Assembly (NCBI GenBank): GCA_017453245.1
Contig: JAFTKM010000004.1
Span: forward strand, 44,964 to 108,963
Direction: 5' to 3'
Source of the DNA: Clostridia bacterium
GTDB lineage: Bacteria; Bacillota; Clostridia; Oscillospirales; CAG-272
DNA: 64,000 bases
The translations under genes were made by a program, and so were the position numbers. Below are positions 1-64,000 of the stretch, piece after piece; position 1 is the stretch's first letter, and each line of letters starts with the position of its first letter. The notes beneath the pieces were generated by a model. The model saw nothing but the letters and a program-made list of their open reading frames with translations. It made no database searches and was not told the origin of the DNA.

Positions 1-1
1 G

Positions 2-787
2 AGACTTGGTCTTACCAACGTTACTCTACACTTAAACTCCATAGGATGCAAGAACTGCAGACCTGATTACAGAAATGCGCTTGTTGACCACTTTGGTTGT
101 CAAAAGGACAAGCTTTGCGATACCTGCAAGTCGAGACTTGAGAAAAATCCCTTGAGACTTCTTGACTGCAAGAACCCCGATTGCGCTAAGATCGCGGCGG
201 GTGCTCCGAGGACGGTTGACCATCTTTGCGAGGAATGCGCGGGCAAGTTTGATATGCTCTGTCGTGCACTCGATGCGATGAAGATAGACTACGTTGTTGA
301 CTCCTCCATCGTAAGAGGTCTTGACTACTATACCGGCGCGGTATTCGAGTTTATCGCAGAGGGTATCGGCGCTCAGTCCACCGTTTGCGGCGGCGGTAGA
401 TACGACGGCCTCGTTGAGTCGCTCGGCGGACCTAAGCTCTCGGGCATCGGCTTCGGTATGGGTATCACCAGACTCATTCTCGCTATGAAGGAGCTTGGCA
501 TCGCGGACGTTGAGATTCCCACTCCCGACCTTTATATTGCGGCTCTTGGCGAGAGAGCTACGGTTGAGGCTCTTGCCATTACCGAGAGACTCCGCTCCGA
601 GGGCAGATACGTTGAGTGCGACATCGTTGGCAGAAGCCTCAAGGCGCAGATGAAGTATGCAAACAAGATCGGCGCCAAGTACACCCTCATCATCGGTGAC
701 TCCGAGATCGACGCGGGCGTAGCTCAGCTTAAGAATATGGCTGACGGCACACAGACTGAGGTACAGCTCGCAACCTTTACACTTTGA
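2..787 (+). CDS. hisS: Histidyl-tRNA synthetase, 5' end outside the window
   Basis: Frame 2 is open from the window edge. Class-II HisRS motifs RGLDYYTG..FE and GGGRYD are present, followed by a C-terminal anticodon-binding region. Confidence 0.9.
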   Translation, partial: RLGLTNVTLHLNSIGCKNCRPDYRNALVDHFGCQKDKLCDTCKSRLEKNPLRLLDCKNPDCAKIAAGAPRTVDHLCEECAGKFDMLCRALDAMKIDYVVDSSIVRGLDYYTGAVFEFIAEGIGAQSTVCGGGRYDGLVESLGGPKLSGIGFGMGITRLILAMKELGIADVEIPTPDLYIAALGERATVEALAITERLRSEGRYVECDIVGRSLKAQMKYANKIGAKYTLIIGDSEIDAGVAQLKNMADGTQTEVQLATFTL

Positions 788-897
788 TTTTCCATACTCC
801 GATCGCTACTGAATAAGAGTCGCGATCGTGATTGGTATCAACTATTATCCCGAGGTCTAATATCCGGCTTCGGGATTTTTTAGAAGAGGTAATACTC

Positions 898-3057
898 ATG
901 ACAGACAGATTAGCATTTCTTCCGGTGAGTGCCGCCGACGTCAAGGCGCGCAACTGGTCGGAGGTTGATTTCGTATACGTAACGGGCGACGCTTACGTCG
1001 ATCACCCGTCCTTTGGCGTGTCGATCATCTCGCGCGTGCTTGAGGCTGAGGGCTTCAGAGTGGCTATACTCTCCCAGCCCGACTTCAGATCCTGCGAGGA
1101 CTTCAAGCGCTTCGGACGTCCGAGGCTCGGCTTCCTCGTCACCTCGGGTAACATCGACTCGATGGTGGCTCATTACACGGTTTCGAAGAAGAAGCGCTCA
1201 TACGATTACTACACAGCGGGCGGCAAGATGGGCAAAAGGCCTGACCGCGCCGTTATAGTCTACTGCAACAGAATAAGAGAAGCATACGGCGACGTGCCGA
1301 TCATCATAGGCGGACTTGAGGCATCTCTTCGCCGCTTTGCACACTACGATTATTGGGACGACCGTGTAAGACGCAGTGTCCTTGTCGACTCACGCGCGGA
1401 CATACTCACCTACGGTATGGGCGAGAATATTCTCGTAAGACTTGCAAAGCTTCTTGACAAGGGCGTGCCCGTCAAGAAGATACGCGACGTGCGCGGTACT
1501 GTCTATCTTGCGAAGAAGGGTGATCCCGTCCACTTCGAGAGCCTCGAGGTCGGTGACTTTGATGAGCTCAAGACCGACAAGCGCGCCTACGCCAAGGCCT
1601 TCTCCATACAGTATAAGAATACCGATTCCATACACGGAAAAGCTATAATAGAATATTACGGCGACAAGATGCTCGTACAGAATCCGCCTATGCCTCCGCT
1701 TGAAAGGGAGGAGCTCGACAGAGTATATTCCTTGCCCTATGCGAGAGACTTCCACCCCGACTATATTGCCGAGGGCGGCGTGCCCGCCATAACCGAGGTC
1801 AAGTTCTCCATTACACACAACCGCGGCTGCTTCGGCGCCTGCAACTTCTGCGCCATAGCCTTCCATCAGGGCAGAGCGGTGCGCTCAAGGAGCGAGGAGA
1901 GCGTTATCAGGGAGGCCGAGATCATAGCCTCAATGCCCGACTTCAAGGGCTATATAAACGACGTTGGCGGACCTACCGCAAACTTCCGTTATCCCTCCTG
2001 CGATAAGCAGGCGACCTGCGGCGTATGCCCGGGTAAAAAGTGCCTTGCTCCCACCCCATGCAAGAACCTCAAGGTTGACCATACCGAGTACGCGCATATG
2101 CTCGGCGAGATAGAAAAGATCAAGGGCGTAAAGAAGGTATTTGTACGCTCGGGTATCAGATTCGATTACCTCATTCTCGACGAGGATGACACCTTCTTCC
2201 GTCAGCTCGTCACACATCATACGTCGGGCCAGCTCAAGGTTGCTCCCGAGCACTGCGCGCTCAACGCCCTCACTATGATGGGTAAGCCTCCGGTCGAGGT
2301 GTTTGAGAAGTTCAAGAAGAAGTTCTTCAAGCTCAGCGATGAGGCGGGGCTTGAGCAGTATCTCGTGCCGTATCTTATGTCCAGCCACCCCGGCTCGACT
2401 ATGAAGGACGCTGTGGATATGGCCCTCTGGCTTAAGCAATGGGGATATTCTCCCGAGCAGGTGCAGGACTTCTATCCCACCCCCGGTACCATCTCCACGG
2501 TAATGTACTATACCGGCATACACCCGATGACGGGCAAGAGCGTGTACGTAACGACCGACTATCACGAGAAGCAGCTGCAAAGAGCTCTTCTTCAGTTCTC
2601 CCGTCCCGAGAATGCAAACCTCGTAAGAGAAGCATTGAAGATAGCGGGGCGCGAGGATCTTATCGGCAACGGTCCCGATTGCCTTGTCAGACCTGCCTTC
2701 GGTCAGGACGGCCACACCAGATATATACCGCCCAAAAAGGGAAATAAAAGTAGTCATAATTCGGCAAAGGGCTCAGGTCCCGCGGCGAGAAAGCCCTCAG
2801 GGGGCAAGTCCTCGGCTTCAACAAAAGGTAAGTATTATCAGCCCGTTCTTGACGCTAAAAAGCCTAAAAAGAGCAAGCTTGAGCGTATTTTCGGCGAGGA
2901 AGCATCGAGAATTCGCATAGAAAGCGCCAGAATGTCGGACAATGAGCAGAAAAAAGGCGGCGCCTCAAGGTCCCGCGGACAGACTCCTCCCTCGCAAAAG
3001 GGCGCAAATGTAACCAAAAGGGCTACAAAAACGGGCGCAAAGGCAAAGAAACGCTGA
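898..3057 (+). CDS. ygiQ: YgiQ-family (UPF0313) radical SAM protein
   Basis: Has the CFGACNFC (CxxxCxxC) cluster motif, an N-terminal VTGDAYVDHPSFG region and a Lys/Ser-rich basic tail. Start moved from the track's 832 to ATG 898, which follows GAAGAGG. Confidence 0.85.
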   Translation: MTDRLAFLPVSAADVKARNWSEVDFVYVTGDAYVDHPSFGVSIISRVLEAEGFRVAILSQPDFRSCEDFKRFGRPRLGFLVTSGNIDSMVAHYTVSKKKRSYDYYTAGGKMGKRPDRAVIVYCNRIREAYGDVPIIIGGLEASLRRFAHYDYWDDRVRRSVLVDSRADILTYGMGENILVRLAKLLDKGVPVKKIRDVRGTVYLAKKGDPVHFESLEVGDFDELKTDKRAYAKAFSIQYKNTDSIHGKAIIEYYGDKMLVQNPPMPPLEREELDRVYSLPYARDFHPDYIAEGGVPAITEVKFSITHNRGCFGACNFCAIAFHQGRAVRSRSEESVIREAEIIASMPDFKGYINDVGGPTANFRYPSCDKQATCGVCPGKKCLAPTPCKNLKVDHTEYAHMLGEIEKIKGVKKVFVRSGIRFDYLILDEDDTFFRQLVTHHTSGQLKVAPEHCALNALTMMGKPPVEVFEKFKKKFFKLSDEAGLEQYLVPYLMSSHPGSTMKDAVDMALWLKQWGYSPEQVQDFYPTPGTISTVMYYTGIHPMTGKSVYVTTDYHEKQLQRALLQFSRPENANLVREALKIAGREDLIGNGPDCLVRPAFGQDGHTRYIPPKKGNKSSHNSAKGSGPAARKPSGGKSSASTKGKYYQPVLDAKKPKKSKLERIFGEEASRIRIESARMSDNEQKKGGASRSRGQTPPSQKGANVTKRATKTGAKAKKR

Positions 3058-3584
3058 TTGCGGCAAGGAATTGCCTACGCCTACCTCCCGCGTGGAGAAA
3101 AACACTTCAAAAACCGTCTGTTTCTAACTTGGTTCGTAAAAAACGCGAAGTCCCGAAAACGAAAAAACAGAGCAGAGAGACAAGTTCCTTCAAAAGTTCG
3201 CTAATGAAGGTCTTTTTGGGTAAAAATGACAAAAGACGGAAAAGTGGAGATTTTCACGGAAAGCGAACTTTTCAACATCTTCAACAAGGATAATGTTGAT
3301 AACGTGTTGATTTTCCTGTTCAAAATCCGCCCGACCTTGGTAAATCGAGGGTTTTCGACAAGAAATTTTCCACATTTTCAACACCTTGAAATGTTGATAA
3401 CTCAATCGTAAGTTCTCCTTCTCTTATAAAAAATCGGGGAATTTGGAAGTTTACGAGCTGAAAAACGGCAATTTGAGGAAAAATAAAAGCGAGTTTTTTA
3501 AAGCATTTTGCAAAATCAATTGCGCATTTTTTACGAAAGCGCTTTGGATCATCAAAAAATACAGTAAGATCATCGGGTAATATA

Positions 3585-6011
3585 ATGGACAGAAGTATAA
3601 TTAAGGAAGAATTTATAAAAGCAAAGAGAGCGCTCTTTGACAAGGTCTACTCGGAGCATCTTAACCCCGAGCAGCGCCGCGCGGTCTTTACCGTTAACGG
3701 CCCCGTTCTCGTGCTTGCGGGCGCGGGCTCGGGTAAGACGACGGTTCTTGTCAACAGAGTCGCATACATAATTAAATACGGCAACGCCTACTTCTCGGAG
3801 CATCTTCCCGATGACGTTGATATGGATACGGTGGAGGCGCTGAGGGCGGCTCTTGATATGTCCGCGGAGGACATAGCCGAGATACTCCCGCAGTTCATCA
3901 CCGCGCCGTGTCCGCCCTGGTCGGTCCTTGCCATCACCTTCACCAACAAGGCCGCGGGTGAGATAAAGTCGAGGCTCCTTTCCACCTTCGGAGATGAGGA
4001 GGTTGCCAAGAGCATATGGGCAGGCACCTTCCATTCCATATGTCTGCGCATACTCCGCAAGTACGGTGAAAGACTCGGCCTTCGCGAGGGCTTCTCGATC
4101 TACGATACCGACGATAAAAAGAGAATGATAGCTCTTTGTATGAAGGAGCTTGAGCTTGACGAAAAATACCTTGCGCCGAAGGCTGTTGCCTCTGCCATAA
4201 GCATATCCAAGGATAAGCTCGAGCGCCCCGAGGATATGGAGCTCACAAGAGACCCGCGCACAAAGGATATAAGGAACGTTTACGAGCTCTATCAGAAGAA
4301 AATGATGGCTAACAATGCCGTTGATTTTGACGACATCATTATGATGACCGTAGAGCTTTTACAGGAGCATCCCGACATTCTCGAGTATTATCAGAATAAA
4401 TTCAGATACGTCCTCGTTGACGAGTATCAGGATACCAACTACGCGCAGTTCGTTCTCACCAAGCTTATTTCCGACGGACGCAGAAATATTATGGTAGTCG
4501 GAGACGACGACCAGAGCATCTACCGCTTCCGCGGCGCTACTATCGAGAACATACTTAATTTCGATACGACCTATCCCGACGCCGCGGTTATCAAGCTTGA
4601 GCAGAATTACCGCTCGACCGCGAATATTCTTGCCGCGGCAAACGCTATAATTGCCAACAACACCGACAGACACACAAAGAGTCTTTGGTGCGCTAAGGGT
4701 GACGGCGAGAAGATCACCGTCAAGGAAGCCGCCGACCAGAATGATGAGGGCAGATTCATCGTTGATAAGGTGATCAGGGGCGTGCGCACAGAGGGACGCA
4801 ATTACTCCGATTTTGCCGTTCTCTACCGTGTCAACGCGCTCGGACGAGCGCTTCAGACCGCCTTTACCAAGAGCGGCGTGCCCTTCAGAGTCATCGGAGA
4901 TATGGGCTTCTATGACCGCAAGGAGGTCAAGGATATGATCGCGTATCTGTCCGTAGTCTCCTATTCCGGTGATAATTTAAGACTTAAAAGGATAATAAAC
5001 GAGCCTAAGCGCAAGATTGGCGCGGCGACCGTCGAGGCGATTGAGTCCTTGGCGAATGCAAACGGGCTCTCTATGTATAATATAATTGAAAGGATCGACG
5101 AGTATCCCGTGCTTTCAAAGAGCAGGGATAAGCTTCTTTCCTTCCATACGCTTATCGAGGAGGTAAAGAGCACGTGCTCGCTTCCCTCCGAGATGCTGAC
5201 TGCACTCTTTGAGAAGTCAGGATACCTTGCTATGCTCAAGGCTGAGGGCTTTGAGGGTGAGGGAAAGATAGAAAACGTCAACGAGCTTATTACAGCGGCT
5301 CTCGAGTATGAAAAGCGAGTATCCGAGAGCGGCGAGGAGATAACTCTCACGGGCTTCCTTGAGGAGGTATTCCTCATCAGTGACGTTGATAAATACGATG
5401 AAAATGCCGATGCAGTTGTGCTTATGACCGTACACGCGGCAAAGGGACTTGAATTCCCCGTTGTATTCCTTGCGGGTATGGAGGACGGAATATTCCCCTC
5501 CGAGGCTGACAGAGGCAGCGAGGCTGAGATGAGCGAGGAGCGCAGACTTGCCTACGTAGCCATCACAAGAGCGAAGGAGATGCTCTATATCAGCTATGCC
5601 AAGGAGAGAATGATGTACGGAAGAAATCTTTACGGCAGACTTTCCTGCTTTATCAGGGAGGAGCTGCCCCCGGAGCTTACCGTGCGCGACGTACCGAGAC
5701 GCGAGCCCCCGAGACGCACAGCGTATTACTCGCCATACCGCAGCGACAGCGCGTTTGCTCCGTCGCCGAAGGCATCGGGCGAGCTTTCACGCCGCCCCGA
5801 GATAGGAAACGTGCGCGATAACAGGCGCGGAGCGGAGAAGTTCGGTGTAGAGAAGCTTACTGTCGGTGACAGAGTCGCTCACGCAATGTTCGGAGAGGGA
5901 ACCATTCTCTCCTCGCGCGATATGGGCGGTGATGTCTTATATGAGGTCAGATTCGATAACGGACAGACCAAAAAGCTTATGGCAACCTTCGCTAAGCTGA
6001 AGAAAATATGA
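3585..6011 (+). CDS. pcrA: ATP-dependent DNA helicase PcrA/UvrD family
   Basis: Walker A AGAGSGKTTVL, VDEYQDTN, VHAAKGLEF and ERRLAYVAITRA motifs. 808 aa. Confidence 0.9.
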   Translation: MDRSIIKEEFIKAKRALFDKVYSEHLNPEQRRAVFTVNGPVLVLAGAGSGKTTVLVNRVAYIIKYGNAYFSEHLPDDVDMDTVEALRAALDMSAEDIAEILPQFITAPCPPWSVLAITFTNKAAGEIKSRLLSTFGDEEVAKSIWAGTFHSICLRILRKYGERLGLREGFSIYDTDDKKRMIALCMKELELDEKYLAPKAVASAISISKDKLERPEDMELTRDPRTKDIRNVYELYQKKMMANNAVDFDDIIMMTVELLQEHPDILEYYQNKFRYVLVDEYQDTNYAQFVLTKLISDGRRNIMVVGDDDQSIYRFRGATIENILNFDTTYPDAAVIKLEQNYRSTANILAAANAIIANNTDRHTKSLWCAKGDGEKITVKEAADQNDEGRFIVDKVIRGVRTEGRNYSDFAVLYRVNALGRALQTAFTKSGVPFRVIGDMGFYDRKEVKDMIAYLSVVSYSGDNLRLKRIINEPKRKIGAATVEAIESLANANGLSMYNIIERIDEYPVLSKSRDKLLSFHTLIEEVKSTCSLPSEMLTALFEKSGYLAMLKAEGFEGEGKIENVNELITAALEYEKRVSESGEEITLTGFLEEVFLISDVDKYDENADAVVLMTVHAAKGLEFPVVFLAGMEDGIFPSEADRGSEAEMSEERRLAYVAITRAKEMLYISYAKERMMYGRNLYGRLSCFIREELPPELTVRDVPRREPPRRTAYYSPYRSDSAFAPSPKASGELSRRPEIGNVRDNRRGAEKFGVEKLTVGDRVAHAMFGEGTILSSRDMGGDVLYEVRFDNGQTKKLMATFAKLKKI

Positions 6012-6128
6012 CTGAACATAAATGAACCCCGTTTTTCCGGATGGCAAAATGGTAATTTTCAAAGATTATCGTCTGCAAACCTAAGAAAAAATATAACTTT
6101 ACCCCGATTTTCGGAGAAATACTGTAAA

Positions 6129-6794
6129 ATGATTAAATACGTTCTTTTTGATCTCGACGGAACTCTGCTTTCTACTCTTCCTACCATCACGTATCACCTG
6201 AATGGAGCGCTCAGCGCTCACGGTCTTGGCAAGATAACGGTAGAGAATACGCGAGAATATATAGGCAACGGTGCGAGAAAGCTCGTAACAAGAGCGGTTA
6301 ACAGATGCGGAGTCGATGACGAGGCGGTGATAAGCGCCGTGCTTTCCGACTATAACCGCGCATATGATGCCGATCCCTTGCCAAAAACAGAGCCTTATGA
6401 TGGCATAACCGCTCTCGTCGATAGGCTTCATGCTGAGGGATTCAAGCTCGGGGTTGTAACCAATAAGCCCGAGCCGACGGCGAAAAAGCTTATCAGTCAC
6501 TTCTTCAAGGATAAAATATCGATCGTCAGCGGCGGCAGAGAGGGTATAGTGCTTAAGCCCGACCCGACAGAGTCGCTTAGCGTGCTTGCCGATATGGGCG
6601 GCGTGCCTTCCGAGTGCGCCTTCGTAGGTGATACCTCGGTTGATATTCTTACCGGCAAGAATATGGGCGCGGCTTTATCCATTGGCGTGACCTGGGGCTT
6701 CAGGTCGCGCGAGGAATTGCTTTGCGCAGGCGCTGACGTAACGGTTGATGATGCGGAAAGCTTGTACGCCTCACTTAAGGGGGAGCGCCTATGA
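6129..6794 (+). CDS. HAD-superfamily hydrolase (phosphoglycolate phosphatase-like)
   Basis: DLDGTL motif I at the N-terminus, TNKP, and GDTSVD motif IV. Confidence 0.75.
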   Translation: MIKYVLFDLDGTLLSTLPTITYHLNGALSAHGLGKITVENTREYIGNGARKLVTRAVNRCGVDDEAVISAVLSDYNRAYDADPLPKTEPYDGITALVDRLHAEGFKLGVVTNKPEPTAKKLISHFFKDKISIVSGGREGIVLKPDPTESLSVLADMGGVPSECAFVGDTSVDILTGKNMGAALSIGVTWGFRSREELLCAGADVTVDDAESLYASLKGERL

Positions 6795-7297
6795 TAAAGC
6801 GCACACTTTCCGTTTTTCTTATACTCGTCATTTTGCTCTCGTTTGCTTCGTGCGATGACAAGGATAGATTTGAATATTGCGAGCTTGGAATAATTCTTAC
6901 CGAGGACTTTGAGCCCTATGATTCGGAGGGCGCATTCAACGTCGCCTACTCCGATGGCAATACTATTGTCGGTATCGCGAGATATTCCTTTGTCAACTGC
7001 GAGGAGCTGGGACTTCTTAGCACCTACACCCCGAAAAAGCTTGCCGAGGTCTATCTTGATATGATGGACAGGACCGTCGACGAGGGTGTAAAGGTTTACG
7101 GCGACGTGCCCTATTTCACCTACACCGAGACTGCCGAGGACGGCTCCGAGTTCTTCTATATGCCTACCTTTTACCGCACACCCTACGCTTACTTTGTAAT
7201 CACCTTTATTACCCCGAACTCAAGGGAAGTGGTGGGGCGTGTCGAGTTTTTAGAGTATATCAGAACTGTTTATATTCTTAATGAATATTTGCAGTGA
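6791..7297 (+). CDS. Lipoprotein of unknown function
   Basis: Signal peptide with lipobox LLSFASC. The ATGA start overlaps the stop of the upstream gene. Confidence 0.5.
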   Translation: MIKRTLSVFLILVILLSFASCDDKDRFEYCELGIILTEDFEPYDSEGAFNVAYSDGNTIVGIARYSFVNCEELGLLSTYTPKKLAEVYLDMMDRTVDEGVKVYGDVPYFTYTETAEDGSEFFYMPTFYRTPYAYFVITFITPNSREVVGRVEFLEYIRTVYILNEYLQ

Positions 7298-7411
7298 ATT
7301 TGTCCTTCACTGTGAAAGTTTTTTTGAATAAGCGCTGAGTAAATTGGCTTAATACAAATAATTGCAAACCATAGTTGACATAAAACCATATTACGAAAGG
7401 ATAGCAGTAAA

Positions 7412-8704
7412 ATGAAAATGAAGCTTACATCTTTCTTATTGGCTCTTGTCCTTCTCTTCAACGTTTTTCTTTTCTCGGGGTGTGTAAGACCCGATGATAA
7501 GGACGAGGATGATACGGACACAGATGACAGAAAGGAATATTTTACTTGCGATTGCGAGCCGAGCTCCGAGATAACAAGAGAGAAGCTTGAGGGAGCTCTT
7601 GCGGACGCTATTGCCAAGATCGATTACGCTTTGCCTACCTTCACGGATAAGTTCCCCTCGCACAACAGTACAAATAACGTTTACAGTGCCGTAAACAATG
7701 ACAGCGGTTGGAATACCGGCTTCTGGACGGGTATTCTCTGGCACGCGTATGAGATGACCGGAGACACAAAATACCGCGACGTTGCTACCTCTCAGATCGA
7801 TTCCTTCTATTACAGAATAGATAACAAAATAGGCGTCAACCATCACGATATGGGATTTCTTTATACTCCCTCGTGCGTTGCGGCGTATAAGCTTACCGGA
7901 AACGCTCAGGCTAAAAAAGCGGCGATCAAAGCGGCGGATCATCTTATCTCAAGATACCACGAGACAGGCAAGTTTATTCAGGCTTGGGGATCTGTTGGCG
8001 CTGATGACAACTACCGCCTTATCGTTGACTGCCTCCTCAATATCCCCCTTCTTTATTGGGCAAGCGAGGTTACCGGAGACAGTACCTATCGCGACATAGC
8101 GTACAACCATTTTAAAACAACGATCAGTGTTTGCTACCGCGAGGACGGAAGCACCTATCACACCTATTACTTTGACAAGAATACAGGCCTTCCCCTGAAG
8201 GGCGTTACCGCTCAGGGAGCGAGTGACGATTCCACCTGGTCACGCGGTCAGGCGTGGGGAATGTACGGCCCGCTTCTTACTTACATTTACGAGCCCGACG
8301 AGGCGGCTCTCGATACCTTTATTAATGCTACCGATTATTATCTTGAGTATCTTCCTCTTGACTACGTAGCTTATTGGGACCTCTCCTTCACAGACGGCGC
8401 ATATGAGCCTAGGGATTCGTCCAGCGCGGCAATTGCACTTTGCGCGATGCTCGAGGGAATCAAGCATATGGACGAAAACGATCCCAAGAGAGAGGTATAC
8501 GTTAAAGCGTGTAACAAGATAATGAACTCGCTTATCGATCACTACACCACCAAGGATGTTCCCGAGGCAAACGGTCTCCTTCTCCACGCGACCTACAGCA
8601 AGCCCGGCAACAACGGTGTTGACGAGATGAACATCTGGGGTGACTACTTCTACATGGAGGCGCTTCACAGAATGCTCGACCCCGAATGGGAGCTCTACTG
8701 GTGA
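7412..8704 (+). CDS. Glycoside hydrolase family 88/105-like (unsaturated glucuronyl hydrolase-like) lipoprotein
   Basis: Lipobox LFSGC. GFWTGILWHAYEMTGD and RGQAWGMYG regions are typical of GH88/GH105. Confidence 0.7.
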   Translation: MKMKLTSFLLALVLLFNVFLFSGCVRPDDKDEDDTDTDDRKEYFTCDCEPSSEITREKLEGALADAIAKIDYALPTFTDKFPSHNSTNNVYSAVNNDSGWNTGFWTGILWHAYEMTGDTKYRDVATSQIDSFYYRIDNKIGVNHHDMGFLYTPSCVAAYKLTGNAQAKKAAIKAADHLISRYHETGKFIQAWGSVGADDNYRLIVDCLLNIPLLYWASEVTGDSTYRDIAYNHFKTTISVCYREDGSTYHTYYFDKNTGLPLKGVTAQGASDDSTWSRGQAWGMYGPLLTYIYEPDEAALDTFINATDYYLEYLPLDYVAYWDLSFTDGAYEPRDSSSAAIALCAMLEGIKHMDENDPKREVYVKACNKIMNSLIDHYTTKDVPEANGLLLHATYSKPGNNGVDEMNIWGDYFYMEALHRMLDPEWELYW

Positions 8705-8709
8705 TATTT

Positions 8710-9024
8710 TGCGCCTAAGCCGCCTTTTCGACCAAAGCTCGCCGTAGGTTTCTACGGCTTCGGGTCGAAGAAGCCATCTTATGCATCAAAATATCAGCGC
8801 CCCTGATTCACTTGTCGACAGATCTGCGCCTAAGCCGCCTTTTCGACCAAAGCTCGCCGTAGGTTTCTACGGCTTCGGGTCGAAGAAGCCACCTTATGCC
8901 TCAAAATATCAGCGCCCCTGATTCACTTGTCGACAGATCTGCGCCTAAGCCGCCTTTTCGACCAAGGCTCGCCGTGGGTTTCTACGGCAACGGGTCGAAG
9001 AAGCCACCTTATGCATCAAAATAT
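8710..9024. repeat. Tandem repeat, 115-bp unit, about 2.7 copies
   Basis: Units start at 8710, 8825 and 8940 and are near identical. Each holds nested inverted repeats (TTCGACC...GGTCGAA and GCCGTAG...CTACGGC). Confidence 0.9.
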
Positions 9025-9059
9025 TGGTGATTTAACAATAACTAAAGACAAAAACAGAT

Positions 9060-10661
9060 ATGAAAAAGTTAGCTTACTTATTTTTATTCGCTTTATTGAT
9101 ACTGACCTTATCATCGTGCCATAAAGACGCACCCGATGAGGGTGGTGAGGCAGGGCCTCACGTCTGCGAATTTGTCGAGAAATCCACGAAGTCTAAGTAC
9201 ATCAAGACCAGAGCGACCTGCATCCAGCGAGCAGAGTATTATTACAGCTGTTCCTGCGGTGAGATGGGTACTGAGGTGTTCGAGCACGGTGACTTTGGCG
9301 GACACAGCTATGGCAAAAATACCGCGGATCAATATCTCATCAAGGAGGCAACGGTGAAAACCTCTGCTATCTACTACAAGTCGTGCTCAAGATGCGGCAC
9401 GGCGAGCAATGACACCTTTGTAAGCGGCACTCCTATCGCGCTCACCGATGAGGAGAAGCGCTACGTCCCGACCTCTGTGACCGTAACGCTTTATGATACG
9501 GAGGAGTCGGTTTACGGCTTTACCTACAACACCTATAATGCTCCTGGGGATCCCGTGATACAGATCAAAAAGGCAGGGGATACCGAGTGGGAGGAGATAG
9601 CTCCCGCGTCCTATGAGGCAACGACTCAAGACGGCGACGGAGTCTCGGTTTCTTACTTCATTTCCAAGGCGGAAATAACCCTTAAGAGGGGTACCGTGTA
9701 CGTTTATCGCGTGCTTGACAGAGCCTTTGGCATAATAACGCCCGAGGTTACCTTGAAGGCATGCGACCCCGCCTCGACCTCCTTCACCTTCTCTCACGTG
9801 AGCGACTCTCAGGCAGGCCCCGCGGAATTCGGCCGTGTAATGAAATCGATTGCGGACAGCTCGGATTTCGTCATCCACGGCGGCGACGTTGTACAGTATG
9901 CTCATAAGGAAGCCGAGTGGACGGAAATGCTTGACGGCAACTATGAGTATATTATGGGTATGCCGATAATACCTATCACGGGCAACCACGAGACCTCGTA
10001 TAACAACGCAACCTTTGAGATTTACAAGCACTTCAACAACAAGATCCCCGAACAGACTTCGGTTGCTCTTGGATACTATTACAGCTTCGTATACGGTGAC
10101 GTAAAATTCATTATGCTCAACACCAACGACCTTGAGGATAACAGACTTAAGGCGGAGCAATATAATTGGCTCGTAGATGAGCTTCGGAACAACACCTGCA
10201 AGTGGACTGTCGTATCGATGCACAATCCTATGTATTCGGTAGGTAAGTACGGCGCTGACCAGACGAGAAATCAGATAGCCCTCGCCCTTCGCGAGCAGCT
10301 GGGCTCATTATTTGCCGAGTACGGTGTTGACCTTGTGCTTCAGGCTCACGATCACGCGGTATCGAGGACCTTCCCGATTGACGCAGACGGCGCCACGACC
10401 GCTGAGATGACCGAGACTGAGAATGGAGTAGAGTATATAGTTGACCCCGACGGAGTCATCTATATAATGAACGGTCCTGCAGGCACTCAGCAGAGAGCCC
10501 CCGTTGCGATAGAGGATGGCATTTACGCTTATGCCGAGACCGGCAGGAGAGCCTCCTGGGCGGATATTACCGTGGACGGTGACACTCTTACCGTGACCGT
10601 AAAATGGCACGACGGTACCTCGGAGCAGGTATACCACACCTGGGGTATAAAGAAGAGCTGA
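9060..10661 (+). CDS. Calcineurin-like metallophosphoesterase lipoprotein with an N-terminal Cys-rich module
   Basis: Lipobox LTLSSC. GDVVQY, GNHE and HDH motifs are present. Confidence 0.7.
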   Translation: MKKLAYLFLFALLILTLSSCHKDAPDEGGEAGPHVCEFVEKSTKSKYIKTRATCIQRAEYYYSCSCGEMGTEVFEHGDFGGHSYGKNTADQYLIKEATVKTSAIYYKSCSRCGTASNDTFVSGTPIALTDEEKRYVPTSVTVTLYDTEESVYGFTYNTYNAPGDPVIQIKKAGDTEWEEIAPASYEATTQDGDGVSVSYFISKAEITLKRGTVYVYRVLDRAFGIITPEVTLKACDPASTSFTFSHVSDSQAGPAEFGRVMKSIADSSDFVIHGGDVVQYAHKEAEWTEMLDGNYEYIMGMPIIPITGNHETSYNNATFEIYKHFNNKIPEQTSVALGYYYSFVYGDVKFIMLNTNDLEDNRLKAEQYNWLVDELRNNTCKWTVVSMHNPMYSVGKYGADQTRNQIALALREQLGSLFAEYGVDLVLQAHDHAVSRTFPIDADGATTAEMTETENGVEYIVDPDGVIYIMNGPAGTQQRAPVAIEDGIYAYAETGRRASWADITVDGDTLTVTVKWHDGTSEQVYHTWGIKKS

Positions 10662-10706
10662 GCCTTTTATCCCCGACAAGTCAAAGCAAAATAAAACGCA
10701 AATAAA

Positions 10707-11004
10707 GGGGCTGATTCATTTAGGCGTAATCGAAAAAGAGTCGAGAAGTCAATGAAAACAACCCTAAAACTTAATATTTGCATAAGTAAGAGGTGGAAAT
10801 TGCGAGAATTTCCACCTCTTACACTCTTTTTCTATCGCCGTTTCCTCGCTCAATGTATTCATATACATCTCTCGCTCGTCAGCCGACGATTTCCATCCTA
10901 AATTAATCTAGCCCCGAAAGGCGCTTCGCACCAAGAATTCAGGGCTTTCTGATTGTTTTAATCCTTATAGTATGCGATGACTGAATTCTTAGTGACTCAG
11001 CCCC
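10707..11004 (+). repeat. MITE-like structured repeat, copy 1 (about 298 bp)
   Basis: About 90% identical to 37288-37579. Termini are GGGGCTGATTCA and TGACTCAGCCCC (inverted). Internal perfect hairpin AGAGGTGGAAATT...AATTTCCACCTCT. No ORF. Confidence 0.8.
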
Positions 11005-11060
11005 TTATTTCACACGGGTAGCGGCCTTTTTGGCTAAAACGTGTGTTTTTTATTTTGATT

Positions 11061-11819
11061 TTACACGTAAACCTCGACTATGGCGTTGAGCTTTCCCTTT
11101 CTGCTCGTCGAGTCAAAGCCTCGGTAGATAAATCTGCCGTATCCTCGCACGCTGACCTTGTCCCCCTCCTTCGGTGTGTAGGAGGCGCTGTCGATCTCGC
11201 GGCCGTTGACGTAGACTAATCTGCGCTTTATTAAGGTCTGGGAGTCATCTCGCGAGAGGGAGTAGACCTTCGCCACTACAGCGTCGATTCTCTCGCTCTG
11301 TATCTGTATTCGCTTGGTCTCGGTTTTATAGAGCTCACCCTCGGGCAGGGCGTCGGTGACGGTTGCCTTAACGTCCGTCCTTTTTACCCGTAAGAGCTCA
11401 CCCGTGATAAATTCCGCTATCTTTTCCTCGGCGAAAACGTAGCCTACGTTATCCCTGATGATTATATCTCCGAGCGTGCTTCTCTCGATTCCGAGATTTA
11501 AGAGCGCGCCGAGAAAATCGCGGTGCGTGAGCTTGTCGGCAAATTTCGCTGAGAGCGGCTCGACCTTGACACACAGAATGGGGAAGGGCGTCTCGTATCC
11601 GACCTCCTCCGCGTTGCCAAATCGGGCTATCACACGCTCAGCCCCGTCAGCGCCTCCGTAGAGAGTTATCTCGCTCGGGCGTATTCTCGGCAGAGCCTCG
11701 CGGAGTGCCGACTGCTCGGCAAGACCTAAGAAGTCCGTAAAGGTGAAGTAGCCGCCTCTGTCCGCCTTGTTATACAGCTCGATAAAGCGCTTCTTTAAGA
11801 GCTCAATATCGTCGTTCAT
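11061..11819 (-). CDS. ylmH: YlmH-like RNA-binding S4-domain protein
   Basis: THRDFLGALLNLGIERSTLGDI region plus a C-terminal S4-like domain. Confidence 0.75.
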   Translation of the reverse strand: MNDDIELLKKRFIELYNKADRGGYFTFTDFLGLAEQSALREALPRIRPSEITLYGGADGAERVIARFGNAEEVGYETPFPILCVKVEPLSAKFADKLTHRDFLGALLNLGIERSTLGDIIIRDNVGYVFAEEKIAEFITGELLRVKRTDVKATVTDALPEGELYKTETKRIQIQSERIDAVVAKVYSLSRDDSQTLIKRRLVYVNGREIDSASYTPKEGDKVSVRGYGRFIYRGFDSTSRKGKLNAIVEVYV

Positions 11820-12562
11820 CAGATGAGCTCAACGGGGTAGAGTATCTTGAGCTGGTTGATCTTTCTCTCGTACGCCTCGCGTCTCTTTTCGTTAAGCACC
11901 ATCTCGGAGAGCTGGGGAGCGATCTCTTCGTAGGGCATTACGCTCGACTCGGACTTGGAGTTGAGCTTGATAAGATGGTAGCCAAACTGAGTCTTTACGG
12001 GAGCCTTAGTTATCTCGCCTACCTCGAGCTCGAATACCGCGGTGTCAAACTCGGGCACCATCTGACCTCTGCCGAAGTCACCGAGGTTACCGCCTCTCTG
12101 TCCGGAGGGGCAGGTGGAGTATTCCTTTGCCGCATCACCGAAGCTTACCTCGCCGCTCTCGATCTTTGCGAGAATCTCAAGAGCCTTTTCCTCGCTTTCC
12201 ACGAGAATGTGGTCTGCGTTTACGGTCTCGCCCTGACGGAATTTGTCGAGGTTGTCCTCGTAGTATTTCTTCACGTCCTCATCGTTTACCTTTACCGATG
12301 CGAGGACCTTGTTGCCTGCATAATTGATGAGAAGGTTTTCGCGCAGCTTTGCGAGCTCAGCCTTGAACTCGGGCTCGGTCTCGAAGAGATTGTGTCTTGC
12401 ATCGAGAAGAAGGAGCTTAGAGCTGATGATCTGCTCGAGTATCGCGCGTCTGCCCTCGGGGGTATTGTAGCCCTGACCGCGAGCGCCAAGCTCAACGAGG
12501 AAGTCGTCAACCTCTTTTTCTGTTACGGTGAGCGCGCCCACCTTTGCTAAAATCTTGTCCAT
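11819..12562 (-). CDS. Parvulin-type peptidyl-prolyl isomerase
   Basis: PpiC rotamase region HILV...GGNLGDFGRGQMVPEFD...FGYHLIKL. Confidence 0.8.
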   Translation of the reverse strand: MDKILAKVGALTVTEKEVDDFLVELGARGQGYNTPEGRRAILEQIISSKLLLLDARHNLFETEPEFKAELAKLRENLLINYAGNKVLASVKVNDEDVKKYYEDNLDKFRQGETVNADHILVESEEKALEILAKIESGEVSFGDAAKEYSTCPSGQRGGNLGDFGRGQMVPEFDTAVFELEVGEITKAPVKTQFGYHLIKLNSKSESSVMPYEEIAPQLSEMVLNEKRREAYERKINQLKILYPVELI

Positions 12563-12585
12563 TTTTGTATCTCCTTAAAATTTAA

Positions 12586-13959
12586 TTATCTTGTTCTTAA
12601 TCCCTTGGGGTAGTGGTTTTTGATCTTTCCCGAGGATGCCTTTCCGCCGCCGAGCGCCGCGCCCTCAAAGAGCACCGCGCACCAGCCCTTAATGTCCGAG
12701 CTTGCCTCTATCTCCTCGCCTCTGAGATATTTCTCAACTCTTGCGTCGCCTCGTCTGAGGTTTTCCTTTGAGCGGAATAGCTCCGCGTATGCAGAGAAGA
12801 ATTGGTGGTGAGGGAAGAAGGTTGATCCCTTTATCTCGCCGAGAAGGACACCCGACATAAACACCGAGCCGCGAGGTATCGGGCAGGAGTGACTCACCAT
12901 AACGATGTTCTCGCCGACCTTTACAGCTCTGCCCTCAGGAGCCCTTGTGAGCGCATCCTTGAAGAAGGCTGACACTACCGCACTCTCCTGCTTGGACAGC
13001 GGTTTTGCTTCGTCTTTGTAAAGTATTCTTTGCTTAATTTGGGCGTTTTCATCCCTTTGCATCAAGGCAAGAAATTGACCCTCACCGTCGCTTACGTGAG
13101 GATAGAAGCGTCTTGCGTACTCAATGTTGAGAGCGCCCTTGGCGTATTTTGCGATTGCAGGTCTTGTCCTTTCCTCAAGCGACTCCTTGACCTTGACGAG
13201 TGCGAAATCGGGATTGTTGCCAAGAAACTCACCCACCACGCCCTCGTTCTCCTCGGGGGAGTAGGTGCAGGTGGAGTAGAGCAGGTAACCGCCCGACTTT
13301 ACAAGCCCCTTGGCGTTGCCGAGGATCTCCTTCTGACGCTTCGCGCACATAGCTACGTTATCCTCGCTCCAGTCCTCTACCGCCTCCTCGCTCTTTCTGA
13401 ACATACCCTCGCCGGAGCAGGGAGCATCGACTATAACGAGGTCGAACACACCCTCGTACATCTCGCGGAGCCTTGCGGTATCAAGCGAGGTGACTATGGC
13501 TCCTCTGACACCGAGTCTTTCGAAATTGCCGACGATTATCTTCGCCCTTTTAGGCACGTATTCATTTGAGAGAAGGAAGCCTCCGTCACCGAGTCTTTCG
13601 GCAACCTGTGACGATTTACCTCCGGGCGCCGCGCATAGGTCGGCTACCCACCAGTCGGGCTTTATATCGAGCGCCGCCGCGCTTGCCATAGCTCCGGGGT
13701 CCTGCATATACACCATGCCCGCGTGGTGGTAGGGGGATGCGCCCATAGCTCTTTCCTCTCTGAGGATAAAGCCGTTATCCACGTAGCCGAGCGGCTCGAG
13801 ATTAAACTCTCCGTCCGAGACGAGCTTCTCAGGGGAGCACTTTAAGAGGTTTGCGCGCATACCGCGCACAGCCTCACCGCTCTTGAGCGCTTCGATAAAG
13901 GCAGGGTACTCGTCCCCGAGAATATTTTTCATTTTTTCCATGAAGCCTTCGGGAATCAT
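12586..13959 (-). CDS. NOL1/NOP2/Sun-family rRNA m5C methyltransferase (RsmB/RsmF-like)
   Basis: DLCAAPGGKS SAM motif, DAPCSGEG and TCT catalytic Cys motifs. Confidence 0.8.
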   Translation of the reverse strand: MIPEGFMEKMKNILGDEYPAFIEALKSGEAVRGMRANLLKCSPEKLVSDGEFNLEPLGYVDNGFILREERAMGASPYHHAGMVYMQDPGAMASAAALDIKPDWWVADLCAAPGGKSSQVAERLGDGGFLLSNEYVPKRAKIIVGNFERLGVRGAIVTSLDTARLREMYEGVFDLVIVDAPCSGEGMFRKSEEAVEDWSEDNVAMCAKRQKEILGNAKGLVKSGGYLLYSTCTYSPEENEGVVGEFLGNNPDFALVKVKESLEERTRPAIAKYAKGALNIEYARRFYPHVSDGEGQFLALMQRDENAQIKQRILYKDEAKPLSKQESAVVSAFFKDALTRAPEGRAVKVGENIVMVSHSCPIPRGSVFMSGVLLGEIKGSTFFPHHQFFSAYAELFRSKENLRRGDARVEKYLRGEEIEASSDIKGWCAVLFEGAALGGGKASSGKIKNHYPKGLRTR

Positions 13960-14212
13960 CTTGTAACCCTCCCTTCAAAAATTCCACATAAAGTATACCG
14001 CATTTGACGGGCAAAGTCAATCTTTTTTAGAGTCTAAAATAAAATATTCACTCCGAGGCTTGAGCACGTTTTCCGTAAAGAGCGCAGGACGGTTGCCGCG
14101 GCACGGAGAAATTACGTCTGTTCTTTCTTTTTTCAAGTCTTTTTCCAACTCCCTTGCAATAATTAAAAATATATGGTACAATAACTGTAAAAGGCAAGAT
14201 GGAGGTGTCCCT

Positions 14213-15481
14213 ATGTATGAAAAAAGAATAGTAGCAAAAAACGGGATACCCGTTTACAGCCTGACGAATGAGAATAACCACAGCTTCTTTATCTCGATGT
14301 TTTTGAAGGCGGGATGCATGTATGAGAGTGCGGAGGAGAATGGCATCACCCACTTTCTTGAGCACGCCGCGATAAGAAACGTCAATAAGCTGATGGATTA
14401 CAAGCTGTACCGCGAGCTTGATAAATACGGCATGGAATTCAACGCCACGACCTATTCTGAGATGGTGCAGTTTTACATCTCGGGCGCGTCCTCCCATTTT
14501 AAGGTGGCGGCAGAGATGATATCGCGCATTCTTTCTCCCATAGTTCTTGACCGCTCGGAGCTTTTGGCTGAGCGGGAGAGAATAAAGGCTGAGATAAGAG
14601 AGGCGTCGGATAAGAGCACGCTCGCCTTTGTTGCCGCCGAGGAGGAGTGGCGGGGAACGTCTCTCACACAGCTCATCGCAGGTACGCTCGGCTCGGTATC
14701 TAAGGTATCACTTAAGAGCCTCGAGTCGTACAGACGAAGAATTTACAATAAAGAGAATATTTTCTTCTATGTCACGGGAAATGTCGATAATGACAACTTA
14801 AGTTATCTTACAGACCTTGTTGGCGCGTATGAGCTTGTCGGAGATGAAAAGCATGATAACAAAGCGCCCGTGCCAAAATGCTTTATGAGCCGTCAGCCTA
14901 AGATCAGGATAAAGAACGCGGACTTCACCAAGATAAGATACTCCTTTGACGTGGATATGTCATCCGTGAAAAGCGCGGAGCTCGACCTCCTTTACGATAT
15001 TGTGCTACGCGGATACAGCTCGGATTTCTTTATTGAGCTCAGTGAGAACAAAGGTCTATTTTATGACCTCGGAGGCGCGGTTGAGAGATACTCCAACGTG
15101 GCGCTCTTCTCCTTCTCTTACGAGCTTAAGGAGTCAAAGCTCTATGAGGCGGCACAGATGACAGCAGAGCTTCTTCGCGGCTATACTGAGCGGCTTCTTG
15201 ACACCGATAGATGTATGAAGGCGAGCTACGTGGATAATGCGTATATGCTCTTTGACGACCCGAGCGCGCTCTCGTTCACCTTCGCTTATGATAACCATAT
15301 CCTGAATCTCGGTTATTCCGGTATTGAGGACAGAAGAGAGGCTTACGAGCGGATAACTCCCGAGAGGCTCCGTGAGGTTGCTAGGGAAATATTCCGCCCT
15401 GAAAATATGACGGTCACGCTTAAAGCAAACAAAAAGAAAATAGATGCCGAAAGGCTTGAAAGAATAATTTTTGGAGAATGA
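14213..15481 (+). CDS. M16 (insulinase/pitrilysin) family peptidase-like protein
   Basis: HFLEH (HxxEH) zinc motif. Start moved to ATG 14213, behind GGAGGTG. Confidence 0.7.
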   Translation: MYEKRIVAKNGIPVYSLTNENNHSFFISMFLKAGCMYESAEENGITHFLEHAAIRNVNKLMDYKLYRELDKYGMEFNATTYSEMVQFYISGASSHFKVAAEMISRILSPIVLDRSELLAERERIKAEIREASDKSTLAFVAAEEEWRGTSLTQLIAGTLGSVSKVSLKSLESYRRRIYNKENIFFYVTGNVDNDNLSYLTDLVGAYELVGDEKHDNKAPVPKCFMSRQPKIRIKNADFTKIRYSFDVDMSSVKSAELDLLYDIVLRGYSSDFFIELSENKGLFYDLGGAVERYSNVALFSFSYELKESKLYEAAQMTAELLRGYTERLLDTDRCMKASYVDNAYMLFDDPSALSFTFAYDNHILNLGYSGIEDRREAYERITPERLREVAREIFRPENMTVTLKANKKKIDAERLERIIFGE

Positions 15482-18252
15482 TCATGGATTTCAAAAACGT
15501 AGACAAAAAGTATCGCCCCATACCCTTCTGGTCGTGGAATGAAAAGCTCGACACCGAGGAGACGAAAAGGCAGATCGGCATTATGGACGAGGCAGGCATC
15601 GGCGGCTACTTTATGCACGCCAGAGGCGGCCTTCTGACCGAGTATATGGGTGAGGAATGGTTTGACAACGTCAAGGCCTCCATCGAGGAGGGCAACAAGA
15701 GAGGAATGCACTCCTGGGCATATGACGAGAATGGCTGGCCCTCGGGCTTCGGCGGCGGCAAGGTCAACGGCCTTGGCGATGAATACAGACAAAAGAGTCT
15801 GCATATCGAGCCCCTTACCGATGAGAATAAGGATGCCGATAACACCGTGCTTATCAAGGACGGAGTGAGATATTTCTACCGTATCAACGAGTTCTACGTT
15901 GACACCCTCGACAAGAAGGTCATGGGGAAATTCATAGAGGAAATCTACCGGAAATACTACGATAAGTTCGGCTCGACCTTTGACGGCTTCTTCACCGACG
16001 AGCCGCAGATTTTGCGCGGAGACGGGTACCCGTGGAGCTTTATTCTCGAGGAAAGCTTCAAGGAAAGATACGGCTACAGCCTTGTCGAGAAGCTCGATAT
16101 GCTCTTCTTTGACAAGGAGGGCTGTGAGGACGTGAGAGTTGACTATTGGCAGCTTATCACCGACCTCTTCTCCGATGCATTCTTCAAGCAGATATACGAT
16201 TGGTGCGACGCCCACGGCTACAAGCTCACCGGTCACCTCGTGCTCGAGGAGGATCTGATGTCTCAGATCGTTTCCAACGGCGCGTGCATGCCTCACTACG
16301 AATATTTCCACGTGCCCGGTATGGACTGGCTCGGCAGACCGGTTACAGAGTGTCTTACACCTATGCAGCTCTCCAGCGCATCTGCGCAGATGGGCAAAAA
16401 GCAGATACTCACCGAGACCTACGCTGCATCCGGACACAACGTCTCACACGGAGAGCTCAAGCGCATTCTGGAGTGGCAGATGGTCCACGGCGTAAACCTG
16501 CTTTGCACTCACCTTGAGGGTTACTCTCTGCGCGGTATCAGAAAGCGCGATTATCCCCCGGCGATGTACTATCAGCAGCCTTGGTGGGCGGATATGAAGG
16601 TGTTCTTCGACGCTATGTCGAGAGTCGGTATGCTTATCGCGGAGGGCAGGGTAAACGTTGACACCCTTCTTATCCATCCCGAGACCACCGCTTGGACTAT
16701 CTACAACGGCTATGAATTCAGCGCCGAGTCCTCAAGGCTTATAAGATCCTACCACGACTCCTTCCTTGCCGATATGCGCTCCATCGAGGATAAGCACGTC
16801 GAGTATCACCTTGGCGACGAGACCTTGATGCGCCGCCACGCGAAAGTGGAGAACGGCGAGCTCGTTATCGGTCAGATGAGATACAAGACCATAGTTCTTC
16901 CCACTAAGTACAAGAGACTGCTTCCGAATACCGAGAAACTTCTTGACGAATTCCGCAAGGCGGGCGGCAGAATAATCTCCGTCTCCGAGGTCGAGCCGAA
17001 TGACATTATGGCTCCCTCGCGCCTCAGCTACACCTCGCGCTCCTTCGACGGCTTCGATATGCACTATATCGTCAACACCGACAACTCCGAGATCACCGCC
17101 GGGATCAAGCGCGGCAATAAGCAGATGATCATTGAGACGGGCGACCTTGTTCCTTTCTCCGGTATACATACCTTCGCTCCCTACGAGTCGCTTGTACTTA
17201 TCGACACTCACGAGGAGAGGGAGGAGATCACCGAAACTTCCGCGTCGGAAAGACTCAGCCTTATGGGCGAGTGGGATGTAAAATCCTTCACTCACAACTC
17301 CTTGACTCTCGACTTCTGCGACTACTACTTTAACGGTGAGCTTGTCGAGAAGGAGGGGTACGTGTTAAATATTCTGCCGAGAATCAACGCTCTTGAGAGA
17401 GCGGTTGCTCTTAAGCAGGACTACCGTTTCACCATCTCATCGATCCCCTCCGAGATATTCCTCGCTACCGAGACTCCCGAGATATTCAAGATAAGCGTCA
17501 ACGGCAAAGAGATAGATAAGACCGACTGCGGCTACTTCCGTGACAGCGCCTTCAGAAAGCTCAATATCGCTCCTTACGTCTGCGAGGGCGAAAACGTCAT
17601 CACCTTCGAATCTGTGATAGAGCAGACTCCCGCGTGCTATGAGCATCTCTCCAAGTCATGGACCTTCGAGAGTATGAAGAATTGCCTGTCCTACGATATG
17701 GAGATCGAGCCTATATACATCGTCGGTGACTTCGGCCTTGACTTTGCGGGTGCGGTGAGTGAGACGAGTGACAAGACCTTCTTCATCGATAAGCAGCCGA
17801 TAATCGCCGCAAAGCCCACTCGCGTTGACGCCGCAAAGCTCGACTATTCCGGCTTTGCCGAGTTTGCGGGCGAGCTTACTCTCAGCCGTGAGGTAGAGCT
17901 CGACAGCACCGATTACCACGTAATGCTCACGGGCAGAGGAATGAACGCGATAAGGCTCAGCGTCAACGGCGAGCACGTCGCAACCAAGCTCTATCCCCCC
18001 TACCGTGTAGAGCTTAAGGACCATCTGAAGCCCGGAAAGAACATCCTCGAGGTGACCGTTGTAAACAACCTTCGTAATATGATGGGCCCCCACCACCTCA
18101 AGAACGAGGAGGAGAGATGGGTATGTCCCGGTAGCTTCTACAAGGAGTCCAACATATTCAACCACAGAGACGGTGTGGGCGCTGACTGTCACGAGGACCT
18201 CGGCGTGCACCGCGACGGCTATCTGCTTGTAAATTACGGATTGACTGAATAA
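15478..18252 (+). CDS. Putative glycoside hydrolase, family not assigned
   Basis: N-terminal YRPIPFWSWNEKL...GGYFMHARGG...YDENGWPSGFGGG resembles uncharacterised glycosidase families. 924 aa. The assignment is from memory only. Confidence 0.5.
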   Translation: MIMDFKNVDKKYRPIPFWSWNEKLDTEETKRQIGIMDEAGIGGYFMHARGGLLTEYMGEEWFDNVKASIEEGNKRGMHSWAYDENGWPSGFGGGKVNGLGDEYRQKSLHIEPLTDENKDADNTVLIKDGVRYFYRINEFYVDTLDKKVMGKFIEEIYRKYYDKFGSTFDGFFTDEPQILRGDGYPWSFILEESFKERYGYSLVEKLDMLFFDKEGCEDVRVDYWQLITDLFSDAFFKQIYDWCDAHGYKLTGHLVLEEDLMSQIVSNGACMPHYEYFHVPGMDWLGRPVTECLTPMQLSSASAQMGKKQILTETYAASGHNVSHGELKRILEWQMVHGVNLLCTHLEGYSLRGIRKRDYPPAMYYQQPWWADMKVFFDAMSRVGMLIAEGRVNVDTLLIHPETTAWTIYNGYEFSAESSRLIRSYHDSFLADMRSIEDKHVEYHLGDETLMRRHAKVENGELVIGQMRYKTIVLPTKYKRLLPNTEKLLDEFRKAGGRIISVSEVEPNDIMAPSRLSYTSRSFDGFDMHYIVNTDNSEITAGIKRGNKQMIIETGDLVPFSGIHTFAPYESLVLIDTHEEREEITETSASERLSLMGEWDVKSFTHNSLTLDFCDYYFNGELVEKEGYVLNILPRINALERAVALKQDYRFTISSIPSEIFLATETPEIFKISVNGKEIDKTDCGYFRDSAFRKLNIAPYVCEGENVITFESVIEQTPACYEHLSKSWTFESMKNCLSYDMEIEPIYIVGDFGLDFAGAVSETSDKTFFIDKQPIIAAKPTRVDAAKLDYSGFAEFAGELTLSREVELDSTDYHVMLTGRGMNAIRLSVNGEHVATKLYPPYRVELKDHLKPGKNILEVTVVNNLRNMMGPHHLKNEEERWVCPGSFYKESNIFNHRDGVGADCHEDLGVHRDGYLLVNYGLTE

Positions 18253-18965
18253 TGAGAAAAATAACAACTGTACTTTTTGACCTTGACGGCACGCTTATCA
18301 GAATGGATCAGGACGAGTTTATCAGACTCTATTTCGTGTCCATTTTAGGTAAGCTTGGCAGTCTTGGATACGATACCGCCATTATGAAGGACGCGCTCGA
18401 GGGCGCGGTCGTCGCAACACTGAGAAACGACGGCAAGCTCTCAAACGAGGATCGCTTCTGGCAGGTGTTTGATGAAATATCGGGCGGTCTCTCCTCGTCG
18501 GTCAGAGCGGAAATAGAGTCCTATTACGCGGACGAGTTTGGCTCTGTCATAGCTGCCACCTGCGAGGCATATCCGAGAGCGCGTGAGGTGCTCGAGACCG
18601 TGAAGGAGAAGGGCCTTCGCCCCATTCTCGCGACCAATCCGCTCTTTCCTATGGTTGCCACGCACGGCCGCATACGGCTAGGCGGAATGACACCCGAGGA
18701 TTTTGAGTATATCACGGCGTACGAAAACAGCAGCTACTGCAAGCCGAATCCCGCCTACTTCACCGAGCTTCTTGCAAAGCTTGGTATATCCCCCGAGGAG
18801 TGCGTGATGATAGGCAACGATACCCGCGACGATTTCTCGGCCCTCGCCCTAGGCATTCCCGTATTTGTGCTCACCGAGTGCCTGATAAATACACGCGGAG
18901 TTGACCTTAACGATTATCCCCACGGCGGCTTTGATGAGCTGATCGACTTTATCGCGAAGCTTTAA
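18252..18965 (+). CDS. HAD-superfamily hydrolase
   Basis: FDLDGTL motif and GNDTRDD motif IV. Confidence 0.7.
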   Translation: MRKITTVLFDLDGTLIRMDQDEFIRLYFVSILGKLGSLGYDTAIMKDALEGAVVATLRNDGKLSNEDRFWQVFDEISGGLSSSVRAEIESYYADEFGSVIAATCEAYPRAREVLETVKEKGLRPILATNPLFPMVATHGRIRLGGMTPEDFEYITAYENSSYCKPNPAYFTELLAKLGISPEECVMIGNDTRDDFSALALGIPVFVLTECLINTRGVDLNDYPHGGFDELIDFIAKL

Positions 18966-19194
18966 TATAGAAAGAGACCCGGCTTTATCGGCTGTGTCTC
19001 TTTTTTATCTTTTAAGTTGATTTATTGTTGCCGTGTTATTATGCCAAAGGATAAAGCTTTCGCCAAAGCCCATCTCTAAAAAAGCGTAACACAAGTCCGA
19101 TATCTGTCCAAGAACTTGACAGACTTTTATGCATTGTGCTATACTGAACCAGCCGCACGACACTGGGCGGCAAGATTTAATAAAGGTGACAACT

Positions 19195-20319
19195 ATGAGT
19201 ATTACGATCAAAGAGGTATTGACAAAGTCCGAGCTTTCCCGTTGGGTTGAGTTTCCGAACACGCTTTACAAGGACAACGAATACTACGTGCCCTTCCTTA
19301 AGAGTGACGAGATTGCAACCTTCACCGAGAAGAAGAATCCCGCATACGAATTCTGCGACACCAAGCTTTTCGCAGCATATCGCGACGGCAAAATGGTCGG
19401 ACGAATCGCAGGCCTTGTCAATCACGCGTACAACAAGAAGTGGGAGAAGAATGCGATAAGATTCACCCGCTTTGACTTTATAGACGATCCCGAGGTCTCC
19501 TCGGCTCTGTTTGACGCCGTTGTCAAGTGGGGCAGGGAGCGCGGACACACCGAAATAATGGGACCTATCGGCTTTACCGATATGGACCACGAGGGTATGC
19601 TCGTTGAAGGATACGATGAGCTCAATATGTCCATCACCTTCTACAACCACCCATATTACCTTGAGCATATGGAGAGGCTCGGACTCAGAAAGGATATCGA
19701 CTGGATAGAGTATCAGATATTCGTTCCCGAGTCGATCGATCCGAGGATTGAGCATCTTTCCGAGAGGGTGATGAATCACCACGGTCTCAAGGTAGTGACC
19801 TATACCGACCGTAAGAAGCTTTACGAGGAGGCGTTTGAGGCGTTCACTATCATCGACGTTGCCTTCTCCCGTCTTTACGGCACGGTGCCGCTCACACCCG
19901 CAGTTATCAAGCGCGCGGTAGATGACTATATTCCGCTCGTCAACCTCGACTACATCTGCTCGGTTAAGGATAAGGATGGAAAGATCGTCGGCTTTGCCGT
20001 TATGGTGCCCTCGATCGCCAAGGCTCTTAAAAAGTCGGGTGGCAAGATGCTCCCCTTCGGCGTATTCAGATTACTTAAGGCTCTCGGAAGCGATAACGAT
20101 ACTCTTGAGATGTTCTTCGTTGCGGTCAAGCCCGAGCTGCAGAGCCAGGGTATCCCCGCCATTATGATGAACGAGCTTCTCAAGGTCTGCATCAGAAACG
20201 GCGTTAAGATCTGCGAGACGGGACCTCAGCTTGAGACCAACGGTGCGGTGCAGAGTATGTGGAAGCCGTTTGACAAGCGTCAGCACAGACGCCGCCGTTG
20301 CTTCATAAAGGAGATATAA
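19195..20319 (+). CDS. GNAT-like N-acetyltransferase family protein
   Basis: The sequence pattern (RIAGLVNH...IRFTRFDFIDD...GPIGFTDMDHEGML) recalls long GNAT-family proteins of Clostridia. Start moved to ATG 19195. Confidence 0.55.
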   Translation: MSITIKEVLTKSELSRWVEFPNTLYKDNEYYVPFLKSDEIATFTEKKNPAYEFCDTKLFAAYRDGKMVGRIAGLVNHAYNKKWEKNAIRFTRFDFIDDPEVSSALFDAVVKWGRERGHTEIMGPIGFTDMDHEGMLVEGYDELNMSITFYNHPYYLEHMERLGLRKDIDWIEYQIFVPESIDPRIEHLSERVMNHHGLKVVTYTDRKKLYEEAFEAFTIIDVAFSRLYGTVPLTPAVIKRAVDDYIPLVNLDYICSVKDKDGKIVGFAVMVPSIAKALKKSGGKMLPFGVFRLLKALGSDNDTLEMFFVAVKPELQSQGIPAIMMNELLKVCIRNGVKICETGPQLETNGAVQSMWKPFDKRQHRRRRCFIKEI

Positions 20320-20322
20320 GCT

Positions 20323-20742
20323 ATGAAAAACAAGGAGCTTATAAGAACGATAAAATTCACCCTTTTCTCCATCAGCGCGGGCGTGATTCAGGTGCTCCTG
20401 TTCACTCTTATGAACGAGCTTTTACACCTCGATTATTGGGTGAGCTACCTGACGAGCCTTGTCGCATCGATACTCTGGAACTTTACGATAAACCGCAAGG
20501 TGACCTTCAAGTCGTCGAACAACGTCAAGCTCTCAATGCTTCTCGTCTTCCTCTTTTACCTTGTGTTTACTCCGGTATCAACCGTGCTCGGTAACCTTGC
20601 CGAGAGGGCACAGATAAACGAGTATATCGTCCTCGCGGTAACTATGATATCCAACTTCGTGCTTGAGTATCTTTATACAAGATACGTGGTTTACAGAAAC
20701 AGCTGTGATACCGCGGAGTCCAAGAATGAGAAAACAGAATAA
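20323..20742 (+). CDS. GtrA-family membrane protein
   Basis: 139 aa with four hydrophobic segments and an NFTINRKVTFK motif. Confidence 0.75.
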   Translation: MKNKELIRTIKFTLFSISAGVIQVLLFTLMNELLHLDYWVSYLTSLVASILWNFTINRKVTFKSSNNVKLSMLLVFLFYLVFTPVSTVLGNLAERAQINEYIVLAVTMISNFVLEYLYTRYVVYRNSCDTAESKNEKTE

Positions 20743-20747
20743 AAACA

Positions 20748-20775
20748 AAAGGCGGTCGATTGACCGCCTTTTTGC
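20748..20775. terminator. Bidirectional rho-independent terminator between gtrA-like and prfB
   Basis: Stem GGCGGTC/GACCGCC, with an A-run on one side and a T-run on the other. Confidence 0.7.
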
Positions 20776-20799
20776 ATACAAAGGTTAGCAAATATTTGC

Positions 20800-21918
20800 T
20801 TATTTGCCCTCTTCCTTGGAGAGTTGCTTAAGATAAGCGTTGATAAATCCGTCGATATTACCGTCCATAACCGAGTCGATATTACCGTCCTCGAAGCCGG
20901 TTCTCGTATCCTTTGCGAGAGTGTAGGGCATAAAGACGTAGCTTCGGATCTGGCTGCCCCACTCGATGTTTGCCTTGTTGCCCTGGATATCCTCTATCCT
21001 GTCGAGATTCTCGCGGATCTTTATCTCCATGAGCTTTGCCTTAAGCATCTTGAGTGCAGTCTCCTTGTTCTGGAGCTGGCTTCTTTCTGTCTGACAACCA
21101 ACCACGATACCCGTGGGCTTGTGCACGATACGGATAGCCGAGTCGGTCTTGTTGATGTGCTGACCGCCCGCACCCGATGAACGGTGAGCGGTGATCTCGA
21201 GGTCCTCGTCTCTGAGCTCAACCTCGGTCACGTCCTCAAACTCGGGCATAACCTCAACCGACGAGAAGGAGGTGTGACGTCTTCCCGAGGAGTCGAAGGG
21301 AGATATTCTTACAAGTCTGTGTACGCCGTTCTCACTCTTGAGATAGCCGTACGCGTTCATACCCTCGATCATAATGGTCGCAGACTTAAGTCCTGCCTCA
21401 TCACCGTCGAGCCAGTCAACGAGCTTAACGTTGAAGCCGTGCTTCTCACCCCATCTGGTGTACATACGGTAGAGCATAGATGCCCAGTCCTGAGCCTCTG
21501 TTCCGCCCGCACCGGGGTGGAAGGAGAGGATGGCGTTATTCTTATCGTAAGGACCGGAGAGCAGAACCTCGATTCTCTTTCTCTCAGCCTCAGCCTCGAT
21601 AAAGTCGGTCTCGGACACTACCTCATCAGCGGAGTCCTCGTCATTTGCCTCGATGGCCATCTCGCAGAGCACGGTCGCGTCCTCGAGCCTTGATACGAGC
21701 TCCTCGTAGCTCTCGACCTTGTCCTTGAGCTGTTTTATCTCGCGCAGCTTCTTCGACGACTTTTCCGCATCGTTCCAGAAGTCCTGCACCATAGTCTCTC
21801 TTTCGAGATCGGCGGCCTTTTCTCTGGCCTCATCTATTCTTAACTGATTGCCGAGCTCGACGAGTACGTCCTCGAGCGCGACAAGTCTTCTTTTTGCTTC
21901 TTCAAGCGCAACTATCAT
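20800..21918 (-). CDS. prfB: Peptide chain release factor 2
   Basis: SPF-type RF2 body with the GGQ motif (SGAGGQHINKTDSA). The frame is continuous with no internal stop. Confidence 0.9.
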   Translation of the reverse strand: MIVALEEAKRRLVALEDVLVELGNQLRIDEAREKAADLERETMVQDFWNDAEKSSKKLREIKQLKDKVESYEELVSRLEDATVLCEMAIEANDEDSADEVVSETDFIEAEAERKRIEVLLSGPYDKNNAILSFHPGAGGTEAQDWASMLYRMYTRWGEKHGFNVKLVDWLDGDEAGLKSATIMIEGMNAYGYLKSENGVHRLVRISPFDSSGRRHTSFSSVEVMPEFEDVTEVELRDEDLEITAHRSSGAGGQHINKTDSAIRIVHKPTGIVVGCQTERSQLQNKETALKMLKAKLMEIKIRENLDRIEDIQGNKANIEWGSQIRSYVFMPYTLAKDTRTGFEDGNIDSVMDGNIDGFINAYLKQLSKEEGK

Positions 21919-22060
21919 AGATTGCTCCTTTTAACATTATCTAGGATATAATAACATAAATTTCTAAAAAAGTAAAGAGAAAAGTAGAAAATATATGTTG
22001 ATTTTTTCCCCATACTATGTTATACTGTTATCACAATAAATAAACAAGAGGTAAATTCCA

Positions 22061-22264
22061 ATGAACGTAACTAAAGATAGCATCATCGGCGACGTAATTG
22101 ATTTTGATCAGAACGCTGCGAAGATCTTCCATATGAACGGCATGTTCTGCACCGGCTGCCCCCACGCGAGAAGCGAGTCTATCGCTGACGCTTGCGTAGC
22201 ACACGGTATGGATTGCGACGCGCTTGTAAAGGCTCTTAACGAGTATTTCGAGTCCAAGAAGTGA
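22061..22264 (+). CDS. DUF1858-like small redox/disulfide domain protein
   Basis: 67 aa with FCTGCPHA and ESIADAC motifs. Confidence 0.65.
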   Translation: MNVTKDSIIGDVIDFDQNAAKIFHMNGMFCTGCPHARSESIADACVAHGMDCDALVKALNEYFESKK

Positions 22265-22959
22265 TGAACGGCTCGCTTGACAAACGTCTCTTGTCTTGCG
22301 CCGACTACGTGAGGGCAGGAGCCGTCTTTGCCGATATAGGCACTGACCACGGCTACCTGCCCATTTTTCTTTTGAAGGCGGCAAGGATCGACCGCGCCTA
22401 CCTCTCGGACGTCAATCCGGGACCTCTTTCCTCAGCCGAGCGCAATGCGGCCGCTGAGGGACTCTCGGACAGATGCGAGTTTATTCTCACCGACGGTGCC
22501 GCGGCGCTCTCGGGCAAGGGAATAACCGACTACGCCATATGCGGTATGGGCGGCGAGCTCATAGCGAGAATTATAGAGGACGCGCCCCATCTTAAGGACG
22601 GGTCGGTAAGGCTTATTCTTCAGCCTATGACAAAGCAGGAGCACTTAAGACACTATCTTGCCTTGGCGGGCTTCCGCATTATCTGCGAGCGCTTTTCCTT
22701 CGACTCGGGCAAGTACTACGTGACTATGGTTGCCGAGTACTCTGGCGAGTGCCGCGAGCTCTCCGACGAGGAGGCGGAGCTCGGTCCCGATTTCCCTCAC
22801 GAGGGGGACCGTGTCGAGTATTTAGGCTTCCTTGAGGGCAAGAGAAAGGCGGCAAGAAAGGCTCTTACAGGCAAGAGCGCGGGCGGATATGAGACCGTCC
22901 GTGAGGAAGAGCGTATCGGTATTATTGAAAAAAGAATCGCAAAATTAACAGGAGCTTGA
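22261..22959 (+). CDS. trmK: tRNA (adenine22-N1)-methyltransferase TrmK-like
   Basis: ADIGTDHGYLPIFL motif. Lies next to a Nif3-family gene, as in Bacillus. Confidence 0.75.
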   Translation: MMNGSLDKRLLSCADYVRAGAVFADIGTDHGYLPIFLLKAARIDRAYLSDVNPGPLSSAERNAAAEGLSDRCEFILTDGAAALSGKGITDYAICGMGGELIARIIEDAPHLKDGSVRLILQPMTKQEHLRHYLALAGFRIICERFSFDSGKYYVTMVAEYSGECRELSDEEAELGPDFPHEGDRVEYLGFLEGKRKAARKALTGKSAGGYETVREEERIGIIEKRIAKLTGA

Positions 22960-22960
22960 T

Positions 22961-23722
22961 ATGACTGTAAAGGAAATATACGAAAGATTATGTGAGCGCA
23001 TCCCCGAGGAGCTCAGAGAGGATTGGGACAACGACGGTCTTATGTGCTCGTCCGACGTGCAGAAGGACGTACATCGCGCCCTTATCACCCTCGACGTTAC
23101 CGAGGATATAGTCGACTACGCCGTGTCGCACGAAATAGACCTCATTCTTTCACATCACCCCTTGATCTTTAAGCCTCTTGGCTCGGTTACCGAGGACTCA
23201 CACGTGGCAAGAAAGGTCATTAAGCTGATAAAGAACGATATATCCGTTATGTCCTTCCACACCAGAGCGGACAAGGTAGAGGGCGGAGTAAACGATATTC
23301 TCGCCGACATTCTCGGCATCAAGGACGCTGTCCCCTTCGGCGAGGGCTTCCTCGGCAGGATAGGCACTCTCGAGGAGGAGCTCACTATGGAGGACTTTTC
23401 CTATCTTCTCAAGGGACTTCTCGATTGTGACGGCGTAAAGGTTGCTGACGCTCTTATCCCCGTCTCTAAGGTAGCCGTTGTCGGCGGTGACGGTAAGTCC
23501 TACGTATCCGCGGCGCTCAGAGCCGGAGCGGATACCTTCGTCTCCGGTAGAATCGGCTACAACGTAATGGCTGAGGCTGGTGAGATGGGCATCAATCTTA
23601 TCGAGGCGGGCCACTTCTTCACCGAGCAGCCCGTGACTCAGTTCTTCCAGACTCTCTTACATAGACTCGACCCCGATATGTACGTCGAGATAATGGACTC
23701 TAACGTAATCAGACTTATCTGA
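22961..23722 (+). CDS. Nif3-family dinuclear metal-centre protein (YqfO-like)
   Basis: DNDGL...SHHPLIF...IEAGHFFTE pattern. Confidence 0.8.
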   Translation: MTVKEIYERLCERIPEELREDWDNDGLMCSSDVQKDVHRALITLDVTEDIVDYAVSHEIDLILSHHPLIFKPLGSVTEDSHVARKVIKLIKNDISVMSFHTRADKVEGGVNDILADILGIKDAVPFGEGFLGRIGTLEEELTMEDFSYLLKGLLDCDGVKVADALIPVSKVAVVGGDGKSYVSAALRAGADTFVSGRIGYNVMAEAGEMGINLIEAGHFFTEQPVTQFFQTLLHRLDPDMYVEIMDSNVIRLI

Positions 23723-23737
23723 TCATTTATTAATAAA

Positions 23738-23778
23738 ACGCTCAGGGTGTGCACTTTTCGCCCTGAGCGTTTTTTTTG
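23738..23778. terminator. Bidirectional terminator between nif3-like and dapA
   Basis: Stem AACGCTCAGGG/CCCTGAGCGTT followed by T8. Confidence 0.75.
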
Positions 23779-24669
23779 TTACTTTGTTTTCTCCTTGTCA
23801 TATTTCTCGATGACACGGTCGATCTTATCCCTCGTCGCCTTTGTCGGCAGCCACATCGGCAGCCTCATATCTGCCTTGCATAATCCCTTCTGTGACAAGG
23901 CATATTTGATCGGCGCGGGGTTGGTTTCAAGGAATAATGCGTAAATGACGGGTAATAGCTTTTTCTGTGCATCAAGGCTTTTATCTCTGTTATTTGCAAA
24001 ATAGAGTTTACAAATATCCAGGGTTTCTTTGGGATAAAGATTTGACACCACCGATATAACGCCAAGTCCTCCGAGTGATAATACGGGGTATATCTGCGAG
24101 TCGTTGCCCGAGTAGAGTGAGAGCCCGTCTATCCTCGATATACCAACGAGTCTGTCGAGCGAATCCGACGCCTCCTTTATGCCGACTATCCTCTCGTTTT
24201 CTCTGAGTCTCTCGAGCGTATCAAGGCTCAGGTTAACTCCCGTCCGCGAGGGCACGTTGTAGAGCAGGACGGGTACTCCGCTCGCGTTTGCGATTGCCTC
24301 ATAGTGCCTTATCACACCCTCTGCTGTGCCTCTGTTGTAGTACGGAGTAACGACCAGGACTCCGTCGCATCCGAGCCTTGAGGCAAATTCCGTGTGTCTC
24401 ACCGCCACGCGTGTGTCATTCGTCCCCGTGCCGAAAATGAGCTTGCATCTGCCCCCTATTATTTCTTTTGTGCGTCTGAAAAGCTCATACCTCTCCTCGT
24501 CCGAGAGCGTTGCCGCCTCCGCGGTAGTCCCGCCTATTACAAGCGCGTCTATCCCTGCCTCTATCTGCCTTTCAATCAGTCCCTCCAGCGCGGTATAATC
24601 TATCTCACCGTCAGAAAACGGCGTTATCAGCGCGGTTCCCACACCGCGGAATATTTCTGCCTTTTTCAT
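23779..24669 (-). CDS. dapA: 4-hydroxy-tetrahydrodipicolinate synthase
   Basis: GTTAEAATLS, YNVPSRTG and IVGIKEAS (catalytic Lys) motifs. Confidence 0.9.
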   Translation of the reverse strand: MKKAEIFRGVGTALITPFSDGEIDYTALEGLIERQIEAGIDALVIGGTTAEAATLSDEERYELFRRTKEIIGGRCKLIFGTGTNDTRVAVRHTEFASRLGCDGVLVVTPYYNRGTAEGVIRHYEAIANASGVPVLLYNVPSRTGVNLSLDTLERLRENERIVGIKEASDSLDRLVGISRIDGLSLYSGNDSQIYPVLSLGGLGVISVVSNLYPKETLDICKLYFANNRDKSLDAQKKLLPVIYALFLETNPAPIKYALSQKGLCKADMRLPMWLPTKATRDKIDRVIEKYDKEKTK

Positions 24670-24732
24670 ATAGCCTCCTAAAATTTACGCGTATGCACTT
24701 GCAAAATCTTTAAATATGTTATATAATACGAA

Positions 24733-25009
24733 TAGGCAAGAGAGGACAATACGAACTAGTTTTAAAGAGATAAATTTCGCATAATCCATCGGTAAAAATT
24801 CTTATAATATCGTATATTATCTCAAATTTTTGACCTTGTCTTAAGCAAAATTTATTCTCTTTAAAATTCGCAGAACTCTCAAGCTTGAATTTTTAGATGA
24901 TTTTGGTGCTTGGCTCTCGCAGTCAAGTACAACTTTGCAAGAGAGATAAGTGCCGAAAGCGCTGAAAATTCACGCTTTAGAGCTGGTTCGTATTGTTCTC
25001 TCTTGCCTA
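24733..25009. repeat. Non-coding segment bounded by inverted repeats (24-bp arms, 1 mismatch)
   Basis: TAGGCAAGAGAGGACAATACGAAC at 24733-24756 is the inverted complement of 24986-25009. A related arm sequence forms a hairpin at 35150-35186. Confidence 0.6.
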
Positions 25010-25063
25010 CTGTGCGCATTTTCATTTTATGCGCGCGTGCCGATTTTTGATATGTGAGGATAA

Positions 25064-26146
25064 ATGGAAAAGCTTAACGAAACTATTATAAACGAGAGGG
25101 TAGAGACCTCTCTTACCACCCACGATTTTTACTACGACCTTCCCGAGGAGCTTATCGCGCAGTTTCCCTCTGCCGAGAGAGATATGTGCCGCCTTATGGT
25201 GCTCGACAGAGAGTACGGGACAACAGACCACAAGGTCTTCCGCGACATTATAGACTACCTCAACCCCGAGGATATGCTCGTCGTCAACTCGTCTAAGGTC
25301 ATTCCCGCCAGACTCCTCGGCACTACCGAAAAGACGGGCGCTCAAATGGAGCTTCTGCTCCTTCGTATGCTCGATAGCGGTGAGTGGGAGACTCTCGTCC
25401 GCCCCGGCAAGAGGGCAAAGGTTGGCGCATCCTTCGACTTTGGCGGCATACTCAAGGCTACTGTCACCGACGTGGTCGAGGGTGGCAACCGTGTAGTGAA
25501 ATTCGACTACGATACCGAGAAATACAAGACCGTCTACGAGGTCCTTGACGCGATAGGCAATATGCCCCTGCCGCCCTATATTACCAAGAAGCTTGAGAAT
25601 AAGAGCGACTACCAGACCGTCTACGCCAAGGAGGAGGGCTCTGCCGCCGCGCCTACCGCGGGGCTTCATTTCACACCCGAGCTCCTCGAGCGAATCAAGG
25701 CAAAGGGCGTCGGCTACGGTGAGGTAACACTCCACGTCGGACTCGGCACCTTCCGCCCCGTAAAGGTCGACAAGATTGAAGAGCATCTTATGCACGGTGA
25801 ATACTTCCACATCACCGACGAGGTAGCCAAAGAGATTAACGAGCGCCGCGCCAAGGGAGGCAGAATTATTGCCGTAGGTACCACCTCGTGTCGAGTTTTG
25901 GAGAGCGTAAGCACTCCCGACGGCAAGGTACACCCCATCGACGGCGAGACCTCGATATTCATCTACCCCGGATACAAGTTCAAGGCGGTCGACGCCCTTA
26001 TTACCAACTTCCACCTTCCCGAGAGCACCCTGATAATGCTTGTCAGCGCCCTCGCAGGCAAGGAGTTTGTTATGGACGCCTACGAGGAGGCTGTAAGGGA
26101 AAAATACCGATTCTTCTCCTTCGGCGATGCGATGCTCATCAAATGA
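25064..26146 (+). CDS. queA: S-adenosylmethionine:tRNA ribosyltransferase-isomerase
   Basis: [22 protein letters not shown] and VGTTSCR motifs. Confidence 0.92.
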
Positions 26147-26153
26147 GCATTGC

Positions 26154-26300
26154 AATGAATTGCAATTTTATTGCATGAATTGAGCCTTGGCTCATGAATT
26201 GCCTCCGGCATGAATTGCGCTATGGCGCATTTAGATTGCAATTCAATTCATGGAGCACGAAGTGCGAGAAATCATGGTGCGGAGCATCAATTCATGACGG
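26154..26300. repeat. Array of short GC hairpins joined by ATGAATTG/CAATTCAT linkers
   Basis: ATGAATTG occurs at 26155, 26175, 26194 and 26210. Inverted copies lie at 26244 and 26288. The segments between them are individually palindromic (TGAGCCTTGGCTCA, TGCCTCCGGCA, TGCGCTATGGCGCA, GACGGTTCACCGTC). Confidence 0.6.
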
Positions 26301-26318
26301 TTCACCGTCAAATCATCT

Positions 26319-26478
26319 GATTTCTACTAATCAGCAAAGTGCCCCGATTGCATAAATCGTCCAATACTGCGTTAAAGCGTCGACTTGTCACCCTCGACAT
26401 AGGTAACTATGCCGTCGGGCTTCGCGCTCGCTTTGCCTTGTCTTGAACGATTTCTACTAATCAGCACAGTGCCTCGAT
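26319..26478 (+). repeat. 30-bp direct repeat pair (2 mismatches)
   Basis: GATTTCTACTAATCAGCAAAGTGCCCCGAT at 26319-26348 is matched at 26449-26478. Confidence 0.7.
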
Positions 26479-26516
26479 CAATACGGGGCAAAAACAAAAC
26501 AAAAAAGGAAACACCA

Positions 26517-27329
26517 ATGGATTTTGCTTGTCCTAAATGCAAGGGCGAATTGATCCTTGACACAAATACTAAAAAATGCAATAATGGCCACTCCTACGAC
26601 CGCGCGAAGGCGGGGTATTACAACCTTCTTCTGGGCGTCAAGGGAGGCACTCACGGTGACAATGCCGAGATGGTTGAGGCGCGCCGCGCATTTTTGTCGC
26701 GTGGCTTCTACGAGCCGCTGGCGGATAGACTCTCCGCGCTTGTTACCGAGCTCACGCCCGTGGTCGGCTGCGTGCTTGACGCAGGCTGTGGGGAAGGGTA
26801 TTACACCGACAAGGTTGAGCACTCCCTCCGCGCTCGTGATGGGGACAGCAACGTCCTCGCCTTTGACATCTCCCGCGACGCGGTGAAGTATGCGGCAAAG
26901 CGCAATCGCAACCTTTCCTTAGCGGTTGCCACCTCCTACGATATGCCTCTTTCCGATGGCTCCGTAGATACCGTTTTCAACGCCTTCTCGCCTCTGGCTA
27001 TCCCCGAGGTCAGCCGTGTGCTGAAGCTCAGTGGCCGCTTCGTGATGGTCTATCCCGGCAGGGAGCACCTCTTTGGTCTTAAGTCGGTTATCTACAAGAC
27101 ACCGTACAAGAATGAGCCCGAGGAGGTGGGGCTTGACGGCTTTAAGCTCCTCTCGCACGAAACCCTCTCATATACCGTAAAACTTAACACGGAGGGGGAC
27201 ATCCGCGCATTATTTATGATGACACCCTACGCCTATCGCACCTCACGTGAGGACAAAGAGCGTGTGCTCTCGCTTTCCGAGGTCACGACCGAGGTCGAAT
27301 TCGTGATAGACGTTTACGAAAAGATATAA
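26517..27329 (+). CDS. RlmA/RrmA-like SAM-dependent rRNA methyltransferase with an N-terminal zinc ribbon
   Basis: CPKC...CNNGH zinc ribbon and VLDAGCGEGYY SAM motif. Start moved to ATG 26517. Confidence 0.7.
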   Translation: MDFACPKCKGELILDTNTKKCNNGHSYDRAKAGYYNLLLGVKGGTHGDNAEMVEARRAFLSRGFYEPLADRLSALVTELTPVVGCVLDAGCGEGYYTDKVEHSLRARDGDSNVLAFDISRDAVKYAAKRNRNLSLAVATSYDMPLSDGSVDTVFNAFSPLAIPEVSRVLKLSGRFVMVYPGREHLFGLKSVIYKTPYKNEPEEVGLDGFKLLSHETLSYTVKLNTEGDIRALFMMTPYAYRTSREDKERVLSLSEVTTEVEFVIDVYEKI

Positions 27330-27336
27330 CAAAATT

Positions 27337-27789
27337 TTGGAGGAACCTCTTTTGGACATTACTCATGGAAAATATCTCGGCGTTGACTACGGTGACAAGC
27401 GCACAGGCCTTGCCGAGTGTGATATATCCGGCCTTATCGCAGGAGGCATCGGCACCATCTCCGAGGGCGGAATGAGAAAGACCGCAATTAAGGTTGCCGA
27501 GGAGGCAGAGAAGCGCTCCTGCAAGAAAATCATCATCGGCCTTCCTAAGAATATGGATGGCTCGGAGGGCCCCCGCGCCGACGTTATCAAGGCGTTTGGA
27601 GCGCTCCTCTCGGAGCTCACCGAGATTCCTATCGACTACTACGATGAGAGAATGACGACAATGGTCGCTTACCGCTTCCTCGGCGAGACGGGGACTTACG
27701 GTAAAAAGCGCAAGGACACCGTGGATACCCTCTCTGCGCAGATAATTCTGCAGAATTACATCGACCGTGAAAGATCGATGAAAAAATAA
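27337..27789 (+). CDS. ruvX: Holliday-junction resolvase-like YqgF/RuvX
   Basis: LGVDYGDKRTGLA motif. The start is uncertain: TTG 27337 (as in the track) or TTG 27352, which lies behind GGAGGAA. Confidence 0.8.
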   Translation: MEEPLLDITHGKYLGVDYGDKRTGLAECDISGLIAGGIGTISEGGMRKTAIKVAEEAEKRSCKKIIIGLPKNMDGSEGPRADVIKAFGALLSELTEIPIDYYDERMTTMVAYRFLGETGTYGKKRKDTVDTLSAQIILQNYIDRERSMKK

Positions 27790-27866
27790 AAACAAAGCAA
27801 GCTGTAAGAGACCGGGACAAGCCGTCCGACCTCTTACTACGGGGTAACAAAGAAAAGAGGGATAAT

Positions 27867-28973
27867 ATGAAAAATTCTAACGAAGCCCCTACCCGTGTGC
27901 GTTCTTTCCTTACTAAAAAGGGCGTTACACTTTCACCTAAGGTCTATTTTGTCGACGCTATGAGCGCAATGGCGCTTGGCCTTTTCGCCTCGCTTCTGAT
28001 GGCTACTATCTTTGGTACGATACTAAAGTACGTACCCGAGGGCAACGTATTCCACGAGCTTCTGTCCTTGCTCTCACGCTACGCTCCCGCATCGGGCGGA
28101 GCAACGGGCGCTATTCTCGGCGTTGCGGTTGCCTACGCTCTTAAGGCGCCCGCACTCGTTATGTTTGCCTCGGGCGTTGTCGGTATGTGCGGCAACGATA
28201 TGCTCACCGCCATCACCGCCGCGGACGGAGTCACAAAGTCGGTCTCGGCAGGTCCTGCGGGCGCGTTTATCTGCGTGCTCATCGCGTGTGAGATCGGCAA
28301 GCTCGTCTCGGGAGAGACCAAGGTCGATATACTCGTCACCCCCGCGGTCACTCTCACTGTCGGTATGATCACCGCAATGCTTGTATGCCCCGCGGTTGCC
28401 TACGTGATGTATTGGCTCGGCTACTTTATCAACTACGCGACAACGATAATGCCCTTCTTTATGGGCATAATAATCTCGGTTGTCGTTGGAATAATACTTA
28501 CGCTCCCCATCTCCTCTGCCGCCATCTGCGCGATGATCGGTATCTCAGGACTTGCGGGCGGCGCGGCAGTTGCGGGCTGCTGTGCTCAGATGGTCGGCTT
28601 TGCCGTTGCTTCCTTCCGCGAGAACAAGTGGGGCGGTGTTGTAGCTCAGGGCATCGGCACCTCAATGCTCCAGATGGGCAATATAGTGAAGAAACCCCTG
28701 ATATGGCTTCCCGCCACTCTTGCCTCGGCTATCACGGGACCCGTGTCGACTTGTTTATTCAAGCTCGAGTGCTCGGGCGTGTCCGCGGGCATGGGCACGT
28801 GCGGCCTTGTCGGACCCATCGGAGTGTTCTCGGATATGGGCTTTACACCTATGTCCGTCTTCGGCGTCCTTACCGTTTGTATAGTCCTTCCCGCCATTCT
28901 GTCCTTGGTCTTCTCGGAGATTATGAGAAGGCTTGGCTGGATAGAGTATGGCGATATGAAGCTTAATTTGTGA
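27867..28973 (+). CDS. Polytopic membrane protein, possibly PTS EIIC_2-like
   Basis: About 10 hydrophobic segments. The N-terminal pattern KKGVTLSPKVYFVDAMSAMALGLFASLL recalls the PTS_EIIC_2 family, but only weakly. Confidence 0.45.
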   Translation: MKNSNEAPTRVRSFLTKKGVTLSPKVYFVDAMSAMALGLFASLLMATIFGTILKYVPEGNVFHELLSLLSRYAPASGGATGAILGVAVAYALKAPALVMFASGVVGMCGNDMLTAITAADGVTKSVSAGPAGAFICVLIACEIGKLVSGETKVDILVTPAVTLTVGMITAMLVCPAVAYVMYWLGYFINYATTIMPFFMGIIISVVVGIILTLPISSAAICAMIGISGLAGGAAVAGCCAQMVGFAVASFRENKWGGVVAQGIGTSMLQMGNIVKKPLIWLPATLASAITGPVSTCLFKLECSGVSAGMGTCGLVGPIGVFSDMGFTPMSVFGVLTVCIVLPAILSLVFSEIMRRLGWIEYGDMKLNL

Positions 28974-28994
28974 TTTAACCTAAGGAGAAAAAAT

Positions 28995-30440
28995 ATGACT
29001 AACTACACTCTTCTTTGCGATTTCTACGAGCTTACGATGGCTAACGGATATTTCGAGCTTGGCAAGGCTGATGAGATATCCTACTTTGACGTCTTCTTCC
29101 GTAAGGTTCCCGACGGCGGCGGATTTGCAATTGCCGCAGGCCTTGAGCAGGTGATCGACTACGTTAAGAATCTCAGGTTTACCGAGGAGGATATCACCTT
29201 CCTCCGCTCGAAGAAGCTTTTCTCCGAGGAATTCCTTAACTACCTTCGCACATTCCGCTTCACAGGTGACATCTACGCGGTACCCGAGGGTACACCCATA
29301 TTCCCCGGCGAGCCTATTATGACTATTTGCGCACCCTCTGTCGAGGCGCAGTTTATAGAGACCTACGTGCTTCTCGCCCTTAACCATCAGTCGCTTATCG
29401 CCACCAAGGCTAACAGAATAGTTCGCGCGGCGCAGGGCAGACCGGTTATGGAATTCGGAGCAAGACGTGCTCAGGGTGCCAGCGGCGCTATTATGGGCTC
29501 GAGAGCCGCATACATAGGCGGATGCGCGGCTACCGCCTGCGCTATCTCGGACAAGGAGTTCGGCATTCCCGCCACGGGTACTATGGCGCACTCCTGGGTA
29601 CAGATGTTCGATACCGAGTACGAGGCGTTTGAGTCCTATTGCAAGCTTTATCCCAACAACGCGACTCTCCTTGTCGACACCTATGACGTTCTGAGAAGCG
29701 GTATTCCCAACGCTATCAAGGCGTTTGATAAGGTTCTTAAGCCCCTCGGCATCAAGAAGTGCGGCATCCGTCTTGATTCGGGTGACATCACCTACCTCTC
29801 CAAGAAGGCAAGAAAGATGCTTGACGAGGCAGGCTATACCGAGTGTAAGATAGTAGTTTCCAACTCGCTTGACGAGGTGCTTATCCGCGACCTTATGCTT
29901 CAGGGCGCGAGAATAGACCTTTTCGGCGTTGGCGAAAGACTCATCACCGCTAAGTCAAACCCCGTATTCGGAGGAGTATATAAGCTCGTCGCGGTAGAGC
30001 GTGACGGCGAGATAATACCCAAGATAAAGATATCCGAGAATCCCGAGAAGATCACCAACCCTCACTTCAAGAAGGTGTACAGAATCTTCGATAACGAGAC
30101 GGGCACAGCGGTTGCAGACCAGCTCTGCGTATACGACGAGACCATCGACGAAAACGAGCCCCTTGAGCTCTTCGACCCCGTGCAGGTATGGAAGACCAAG
30201 ACCGTGACAAACTTTACCGCAAAGGAGCTTCTTGTTCCCATCTTCAAGGGCGGCGAGTGCGTTTACGAGTGTCCCTCCATCCACGAGGTGAGAGATTATT
30301 GCAAGGCGCAGATAATGACTCTTTGGGATGAGGTCAAGAGATTTGAGAATCCCCATAAGTACTACGTCGACCTGTCGAGAAAGCTTTGGGATATCAAGCA
30401 CGGACTTCTTATGAACAGAGGAAAGAATAATGCAAAATAA
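28995..30440 (+). CDS. pncB: Nicotinate phosphoribosyltransferase
   Basis: YELTMANGYF, EFGARRAQG, GTMAHSWV and IRLDSGD motifs. Confidence 0.9.
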   Translation: MTNYTLLCDFYELTMANGYFELGKADEISYFDVFFRKVPDGGGFAIAAGLEQVIDYVKNLRFTEEDITFLRSKKLFSEEFLNYLRTFRFTGDIYAVPEGTPIFPGEPIMTICAPSVEAQFIETYVLLALNHQSLIATKANRIVRAAQGRPVMEFGARRAQGASGAIMGSRAAYIGGCAATACAISDKEFGIPATGTMAHSWVQMFDTEYEAFESYCKLYPNNATLLVDTYDVLRSGIPNAIKAFDKVLKPLGIKKCGIRLDSGDITYLSKKARKMLDEAGYTECKIVVSNSLDEVLIRDLMLQGARIDLFGVGERLITAKSNPVFGGVYKLVAVERDGEIIPKIKISENPEKITNPHFKKVYRIFDNETGTAVADQLCVYDETIDENEPLELFDPVQVWKTKTVTNFTAKELLVPIFKGGECVYECPSIHEVRDYCKAQIMTLWDEVKRFENPHKYYVDLSRKLWDIKHGLLMNRGKNNAK

Positions 30441-31461
30441 CGATCAGGGCAGGGGAAAAAAGGTCTTAATAATTCACACGGGCGGCACCATTGGTATGAA
30501 AAAGACCGAAAACGGCTATACCCCCGTCGCAGGCTATCTTGCGGGTGAGCTTAAGAACATTCCCGACCTTAACAGATATGATTTCCCCGCGTGGGACCTA
30601 TTTGAGATGTCACCCCTTCTCGACTCGTCCAATATGAGCGTTGACGAGTGGAACGAGATAGGCAGAGTCATCTATGAGAAATATGAGGACTACTCGGGCT
30701 TCGTTATCCTGCACGGCACGGATACGATGTCCTATACCGCCTCGGCTCTCTCCTTTATGCTTGAGGGCCTTGACAAGCCCGTCATTCTCACGGGCTCGCA
30801 GATTCCTCTCTCCGAGCTTCGCTCCGACGGACGCGACAACCTCATCACCTCGATTATGATAGCGAGCGAGGGCGTGGCGCGTGAGGTCTGCCTTTACTTC
30901 AGCTCAAGGCTTCTTCGCGGCAACCGCTCGATGAAGATGAGCGCGGACGGTCTCGTTGCCTTCGACACCCCGAGCTATCCCCATCTTGCAGAGGCGGGAA
31001 TTACGGTTAAATACAATCATTCCGCGATCCTTGCCAGGAGAGAGGGAGGAGTTAAGTACCACCCCTTTGCCAAGGTCCCGATCGGTGTTCTTAAGGTGTT
31101 CCCGGGCATTCAGTTCGGTCTCTTTGAGGACATAATGACAGAGAAGCTCTCGGGTATCGTGCTTGAGACCTTCGGCGCGGGTAATATCCCTATGGGCAAC
31201 GGCGACCTTCTCCCCATTATCAAGAAGGCGTTTTCCGCGGGCGCGGTCATCACCGTATGCTCGCAGTGTCCCTCGGGCACGGTCTCTTTAGGCGCATACG
31301 AGACCTCCTCTCAGCTTAAGAGCGCGGGCGCGGTCAGCGGCAGAGATATGACCACAGAGGCAGCTGTCGCAAAGCTCTACCACCTCTTCAGCCTTGGCGT
31401 ACCCAAGGAGGATATCAAGAGGCTTATGGAGGAGAATATAGCGGGAGAGCTCGCCGAGTAA
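30430..31461 (+). CDS. ansA: Type I L-asparaginase
   Basis: HTGGTIGM and HGTDTM motifs. Confidence 0.85.
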   Translation: MQNNDQGRGKKVLIIHTGGTIGMKKTENGYTPVAGYLAGELKNIPDLNRYDFPAWDLFEMSPLLDSSNMSVDEWNEIGRVIYEKYEDYSGFVILHGTDTMSYTASALSFMLEGLDKPVILTGSQIPLSELRSDGRDNLITSIMIASEGVAREVCLYFSSRLLRGNRSMKMSADGLVAFDTPSYPHLAEAGITVKYNHSAILARREGGVKYHPFAKVPIGVLKVFPGIQFGLFEDIMTEKLSGIVLETFGAGNIPMGNGDLLPIIKKAFSAGAVITVCSQCPSGTVSLGAYETSSQLKSAGAVSGRDMTTEAAVAKLYHLFSLGVPKEDIKRLMEENIAGELAE

Positions 31462-31621
31462 AAAAAGAATAGCCGAGCTTACCACGGGCCGAATAGCCTT
31501 TACCGCCTGAGGGCGCTCGACTCTGCAAAATACAAAGGCAAGAATTATTTTGCCAAAAGCGTCATAAACTCCTATACCGAAAAAAGTCGGGCGCATCTTG
31601 TCCCGACGCGAAGGAGTTTGT

Positions 31622-32071
31622 ATGAAAAAGGCGCTTTCCCTTATACTTTTGATGTCTCTCGTTTTCCTTACCTCTTGCTCTCATAAAAAGAGCGCCGAGG
31701 CGATCGCCCTTGAGTTTTGCCGCGTCTATCCCCTTGAGGCTCGGGTGTATTCCTCGCTTTCTTCCAAGTATGAGGACGGCTATATTGACGAGGAAATGCT
31801 TACGGCTCTGTATGGAGACGTCGAGGTCCTGACAGAGGAATATGCCCTGATTTTGTACGGTAAAGTTAGCACTGTGCGGGAAATAGGCGTATTTATAGCA
31901 AAAACGAGCGACGAGAGAATGGAGCTTTATGAGCTCGCAACAAACAGAATAGAGCTTCTTTCCTCCTTTGCCGAGGGGGAAGGATTTATAAGAAAATACC
32001 GCGACGTTTTCGTCTACGGCTTTGTCGACGATGCTAAGCGGGCGGAAAGAATATTCGACGGAATAGCTTAA
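31622..32071 (+). CDS. Lipoprotein, DUF4358-like
   Basis: Lipobox FLTSCS. Start moved to ATG 31622. Confidence 0.5.
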   Translation: MKKALSLILLMSLVFLTSCSHKKSAEAIALEFCRVYPLEARVYSSLSSKYEDGYIDEEMLTALYGDVEVLTEEYALILYGKVSTVREIGVFIAKTSDERMELYELATNRIELLSSFAEGEGFIRKYRDVFVYGFVDDAKRAERIFDGIA

Positions 32072-32093
32072 GGCGCCGTCGGGAAGGAGAAGG

Positions 32094-35000
32094 ATGAGAA
32101 AACTGAAACGTGTTATATCACTGTGCCTGTGCTTGTGCATATGCCTTGGCGCGGTGTGCTCGCTCCTTGAGGCGAGCGGAGTGAATATTGCCGTAGCGGC
32201 GGATTACACGTCCGAGCTTTGGTTAGTCGACAGCGTGAATCACGCGCTTCTTGGCGGAGAGCGAAGGACCTTGTCGGAAGAATATGACCTCTCACCGTAC
32301 AAGACCGATTCGGGCTCGATGTACGTACCCGTGTCGATAGTATGTGAATATACCTCCTCAGGCTACGCCCTGACCGGCTCAGCCGTGAAGGTTTCTTTGT
32401 CGGGTGGCGGCACGGCTCGTCTGACCGTCGGCTCTGCATCCTGGACTCTTAACGGTATTTCGATGGCCGACTTCACGAATCCCGTTGCAGAGAAGGGCGG
32501 AGTCCCCTTTATCTCCATCTCTATGGCAGAGGATATATTCGGCCTTGAGTCCTATTACGACGAGGCGATGGGACTTCTCGTCCTTTCCCACAGTGAGATC
32601 AGCGGATACAGCTCCGCATATTCATCTCTGAAAACTCAGATACCCATCATTAACAGTATAGTGATGGACAGACCTACCGGAGAAGAGGTATATTCCGATC
32701 TTCAGTCCTATTCGGGCAGTACCACACATCCGAGACTCCTTATTAATGAGGAGGGGTTTGATGAATTACGCCGCGCCTATGCGAGCGGCACTCGCGGTGA
32801 TCCTTACTACGAGGGCATCGTGCATCAGCTTTATATGGGCACAAGCTATTTTAACGCCCATTTCACAGTTAACGATAGCGGCAAGGTCGTCTGGCTTAAC
32901 GATCAGGTAAGAGAAGCCATCAGACAGCCCCACTACATCTATGATGAAAACGGAAACAGACTTGTCGGAGAGACAAGCTATTCATACACAGACATTAAAA
33001 CCGGTGAGCTTATCACCGTAGAGCTTGGCAGTAACTCCTCGGGCTACGGAGACGGCTATGACCTCGGCGGCAGGTCAAACGTCGGCACCTACACCGAGAA
33101 GATGAAGAGCATAGCCTTTGCTTACCAGATGACCGGCGAGAAAAAGTACGCCGACGCCTTCTACCTCTTTGCCAAGGAGCTTGACAAATGGGAGCACTGG
33201 GGAGAGGGGCATTTCCTCAATATAGCTGACGGCTCTTATGCTTATGCTATCGGCTACGATTGGGTATACCACGCATTTGACGACGAGCCCGAGAAACGCC
33301 GTGAGCTTGCCGACATCCTTTACAACAAGGGTATGATGAAGGGCTACTACTCGATAAAGTACGACGGAGTAGGCTCGTCTATTCAGAATAAGTGCGACTT
33401 CTCCGTATCCAAGGCGGCGGGCGCCTCGGGTGCTTGGCGCACTATAAACCGTACCAACAACTGGCAGACCGTATGCGGCGCGGGAATGATAGTCTCGGCG
33501 CTTGCCATCGTCGAGTATGACGAATACCGTGACAACTGCCTCTACGTTATAGAAAACTACGTCAGCTCCTTTGAAAAGTGCCTTCTGCAGTTCGCTCCCG
33601 ACGGCTCGTATCCCGAGTCTCCGTCATATTGGTCTTATTGCGTGGATACGCTTCTCAATACACTCGTAGCATTTGAAACAAGCTGCGGCAGAAGCTACGG
33701 CTACAAGGACGCGGTAGGCCTCTATGAGAGCTTCTACTACGCGGCGGGAATATGTGATTCGGATTACTACATTTGGAACTACCACAACTCGTCAAAGTCG
33801 CGTATTGACGGCTCGTATTTCTACCTTGCGGCAAAGGTGTATGACGATCCTTGTCTTGCGGCATTCAGAAATACTATGGTATTTGAGCGTGACTTCGCAA
33901 TGTCGCTTATGGACGTAATATTCTACGATCCCGACCTTGATACAGAGGGGTACGAGATGCCCCTTGACAACAACTTTAAGGGCATACATACCGCGACCTT
34001 CAGATCCTCTCACGACTCGGAATCTGTTTACACGGGTCTGCACGTCGGCCCCGTAGCGCACGATCACTCCGACTTTGACACGGGCAACTTTATACTCAGG
34101 ATGGGCGGCGTGGATTGGTGCGGCGACCCCGGTACCGAGAACTACAACGTCAATGGCTTCTGGAACAGCTCCGAGGGTGGCACACGCTTCAAGCTATACA
34201 GAAAATCCCTTGAGGGGCACAGCTCGGTTATCATACATTCGGACGAGCTCGTCCACGGACAGAGATACACCACCTTAAACACGGATTATCCCGTGATAAA
34301 CAGCTTTTACTCGGATGAGAACGGCGGATACGCTATATCGGATATGACGAAGCAATACGGCTCCACCTGCGAGAGCGCATATCGCGGTGTTTTGCTTACC
34401 AACTCACGCCGCACCGTCATTCTCCAGGACGAGATCAGCTTCTCCTCGCCGACTACGCTGACTTGGATTCTTAATCTCATTGGCGGCATAACCATATCGT
34501 CCGATGGCAAATCTCTCACAAGCGAGATGTGGGAGGACGGTACGAAAACCGCGATCAGACTCACTATGCTCACCGATGACGAATCGCTTCGCTTCCGCCG
34601 GCTCGGATCGAACGAGACGGTGCTTGATGACACCGTAACCAAAAACAATTCGGGTATGTCGCTTGCGTGCAATCCCGAGTCGAGAGTGGTCATCGAGGCT
34701 ACCGACGTCACCGAGTTTAACGTCGCGGTGGTCTTTGATCTCTTAGGACACAAGGATGAGGCTGTTGGCTACTCCTACCTGCCTATGAGTGAGTGGACGA
34801 CCACAGATGACGAATGGCTCGATGAGGCAAACTCGGACATAGTCTATCCCGGAAATCAGCCGACCTATAAGTATAAGGCGTCGGATTTTGCCAGAGCGAA
34901 CAGAGATCTTGCCGCGGCAGACGGAGATTTCGCAAAGATTGGAAGGATACTTTCCGAGACCGCGATCTACTTCACCGATTATAATAAAAACGATCCCACT

Positions 35001-35126
35001 GTGATCGAGCTTGTCAAGGAGTATAACAAATACCGTAACAGATACAACTACGAGGTAAGCAAGATCAATCAAGAATTTATGGACGCGATGCACGTTGTCT
35101 CTCCCGTTATAGACGATGAGGAGTAG
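32094..35126 (+). CDS. Secreted heparinase II/III-like polysaccharide lyase family protein
   Basis: Signal peptide. The C-terminal HDHSDFDTGNFILRMGGVDWCGDPG matches the heparinase II/III signature. The N-terminus has a stalk-like domain. Confidence 0.7.
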   Translation: MRKLKRVISLCLCLCICLGAVCSLLEASGVNIAVAADYTSELWLVDSVNHALLGGERRTLSEEYDLSPYKTDSGSMYVPVSIVCEYTSSGYALTGSAVKVSLSGGGTARLTVGSASWTLNGISMADFTNPVAEKGGVPFISISMAEDIFGLESYYDEAMGLLVLSHSEISGYSSAYSSLKTQIPIINSIVMDRPTGEEVYSDLQSYSGSTTHPRLLINEEGFDELRRAYASGTRGDPYYEGIVHQLYMGTSYFNAHFTVNDSGKVVWLNDQVREAIRQPHYIYDENGNRLVGETSYSYTDIKTGELITVELGSNSSGYGDGYDLGGRSNVGTYTEKMKSIAFAYQMTGEKKYADAFYLFAKELDKWEHWGEGHFLNIADGSYAYAIGYDWVYHAFDDEPEKRRELADILYNKGMMKGYYSIKYDGVGSSIQNKCDFSVSKAAGASGAWRTINRTNNWQTVCGAGMIVSALAIVEYDEYRDNCLYVIENYVSSFEKCLLQFAPDGSYPESPSYWSYCVDTLLNTLVAFETSCGRSYGYKDAVGLYESFYYAAGICDSDYYIWNYHNSSKSRIDGSYFYLAAKVYDDPCLAAFRNTMVFERDFAMSLMDVIFYDPDLDTEGYEMPLDNNFKGIHTATFRSSHDSESVYTGLHVGPVAHDHSDFDTGNFILRMGGVDWCGDPGTENYNVNGFWNSSEGGTRFKLYRKSLEGHSSVIIHSDELVHGQRYTTLNTDYPVINSFYSDENGGYAISDMTKQYGSTCESAYRGVLLTNSRRTVILQDEISFSSPTTLTWILNLIGGITISSDGKSLTSEMWEDGTKTAIRLTMLTDDESLRFRRLGSNETVLDDTVTKNNSGMSLACNPESRVVIEATDVTEFNVAVVFDLLGHKDEAVGYSYLPMSEWTTTDDEWLDEANSDIVYPGNQPTYKYKASDFARANRDLAAADGDFAKIGRILSETAIYFTDYNKNDPTVIELVKEYNKYRNRYNYEVSKINQEFMDAMHVVSPVIDDEE

Positions 35127-35149
35127 ACGATAGGGCAGGGGCGTGTAGG

Positions 35150-35186
35150 CAAGAGAGAATAATACGGACTATTATTCTCTCTTGCT
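35150..35186. repeat. Perfect 16-bp-stem hairpin related to the 24.7-kb inverted-repeat arms; possible terminator
   Basis: GCAAGAGAGAATAATA-cggac-TATTATTCTCTCTTGC, 24 bp after the stop of the lyase gene. No T-run follows. Confidence 0.6.
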
Positions 35187-35265
35187 TAGCCGTAAGGGAG
35201 TCGAACTAACAAGTCTTACGGCTATCGATATAAAACGCGTAATTTCACAATAGGAAAGAGAAAAT

Positions 35266-36489
35266 ATGGACTTTATGAATTCGTTTGAGGAGAGATCCTC
35301 ATATCCCGAGGTTATCCTCTGTAAATTCGGAGAGGTTATCTTAAAGGGAAATAACAGACAGAATTTTGAATCGGGGCTTGTCAAGGAGCTTAGGCGCCGC
35401 GCCTCGCCTTTTGGCAACTTCAAGATATACTTCAAGCAGAGCACCATCTACGTTGAGCCTCTTAACGACGAGTGCGATATGGAGGGTATGTACTCCGCGG
35501 CAAAGAAGGTCTTTGGTATCGTTGCCGTAAACCGCGCCGCAGTCTGCGAGAAGGATATGGACTCCATCAAGGAGTGCGCGAGAAACTATCTTCCCCTGAA
35601 GCTTGAGGGCAAGAGGACCTTTAAGGTTGACGCAAAGCGCTCGGACAAGAAGTTTCCCCTCACATCGCCCGAGATATCACGTGACATCGGCGGTGTTATC
35701 CTCTCGACTGTCAGAGGCATCAAGGTTGACGTAAAGAATCCCGACGTCATCGTTACCGTTGAGGTGCGCGATGACCACGCATACATCAGAGCAGGGCAGG
35801 AGCCCGGCGCGGGAGGACTTCCTCTTCGCTCCGCAGGCCGCGGCCTTCTCCTCCTCTCGGGCGGTATAGATTCTCCCGTCGCGGGCTGTATGATGGCAAA
35901 GCGCGGTATGGAGATAGAGGCGTTGCACTTCGAGTCCTTCCCCTATACCTCGGAAAGAGCGAGAGAAAAGGTGCTCGAGCTCGCTCAGGAAATGTGCGAG
36001 TATTGCGCTAAGATACACGTCCACGTTATCTCCTTGACTCACATTCAGGAGGAGCTCAGAGATAAGTGTGAGGAGGACTACTTCACCATACTTCTTCGTA
36101 TCTTTATGATGCGCCTTGCAGAAAGATGCGCCACTGACTACAAGTGCGGCGCTCTTATCACGGGCGAGAGCCTTGGTCAGGTTGCCTCGCAGACTCTTGC
36201 GGCAATCGGCGTTACCGACAGCGTAGTGAATATTCCCGTATTCCGTCCCTGCATCGGTCTTGATAAGAATGAGATCATCAACTACGCAAGACACTACGGC
36301 ACCTTCGATACGTCGATCCTTCCTTACGAGGATTGCTGCACCGTCTTTACTCCCAAGCACCCCAAGACTCAGCCCAAGATAGAGCTTGTTATGAAGGAGC
36401 TTGAGAAGATAGACTTTGACGGTCTCTTTGAGGAGGCATATGCTTCTATGTACACCGAGACCAAAAAGGTGTTTGAAAATTACAGATAA
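35266..36489 (+). CDS. thiI: tRNA 4-thiouridine synthase ThiI
   Basis: THUMP-like N-terminus and PP-loop LLSGGIDSPVA. Confidence 0.88.
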   Translation: MDFMNSFEERSSYPEVILCKFGEVILKGNNRQNFESGLVKELRRRASPFGNFKIYFKQSTIYVEPLNDECDMEGMYSAAKKVFGIVAVNRAAVCEKDMDSIKECARNYLPLKLEGKRTFKVDAKRSDKKFPLTSPEISRDIGGVILSTVRGIKVDVKNPDVIVTVEVRDDHAYIRAGQEPGAGGLPLRSAGRGLLLLSGGIDSPVAGCMMAKRGMEIEALHFESFPYTSERAREKVLELAQEMCEYCAKIHVHVISLTHIQEELRDKCEEDYFTILLRIFMMRLAERCATDYKCGALITGESLGQVASQTLAAIGVTDSVVNIPVFRPCIGLDKNEIINYARHYGTFDTSILPYEDCCTVFTPKHPKTQPKIELVMKELEKIDFDGLFEEAYASMYTETKKVFENYR

Positions 36490-36547
36490 CCAAAAACGGC
36501 ATTTTTGCAAACCAAAACTGACATATTGATAGAAAAGAGGATATAAA

Positions 36548-37264
36548 ATGCTTTTATTCTATGTAAGACACGGTGATCCTATATACAACCCCGACTCGCT
36601 TACCCCTTTCGGCCACAGACAGGCCGAGGCTGTCGGCAAGATGCTATCGCAGTATAGGATAAACGAGATATACGCCTCCACCTCCGAGCGTGCAAAGCTC
36701 ACAGCAAAGCCGCTCTCCGAGATAATCAAGAAGGACGTCACCCTCCTCGACTTTGCCAACGAGGGACACGCTTATCGCGACCTCACCTGCTATTCCAAGG
36801 CGAGGGGATGTCACACCTGGCTCTTCTTCGCTCCCGAGATGAAGGAGCTATTCCACACTCCCGAGCTTATCGCCCTCGGTCACGAATGGTATAAGCATCC
36901 CGTATTCCGGACGGAGGAGTTTAAGGATAAGGACTACGGCGCGGGCGTTGCGCGCATACAGAAGGGAAGTGACGAATTCTTCGAATCCCTCGGCTACAAG
37001 CGTGTCAGCGACGGAAAGTACGAGGTTATCTCGCACTCGGACAAGCGTGTGGCATTCTTTGCTCATCAGGGCTTCGGACTCAGCTTCCTCTCCTGCGTGC
37101 TCGGTATCCCTTACCCCTACTTTACCACGCACTTCGACATCTGCACCACCGGTGTTACCGTCATAGAATTCGGCAACGATAACGGATACTCCTACCCGAG
37201 GATACTCACTCTTTCCTCCTCGGCGCACCTCTACCGCGAGGGACTTCCTACAAGATATACTTAA
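36548..37264 (+). CDS. Histidine phosphatase (phosphoglycerate mutase-like) family protein
   Basis: RHG motif (YVRHGDPIY) and SERAKLTA. Confidence 0.75.
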   Translation: MLLFYVRHGDPIYNPDSLTPFGHRQAEAVGKMLSQYRINEIYASTSERAKLTAKPLSEIIKKDVTLLDFANEGHAYRDLTCYSKARGCHTWLFFAPEMKELFHTPELIALGHEWYKHPVFRTEEFKDKDYGAGVARIQKGSDEFFESLGYKRVSDGKYEVISHSDKRVAFFAHQGFGLSFLSCVLGIPYPYFTTHFDICTTGVTVIEFGNDNGYSYPRILTLSSSAHLYREGLPTRYT

Positions 37265-37287
37265 AAGACAGTAGAAAACAAAAAAGA

Positions 37288-37579
37288 GGGGCTGATTCAT
37301 TTAGGCGTAATCGAAAAAGAGTCGAGAAGCCAATGAAAACAATCCTAAATTTGCATAAGTAAGAGGTGGAAATTATCGCAATTTCCACCTCTTACACTCT
37401 TTTTCTATCGCCGTTTCCTCGCTCGATGTATTCATATACATCTCTCGCTCGTCAGCCGACGATTTCCATCCTAAATTAATCTAACCCCGAAAGGCGCTTC
37501 GCACTAAGAATTCAGTCGTTTTTACCTAAAAATCATATTTATGCCCTTGATTTGACTGAATTCTTAATGACTCAGCCCC
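37288..37579 (+). repeat. MITE-like structured repeat, copy 2 (about 292 bp)
   Basis: Same termini and hairpins as 10707-11004. It also lies between convergent gene ends. Confidence 0.8.
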
Positions 37580-37589
37580 TTGCCGTTTA

Positions 37590-39677
37590 TTAAGCGCCGA
37601 AAATTGCTTTGAAAATATCCTTGATCAGTTCAATAAGCAGTTCAAAGAACATTACGATAATACTTTCCTTGGCGCTTGGGTTTTCATCAGCTTCACCCGT
37701 GTCATCCGAAATAAGCGCCATCTGCTTTGAGCACAAGTCACATAGCCCGTTGTTATCCGAGTCGGTATGATTTTCCTTATCAGACTCTTGAGCTTTACAC
37801 ACTGTACATTCACGCCAGTGAGACTCCTCATCATTTTGCCATTCGCCAAAGATGTGTCCCACAGCCTCGATGTGGTCACCCGTGTAGCTATCTCCACACT
37901 CGCAGACGTATGTAGTATAGCCTCCAACGGTGCAGGTGGGTAGGGTAACTTCGCTCGCGTAGGAATGACCGGTTGCGGGTATGATTTCTGTCTCATAGTG
38001 ATCACAGCTTGCGCAGTTGCGTTGCTCTTGTCCCTCGTTGATGCAGGTCGAGTTGTCTACTACAAACCACTCTCCAAAGCTGTGTCCCACAGCCTCGACG
38101 TGGTCACCCGTGTAGCTTTCTCCGCACTCGCAGACGTATGTAGTATAGCCTCCATCGGTGCAGGTGGGTAGGGTAATTATAGAGGTGTATGAATGAGTAT
38201 GCACTTCGGGAGTGCTTAAGAGGATTTTACCAGCAGAACGAGCAATTGTAACGGCTGTTACATTGCTACTGGGAAGCAACAAAGCGAAAAGGGTATCTTC
38301 TAAAGACATTGTATCGCCGACGTAGAAGTCTTTTGCGTACCAAGGACAAGTGTCAATGTCAAATTGTTTGTACGTAATCTGTGCGCCTAAATCCTTGTAA
38401 ATATCCAATGCGCAAATCGCGGTTAAGACCTTTGTGATGGAAGCAAGATTTTGCTGAGCGTCAGCATCTTTCTCATACAGAATTTTAGTTTCTTTGTTTG
38501 TAGAAAGAACGCAAGCGATAGCACTAGCGCAACATACATCGCTAGCAGAGCTATCAAAAGTGGGATCATTATATTTGCATATAGCTATTTCTGCGATTTC
38601 TTTTACTGCCTGATATCGGTTTTCGTCCGAATCATTAGCACCGTTTGCGTATAGTGCCACTACAATCAATTTGTCTTCGCTATTTGGTATTTCTAAAATT
38701 ACTGCTAGATTTCTTTTATCACCTAAAGTTCCGGTTTTTCCGCCGAGGATATGATAATACTCTTCTAATTCTTGTTTATGAACTGTGGAGATGACTTTTT
38801 GCGTTCTCGCGTTTATTCCGTTGACATTAACATCTTTGCTTGCTAAAGACCAAATTTCCTCCAATTGAGCATATTTGTCAGCGTAAATTAGCAATTTAGC
38901 GATATCTCGGGCTGACGCATAGTTGCAATAATTGCCAACTGGATCGCAAAATGTACTTGAACTCATACCTATATCTTCAGATTTTTTCTGCAGATATACC
39001 ATAAAAGCATTATACATTTCGGCATCTGTATAAAACACTTCTGCACGGTCACGAACTTTCTCTATCTGGACATATTGCTCGTAAAGCGTGGTCATTTCTT
39101 CTGCTGAAGGCTGTGTAGTAAATATATTCATATTAATGACCACGGGATCATCTACGTAGCCATCTAAATCTGCGCTATGTATGCTTCCAATATATATCTT
39201 ATGGTTGCGCGTCATTGTTACGATGGCCGAAGAAGTTACAAAGCTATCTGTTAATCCTGTAATTCCTACGGTGATATTGCCTAGGCATACACCAAGCTCT
39301 CCCTTTGTATAACGGGTGCAATATACTTTTGATGCAACAAAGTATTCCCCGGACTTGTTGGATACAGATGAGACAATCTGCTGAGAAGGTGATCCGAATG
39401 CCTTTAGACTGTAAGGGGCTGTTACATAGATGTCGTCTGTTATAATATTAGTGCCTGCATATTGTGAAAACGACCCCCAATTGTTTTTATTGAATCCGTC
39501 TACATATGCTAAATTGTTTTCAATGAAAATATCATAGTAGGTCAAATTTTCCCACGCAATACTATCAAGTGATAATTCCGTGTTTGTCGTAGCATTGGCC
39601 TCAATTGCAGTCACGTTAATCGATAACAGAGCAATCAATATTATTCCTAAAAAAATTATCAAGAAAGCTTTTTTCAT
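37590..39677 (-). CDS. Secreted S11 DD-peptidase-like protein with permuted motif order and C-terminal duplicated Cys-rich modules
   Basis: Signal/anchor MKKAFLIIFLGIILIALL. KTG (GGKTGTLGD) comes before SxxK (ASITK) and SxN (PSSN). There are two Cys-rich repeats of about 77 aa and a hydrophobic C-terminus. Confidence 0.6.
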   Translation of the reverse strand: MKKAFLIIFLGIILIALLSINVTAIEANATTNTELSLDSIAWENLTYYDIFIENNLAYVDGFNKNNWGSFSQYAGTNIITDDIYVTAPYSLKAFGSPSQQIVSSVSNKSGEYFVASKVYCTRYTKGELGVCLGNITVGITGLTDSFVTSSAIVTMTRNHKIYIGSIHSADLDGYVDDPVVINMNIFTTQPSAEEMTTLYEQYVQIEKVRDRAEVFYTDAEMYNAFMVYLQKKSEDIGMSSSTFCDPVGNYCNYASARDIAKLLIYADKYAQLEEIWSLASKDVNVNGINARTQKVISTVHKQELEEYYHILGGKTGTLGDKRNLAVILEIPNSEDKLIVVALYANGANDSDENRYQAVKEIAEIAICKYNDPTFDSSASDVCCASAIACVLSTNKETKILYEKDADAQQNLASITKVLTAICALDIYKDLGAQITYKQFDIDTCPWYAKDFYVGDTMSLEDTLFALLLPSSNVTAVTIARSAGKILLSTPEVHTHSYTSIITLPTCTDGGYTTYVCECGESYTGDHVEAVGHSFGEWFVVDNSTCINEGQEQRNCASCDHYETEIIPATGHSYASEVTLPTCTVGGYTTYVCECGDSYTGDHIEAVGHIFGEWQNDEESHWRECTVCKAQESDKENHTDSDNNGLCDLCSKQMALISDDTGEADENPSAKESIIVMFFELLIELIKDIFKAIFGA

Positions 39678-39809
39678 AATCTTCTCCCATTATATGAATA
39701 ACGCACACAACAAAGGTAAAAGCGTTATAGAAGCTTTTTCATTTACGTCCATTATATCACGTTTATATCTGTTTGTAAATCCGTAAGTGATTTTATTGTA
39801 GGCGAAAAT

Positions 39810-39837
39810 GTTTAAGCAAAATGTTTAATATATTTTG
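39810..39837 (+). repeat. Left 28-bp direct repeat (putative attL core)
   Basis: GTTTAAGCAAAATGTTTAATATATTTTG, identical to 53774-53801. Confidence 0.85.
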
Positions 39838-39927
39838 AAGAATTGTCAATCCCTTGTCAGTAATGTTTACAATTTGTTCACAAAGTTTTTTGTTGGGGTG
39901 GGGTGGAGTTATTTTTATATATAAAGA

Positions 39928-54155: not shown

Positions 54156-56786
54156 ATGAGAAAAGAACTCGCAAAGAATTACAACCCCTCCGAGTTTGAG
54201 GACAGACTCTACTGTGAGTGGTGTGACAAGGGCTACTTCAAGCCCGATCCCGATGAAAAGAAGAAACCCTTCTCCATAGTTATCCCTCCGCCAAACGTTA
54301 CCGGTCAGCTCCATATGGGACACGCCCTTGACGAGACGCTCCAGGACATTCTTGTAAGAACCAAGCGTATGCAGGGCTACTCCACTCTTTGGGTACCCGG
54401 CACCGACCACGCGGGTATCGCAACTCAGATCAAGGTTGAGGAGAGACTCCGCCTTGACGAGGGACTTTCCCGTTACGACCTCGGCCGTGAGAAATTCCTT
54501 GAGAGAGTTTGGGATTGGAAGGATTCCTACGAGGCGAGAATCACAGGTCAGCTCAAGAAGCTCGGCGCATCCTGCGACTGGTCCCGTCAGAGATTCACTA
54601 TGGACGAGGGCTGCTCAAGAGCAGTAAGAGAGGTATTCGTTAACCTTTATGACAAGGGCCTTATCTACCGCGGCCACAGAATTATCAACTGGTGTCCCCG
54701 TTGCCTCACCGCGCTTTCCGACGCGGAGGTTGAGTACAAGGATCAGCCCGGCAGCTTCTGGCACATCAAGTATCCCGTAAAGGGTGAGGACGCATACGTT
54801 GAGATCGCTACCACCCGTCCCGAGACTATGTTCGGCGACACCGCCGTTGCGGTTAACCCCCAGGACGAGAACACCAAGCACCTCATCGGCAAGACTCTTA
54901 TCCTCCCCATCGTCGGCAGAGAGATCCCCGTTATCGCGGACGATTACGTTGAGATCGGCTTCGGTACCGGCTGTGTAAAGATCACTCCCGCTCACGACCC
55001 CAACGACTTCCTCGTTGGACAGAGACACAACCTCGAGCAGATCAAGGTTATGAATGACGACGCTACCATGAACTCCTACGCAGGCAAGTACGAGGGCATG
55101 GACAGATATACCTGCCGTAAGGCGCTTGTTGCCGATCTTGAGGCAGAGGGCTATCTCGTTAAGACAGAACCCCACGCCCACAACGTTGGCACCTGCTACC
55201 GTTGCGGCACTACCGTTGAGCCCCTCACCTCCGATCAGTGGTTCGTTAAGATGAAGCCTCTTGCCGCTCCCGCTATCGAGGCGGTTGAGAACGGCTCTGT
55301 AAGATTCGTTCCCGAGAGATTCTCCAAGAACTACTTCAACTGGATGAACAACATCCTCGACTGGTGCATCTCCCGTCAGCTCTGGTGGGGACACAGAATT
55401 CCCGCCTTCTACTGCGACGAGTGCGGACATATGGAGGTTTCTAAGGTTGATATCGACACCTGTCCCAAGTGCGGCGGCAAGGTAAGACAGGAGGAGGACG
55501 TTCTTGACACCTGGTTCTCCTCGGCGCTCTGGCCCTTCTCGACACTCGGCTGGCCCGACAAGACCGCAGACCTCGCTCGCTACTATCCCACCTCCGCTCT
55601 TGTTACCGGCTATGACATCATCACCTTCTGGGTATCCAGAATGATCTTCTCCGGCCTTGAGCATATGGGTGAGAAGCCCTTCAGCACCGTATTCATTCAC
55701 GGTCTTGTAAGAGACGCGCAGGGCAGAAAGATGTCCAAGTCGCTCGGCAACGGTATAGATCCGCTTGAGATCATCGAGAAGTACGGCGCAGATGCTCTCC
55801 GTTTCGCGCTTGCAACGGGTAACGCTCCCGGCAACGATATGAGATTCTCCGACGAGAAGATCGAGGCGGCAAGAAACTTCGCTAACAAGCTCTGGAACGC
55901 ATCGAGATTCGTTCTTATGAACCTTAAGAATGATGACGAGACACTCCTCACCGAGCCGAAGGCAGAGGACCTCAAGATCGAGGACAAGTGGATTCTCTCC
56001 CGCCTTAACGAGCTCATCAAGAGCGTAACCAATAATATGGAAAATTACGAGCTCGGTATCGCTCTTGCAGAGATATACTCCTTCACCTGGGACCTCTTCT
56101 GCGACTGGTATATCGAGATGGTTAAGAGCCGCTTCTTCGAGGGTGGCGAGACCGCTCTCACCGCAGAGAGAGTGCTCGTAAAGGTTCTTACCGCGATCCT
56201 CAAGCTCCTTCACCCCTATATGCCCTTCATCACCGAGGAAATCTACCAGGCTATTCCTCACGAAAAGGAGAGCATCGTGATCGAGAGCTATCCCGAGTAT
56301 GATCCCGCCCTTAACTTCAAGGAGGACGAGGGACATATCGACAGAATCATCACCGCTATCACCGCTATCAGAGCGCGCCGCCAGGAGATGAACGTTCCTC
56401 CGTCAAAGAAGGCTAAGCTCTACGTTGTTACCAAGTATGAGAGCACCTTCAAGTCGGCTGAGAAGATCATTGAGAAGCTCGCATCCGCATCCGAGGTCAT
56501 CCTCACCGATTCCTACGATTCCGATGACGCAGTTATGATCGCTACCGACTCAGGCTCGCTCTACATTCCTCTTTCCGAGGTTATCGACTTTGAGAAGGAG
56601 AAGGCTCGCCTTAGCGCTGAGATGAAGAAGAACGATTCCGAGATCGAGAGACTTGAGAAGAAGCTTTCCAACGAGGGCTTCGTAGCTAAGGCTCCCGCCG
56701 CTGTTATCGAGGGAGAGAGAGCAAAGCTTCAGAAGTATCTTGAAACAAGAGTATCTCTTACTGCGGCTCTTGAAAAGCTTGGTTAA
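54156..56786 (+). CDS. valS: Valyl-tRNA synthetase
   Basis: HMGH (HIGH-type) and KMSKS motifs plus a C-terminal coiled coil. Start moved to ATG 54156. Confidence 0.93.
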
Positions 56787-56816
56787 TCAATAATTTGTAA
56801 AACTAGGTTTACAATA

Positions 56817-57725
56817 ATGACTGATTTTATCAAAAATCCTCTCGACGAGGAAAACAAAGTTTTATACAGAGGCTTCTATGAGGACGGCATAGATATGAGT
56901 GTCGTCCGCGTAGAGGAGGGCATCGAGGAGATAGGCGAGAACGCCTTCCGCGACTCGGCCGAGCTTCGCGAGGTCTACCTTCCAAGGAGCCTTAAGAGAA
57001 TATCCGCCTGCGCATTTGCGGGGTGCTCGAATCTTAAGAGAGTGTATATGGAGTACGGTCTTGAGACCATCGGTGACGAGGCGTTTTCAGGCTGCTCATC
57101 CATCTACGACGTAAATATCCCCGACACCGTAAAGAGAATAGGCGAGGGAGCATTTGAGGGTTGCGCGAGCCTTTCGAAGGTCAAGCTCTCCGAGTCGGTC
57201 TATATGATCGGCGCGGGCGCGTTTGCCTACTGCTTCAACCTCACCGAGATTACGATTCCCGACTCCTGCGTGCTCGTTGAGTTTAACTGCTTCTACTCCT
57301 GCTTCTCGCTTGAGGCGGTCAAGCTCTCCGATAATATGGGTATGATAGACGACTCCACCTTTGAGGGCTGTCGCTCTCTTACGACGGTTGAAATGCCGGT
57401 AAGACTTCAGAAGATAGGCCGCCGCGCCTTTGCGGGCTGTACATCTCTTCGCTCTCTTATCCTTCCTGTCGGCACCGCATCAATAGGTCTTGACGCCTTC
57501 TTCGGTTGCTCCGCGCTTTCCCGCATTGCTATCCCGAAAAGGCTTATGGAGCTTGAGGATATCGAGCTCTTCAACGGGTGTGATTCTCTCACCGATATAT
57601 CCTTCGGCGGAGACGAAAGACTCTTTGAAAACCTCACACGGGGCAGGACTATTACCGTGCAGAGGAGCGATCTTACCGTCCACACACCAAAAATAACCTT
57701 TATGGATTTGAAAGATGAAATATAA
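56817..57725 (+). CDS. BspA-type leucine-rich repeat protein
   Basis: Repeated I.E.AF..C..L..V.LP units. Confidence 0.7.
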   Translation: MTDFIKNPLDEENKVLYRGFYEDGIDMSVVRVEEGIEEIGENAFRDSAELREVYLPRSLKRISACAFAGCSNLKRVYMEYGLETIGDEAFSGCSSIYDVNIPDTVKRIGEGAFEGCASLSKVKLSESVYMIGAGAFAYCFNLTEITIPDSCVLVEFNCFYSCFSLEAVKLSDNMGMIDDSTFEGCRSLTTVEMPVRLQKIGRRAFAGCTSLRSLILPVGTASIGLDAFFGCSALSRIAIPKRLMELEDIELFNGCDSLTDISFGGDERLFENLTRGRTITVQRSDLTVHTPKITFMDLKDEI

Positions 57726-58374
57726 ATGTCTTGTACTTGACCACGATGATACCGTGGTCGCCAGCTCCGAGGCTATCCATTATCCGTCCTTCATGGCATA
57801 TCTCGAGGACTACCGTCCCGAGCTTGTGAAGAATTATACCTTTGAGAGCTTTATAATCAAAAACTTCGATCCCGGTATTATCTCCCTTCTTGCCGACGAG
57901 GTAGGACTTAACGAGGAGGAGATGAAGCACGAGGAGGAGTATTGGCTCGAGTTTATCCGCACGAGATTCCCGAGAGCTTATCCCGGTATGCGCGAGATAA
58001 TCGCCGACTTCAAGGCGAAGGGCGGCATCGTTGCCGTAGCCTCTCACTCCATGACTCACTATATCGTCAGAGACTATGAGCACAACGCTCTGCCGAGCCC
58101 CGACGTTATCTACGGCTGGGATATACCCAAGGAAAACCGTAAGCCGAGTCCGTGGTGTATCCTCGACCTTTGCCGGAGGTATAACCTCCGTCCCGAGGAG
58201 ATACTCGTCGTTGACGACCTCAAGCCCGGCTACGATATGGCAAGGGGCGCGGGCGCACACTTTGCCGCGGCAGGCTGGGCGTATGACGTGCCCGAGATTG
58301 CCGAATTTATGAAGAAAAACTGCGACTACTACTTCTCAAGTGTAGAGGAGCTTAAGGCTCTGCTTGAAGAGTGA
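57715..58374 (+). CDS. HAD-superfamily hydrolase
   Basis: N-terminal LDHDDT (DxDxT) motif. Confidence 0.7.
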   Translation: MKYKCLVLDHDDTVVASSEAIHYPSFMAYLEDYRPELVKNYTFESFIIKNFDPGIISLLADEVGLNEEEMKHEEEYWLEFIRTRFPRAYPGMREIIADFKAKGGIVAVASHSMTHYIVRDYEHNALPSPDVIYGWDIPKENRKPSPWCILDLCRRYNLRPEEILVVDDLKPGYDMARGAGAHFAAAGWAYDVPEIAEFMKKNCDYYFSSVEELKALLEE

Positions 58375-58423
58375 CAGGGCGCATCCGTGTGAAATAAAAT
58401 TCATTCTGAGGAGGTGAAAGCAT

Positions 58424-58715
58424 ATGAAAATACGTTGTGACGCAATAAAGAGGCTGTGCGCCGTTTTATGCGTGGTATTGATTGTTGCTTGCGCCTCCGT
58501 TGTTTTTTTTACCTCACTCTCACGATAATGTGAATACCGATTGTGCCGCGTGTCTGATAATCGAAAGCACACTTGAGCTTCTCTCCTTTGCGGCGCGTAT
58601 TATGACTGTCGGTTGGATGATCCAATTCTTCATATTCAACCATAAGCTGTATATTCATATTTTTTCTGGCCGCGAGTCTACTCCGGTCGGCCTTAAGGTG
58701 AAGCTTTCGGATTAA
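58424..58715 (+). pseudogene. Small Cys/His-rich membrane protein gene split by a frameshift at a T8 tract
   Basis: A strong RBS GAGGAGGTG precedes ATG 58424, and this 34-aa ORF ends at 58528. The 77-aa ORF at 58482-58715 is in the +1 frame. The two overlap at T8 (58503-58510). Removing one T gives one protein of about 96 aa. Confidence 0.45.
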
Positions 58716-58803
58716 GCTTGTCCTGCCGGTGTTAATCTGAACAGAATATGTTTTGAGTTAACATTGACTAACCTGGAAAAGCTTAATACGAAAGGAAATT
58801 GAA

Positions 58804-59472
58804 ATGATTGAAATAAAAAATCTCGGTAAGCAGTTCCGCAATGAAACGGAAATTTCTTACCGCGATATGATCTTTGAAAACGGAAAATCCTATATGCTCC
58901 TCGGAGCATCCGGCTGTGGAAAATCCACCCTGCTTAATATGATAGCGGGAATACTGTCCCCGACTACCGGCTCCATAACCGTTGACGGCGTTGAAATGAC
59001 CGATCTTACGCAAAAGGCAAAGGATAAGTTCAGAATCGAGAGGATAGGGTATATCTTCCAGGACTTCAAGCTGATAAACGATATGACTGTCGCAGACAAT
59101 ATCGGTATTCTTCGCCTTGAAGGAGTGGATGTCTCGGGTACGGACGATATGCTGAAGTCACTTGGTATTTTTGAAAAGAAAAACGCTAAGATAAAGCATC
59201 TTTCGGGCGGGCAGAAGCAGAGAGTTGCGATAGCCCGCGCTCTGGTGAAGCGCCCGGATATAATACTTGCCGACGAGCCGACGGGTAACCTTAACTTCGC
59301 CATCGGTGAGCAGGTTATCAAGGAGCTTATCGAGGCATCCGGCGGTAAAACTCTTATCGCTGTAACTCATGACGACAGACTCGCGAAGTATTTCGACGAG
59401 GTCGTCGATATGAACGAAATGACGAGCGGCATCCGCGATACCGTTACGGAAAAGGAGGCGATCGTATGTTAA
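58804..59472 (+). CDS. ABC transporter ATP-binding protein (MacB/LolD-type)
   Basis: GASGCGKSTLLN, LSGGQKQRVAIARAL and ILADEPTGNLN motifs. Confidence 0.88.
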   Translation: MIEIKNLGKQFRNETEISYRDMIFENGKSYMLLGASGCGKSTLLNMIAGILSPTTGSITVDGVEMTDLTQKAKDKFRIERIGYIFQDFKLINDMTVADNIGILRLEGVDVSGTDDMLKSLGIFEKKNAKIKHLSGGQKQRVAIARALVKRPDIILADEPTGNLNFAIGEQVIKELIEASGGKTLIAVTHDDRLAKYFDEVVDMNEMTSGIRDTVTEKEAIVC

Positions 59473-60668
59473 GATTTGCCTTCAAAAATATGGCGATCAA
59501 GAAGGTGCAGGTTATTCTCATCGTCCTCTCAATTGTTATCTCTGCGGGCATTGGCGTTCTTGCCTTCAACGTTGCCACTCAGGTTGACGAGGGCATAACG
59601 AACAATGCGGGATATTATTCCGCCATCATCGGCCCATCGGGCAGTAACACTCAGCTTGCCATGAACACGATGTACTTCACGGACTCTCCCGTCGGTACCA
59701 TTCCTTACTCGGTCGTATCCGACCTTCAGAGGGATCAGAGGGTGACCTCGGTCATCCCCTTCGCGATGGCTGACAGCTACAACGGCTACGACGTGGTCGG
59801 TACGACTCCAAATTATCTGTCGGGCAAGACCGTGGCCGAGGGAGAACTTTTTACCGCCTCCGGATCGCTCGAAGCGGTCGTGGGATATAACGTCGCGAAA
59901 TACTGTGACCTCAAGGTCGGCGACGAAATACACACCAGCCACTCCGCGAGCGGAACCGACGTACACGCCGAGGGCCTCACCGTCGTCGGTATTCTCGATA
60001 GAAGTCATTCATCCTTTGATAACGTGGTTTTCACTCAGATAAATACGCTTTGGGAAATGCACGATCACAGTGAAGAGGAGGGGGAGCACGAAGGCGAGGA
60101 GCACCACGCACACGCTACCGTTTGCGCCATTCTCATTAATACGAAAAATCCTGGATACGCTATGCAGCTGGTGACCGAGTACGACGGAAGGATCATCACC
60201 ACCGAGGGCGGAGATAACTACACTCTCCAGGCAATAGAGCCTATGAGTGTTATACGTGACGTATTGAACGATGCGGACGATACCAAATATATCGTTTTTG
60301 TTCTCTCGGCGGTAATTCTCATTATGAATATAATGATCATCTCCATCATCACTCTTCTCAATATGTACCACTCCGCCAAGGAGATCTCCTTAATGCGACT
60401 TATCGGTATCAGTATGAAGAGAATCAATCTCCTTTACATAATCCAGAACGGCATAATGGGACTTTTGTCGGTTATTCTTGCCTTTGGTGTATCGAGGCTT
60501 TGTATGTCCTTGATGAACGATTACGTCGAGTCGATGGGCGTGGTTCTCAATATGTCGAAGGTTTACCCGATGGAATTCGTTATTCTCCTCGCGGTATTTG
60601 CCATCAGCGTTATCCCTACCGTGATATGGACCTTCTGTATGTCGAGAAAGGATGGTGTGCAGGATTAA
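59466..60668 (+). CDS. ABC transporter permease, FtsX/MacB-type
   Basis: N-terminal TM, a large extracytoplasmic domain and three C-terminal TM segments (FtsX-like). Start overlaps the ATPase gene. Confidence 0.8.
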   Translation: MLRFAFKNMAIKKVQVILIVLSIVISAGIGVLAFNVATQVDEGITNNAGYYSAIIGPSGSNTQLAMNTMYFTDSPVGTIPYSVVSDLQRDQRVTSVIPFAMADSYNGYDVVGTTPNYLSGKTVAEGELFTASGSLEAVVGYNVAKYCDLKVGDEIHTSHSASGTDVHAEGLTVVGILDRSHSSFDNVVFTQINTLWEMHDHSEEEGEHEGEEHHAHATVCAILINTKNPGYAMQLVTEYDGRIITTEGGDNYTLQAIEPMSVIRDVLNDADDTKYIVFVLSAVILIMNIMIISIITLLNMYHSAKEISLMRLIGISMKRINLLYIIQNGIMGLLSVILAFGVSRLCMSLMNDYVESMGVVLNMSKVYPMEFVILLAVFAISVIPTVIWTFCMSRKDGVQD

Positions 60669-60671
60669 CCT

Positions 60672-61649
60672 ATGAAAATGAAAAGAAATATATACAAAAT
60701 AATATCATTTATACTCACCTTATCCCTTATCCTTGCATCTTTTGTCGGATGTAAAAAGGATAAGGAAATAGATCCTGACGGCGAGGGCGTTACCAAGCTC
60801 AGCTTCAAGGCGACGTCCGGATACGACTATTTGAAGACTCTTGACGGAACCACAGTTACCATCAGCGGGTATATGGCGACGAGCTCTCCCGTGGACGGCT
60901 CATTTATGTTTCTTATGAATCTGCCTTACCAGAGCTGTCCCTTCTGTGTGCCTAACACGTCTCAGCTCTCCAACACTATGGAGATATACCCGAAGAAGGG
61001 AGAGTCATTCACGTATACGAATCAGGCTATACAGGTTGTCGGAACCCTGGTGGTTTCCGAAAGCGAGGATGAGCCCTTCACCGATAAATACGGATATGAG
61101 TTCTGCTCCAAGATCGTTGACGCCACCTATACAATTATTAAATCAGAGGATCTGTCGGATAATATGGCTCTTTGGCAGAAGATAGCCAGCGCCGACGTGG
61201 TGAGCGATATCTACAAGATGTACGATTACGTCAACTTCCTTTGCGCATGGCCGACCTACTACGTCAATAGCTACACTAATGAAAAGGGCGAGACTGTACC
61301 CGGCTATTATCTGTACGCCAGCGATGCAGAGAGGTTTATATATACCGACGGCGCGCAATTCAACTACGGATATAAGGAGGGGTATTTTGACTCCATCGTG
61401 GCCAAGATCGAGGCGGTGGATAAAACCGCATTTTCGGATCTGGTAGCCAACGTCCGCAAGGCTGAGGCGCTTGCCAAAAAGGCACTTGGCGAGCTTGAAA
61501 GCAAAAACTACACCTCCGAATACAAATACGTAGAGATGTTCGGCACCGAGGACTACGTATTCACCCTTAATAAGGGAGCTGAGCTTTCAAGCGAAATGAA
61601 TGCGGTTTATAATGAATTTTCAAACTGGCTCGGTAGCTGGGAAATGTAA
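60672..61649 (+). CDS. Lipoprotein, possibly DUF3299-like
   Basis: Lipobox ASFVGC. FLMNLPYQSCPFCVPNTSQL resembles the DUF3299 core (hydrophobic-PY..C...P.N). The match is weak and from memory only. Confidence 0.5.
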   Translation: MKMKRNIYKIISFILTLSLILASFVGCKKDKEIDPDGEGVTKLSFKATSGYDYLKTLDGTTVTISGYMATSSPVDGSFMFLMNLPYQSCPFCVPNTSQLSNTMEIYPKKGESFTYTNQAIQVVGTLVVSESEDEPFTDKYGYEFCSKIVDATYTIIKSEDLSDNMALWQKIASADVVSDIYKMYDYVNFLCAWPTYYVNSYTNEKGETVPGYYLYASDAERFIYTDGAQFNYGYKEGYFDSIVAKIEAVDKTAFSDLVANVRKAEALAKKALGELESKNYTSEYKYVEMFGTEDYVFTLNKGAELSSEMNAVYNEFSNWLGSWEM

Positions 61650-61678
61650 AACAGCTTTCGAACGGTAAGAAGAAAAAA

Positions 61679-61721
61679 ACGCAAGAAATACCACCCCGTG
61701 TGGATTTTCTTGCGTTTTTTC
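61679..61721. terminator. Bidirectional terminator
   Basis: Stem ACGCAAGAAA/TTTCTTGCGT, flanked by an A-run and a T-run. Confidence 0.75.
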
Positions 61722-61724
61722 TGA

Positions 61725-62354
61725 TTAGTTATTCGTTTTATCGCCCTCACGAGCTTGCCTTTTCGCATACTCAACAAAGCTTGAGCCGGTATAGATCTTC
61801 ATACCGAAGACCTCGTCGCCCGTCAGCGCGACCTTGATACCGGTCTTCTCGGGCAGGACGTAGCTTACGGCGTGAGGCGCGGGGTTGAAGAGAAGTATTT
61901 TTTCTACCTTGACGTCCTCCGTGGCGAGCTTATCGGGAAGCTCAAGCGGACGTGACACAAACACCTTTGAGCTTACGGTGAAGGCCTTGCCGGATTCCAC
62001 GTATGCAAGACCGGTCGCGCGACGCTTGGAGGAGGTCAGCATTCTCATCGCCATCTTCATATACCTCACCGAAAATCTCTCGGAGGAGAAGTGCACCATA
62101 TGGTGCTTGTTACCGCCCGAATAAAGGCGGATGAGGTATACCGTGTTAAGTATTTTAACGTATAGATCGGGCTTTTGCGAGCTTGTACGCGTCGGCAAAA
62201 GAGGGAACCTTAAGAATTTCACCTCAGCGCCGAGCTCTCTCTGAAGGCTCTTAAGCCTTATGATCATAACGATCCTTTTGCGTGACCAGAGGATAAAGCG
62301 CACTATGAGGATAAGCGCGACAATAAGGAGTATAAGATTGATTACGTCTACCAT
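61725..62354 (-). CDS. N-terminally anchored protein, unknown function
   Basis: TM segment INLILLIVALILIVRFILW. No recognised motif. Confidence 0.5.
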   Translation of the reverse strand: MVDVINLILLIVALILIVRFILWSRKRIVMIIRLKSLQRELGAEVKFLRFPLLPTRTSSQKPDLYVKILNTVYLIRLYSGGNKHHMVHFSSERFSVRYMKMAMRMLTSSKRRATGLAYVESGKAFTVSSKVFVSRPLELPDKLATEDVKVEKILLFNPAPHAVSYVLPEKTGIKVALTGDEVFGMKIYTGSSFVEYAKRQAREGDKTNN

Positions 62355-62363
62355 ACAGCCCTC

Positions 62364-62954
62364 CTATATATCCGTCATCCACGCGCCGCGCCAGGCCTTG
62401 ACGCAGATCGGTATTGCAAGCATTCTGCCGATAAAGGAGAACGCCGCAGATACGAGTATGGCAGGGAAGAGATCCAGCAAGAATTTCATATTGTAGCCGA
62501 GCCAATTCCAGAAGATAAGTCCGAAGTAGCTGAGCACGTCCTCGGTTAAGAAGAATGCGGGCACGACGAGCACCGCGGGGATGATCACGGATACGATCAG
62601 ATCACTTATGAAGAATTCCTTGAAGTACAGCTTGATGCCGTCCCATATAAGATATTCTCCGTCGGTAAGGCTTACGATCCGCTCGTATTTCTTGTTATCT
62701 ATCCTAAGCGCGATGAGGTTGATCACGACAAGAGAAAGAAAGACCGACCATATATCCTTTATACGCTCAAGCTTGTTATAGGTCTCTATATCGTATATCT
62801 GGTTGTATATCGGGAAGGTCTTTGGGAACAGGTGATTGAGGTAGGCGTATACCCAGTCAACGACGCTGCCGCTTACACCGAGGATAAAAAGTCCAAAGAC
62901 AAAAACGCATATATAAAGCACGGTCGGATTCAGATATTTATGCCTGAACTTCAT
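62364..62954 (-). CDS. Polytopic membrane protein, unknown function
   Basis: At least five hydrophobic segments. Start moved to ATG 62954, behind GGGAGG. Confidence 0.5.
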   Translation of the reverse strand: MKFRHKYLNPTVLYICVFVFGLFILGVSGSVVDWVYAYLNHLFPKTFPIYNQIYDIETYNKLERIKDIWSVFLSLVVINLIALRIDNKKYERIVSLTDGEYLIWDGIKLYFKEFFISDLIVSVIIPAVLVVPAFFLTEDVLSYFGLIFWNWLGYNMKFLLDLFPAILVSAAFSFIGRMLAIPICVKAWRGAWMTDI

Positions 62955-63140
62955 TTGCCGCCTCCCTTCATCATTTATCACCTATATTATACCTTATTTT
63001 ACCTACCTTGTCAACCCGTATTCCCTCCCTTACACCTCGCGCGTACTAATTTATCGCGCAGGGGACTTGAAAAAAGATATAAAATGTGTTATATTTATAA
63101 AGAGAGACCTTAAATGCGAAACCAAAGGAGGGGCTGTATT

Positions 63141-64000
63141 TTGAATATACTTCATATGAAATACGCGGTAGAGGTTGCAAAGCTCGGCTCGCTCAACAAG
63201 GCTGCGGAAACGCTCCTTATCGCTCAACCGAATATAAGCCGATCCATCAAGGAGCTTGAGGCCGATCTCGGTGTCACAATATTCAACCGCAGCGCCAAGG
63301 GTATGGAGCTCACGCCCGAGGGCGAGGAGTTCATCGGCTATGCAGAGAACATTCTGAAGCAGATAGACGACGTTGAGCGTCATTACAGACACGGCTCACC
63401 GAGAAAGCAGAAGTTCTCGATCTCCGTCCCGAGAGCGTGCTATATCTCCGATGCCTTTGCCAAGTTTTCCACGGGTATCACGGAGGATCCCGCGGAGATA
63501 TTCTATAAGGAAACGAATTCGCAAAGAACTATAAATAACGTACTCAACAAGGATTATAAATTAGGCATTATCCGCTATGCGGAGAACTATGACAAGTTCT
63601 TCAAGTCTATGCTTGAGGAAAAGGGCCTTTCTTACGAGATGGTCGCGGAGTTTTCCTACGTCCTCATTATGAGCCGCGACAATCCGCTTGCTAAGAAGGA
63701 GGAGATCACCTTTGACGATCTTCCGCCCTATATCGAGATAGCGCACGCAGATCCCTACGTCCCCTCGCTCCCTCTTGCCAAGGTGGTGAAGGAGGAGCTC
63801 CCCGACAATATCGACCGCCGCATCTTCATCTTCGAGAGGGCGAGTCAGTTCGATCTGCTCTCCGAGAATCCCGAGACCTTTATGTGGGTATCTCCCGCAT
63901 CCGAGCAGATACTCGACAGATACGGACTCGTGCAGAAAAAGTGCGTTGATAACAGAAAGGTATATAAGGACGTTCTTATATATAAGGAAGGCTACAAGCT
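63141..64000 (+). CDS. LysR-family transcriptional regulator, 3' end outside the window
   Basis: TTG start 7 nt after GGAGGGG. The N-terminal HTH is LHMKYAVEVAKLGSLNKAAETLLIAQPNISRSIKELE. Open to the window end; not in the ORF track because no stop is reached. Confidence 0.8.
   Translation, partial: MNILHMKYAVEVAKLGSLNKAAETLLIAQPNISRSIKELEADLGVTIFNRSAKGMELTPEGEEFIGYAENILKQIDDVERHYRHGSPRKQKFSISVPRACYISDAFAKFSTGITEDPAEIFYKETNSQRTINNVLNKDYKLGIIRYAENYDKFFKSMLEEKGLSYEMVAEFSYVLIMSRDNPLAKKEEITFDDLPPYIEIAHADPYVPSLPLAKVVKEELPDNIDRRIFIFERASQFDLLSENPETFMWVSPASEQILDRYGLVQKKCVDNRKVYKDVLIYKEGYK

Follow-up and report, generated by a model that had tools for sequence, protein, structure and literature searches.

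A predicted DD-peptidase with a circularly permuted S11 domain in a Clostridia bacterium, and its relatives in Firmicutes and their phages

The gene studied here lies on the minus strand of the window, a 64,000-nucleotide stretch of contig JAFTKM010000004.1 from a Clostridia bacterium, and encodes a protein of 695 aa. The following features were assigned, with coordinates given in the window.

37590..39677, minus strand: whole gene for the 695-aa protein, an ORF read from the sequence
39606..39677, minus strand: residues 1-24, predicted Sec-type signal peptide (MKK, hydrophobic run, VTA/IE), recognised by eye
39048..39593, minus strand: residues 29-210, CBM-like beta-sandwich accessory domain (N-domain) with a helix at its end, from the AF2 model and Foldseek
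38562..39044, minus strand: residues 212-372, S11 B half, the C-terminal half in the canonical enzyme, from the HMM, the 3mfd/6muq alignment and DSSP of the model
38730..38738, minus strand: K314-T315-G316 (KTG motif) on a beta strand (model E106-114), from sequence and model
38532..38567, minus strand: residues ~371-382, new linker from the canonical C-terminus (alpha11) to the canonical N-terminus (beta1)
38205..38549, minus strand: residues 377-491, S11 A half, the N-terminal half in the canonical enzyme, from the HMM and the 3mfd alignment
38430..38441, minus strand: S413-I-T-K416 (SxxK motif, nucleophile Ser and general-base Lys) at the N-terminus of model helix H208-222
38262..38270, minus strand: S470-S-N472 (SxN motif) in the loop preceding the last long helix, from sequence and model
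37728..38201, minus strand: residues 493-650, four Cys-rich modules, from the Cys positions in the sequence
37593..37667, minus strand: residues 671-695, C-terminal hydrophobic amphipathic helix, putative membrane anchor

A GGGAG ribosome-binding site and TATAAT boxes are present directly 5' of the ORF, and an IS transposase is encoded immediately upstream. The gene is located at the border of a low-GC island that also encodes GDSL esterases, and scanning of the island borders for attachment sites, tRNA and long repeats revealed none. Neither the gene nor its island neighbours matched any PADLOC defence model, and the PHROGs search returned weak matches only. The same protein with an alternative start (P0123, 682 aa) was found on a public Logan contig, where its gene again lies directly 3' of an IS transposase.

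The order SxxK, SxN, KTG is treated as a defining signature of the PBP/beta-lactamase fold. The first-pass annotation proposed that this order is swapped in the 695-aa protein, and the peptide strings that it quoted are present in the ORF. The motifs in the query run KTG (314), SxxK (413), SxN (470), which is not the canonical linear order; KTG precedes SxxK as proposed, with a spacing of 99 aa instead of the stated 90 or so. Pfam PF00768, with a gathering score of 27.6, matched the query in two stretches at 54.6 bits (E 1.4e-14). We built a canonical-order HMM from 12 canonical S11 proteins, which matched the full query at E 1.7e-25. Residues 223-344 aligned to HMM positions 131-252 (KTG half, i-E 8e-10) and residues 383-483 to positions 29-127 (the half from SxxK to SxN, i-E 7e-16). 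The two matches abut at HMM position ~128-130, so the second segment does end exactly where the first one starts in a normal enzyme. phmmer against the PDB aligned query residues 379-484 with 3mfd 5-105 and residues 224-353 with 3mfd 109-232; 6muq and 6azi aligned in the same swapped fashion, the B half corresponding to 6muq residues 116-254. When the A half was placed before the B half in silico as a control, the separate matches of 33.5 and 53.1 bits became one collinear match of 85.3 bits over HMM positions 29-252. Each half is present once in the query, and together they are as long as one domain. Neither a single collinear match nor two complete tandem domains, either of which was named beforehand as speaking against the proposal, was observed. 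Chance is ruled out by the E-values and by the recurrence of this order and breakpoint in 31 close homologues and in 123 of the top 150 cluster representatives. At the level of sequence, the query is an S11 homologue with non-canonical topology, and its catalytic domain is confirmed as a genuine circular permutation of the S11 domain.

AlphaFold (AF2) modelled the permuted domain as one compact domain (pLDDT 93.9, pTM 0.92). KTG is part of a strand, SxxK starts a helix and SxN belongs to a loop between helices, and the order of elements in the model is the canonical order rotated. The B half comprises the post-SxN helices, beta3 (KTG), beta4, beta5 and helix alpha11, and the A half comprises beta1, beta2, alpha2 (SxxK), SxN and the next helix. 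Foldseek against viral models returned phage DacC DD-carboxypeptidases at prob 1.00, yet the alignments covered no more than 156-164 of 291 columns, the outcome expected of a sequential aligner on a permuted fold. Against the PDB, the model gave 0 matches at E<=1e-3, and the best PBP match was 2j7v at rank 49. We read this empty search as a consequence of the permutation and not as a sign of a new fold; it fits a permuted fold but is no positive evidence for one.

The swapped order could also be an artefact of mis-assembly, of a tandem remnant that does not form one fold, or of mis-registered motifs, and the IS transposase immediately upstream and the location of the gene at a low-GC island edge would suit such an origin. 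Against this, the order and the breakpoint recur in more than 150 independent cluster representatives, some of them from complete phage genomes, each half occurs as one copy within the length of one domain, AF2 yields a single compact domain (pTM 0.92), and the de-permutation control behaved as predicted. The artefact explanation is effectively refuted already, and we give it almost no credence.

The exhaustive search returned 796 proteins at E<=1e-30, and the 123 representatives mentioned above match the permuted profile in one stretch. We collected 270 proteins, and among the 260 full-length relatives analysed, 155 showed the order and breakpoint of the query (type I). These 155 were found in Oscillospiraceae, in Bacilli and Clostridia MAGs, in an S. 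pseudintermedius assembly and in two complete Staphylococcus phages; the presence of family members in complete phages, in the S. pseudintermedius assembly and in MAGs of several Firmicutes lineages rules out an assembly error. All three catalytic motifs are kept in the query, as the first-pass annotation stated, and they are near-invariant across the family. In type I proteins, the KTG Lys was present in 144/144 and the Gly in 143/144, the SxxK Ser in 142/144 and the Lys in 143/144, and the SxN Ser in 144/144 and the Asn in 142/144, while the KTG Thr was replaced by D, G or S in ~16%. The catalytic Ser, Lys, Ser, Asn, Lys and Gly were present in 20/20 type II and 11/11 insertion-type proteins. 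The Asp of the S11-typical 'ARD' is also kept, together with SxN and KTG. Fusion to binding-type modules (CBM-like and Cys-rich, with dockerin in relatives) could point to a non-catalytic binding or sensor module, a pseudoenzyme with a PBP-like pocket. We consider this very improbable, as 175 permuted proteins with less than 50% mutual identity retain the nucleophile Ser, the general-base Lys, SxN and the KTG Lys/Gly at a rate of at least 98%, indicating purifying selection on catalysis.

The family holds at least three non-canonical topologies, of which the query represents one. In type II (20 proteins, such as P0168), a second cut site lies between beta4 and beta5, and the alpha11-beta1 junction is the same as that of the query; the family consensus of this linker is DPxADxSxxxVCC. 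The type II clade ('AB x20') was considered as a group of canonical-order relatives and rejected, since its proteins begin with beta5, alpha11 and the linker and end after beta4, which makes it a second permutation. In the insertion type (11 proteins, such as P0190), an accessory domain occupies the alpha11-to-beta1 junction. Tandem forms were also found among the relatives, namely P0131 (A-B...A-B) and P0002 ((B)A-B-A, ended by a contig edge). P0002 was rejected as a clean A-B-A duplication intermediate, as its reading frame runs off the contig and its upstream peptide is the family linker. A canonical-order sister clade (P0251, P0227, P0246, P0033, P0034, P0057) gave comparable half-scores against the permuted-family HMM, at ~100-115 bits per half, and adjoins the permuted clade in an NJ tree that has short internal branches and carries no support values. 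Its order is beta1 to SxN, helices, KTG and a C-terminal alpha11, and unlike the permuted family it has no alpha11-to-beta1 linker.

The likely origin of the permutation, which we infer, is fusion or tandem duplication of an S11 domain followed by trimming, and the type II sister group would be the same fused ring trimmed at a different site. The first-pass annotation had offered permutation or a trimmed tandem duplication; permutation holds, and the two are not alternatives, the second being the likely origin of the first.

The permuted family in Firmicutes and their phages is large and apparently undescribed so far. No report of a natural permutation of a PBP, DD-carboxypeptidase or beta-lactamase fold was found in the open-access literature searched, where absence is no proof, and none of the solved structures and curated family models describes a natural permutation of the PBP fold. 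There is an even chance, in our estimate, that this is the first recognised natural permutation of the PBP/beta-lactamase-transpeptidase fold, in a large Firmicutes and phage family with intact active sites, where the S11 ring has been opened at no fewer than two sites and a CBM-like domain interrupts other members. In the same reading, the change of topology may re-orient the cleft relative to the modules that bind the wall and anchor to the membrane, and in phages the domain may serve as a lysin, either accessory or associated with the virion. The phage homologue, the product of the UHP46/ZCSS1 gene, carries tail-fibre-like repeats in the same chain, and a transglycosylase is encoded next to it; other architectures in the family include dockerin, SASA esterase and M14 carboxypeptidase.

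The N-terminal domain of about 200 aa, whose fusion to the catalytic domain had been noted, was called unknown at first and has now been assigned. Residues 1-210 had no Pfam match that would place them in a CBM family by sequence. Its AF2 model (pLDDT 93.4, pTM 0.88) gave 23 Foldseek matches against the PDB at E<=1e-3, the top ones being CBM16 (2zey, 2zex), a porphyran-binding CBM (8xmz) and CBM61 (prob 1.00, target TM 0.64-0.69); CBM6, CBM35 and CBM22 also matched at prob 1.00. The identity to these structural matches was only 10-16%. As modelled, the N-domain is a CBM-like beta-sandwich fold. It recurs as a partner of the permuted domain and was found in 77 of the collected proteins, while a word-index homologue search with the N-domain returned 2 matches only. 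The C-terminal Cys-rich modules described in the first pass are four in number (residues 493-650), with C-x9-C-x-C and C-x9-C-x2-C alternating before CxxC...CxxC. They had no Pfam match, a weak phrog_1997 match and tblastn matches on human-gut phage contigs. The last 18-23 residues of the protein have a hydrophobic moment of ~0.57 and a mean hydrophobicity of ~0.5.

We conclude with good confidence that the product of the gene is a peptidoglycan DD-peptidase, secreted and probably tethered to the membrane, with a naturally permuted catalytic domain of the S11/low-molecular-weight PBP type. The canonical chain ends adjoin on the alpha/beta subdomain, where they would here be joined by the linker of ~12 residues, and the new ends would lie in the all-helical subdomain, immediately behind the SxN helix. 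The geometry of the active site should therefore be preserved. In this arrangement, Lys416 would activate Ser413 for nucleophilic attack and acylation, proton transfer would involve Ser470 and Asn472, and the cleft would be lined by Lys314-Thr315-Gly316 on beta3, which would also hold the carboxylate of the substrate. We expect the enzyme to cleave D-Ala-D-Ala termini or DD-cross-links via an acyl-enzyme intermediate and to bind beta-lactams likewise. Targeting to wall glycan is the probable role of the CBM-like domain. With the permutation, accessory domains would no longer be attached at the bottom of the alpha/beta subdomain but next to the cleft, on the helical subdomain.

The permuted fold might instead be catalytic on another acyl-D-Ala-type or ester substrate, such as peptide-decorated wall polymers, a beta-lactam or a cytoplasmic precursor. 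The query falls far below the cut-offs of every NCBIfam equivalog, for PBP7 (NF008668) reaching 51.9 bits against 294, and shows a weak class A beta-lactamase match over residues 311-366; its island encodes GDSL esterases, many stand-alone family members have no signal peptide, and P0040 is encoded directly after a Mur-ligase-family gene within a LicD/glycosyltransferase cluster. On the other hand, a signal peptide is predicted for the query and a CBM-like domain is present, DD-endo/carboxypeptidases are its closest relatives of solved structure, the 'ARD' Asp, SxN and KTG are kept, and no equivalent of the class A beta-lactamase Omega-loop Glu166 was identified in it, and we judge a different substrate to be unlikely for the query. 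For other members, the many stand-alone proteins without a signal peptide and the one beside a Mur-ligase-like gene indicate that not every member of the family need act on mature extracellular peptidoglycan. A secreted, membrane-tethered DD-endo/carboxypeptidase is the most likely product of the 695-aa gene, where we infer secretion, anchoring, activity and substrate alike, and with its low equivalog scores the enzyme may be a carboxypeptidase, an endopeptidase or a transpeptidase.

Few enzyme folds have been studied as intensively as the PBP/beta-lactamase fold, and this family breaks its motif order in several registers. With its conserved active site, it offers a ready system for studying permutation via duplication and trimming, and the surviving tandem forms could be intermediates. 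Motif-order rules and sequential structure aligners miss or half-annotate permuted enzymes, as illustrated by a pLDDT-94 model without a significant PDB match. For cell-wall biology, its members are a further class of probable hydrolases, so far uncharacterised, that occurs in gut Firmicutes and in mobile elements and phages of Staphylococcus.

By family profile, the closest solved relatives are the PBP7/PbpG-type structures 6muq (99 bits) and 6azi (95 bits), always in two swapped stretches. The PBP7/PbpG murein DD-endopeptidases (MEROPS S11) share with the query a single-domain S11 architecture without the PBP5 C-terminal domain, the 'ARD' helix and the three motifs SxxK, SxN and KTG. They follow the canonical chain order, whereas that of the query is swapped, and they lack its CBM-like domain, Cys-rich modules and C-terminal tail; by score, the query is no PBP7 orthologue. 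The Streptomyces K15 DD-transpeptidase (1skf), B. subtilis DacB (3mfd), S. aureus PBP4 and E. coli PBP5 belong to the same superfamily and carry the same motifs, but all in canonical order. PBP5-type enzymes possess a beta-rich C-terminal domain (PF07943), for which the query gave no match at E<=10. E. coli PBP5/6 are anchored via a C-terminal amphipathic helix, which the tail of the query resembles. Laboratory circular permutants of the class A beta-lactamases S. aureus PC1 and TEM-1 demonstrated that folded, active enzymes are possible. They follow the same principle as the query, with native termini joined and new ones opened, but they are laboratory-made beta-lactamases, whereas the query is a natural protein and a predicted DD-peptidase.

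The first-pass annotation had proposed that the 695-aa product of the gene at 37590-39677 (hereafter the query) carries a DD-peptidase domain with swapped motif order, and the peptide strings quoted there were found in the ORF product. Pfam Peptidase_S11 matched the query at 54.6 bits (threshold 27.6), with the match split into two stretches. In a phmmer search of PDB sequences, query residues 379-484 aligned with residues 5-105 of Bacillus subtilis DacB (3mfd) and residues 224-353 with residues 109-232 of the same chain, and the DD-endopeptidases 6muq and 6azi gave the same swapped alignment. We built an HMM of 380 positions from 12 canonical S11 proteins, on which residues 223-344 matched positions 131-252 and residues 383-483 matched positions 29-127, the two swapped hits that had been predicted. 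These pieces meet at positions ~128-130, confirming that the second segment ends where the first begins in a normal enzyme. When the A half (SxxK to SxN) was placed in silico before the B half (KTG), the swapped matches of 33.5 and 53.1 bits became a single collinear match over positions 29-252 (85.3 bits). Each half is present once, which rules out both outcomes that had been set against the proposal: a collinear domain, and a complete domain present twice in tandem. The three catalytic motifs, read in the protein sequence, are all retained, as had been noted:

37590-39677, minus strand: query gene, 695 aa
K314-T-G316: KTG motif
S413-I-T-K416: SxxK motif
S470-S-N472: SxN motif

A homologue search with residues 212-491 returned about 35 proteins collinear with the query across >90% of its length, and all 31 tested with the canonical HMM (31/31) had swapped halves and a common breakpoint, which bears out the suggested search for relatives sharing the permutation. 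When 1.84 billion cluster representatives were searched exhaustively with a profile, 796 proteins reached E<=1e-30, and permuted order was seen in 123 of the 150 best-scoring representatives. Permuted members came from:

MAGs of Oscillospiraceae, Faecousia, Bacilli/Coprobacillus and Clostridia
one Staphylococcus pseudintermedius assembly
Staphylococcus phages UHP46 and ZCSS1 (Herelleviridae), both with complete genomes, in which the protein is annotated just as 'serine hydrolase'

The many members in MAGs and in complete phage genomes argue against the swap being an artefact, as does a public contig encoding the query protein from an alternative start with the same IS transposase upstream; an assembly artefact is excluded. 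The permutation is almost certainly real and conserved. One Oscillospiraceae MAG homologue (locus L005, 4300-6100), with both the N-terminal accessory domain and the permuted domain, is 51% identical, and its frame is open for >600 codons.

We modelled residues 205-495 with AlphaFold2, using a 32-sequence family alignment, and obtained a single compact domain (pLDDT 93.9, pTM 0.92) with the following predicted elements:

218-236, 256-266 and 270-276: helices, followed by two strands
310-318: beta3, bearing KTG
321-329: beta4
336-344: beta5
354-370: alpha11
~371-382: linker between alpha11 and beta1
383-391: beta1
398-403: beta2
412-426: alpha2, with Ser413 at its N-terminus
after alpha2: further helices, with SxN in the loop preceding helix 472-488

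In the model, this order is a rotation of the canonical one. The alpha/beta subdomain, split across both chain ends in normal enzymes, is predicted to be contiguous, and the all-helical subdomain to be the split one, with the new termini directly after the SxN helix; the catalytic motifs probably converge in space. Foldseek found no significant match to the model in the PDB. Against viral models, the top two matches were phage DacC DD-carboxypeptidases (probability 1.00) covering only 156-164 of 291 columns, as a sequence-order-dependent aligner would give for a permuted fold. No PDB match to the family profile was collinear; all strong matches comprised two swapped stretches, the strongest being the PBP7-type endopeptidases 6muq and 6azi, and none of the matches was a solved structure of the permuted domain.

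We classified 270 collected proteins with permuted-family and N-domain HMMs, where h denotes post-SxN helices, k KTG/beta3-beta4, c beta5-alpha11, a beta1-beta2-SxxK...SxN, and N the accessory domain:

[hkca], type I, cut after the SxN helix: 144 proteins (96 alone; 43 N-[hkca], the query's arrangement; 5 N-N-[hkca])
[ca]-[hk], type II, cut between beta4 and beta5: 20 proteins
[hkc]-N-[a], N-domain inserted between alpha11 and beta1: 11 proteins (e.g. P0188, P0190, P0221)
[a]-[hkc], canonical: 83 proteins

The type II set comprises P0168, P0202, P0207, P0254 and 16 longer proteins; the four named match the type I HMM at positions ~127/134-294 and then 12-130. In type II proteins, beta5-alpha11 comes first, the alpha11-to-beta1 linker is the one seen in type I, and the chain stops within a few residues of beta4. 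The alignment ruled out canonical order for them and shows instead that the closed ring of type I has been opened at a second position. In a neighbour-joining tree of de-permuted halves (155 sequences with the B half first and 105 with the A half first, without support values), the root was canonical, the permuted clade had as its neighbour a small clade of truly canonical order (e.g. P0251), and type II was nested among type I on short internal branches. Two relatives are tandem, P0131 (A-B...A-B) and P0002 ((B)A-B-A, truncated by the contig edge), which fits the classical duplication-and-trimming route. On the simplest reading, one fusion would have made the alpha11-to-beta1 junction, followed by differing trimming.

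Among the 144 type I proteins, the SxxK residues Ser413 (142) and Lys416 (143), the SxN residues Ser470 (144) and Asn472 (142), the KTG residues Lys314 (144), Thr315 (121) and Gly316 (143), and Asp257 of 'ARD' (144) were conserved. The same eight residues were intact across the 20 type II and 11 insertion-type proteins, except for Thr315-to-Gly in one insertion-type and Asp257-to-Glu in one type II protein. At the sequence level, such conservation favours a functional acyl-enzyme catalyst over a pseudoenzyme or a module that only binds.

Outside the permuted domain, the query contains:

residues 1-24: putative Sec signal peptide, judged by sequence
residues 29-210: CBM-like beta-sandwich (AlphaFold model pLDDT 93.4)
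residues 493-650 (37728-38201, minus strand): four Cys-rich modules
last ~23 residues: strongly amphipathic hydrophobic helix (muH ~0.57)

The N-terminal region of about 200 aa had been called an unknown domain. It indeed has no Pfam match, but its predicted fold resembles carbohydrate-binding modules, with CBM16, CBM61, CBM6, CBM35 and CBM22 as best PDB matches (probability 1.00, TM up to 0.69). This domain occurs in 77 of the 270 proteins, mostly directly ahead of the permuted domain and at times duplicated. The Cys-rich modules, already noted in the first reading, are spaced C-x9-C-x-C, C-x9-C-x2-C, then CxxC...CxxC; they have no Pfam family and match unannotated human-gut phage contigs, including MT836599, MT837831 and MT835476. 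E. coli PBP5/6 have a C-terminal membrane anchor, which the query's C-terminal helix recalls.

In relatives, the permuted domain is fused to dockerin, SASA esterase, M14 carboxypeptidase or DUF4815. The 439-aa UHP46 protein (L001, 5506-6825) has two tail-fibre-like repeats (AYDIAVDNGFTGTELEWVESIKG) ahead of its permuted domain (residues 159-435), its gene adjoins a small transglycosylase gene, and a role as a virion-associated or accessory lysin is possible for it. Such architectures suggest that the domain acts on the cell wall from outside the cell or as part of the virion. The likeliest role of the query is that of a DD-endo/carboxypeptidase that is secreted and tethered to the membrane, and peptidoglycan DD-peptidase activity is reasonably probable. 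The CBM-like domain would target the enzyme to the wall, where canonical Ser/Lys acyl-enzyme chemistry would operate in a re-threaded fold. A rival reading, that the substrate is a different one, has some backing from relatives without signal peptides and from P0040 (L052, 8001-8807). This distant stand-alone permuted member, also without a signal peptide, lies directly downstream of a Mur_ligase_M/C gene within a LicD/glycosyltransferase/CTP-transferase/GNAT cluster, a neighbourhood that hints at work in the cytoplasm, on the synthesis of a wall polymer decorated with peptides.

The query gene, with TATAAT boxes and the ribosome-binding site GGGAG upstream, is located at the left border of an island of low GC (37250-54100; GC 0.36-0.40 vs ~0.52 in the flanks) between a histidine-phosphatase gene and valS:

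39928-40890, minus strand: IS rve transposase
42687-43349, plus strand: SprT-like gene
44234-45259, minus strand: REP_ORF2-G2P (Rep) gene
45553-47760, minus strand: 735-aa ORF, no assigned family
47879-49339, minus strand: 486-aa ORF, no assigned family
49395-50123, minus strand: GDSL hydrolase
50211-51026, minus strand: 271-aa ORF, weak phage 'neck' match
51051-52547, minus strand: GDSL hydrolase

No tRNA, att repeat or integrase was found for the island, and neither it nor the query gene matched defence models. The S. pseudintermedius member (P0032; L050, 8001-8789) forms a divergent gene pair with a trypsin-like protease; its accessory island also has SCIN, Abi_2 and a REP_ORF2-G2P gene, a Rep family shared with the window's island. 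Elsewhere in the window, a 1010-aa secreted-looking ORF (32094-35126) lies directly upstream of thiI.

No dedicated family for the permuted domain was found in Pfam, NCBIfam or PHROG, and no natural circular permutation of the PBP/DD-peptidase/beta-lactamase fold in the open-access literature, a scope within which absence is not proof. The family matters for protein-fold evolution and annotation practice, and is of moderate interest to cell-wall biology until activity is shown. The query is homologous to MEROPS S11/PF00768 and carries its motifs, but departs from its canonical order. It is an orthologue neither of PBP7 (51.9 bits vs a 294-bit cut-off) nor of PBP5, lacking the PF07943 domain. 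Engineered circular permutants of class A beta-lactamases exist, and these are the closest functional analogy for the query's topology.
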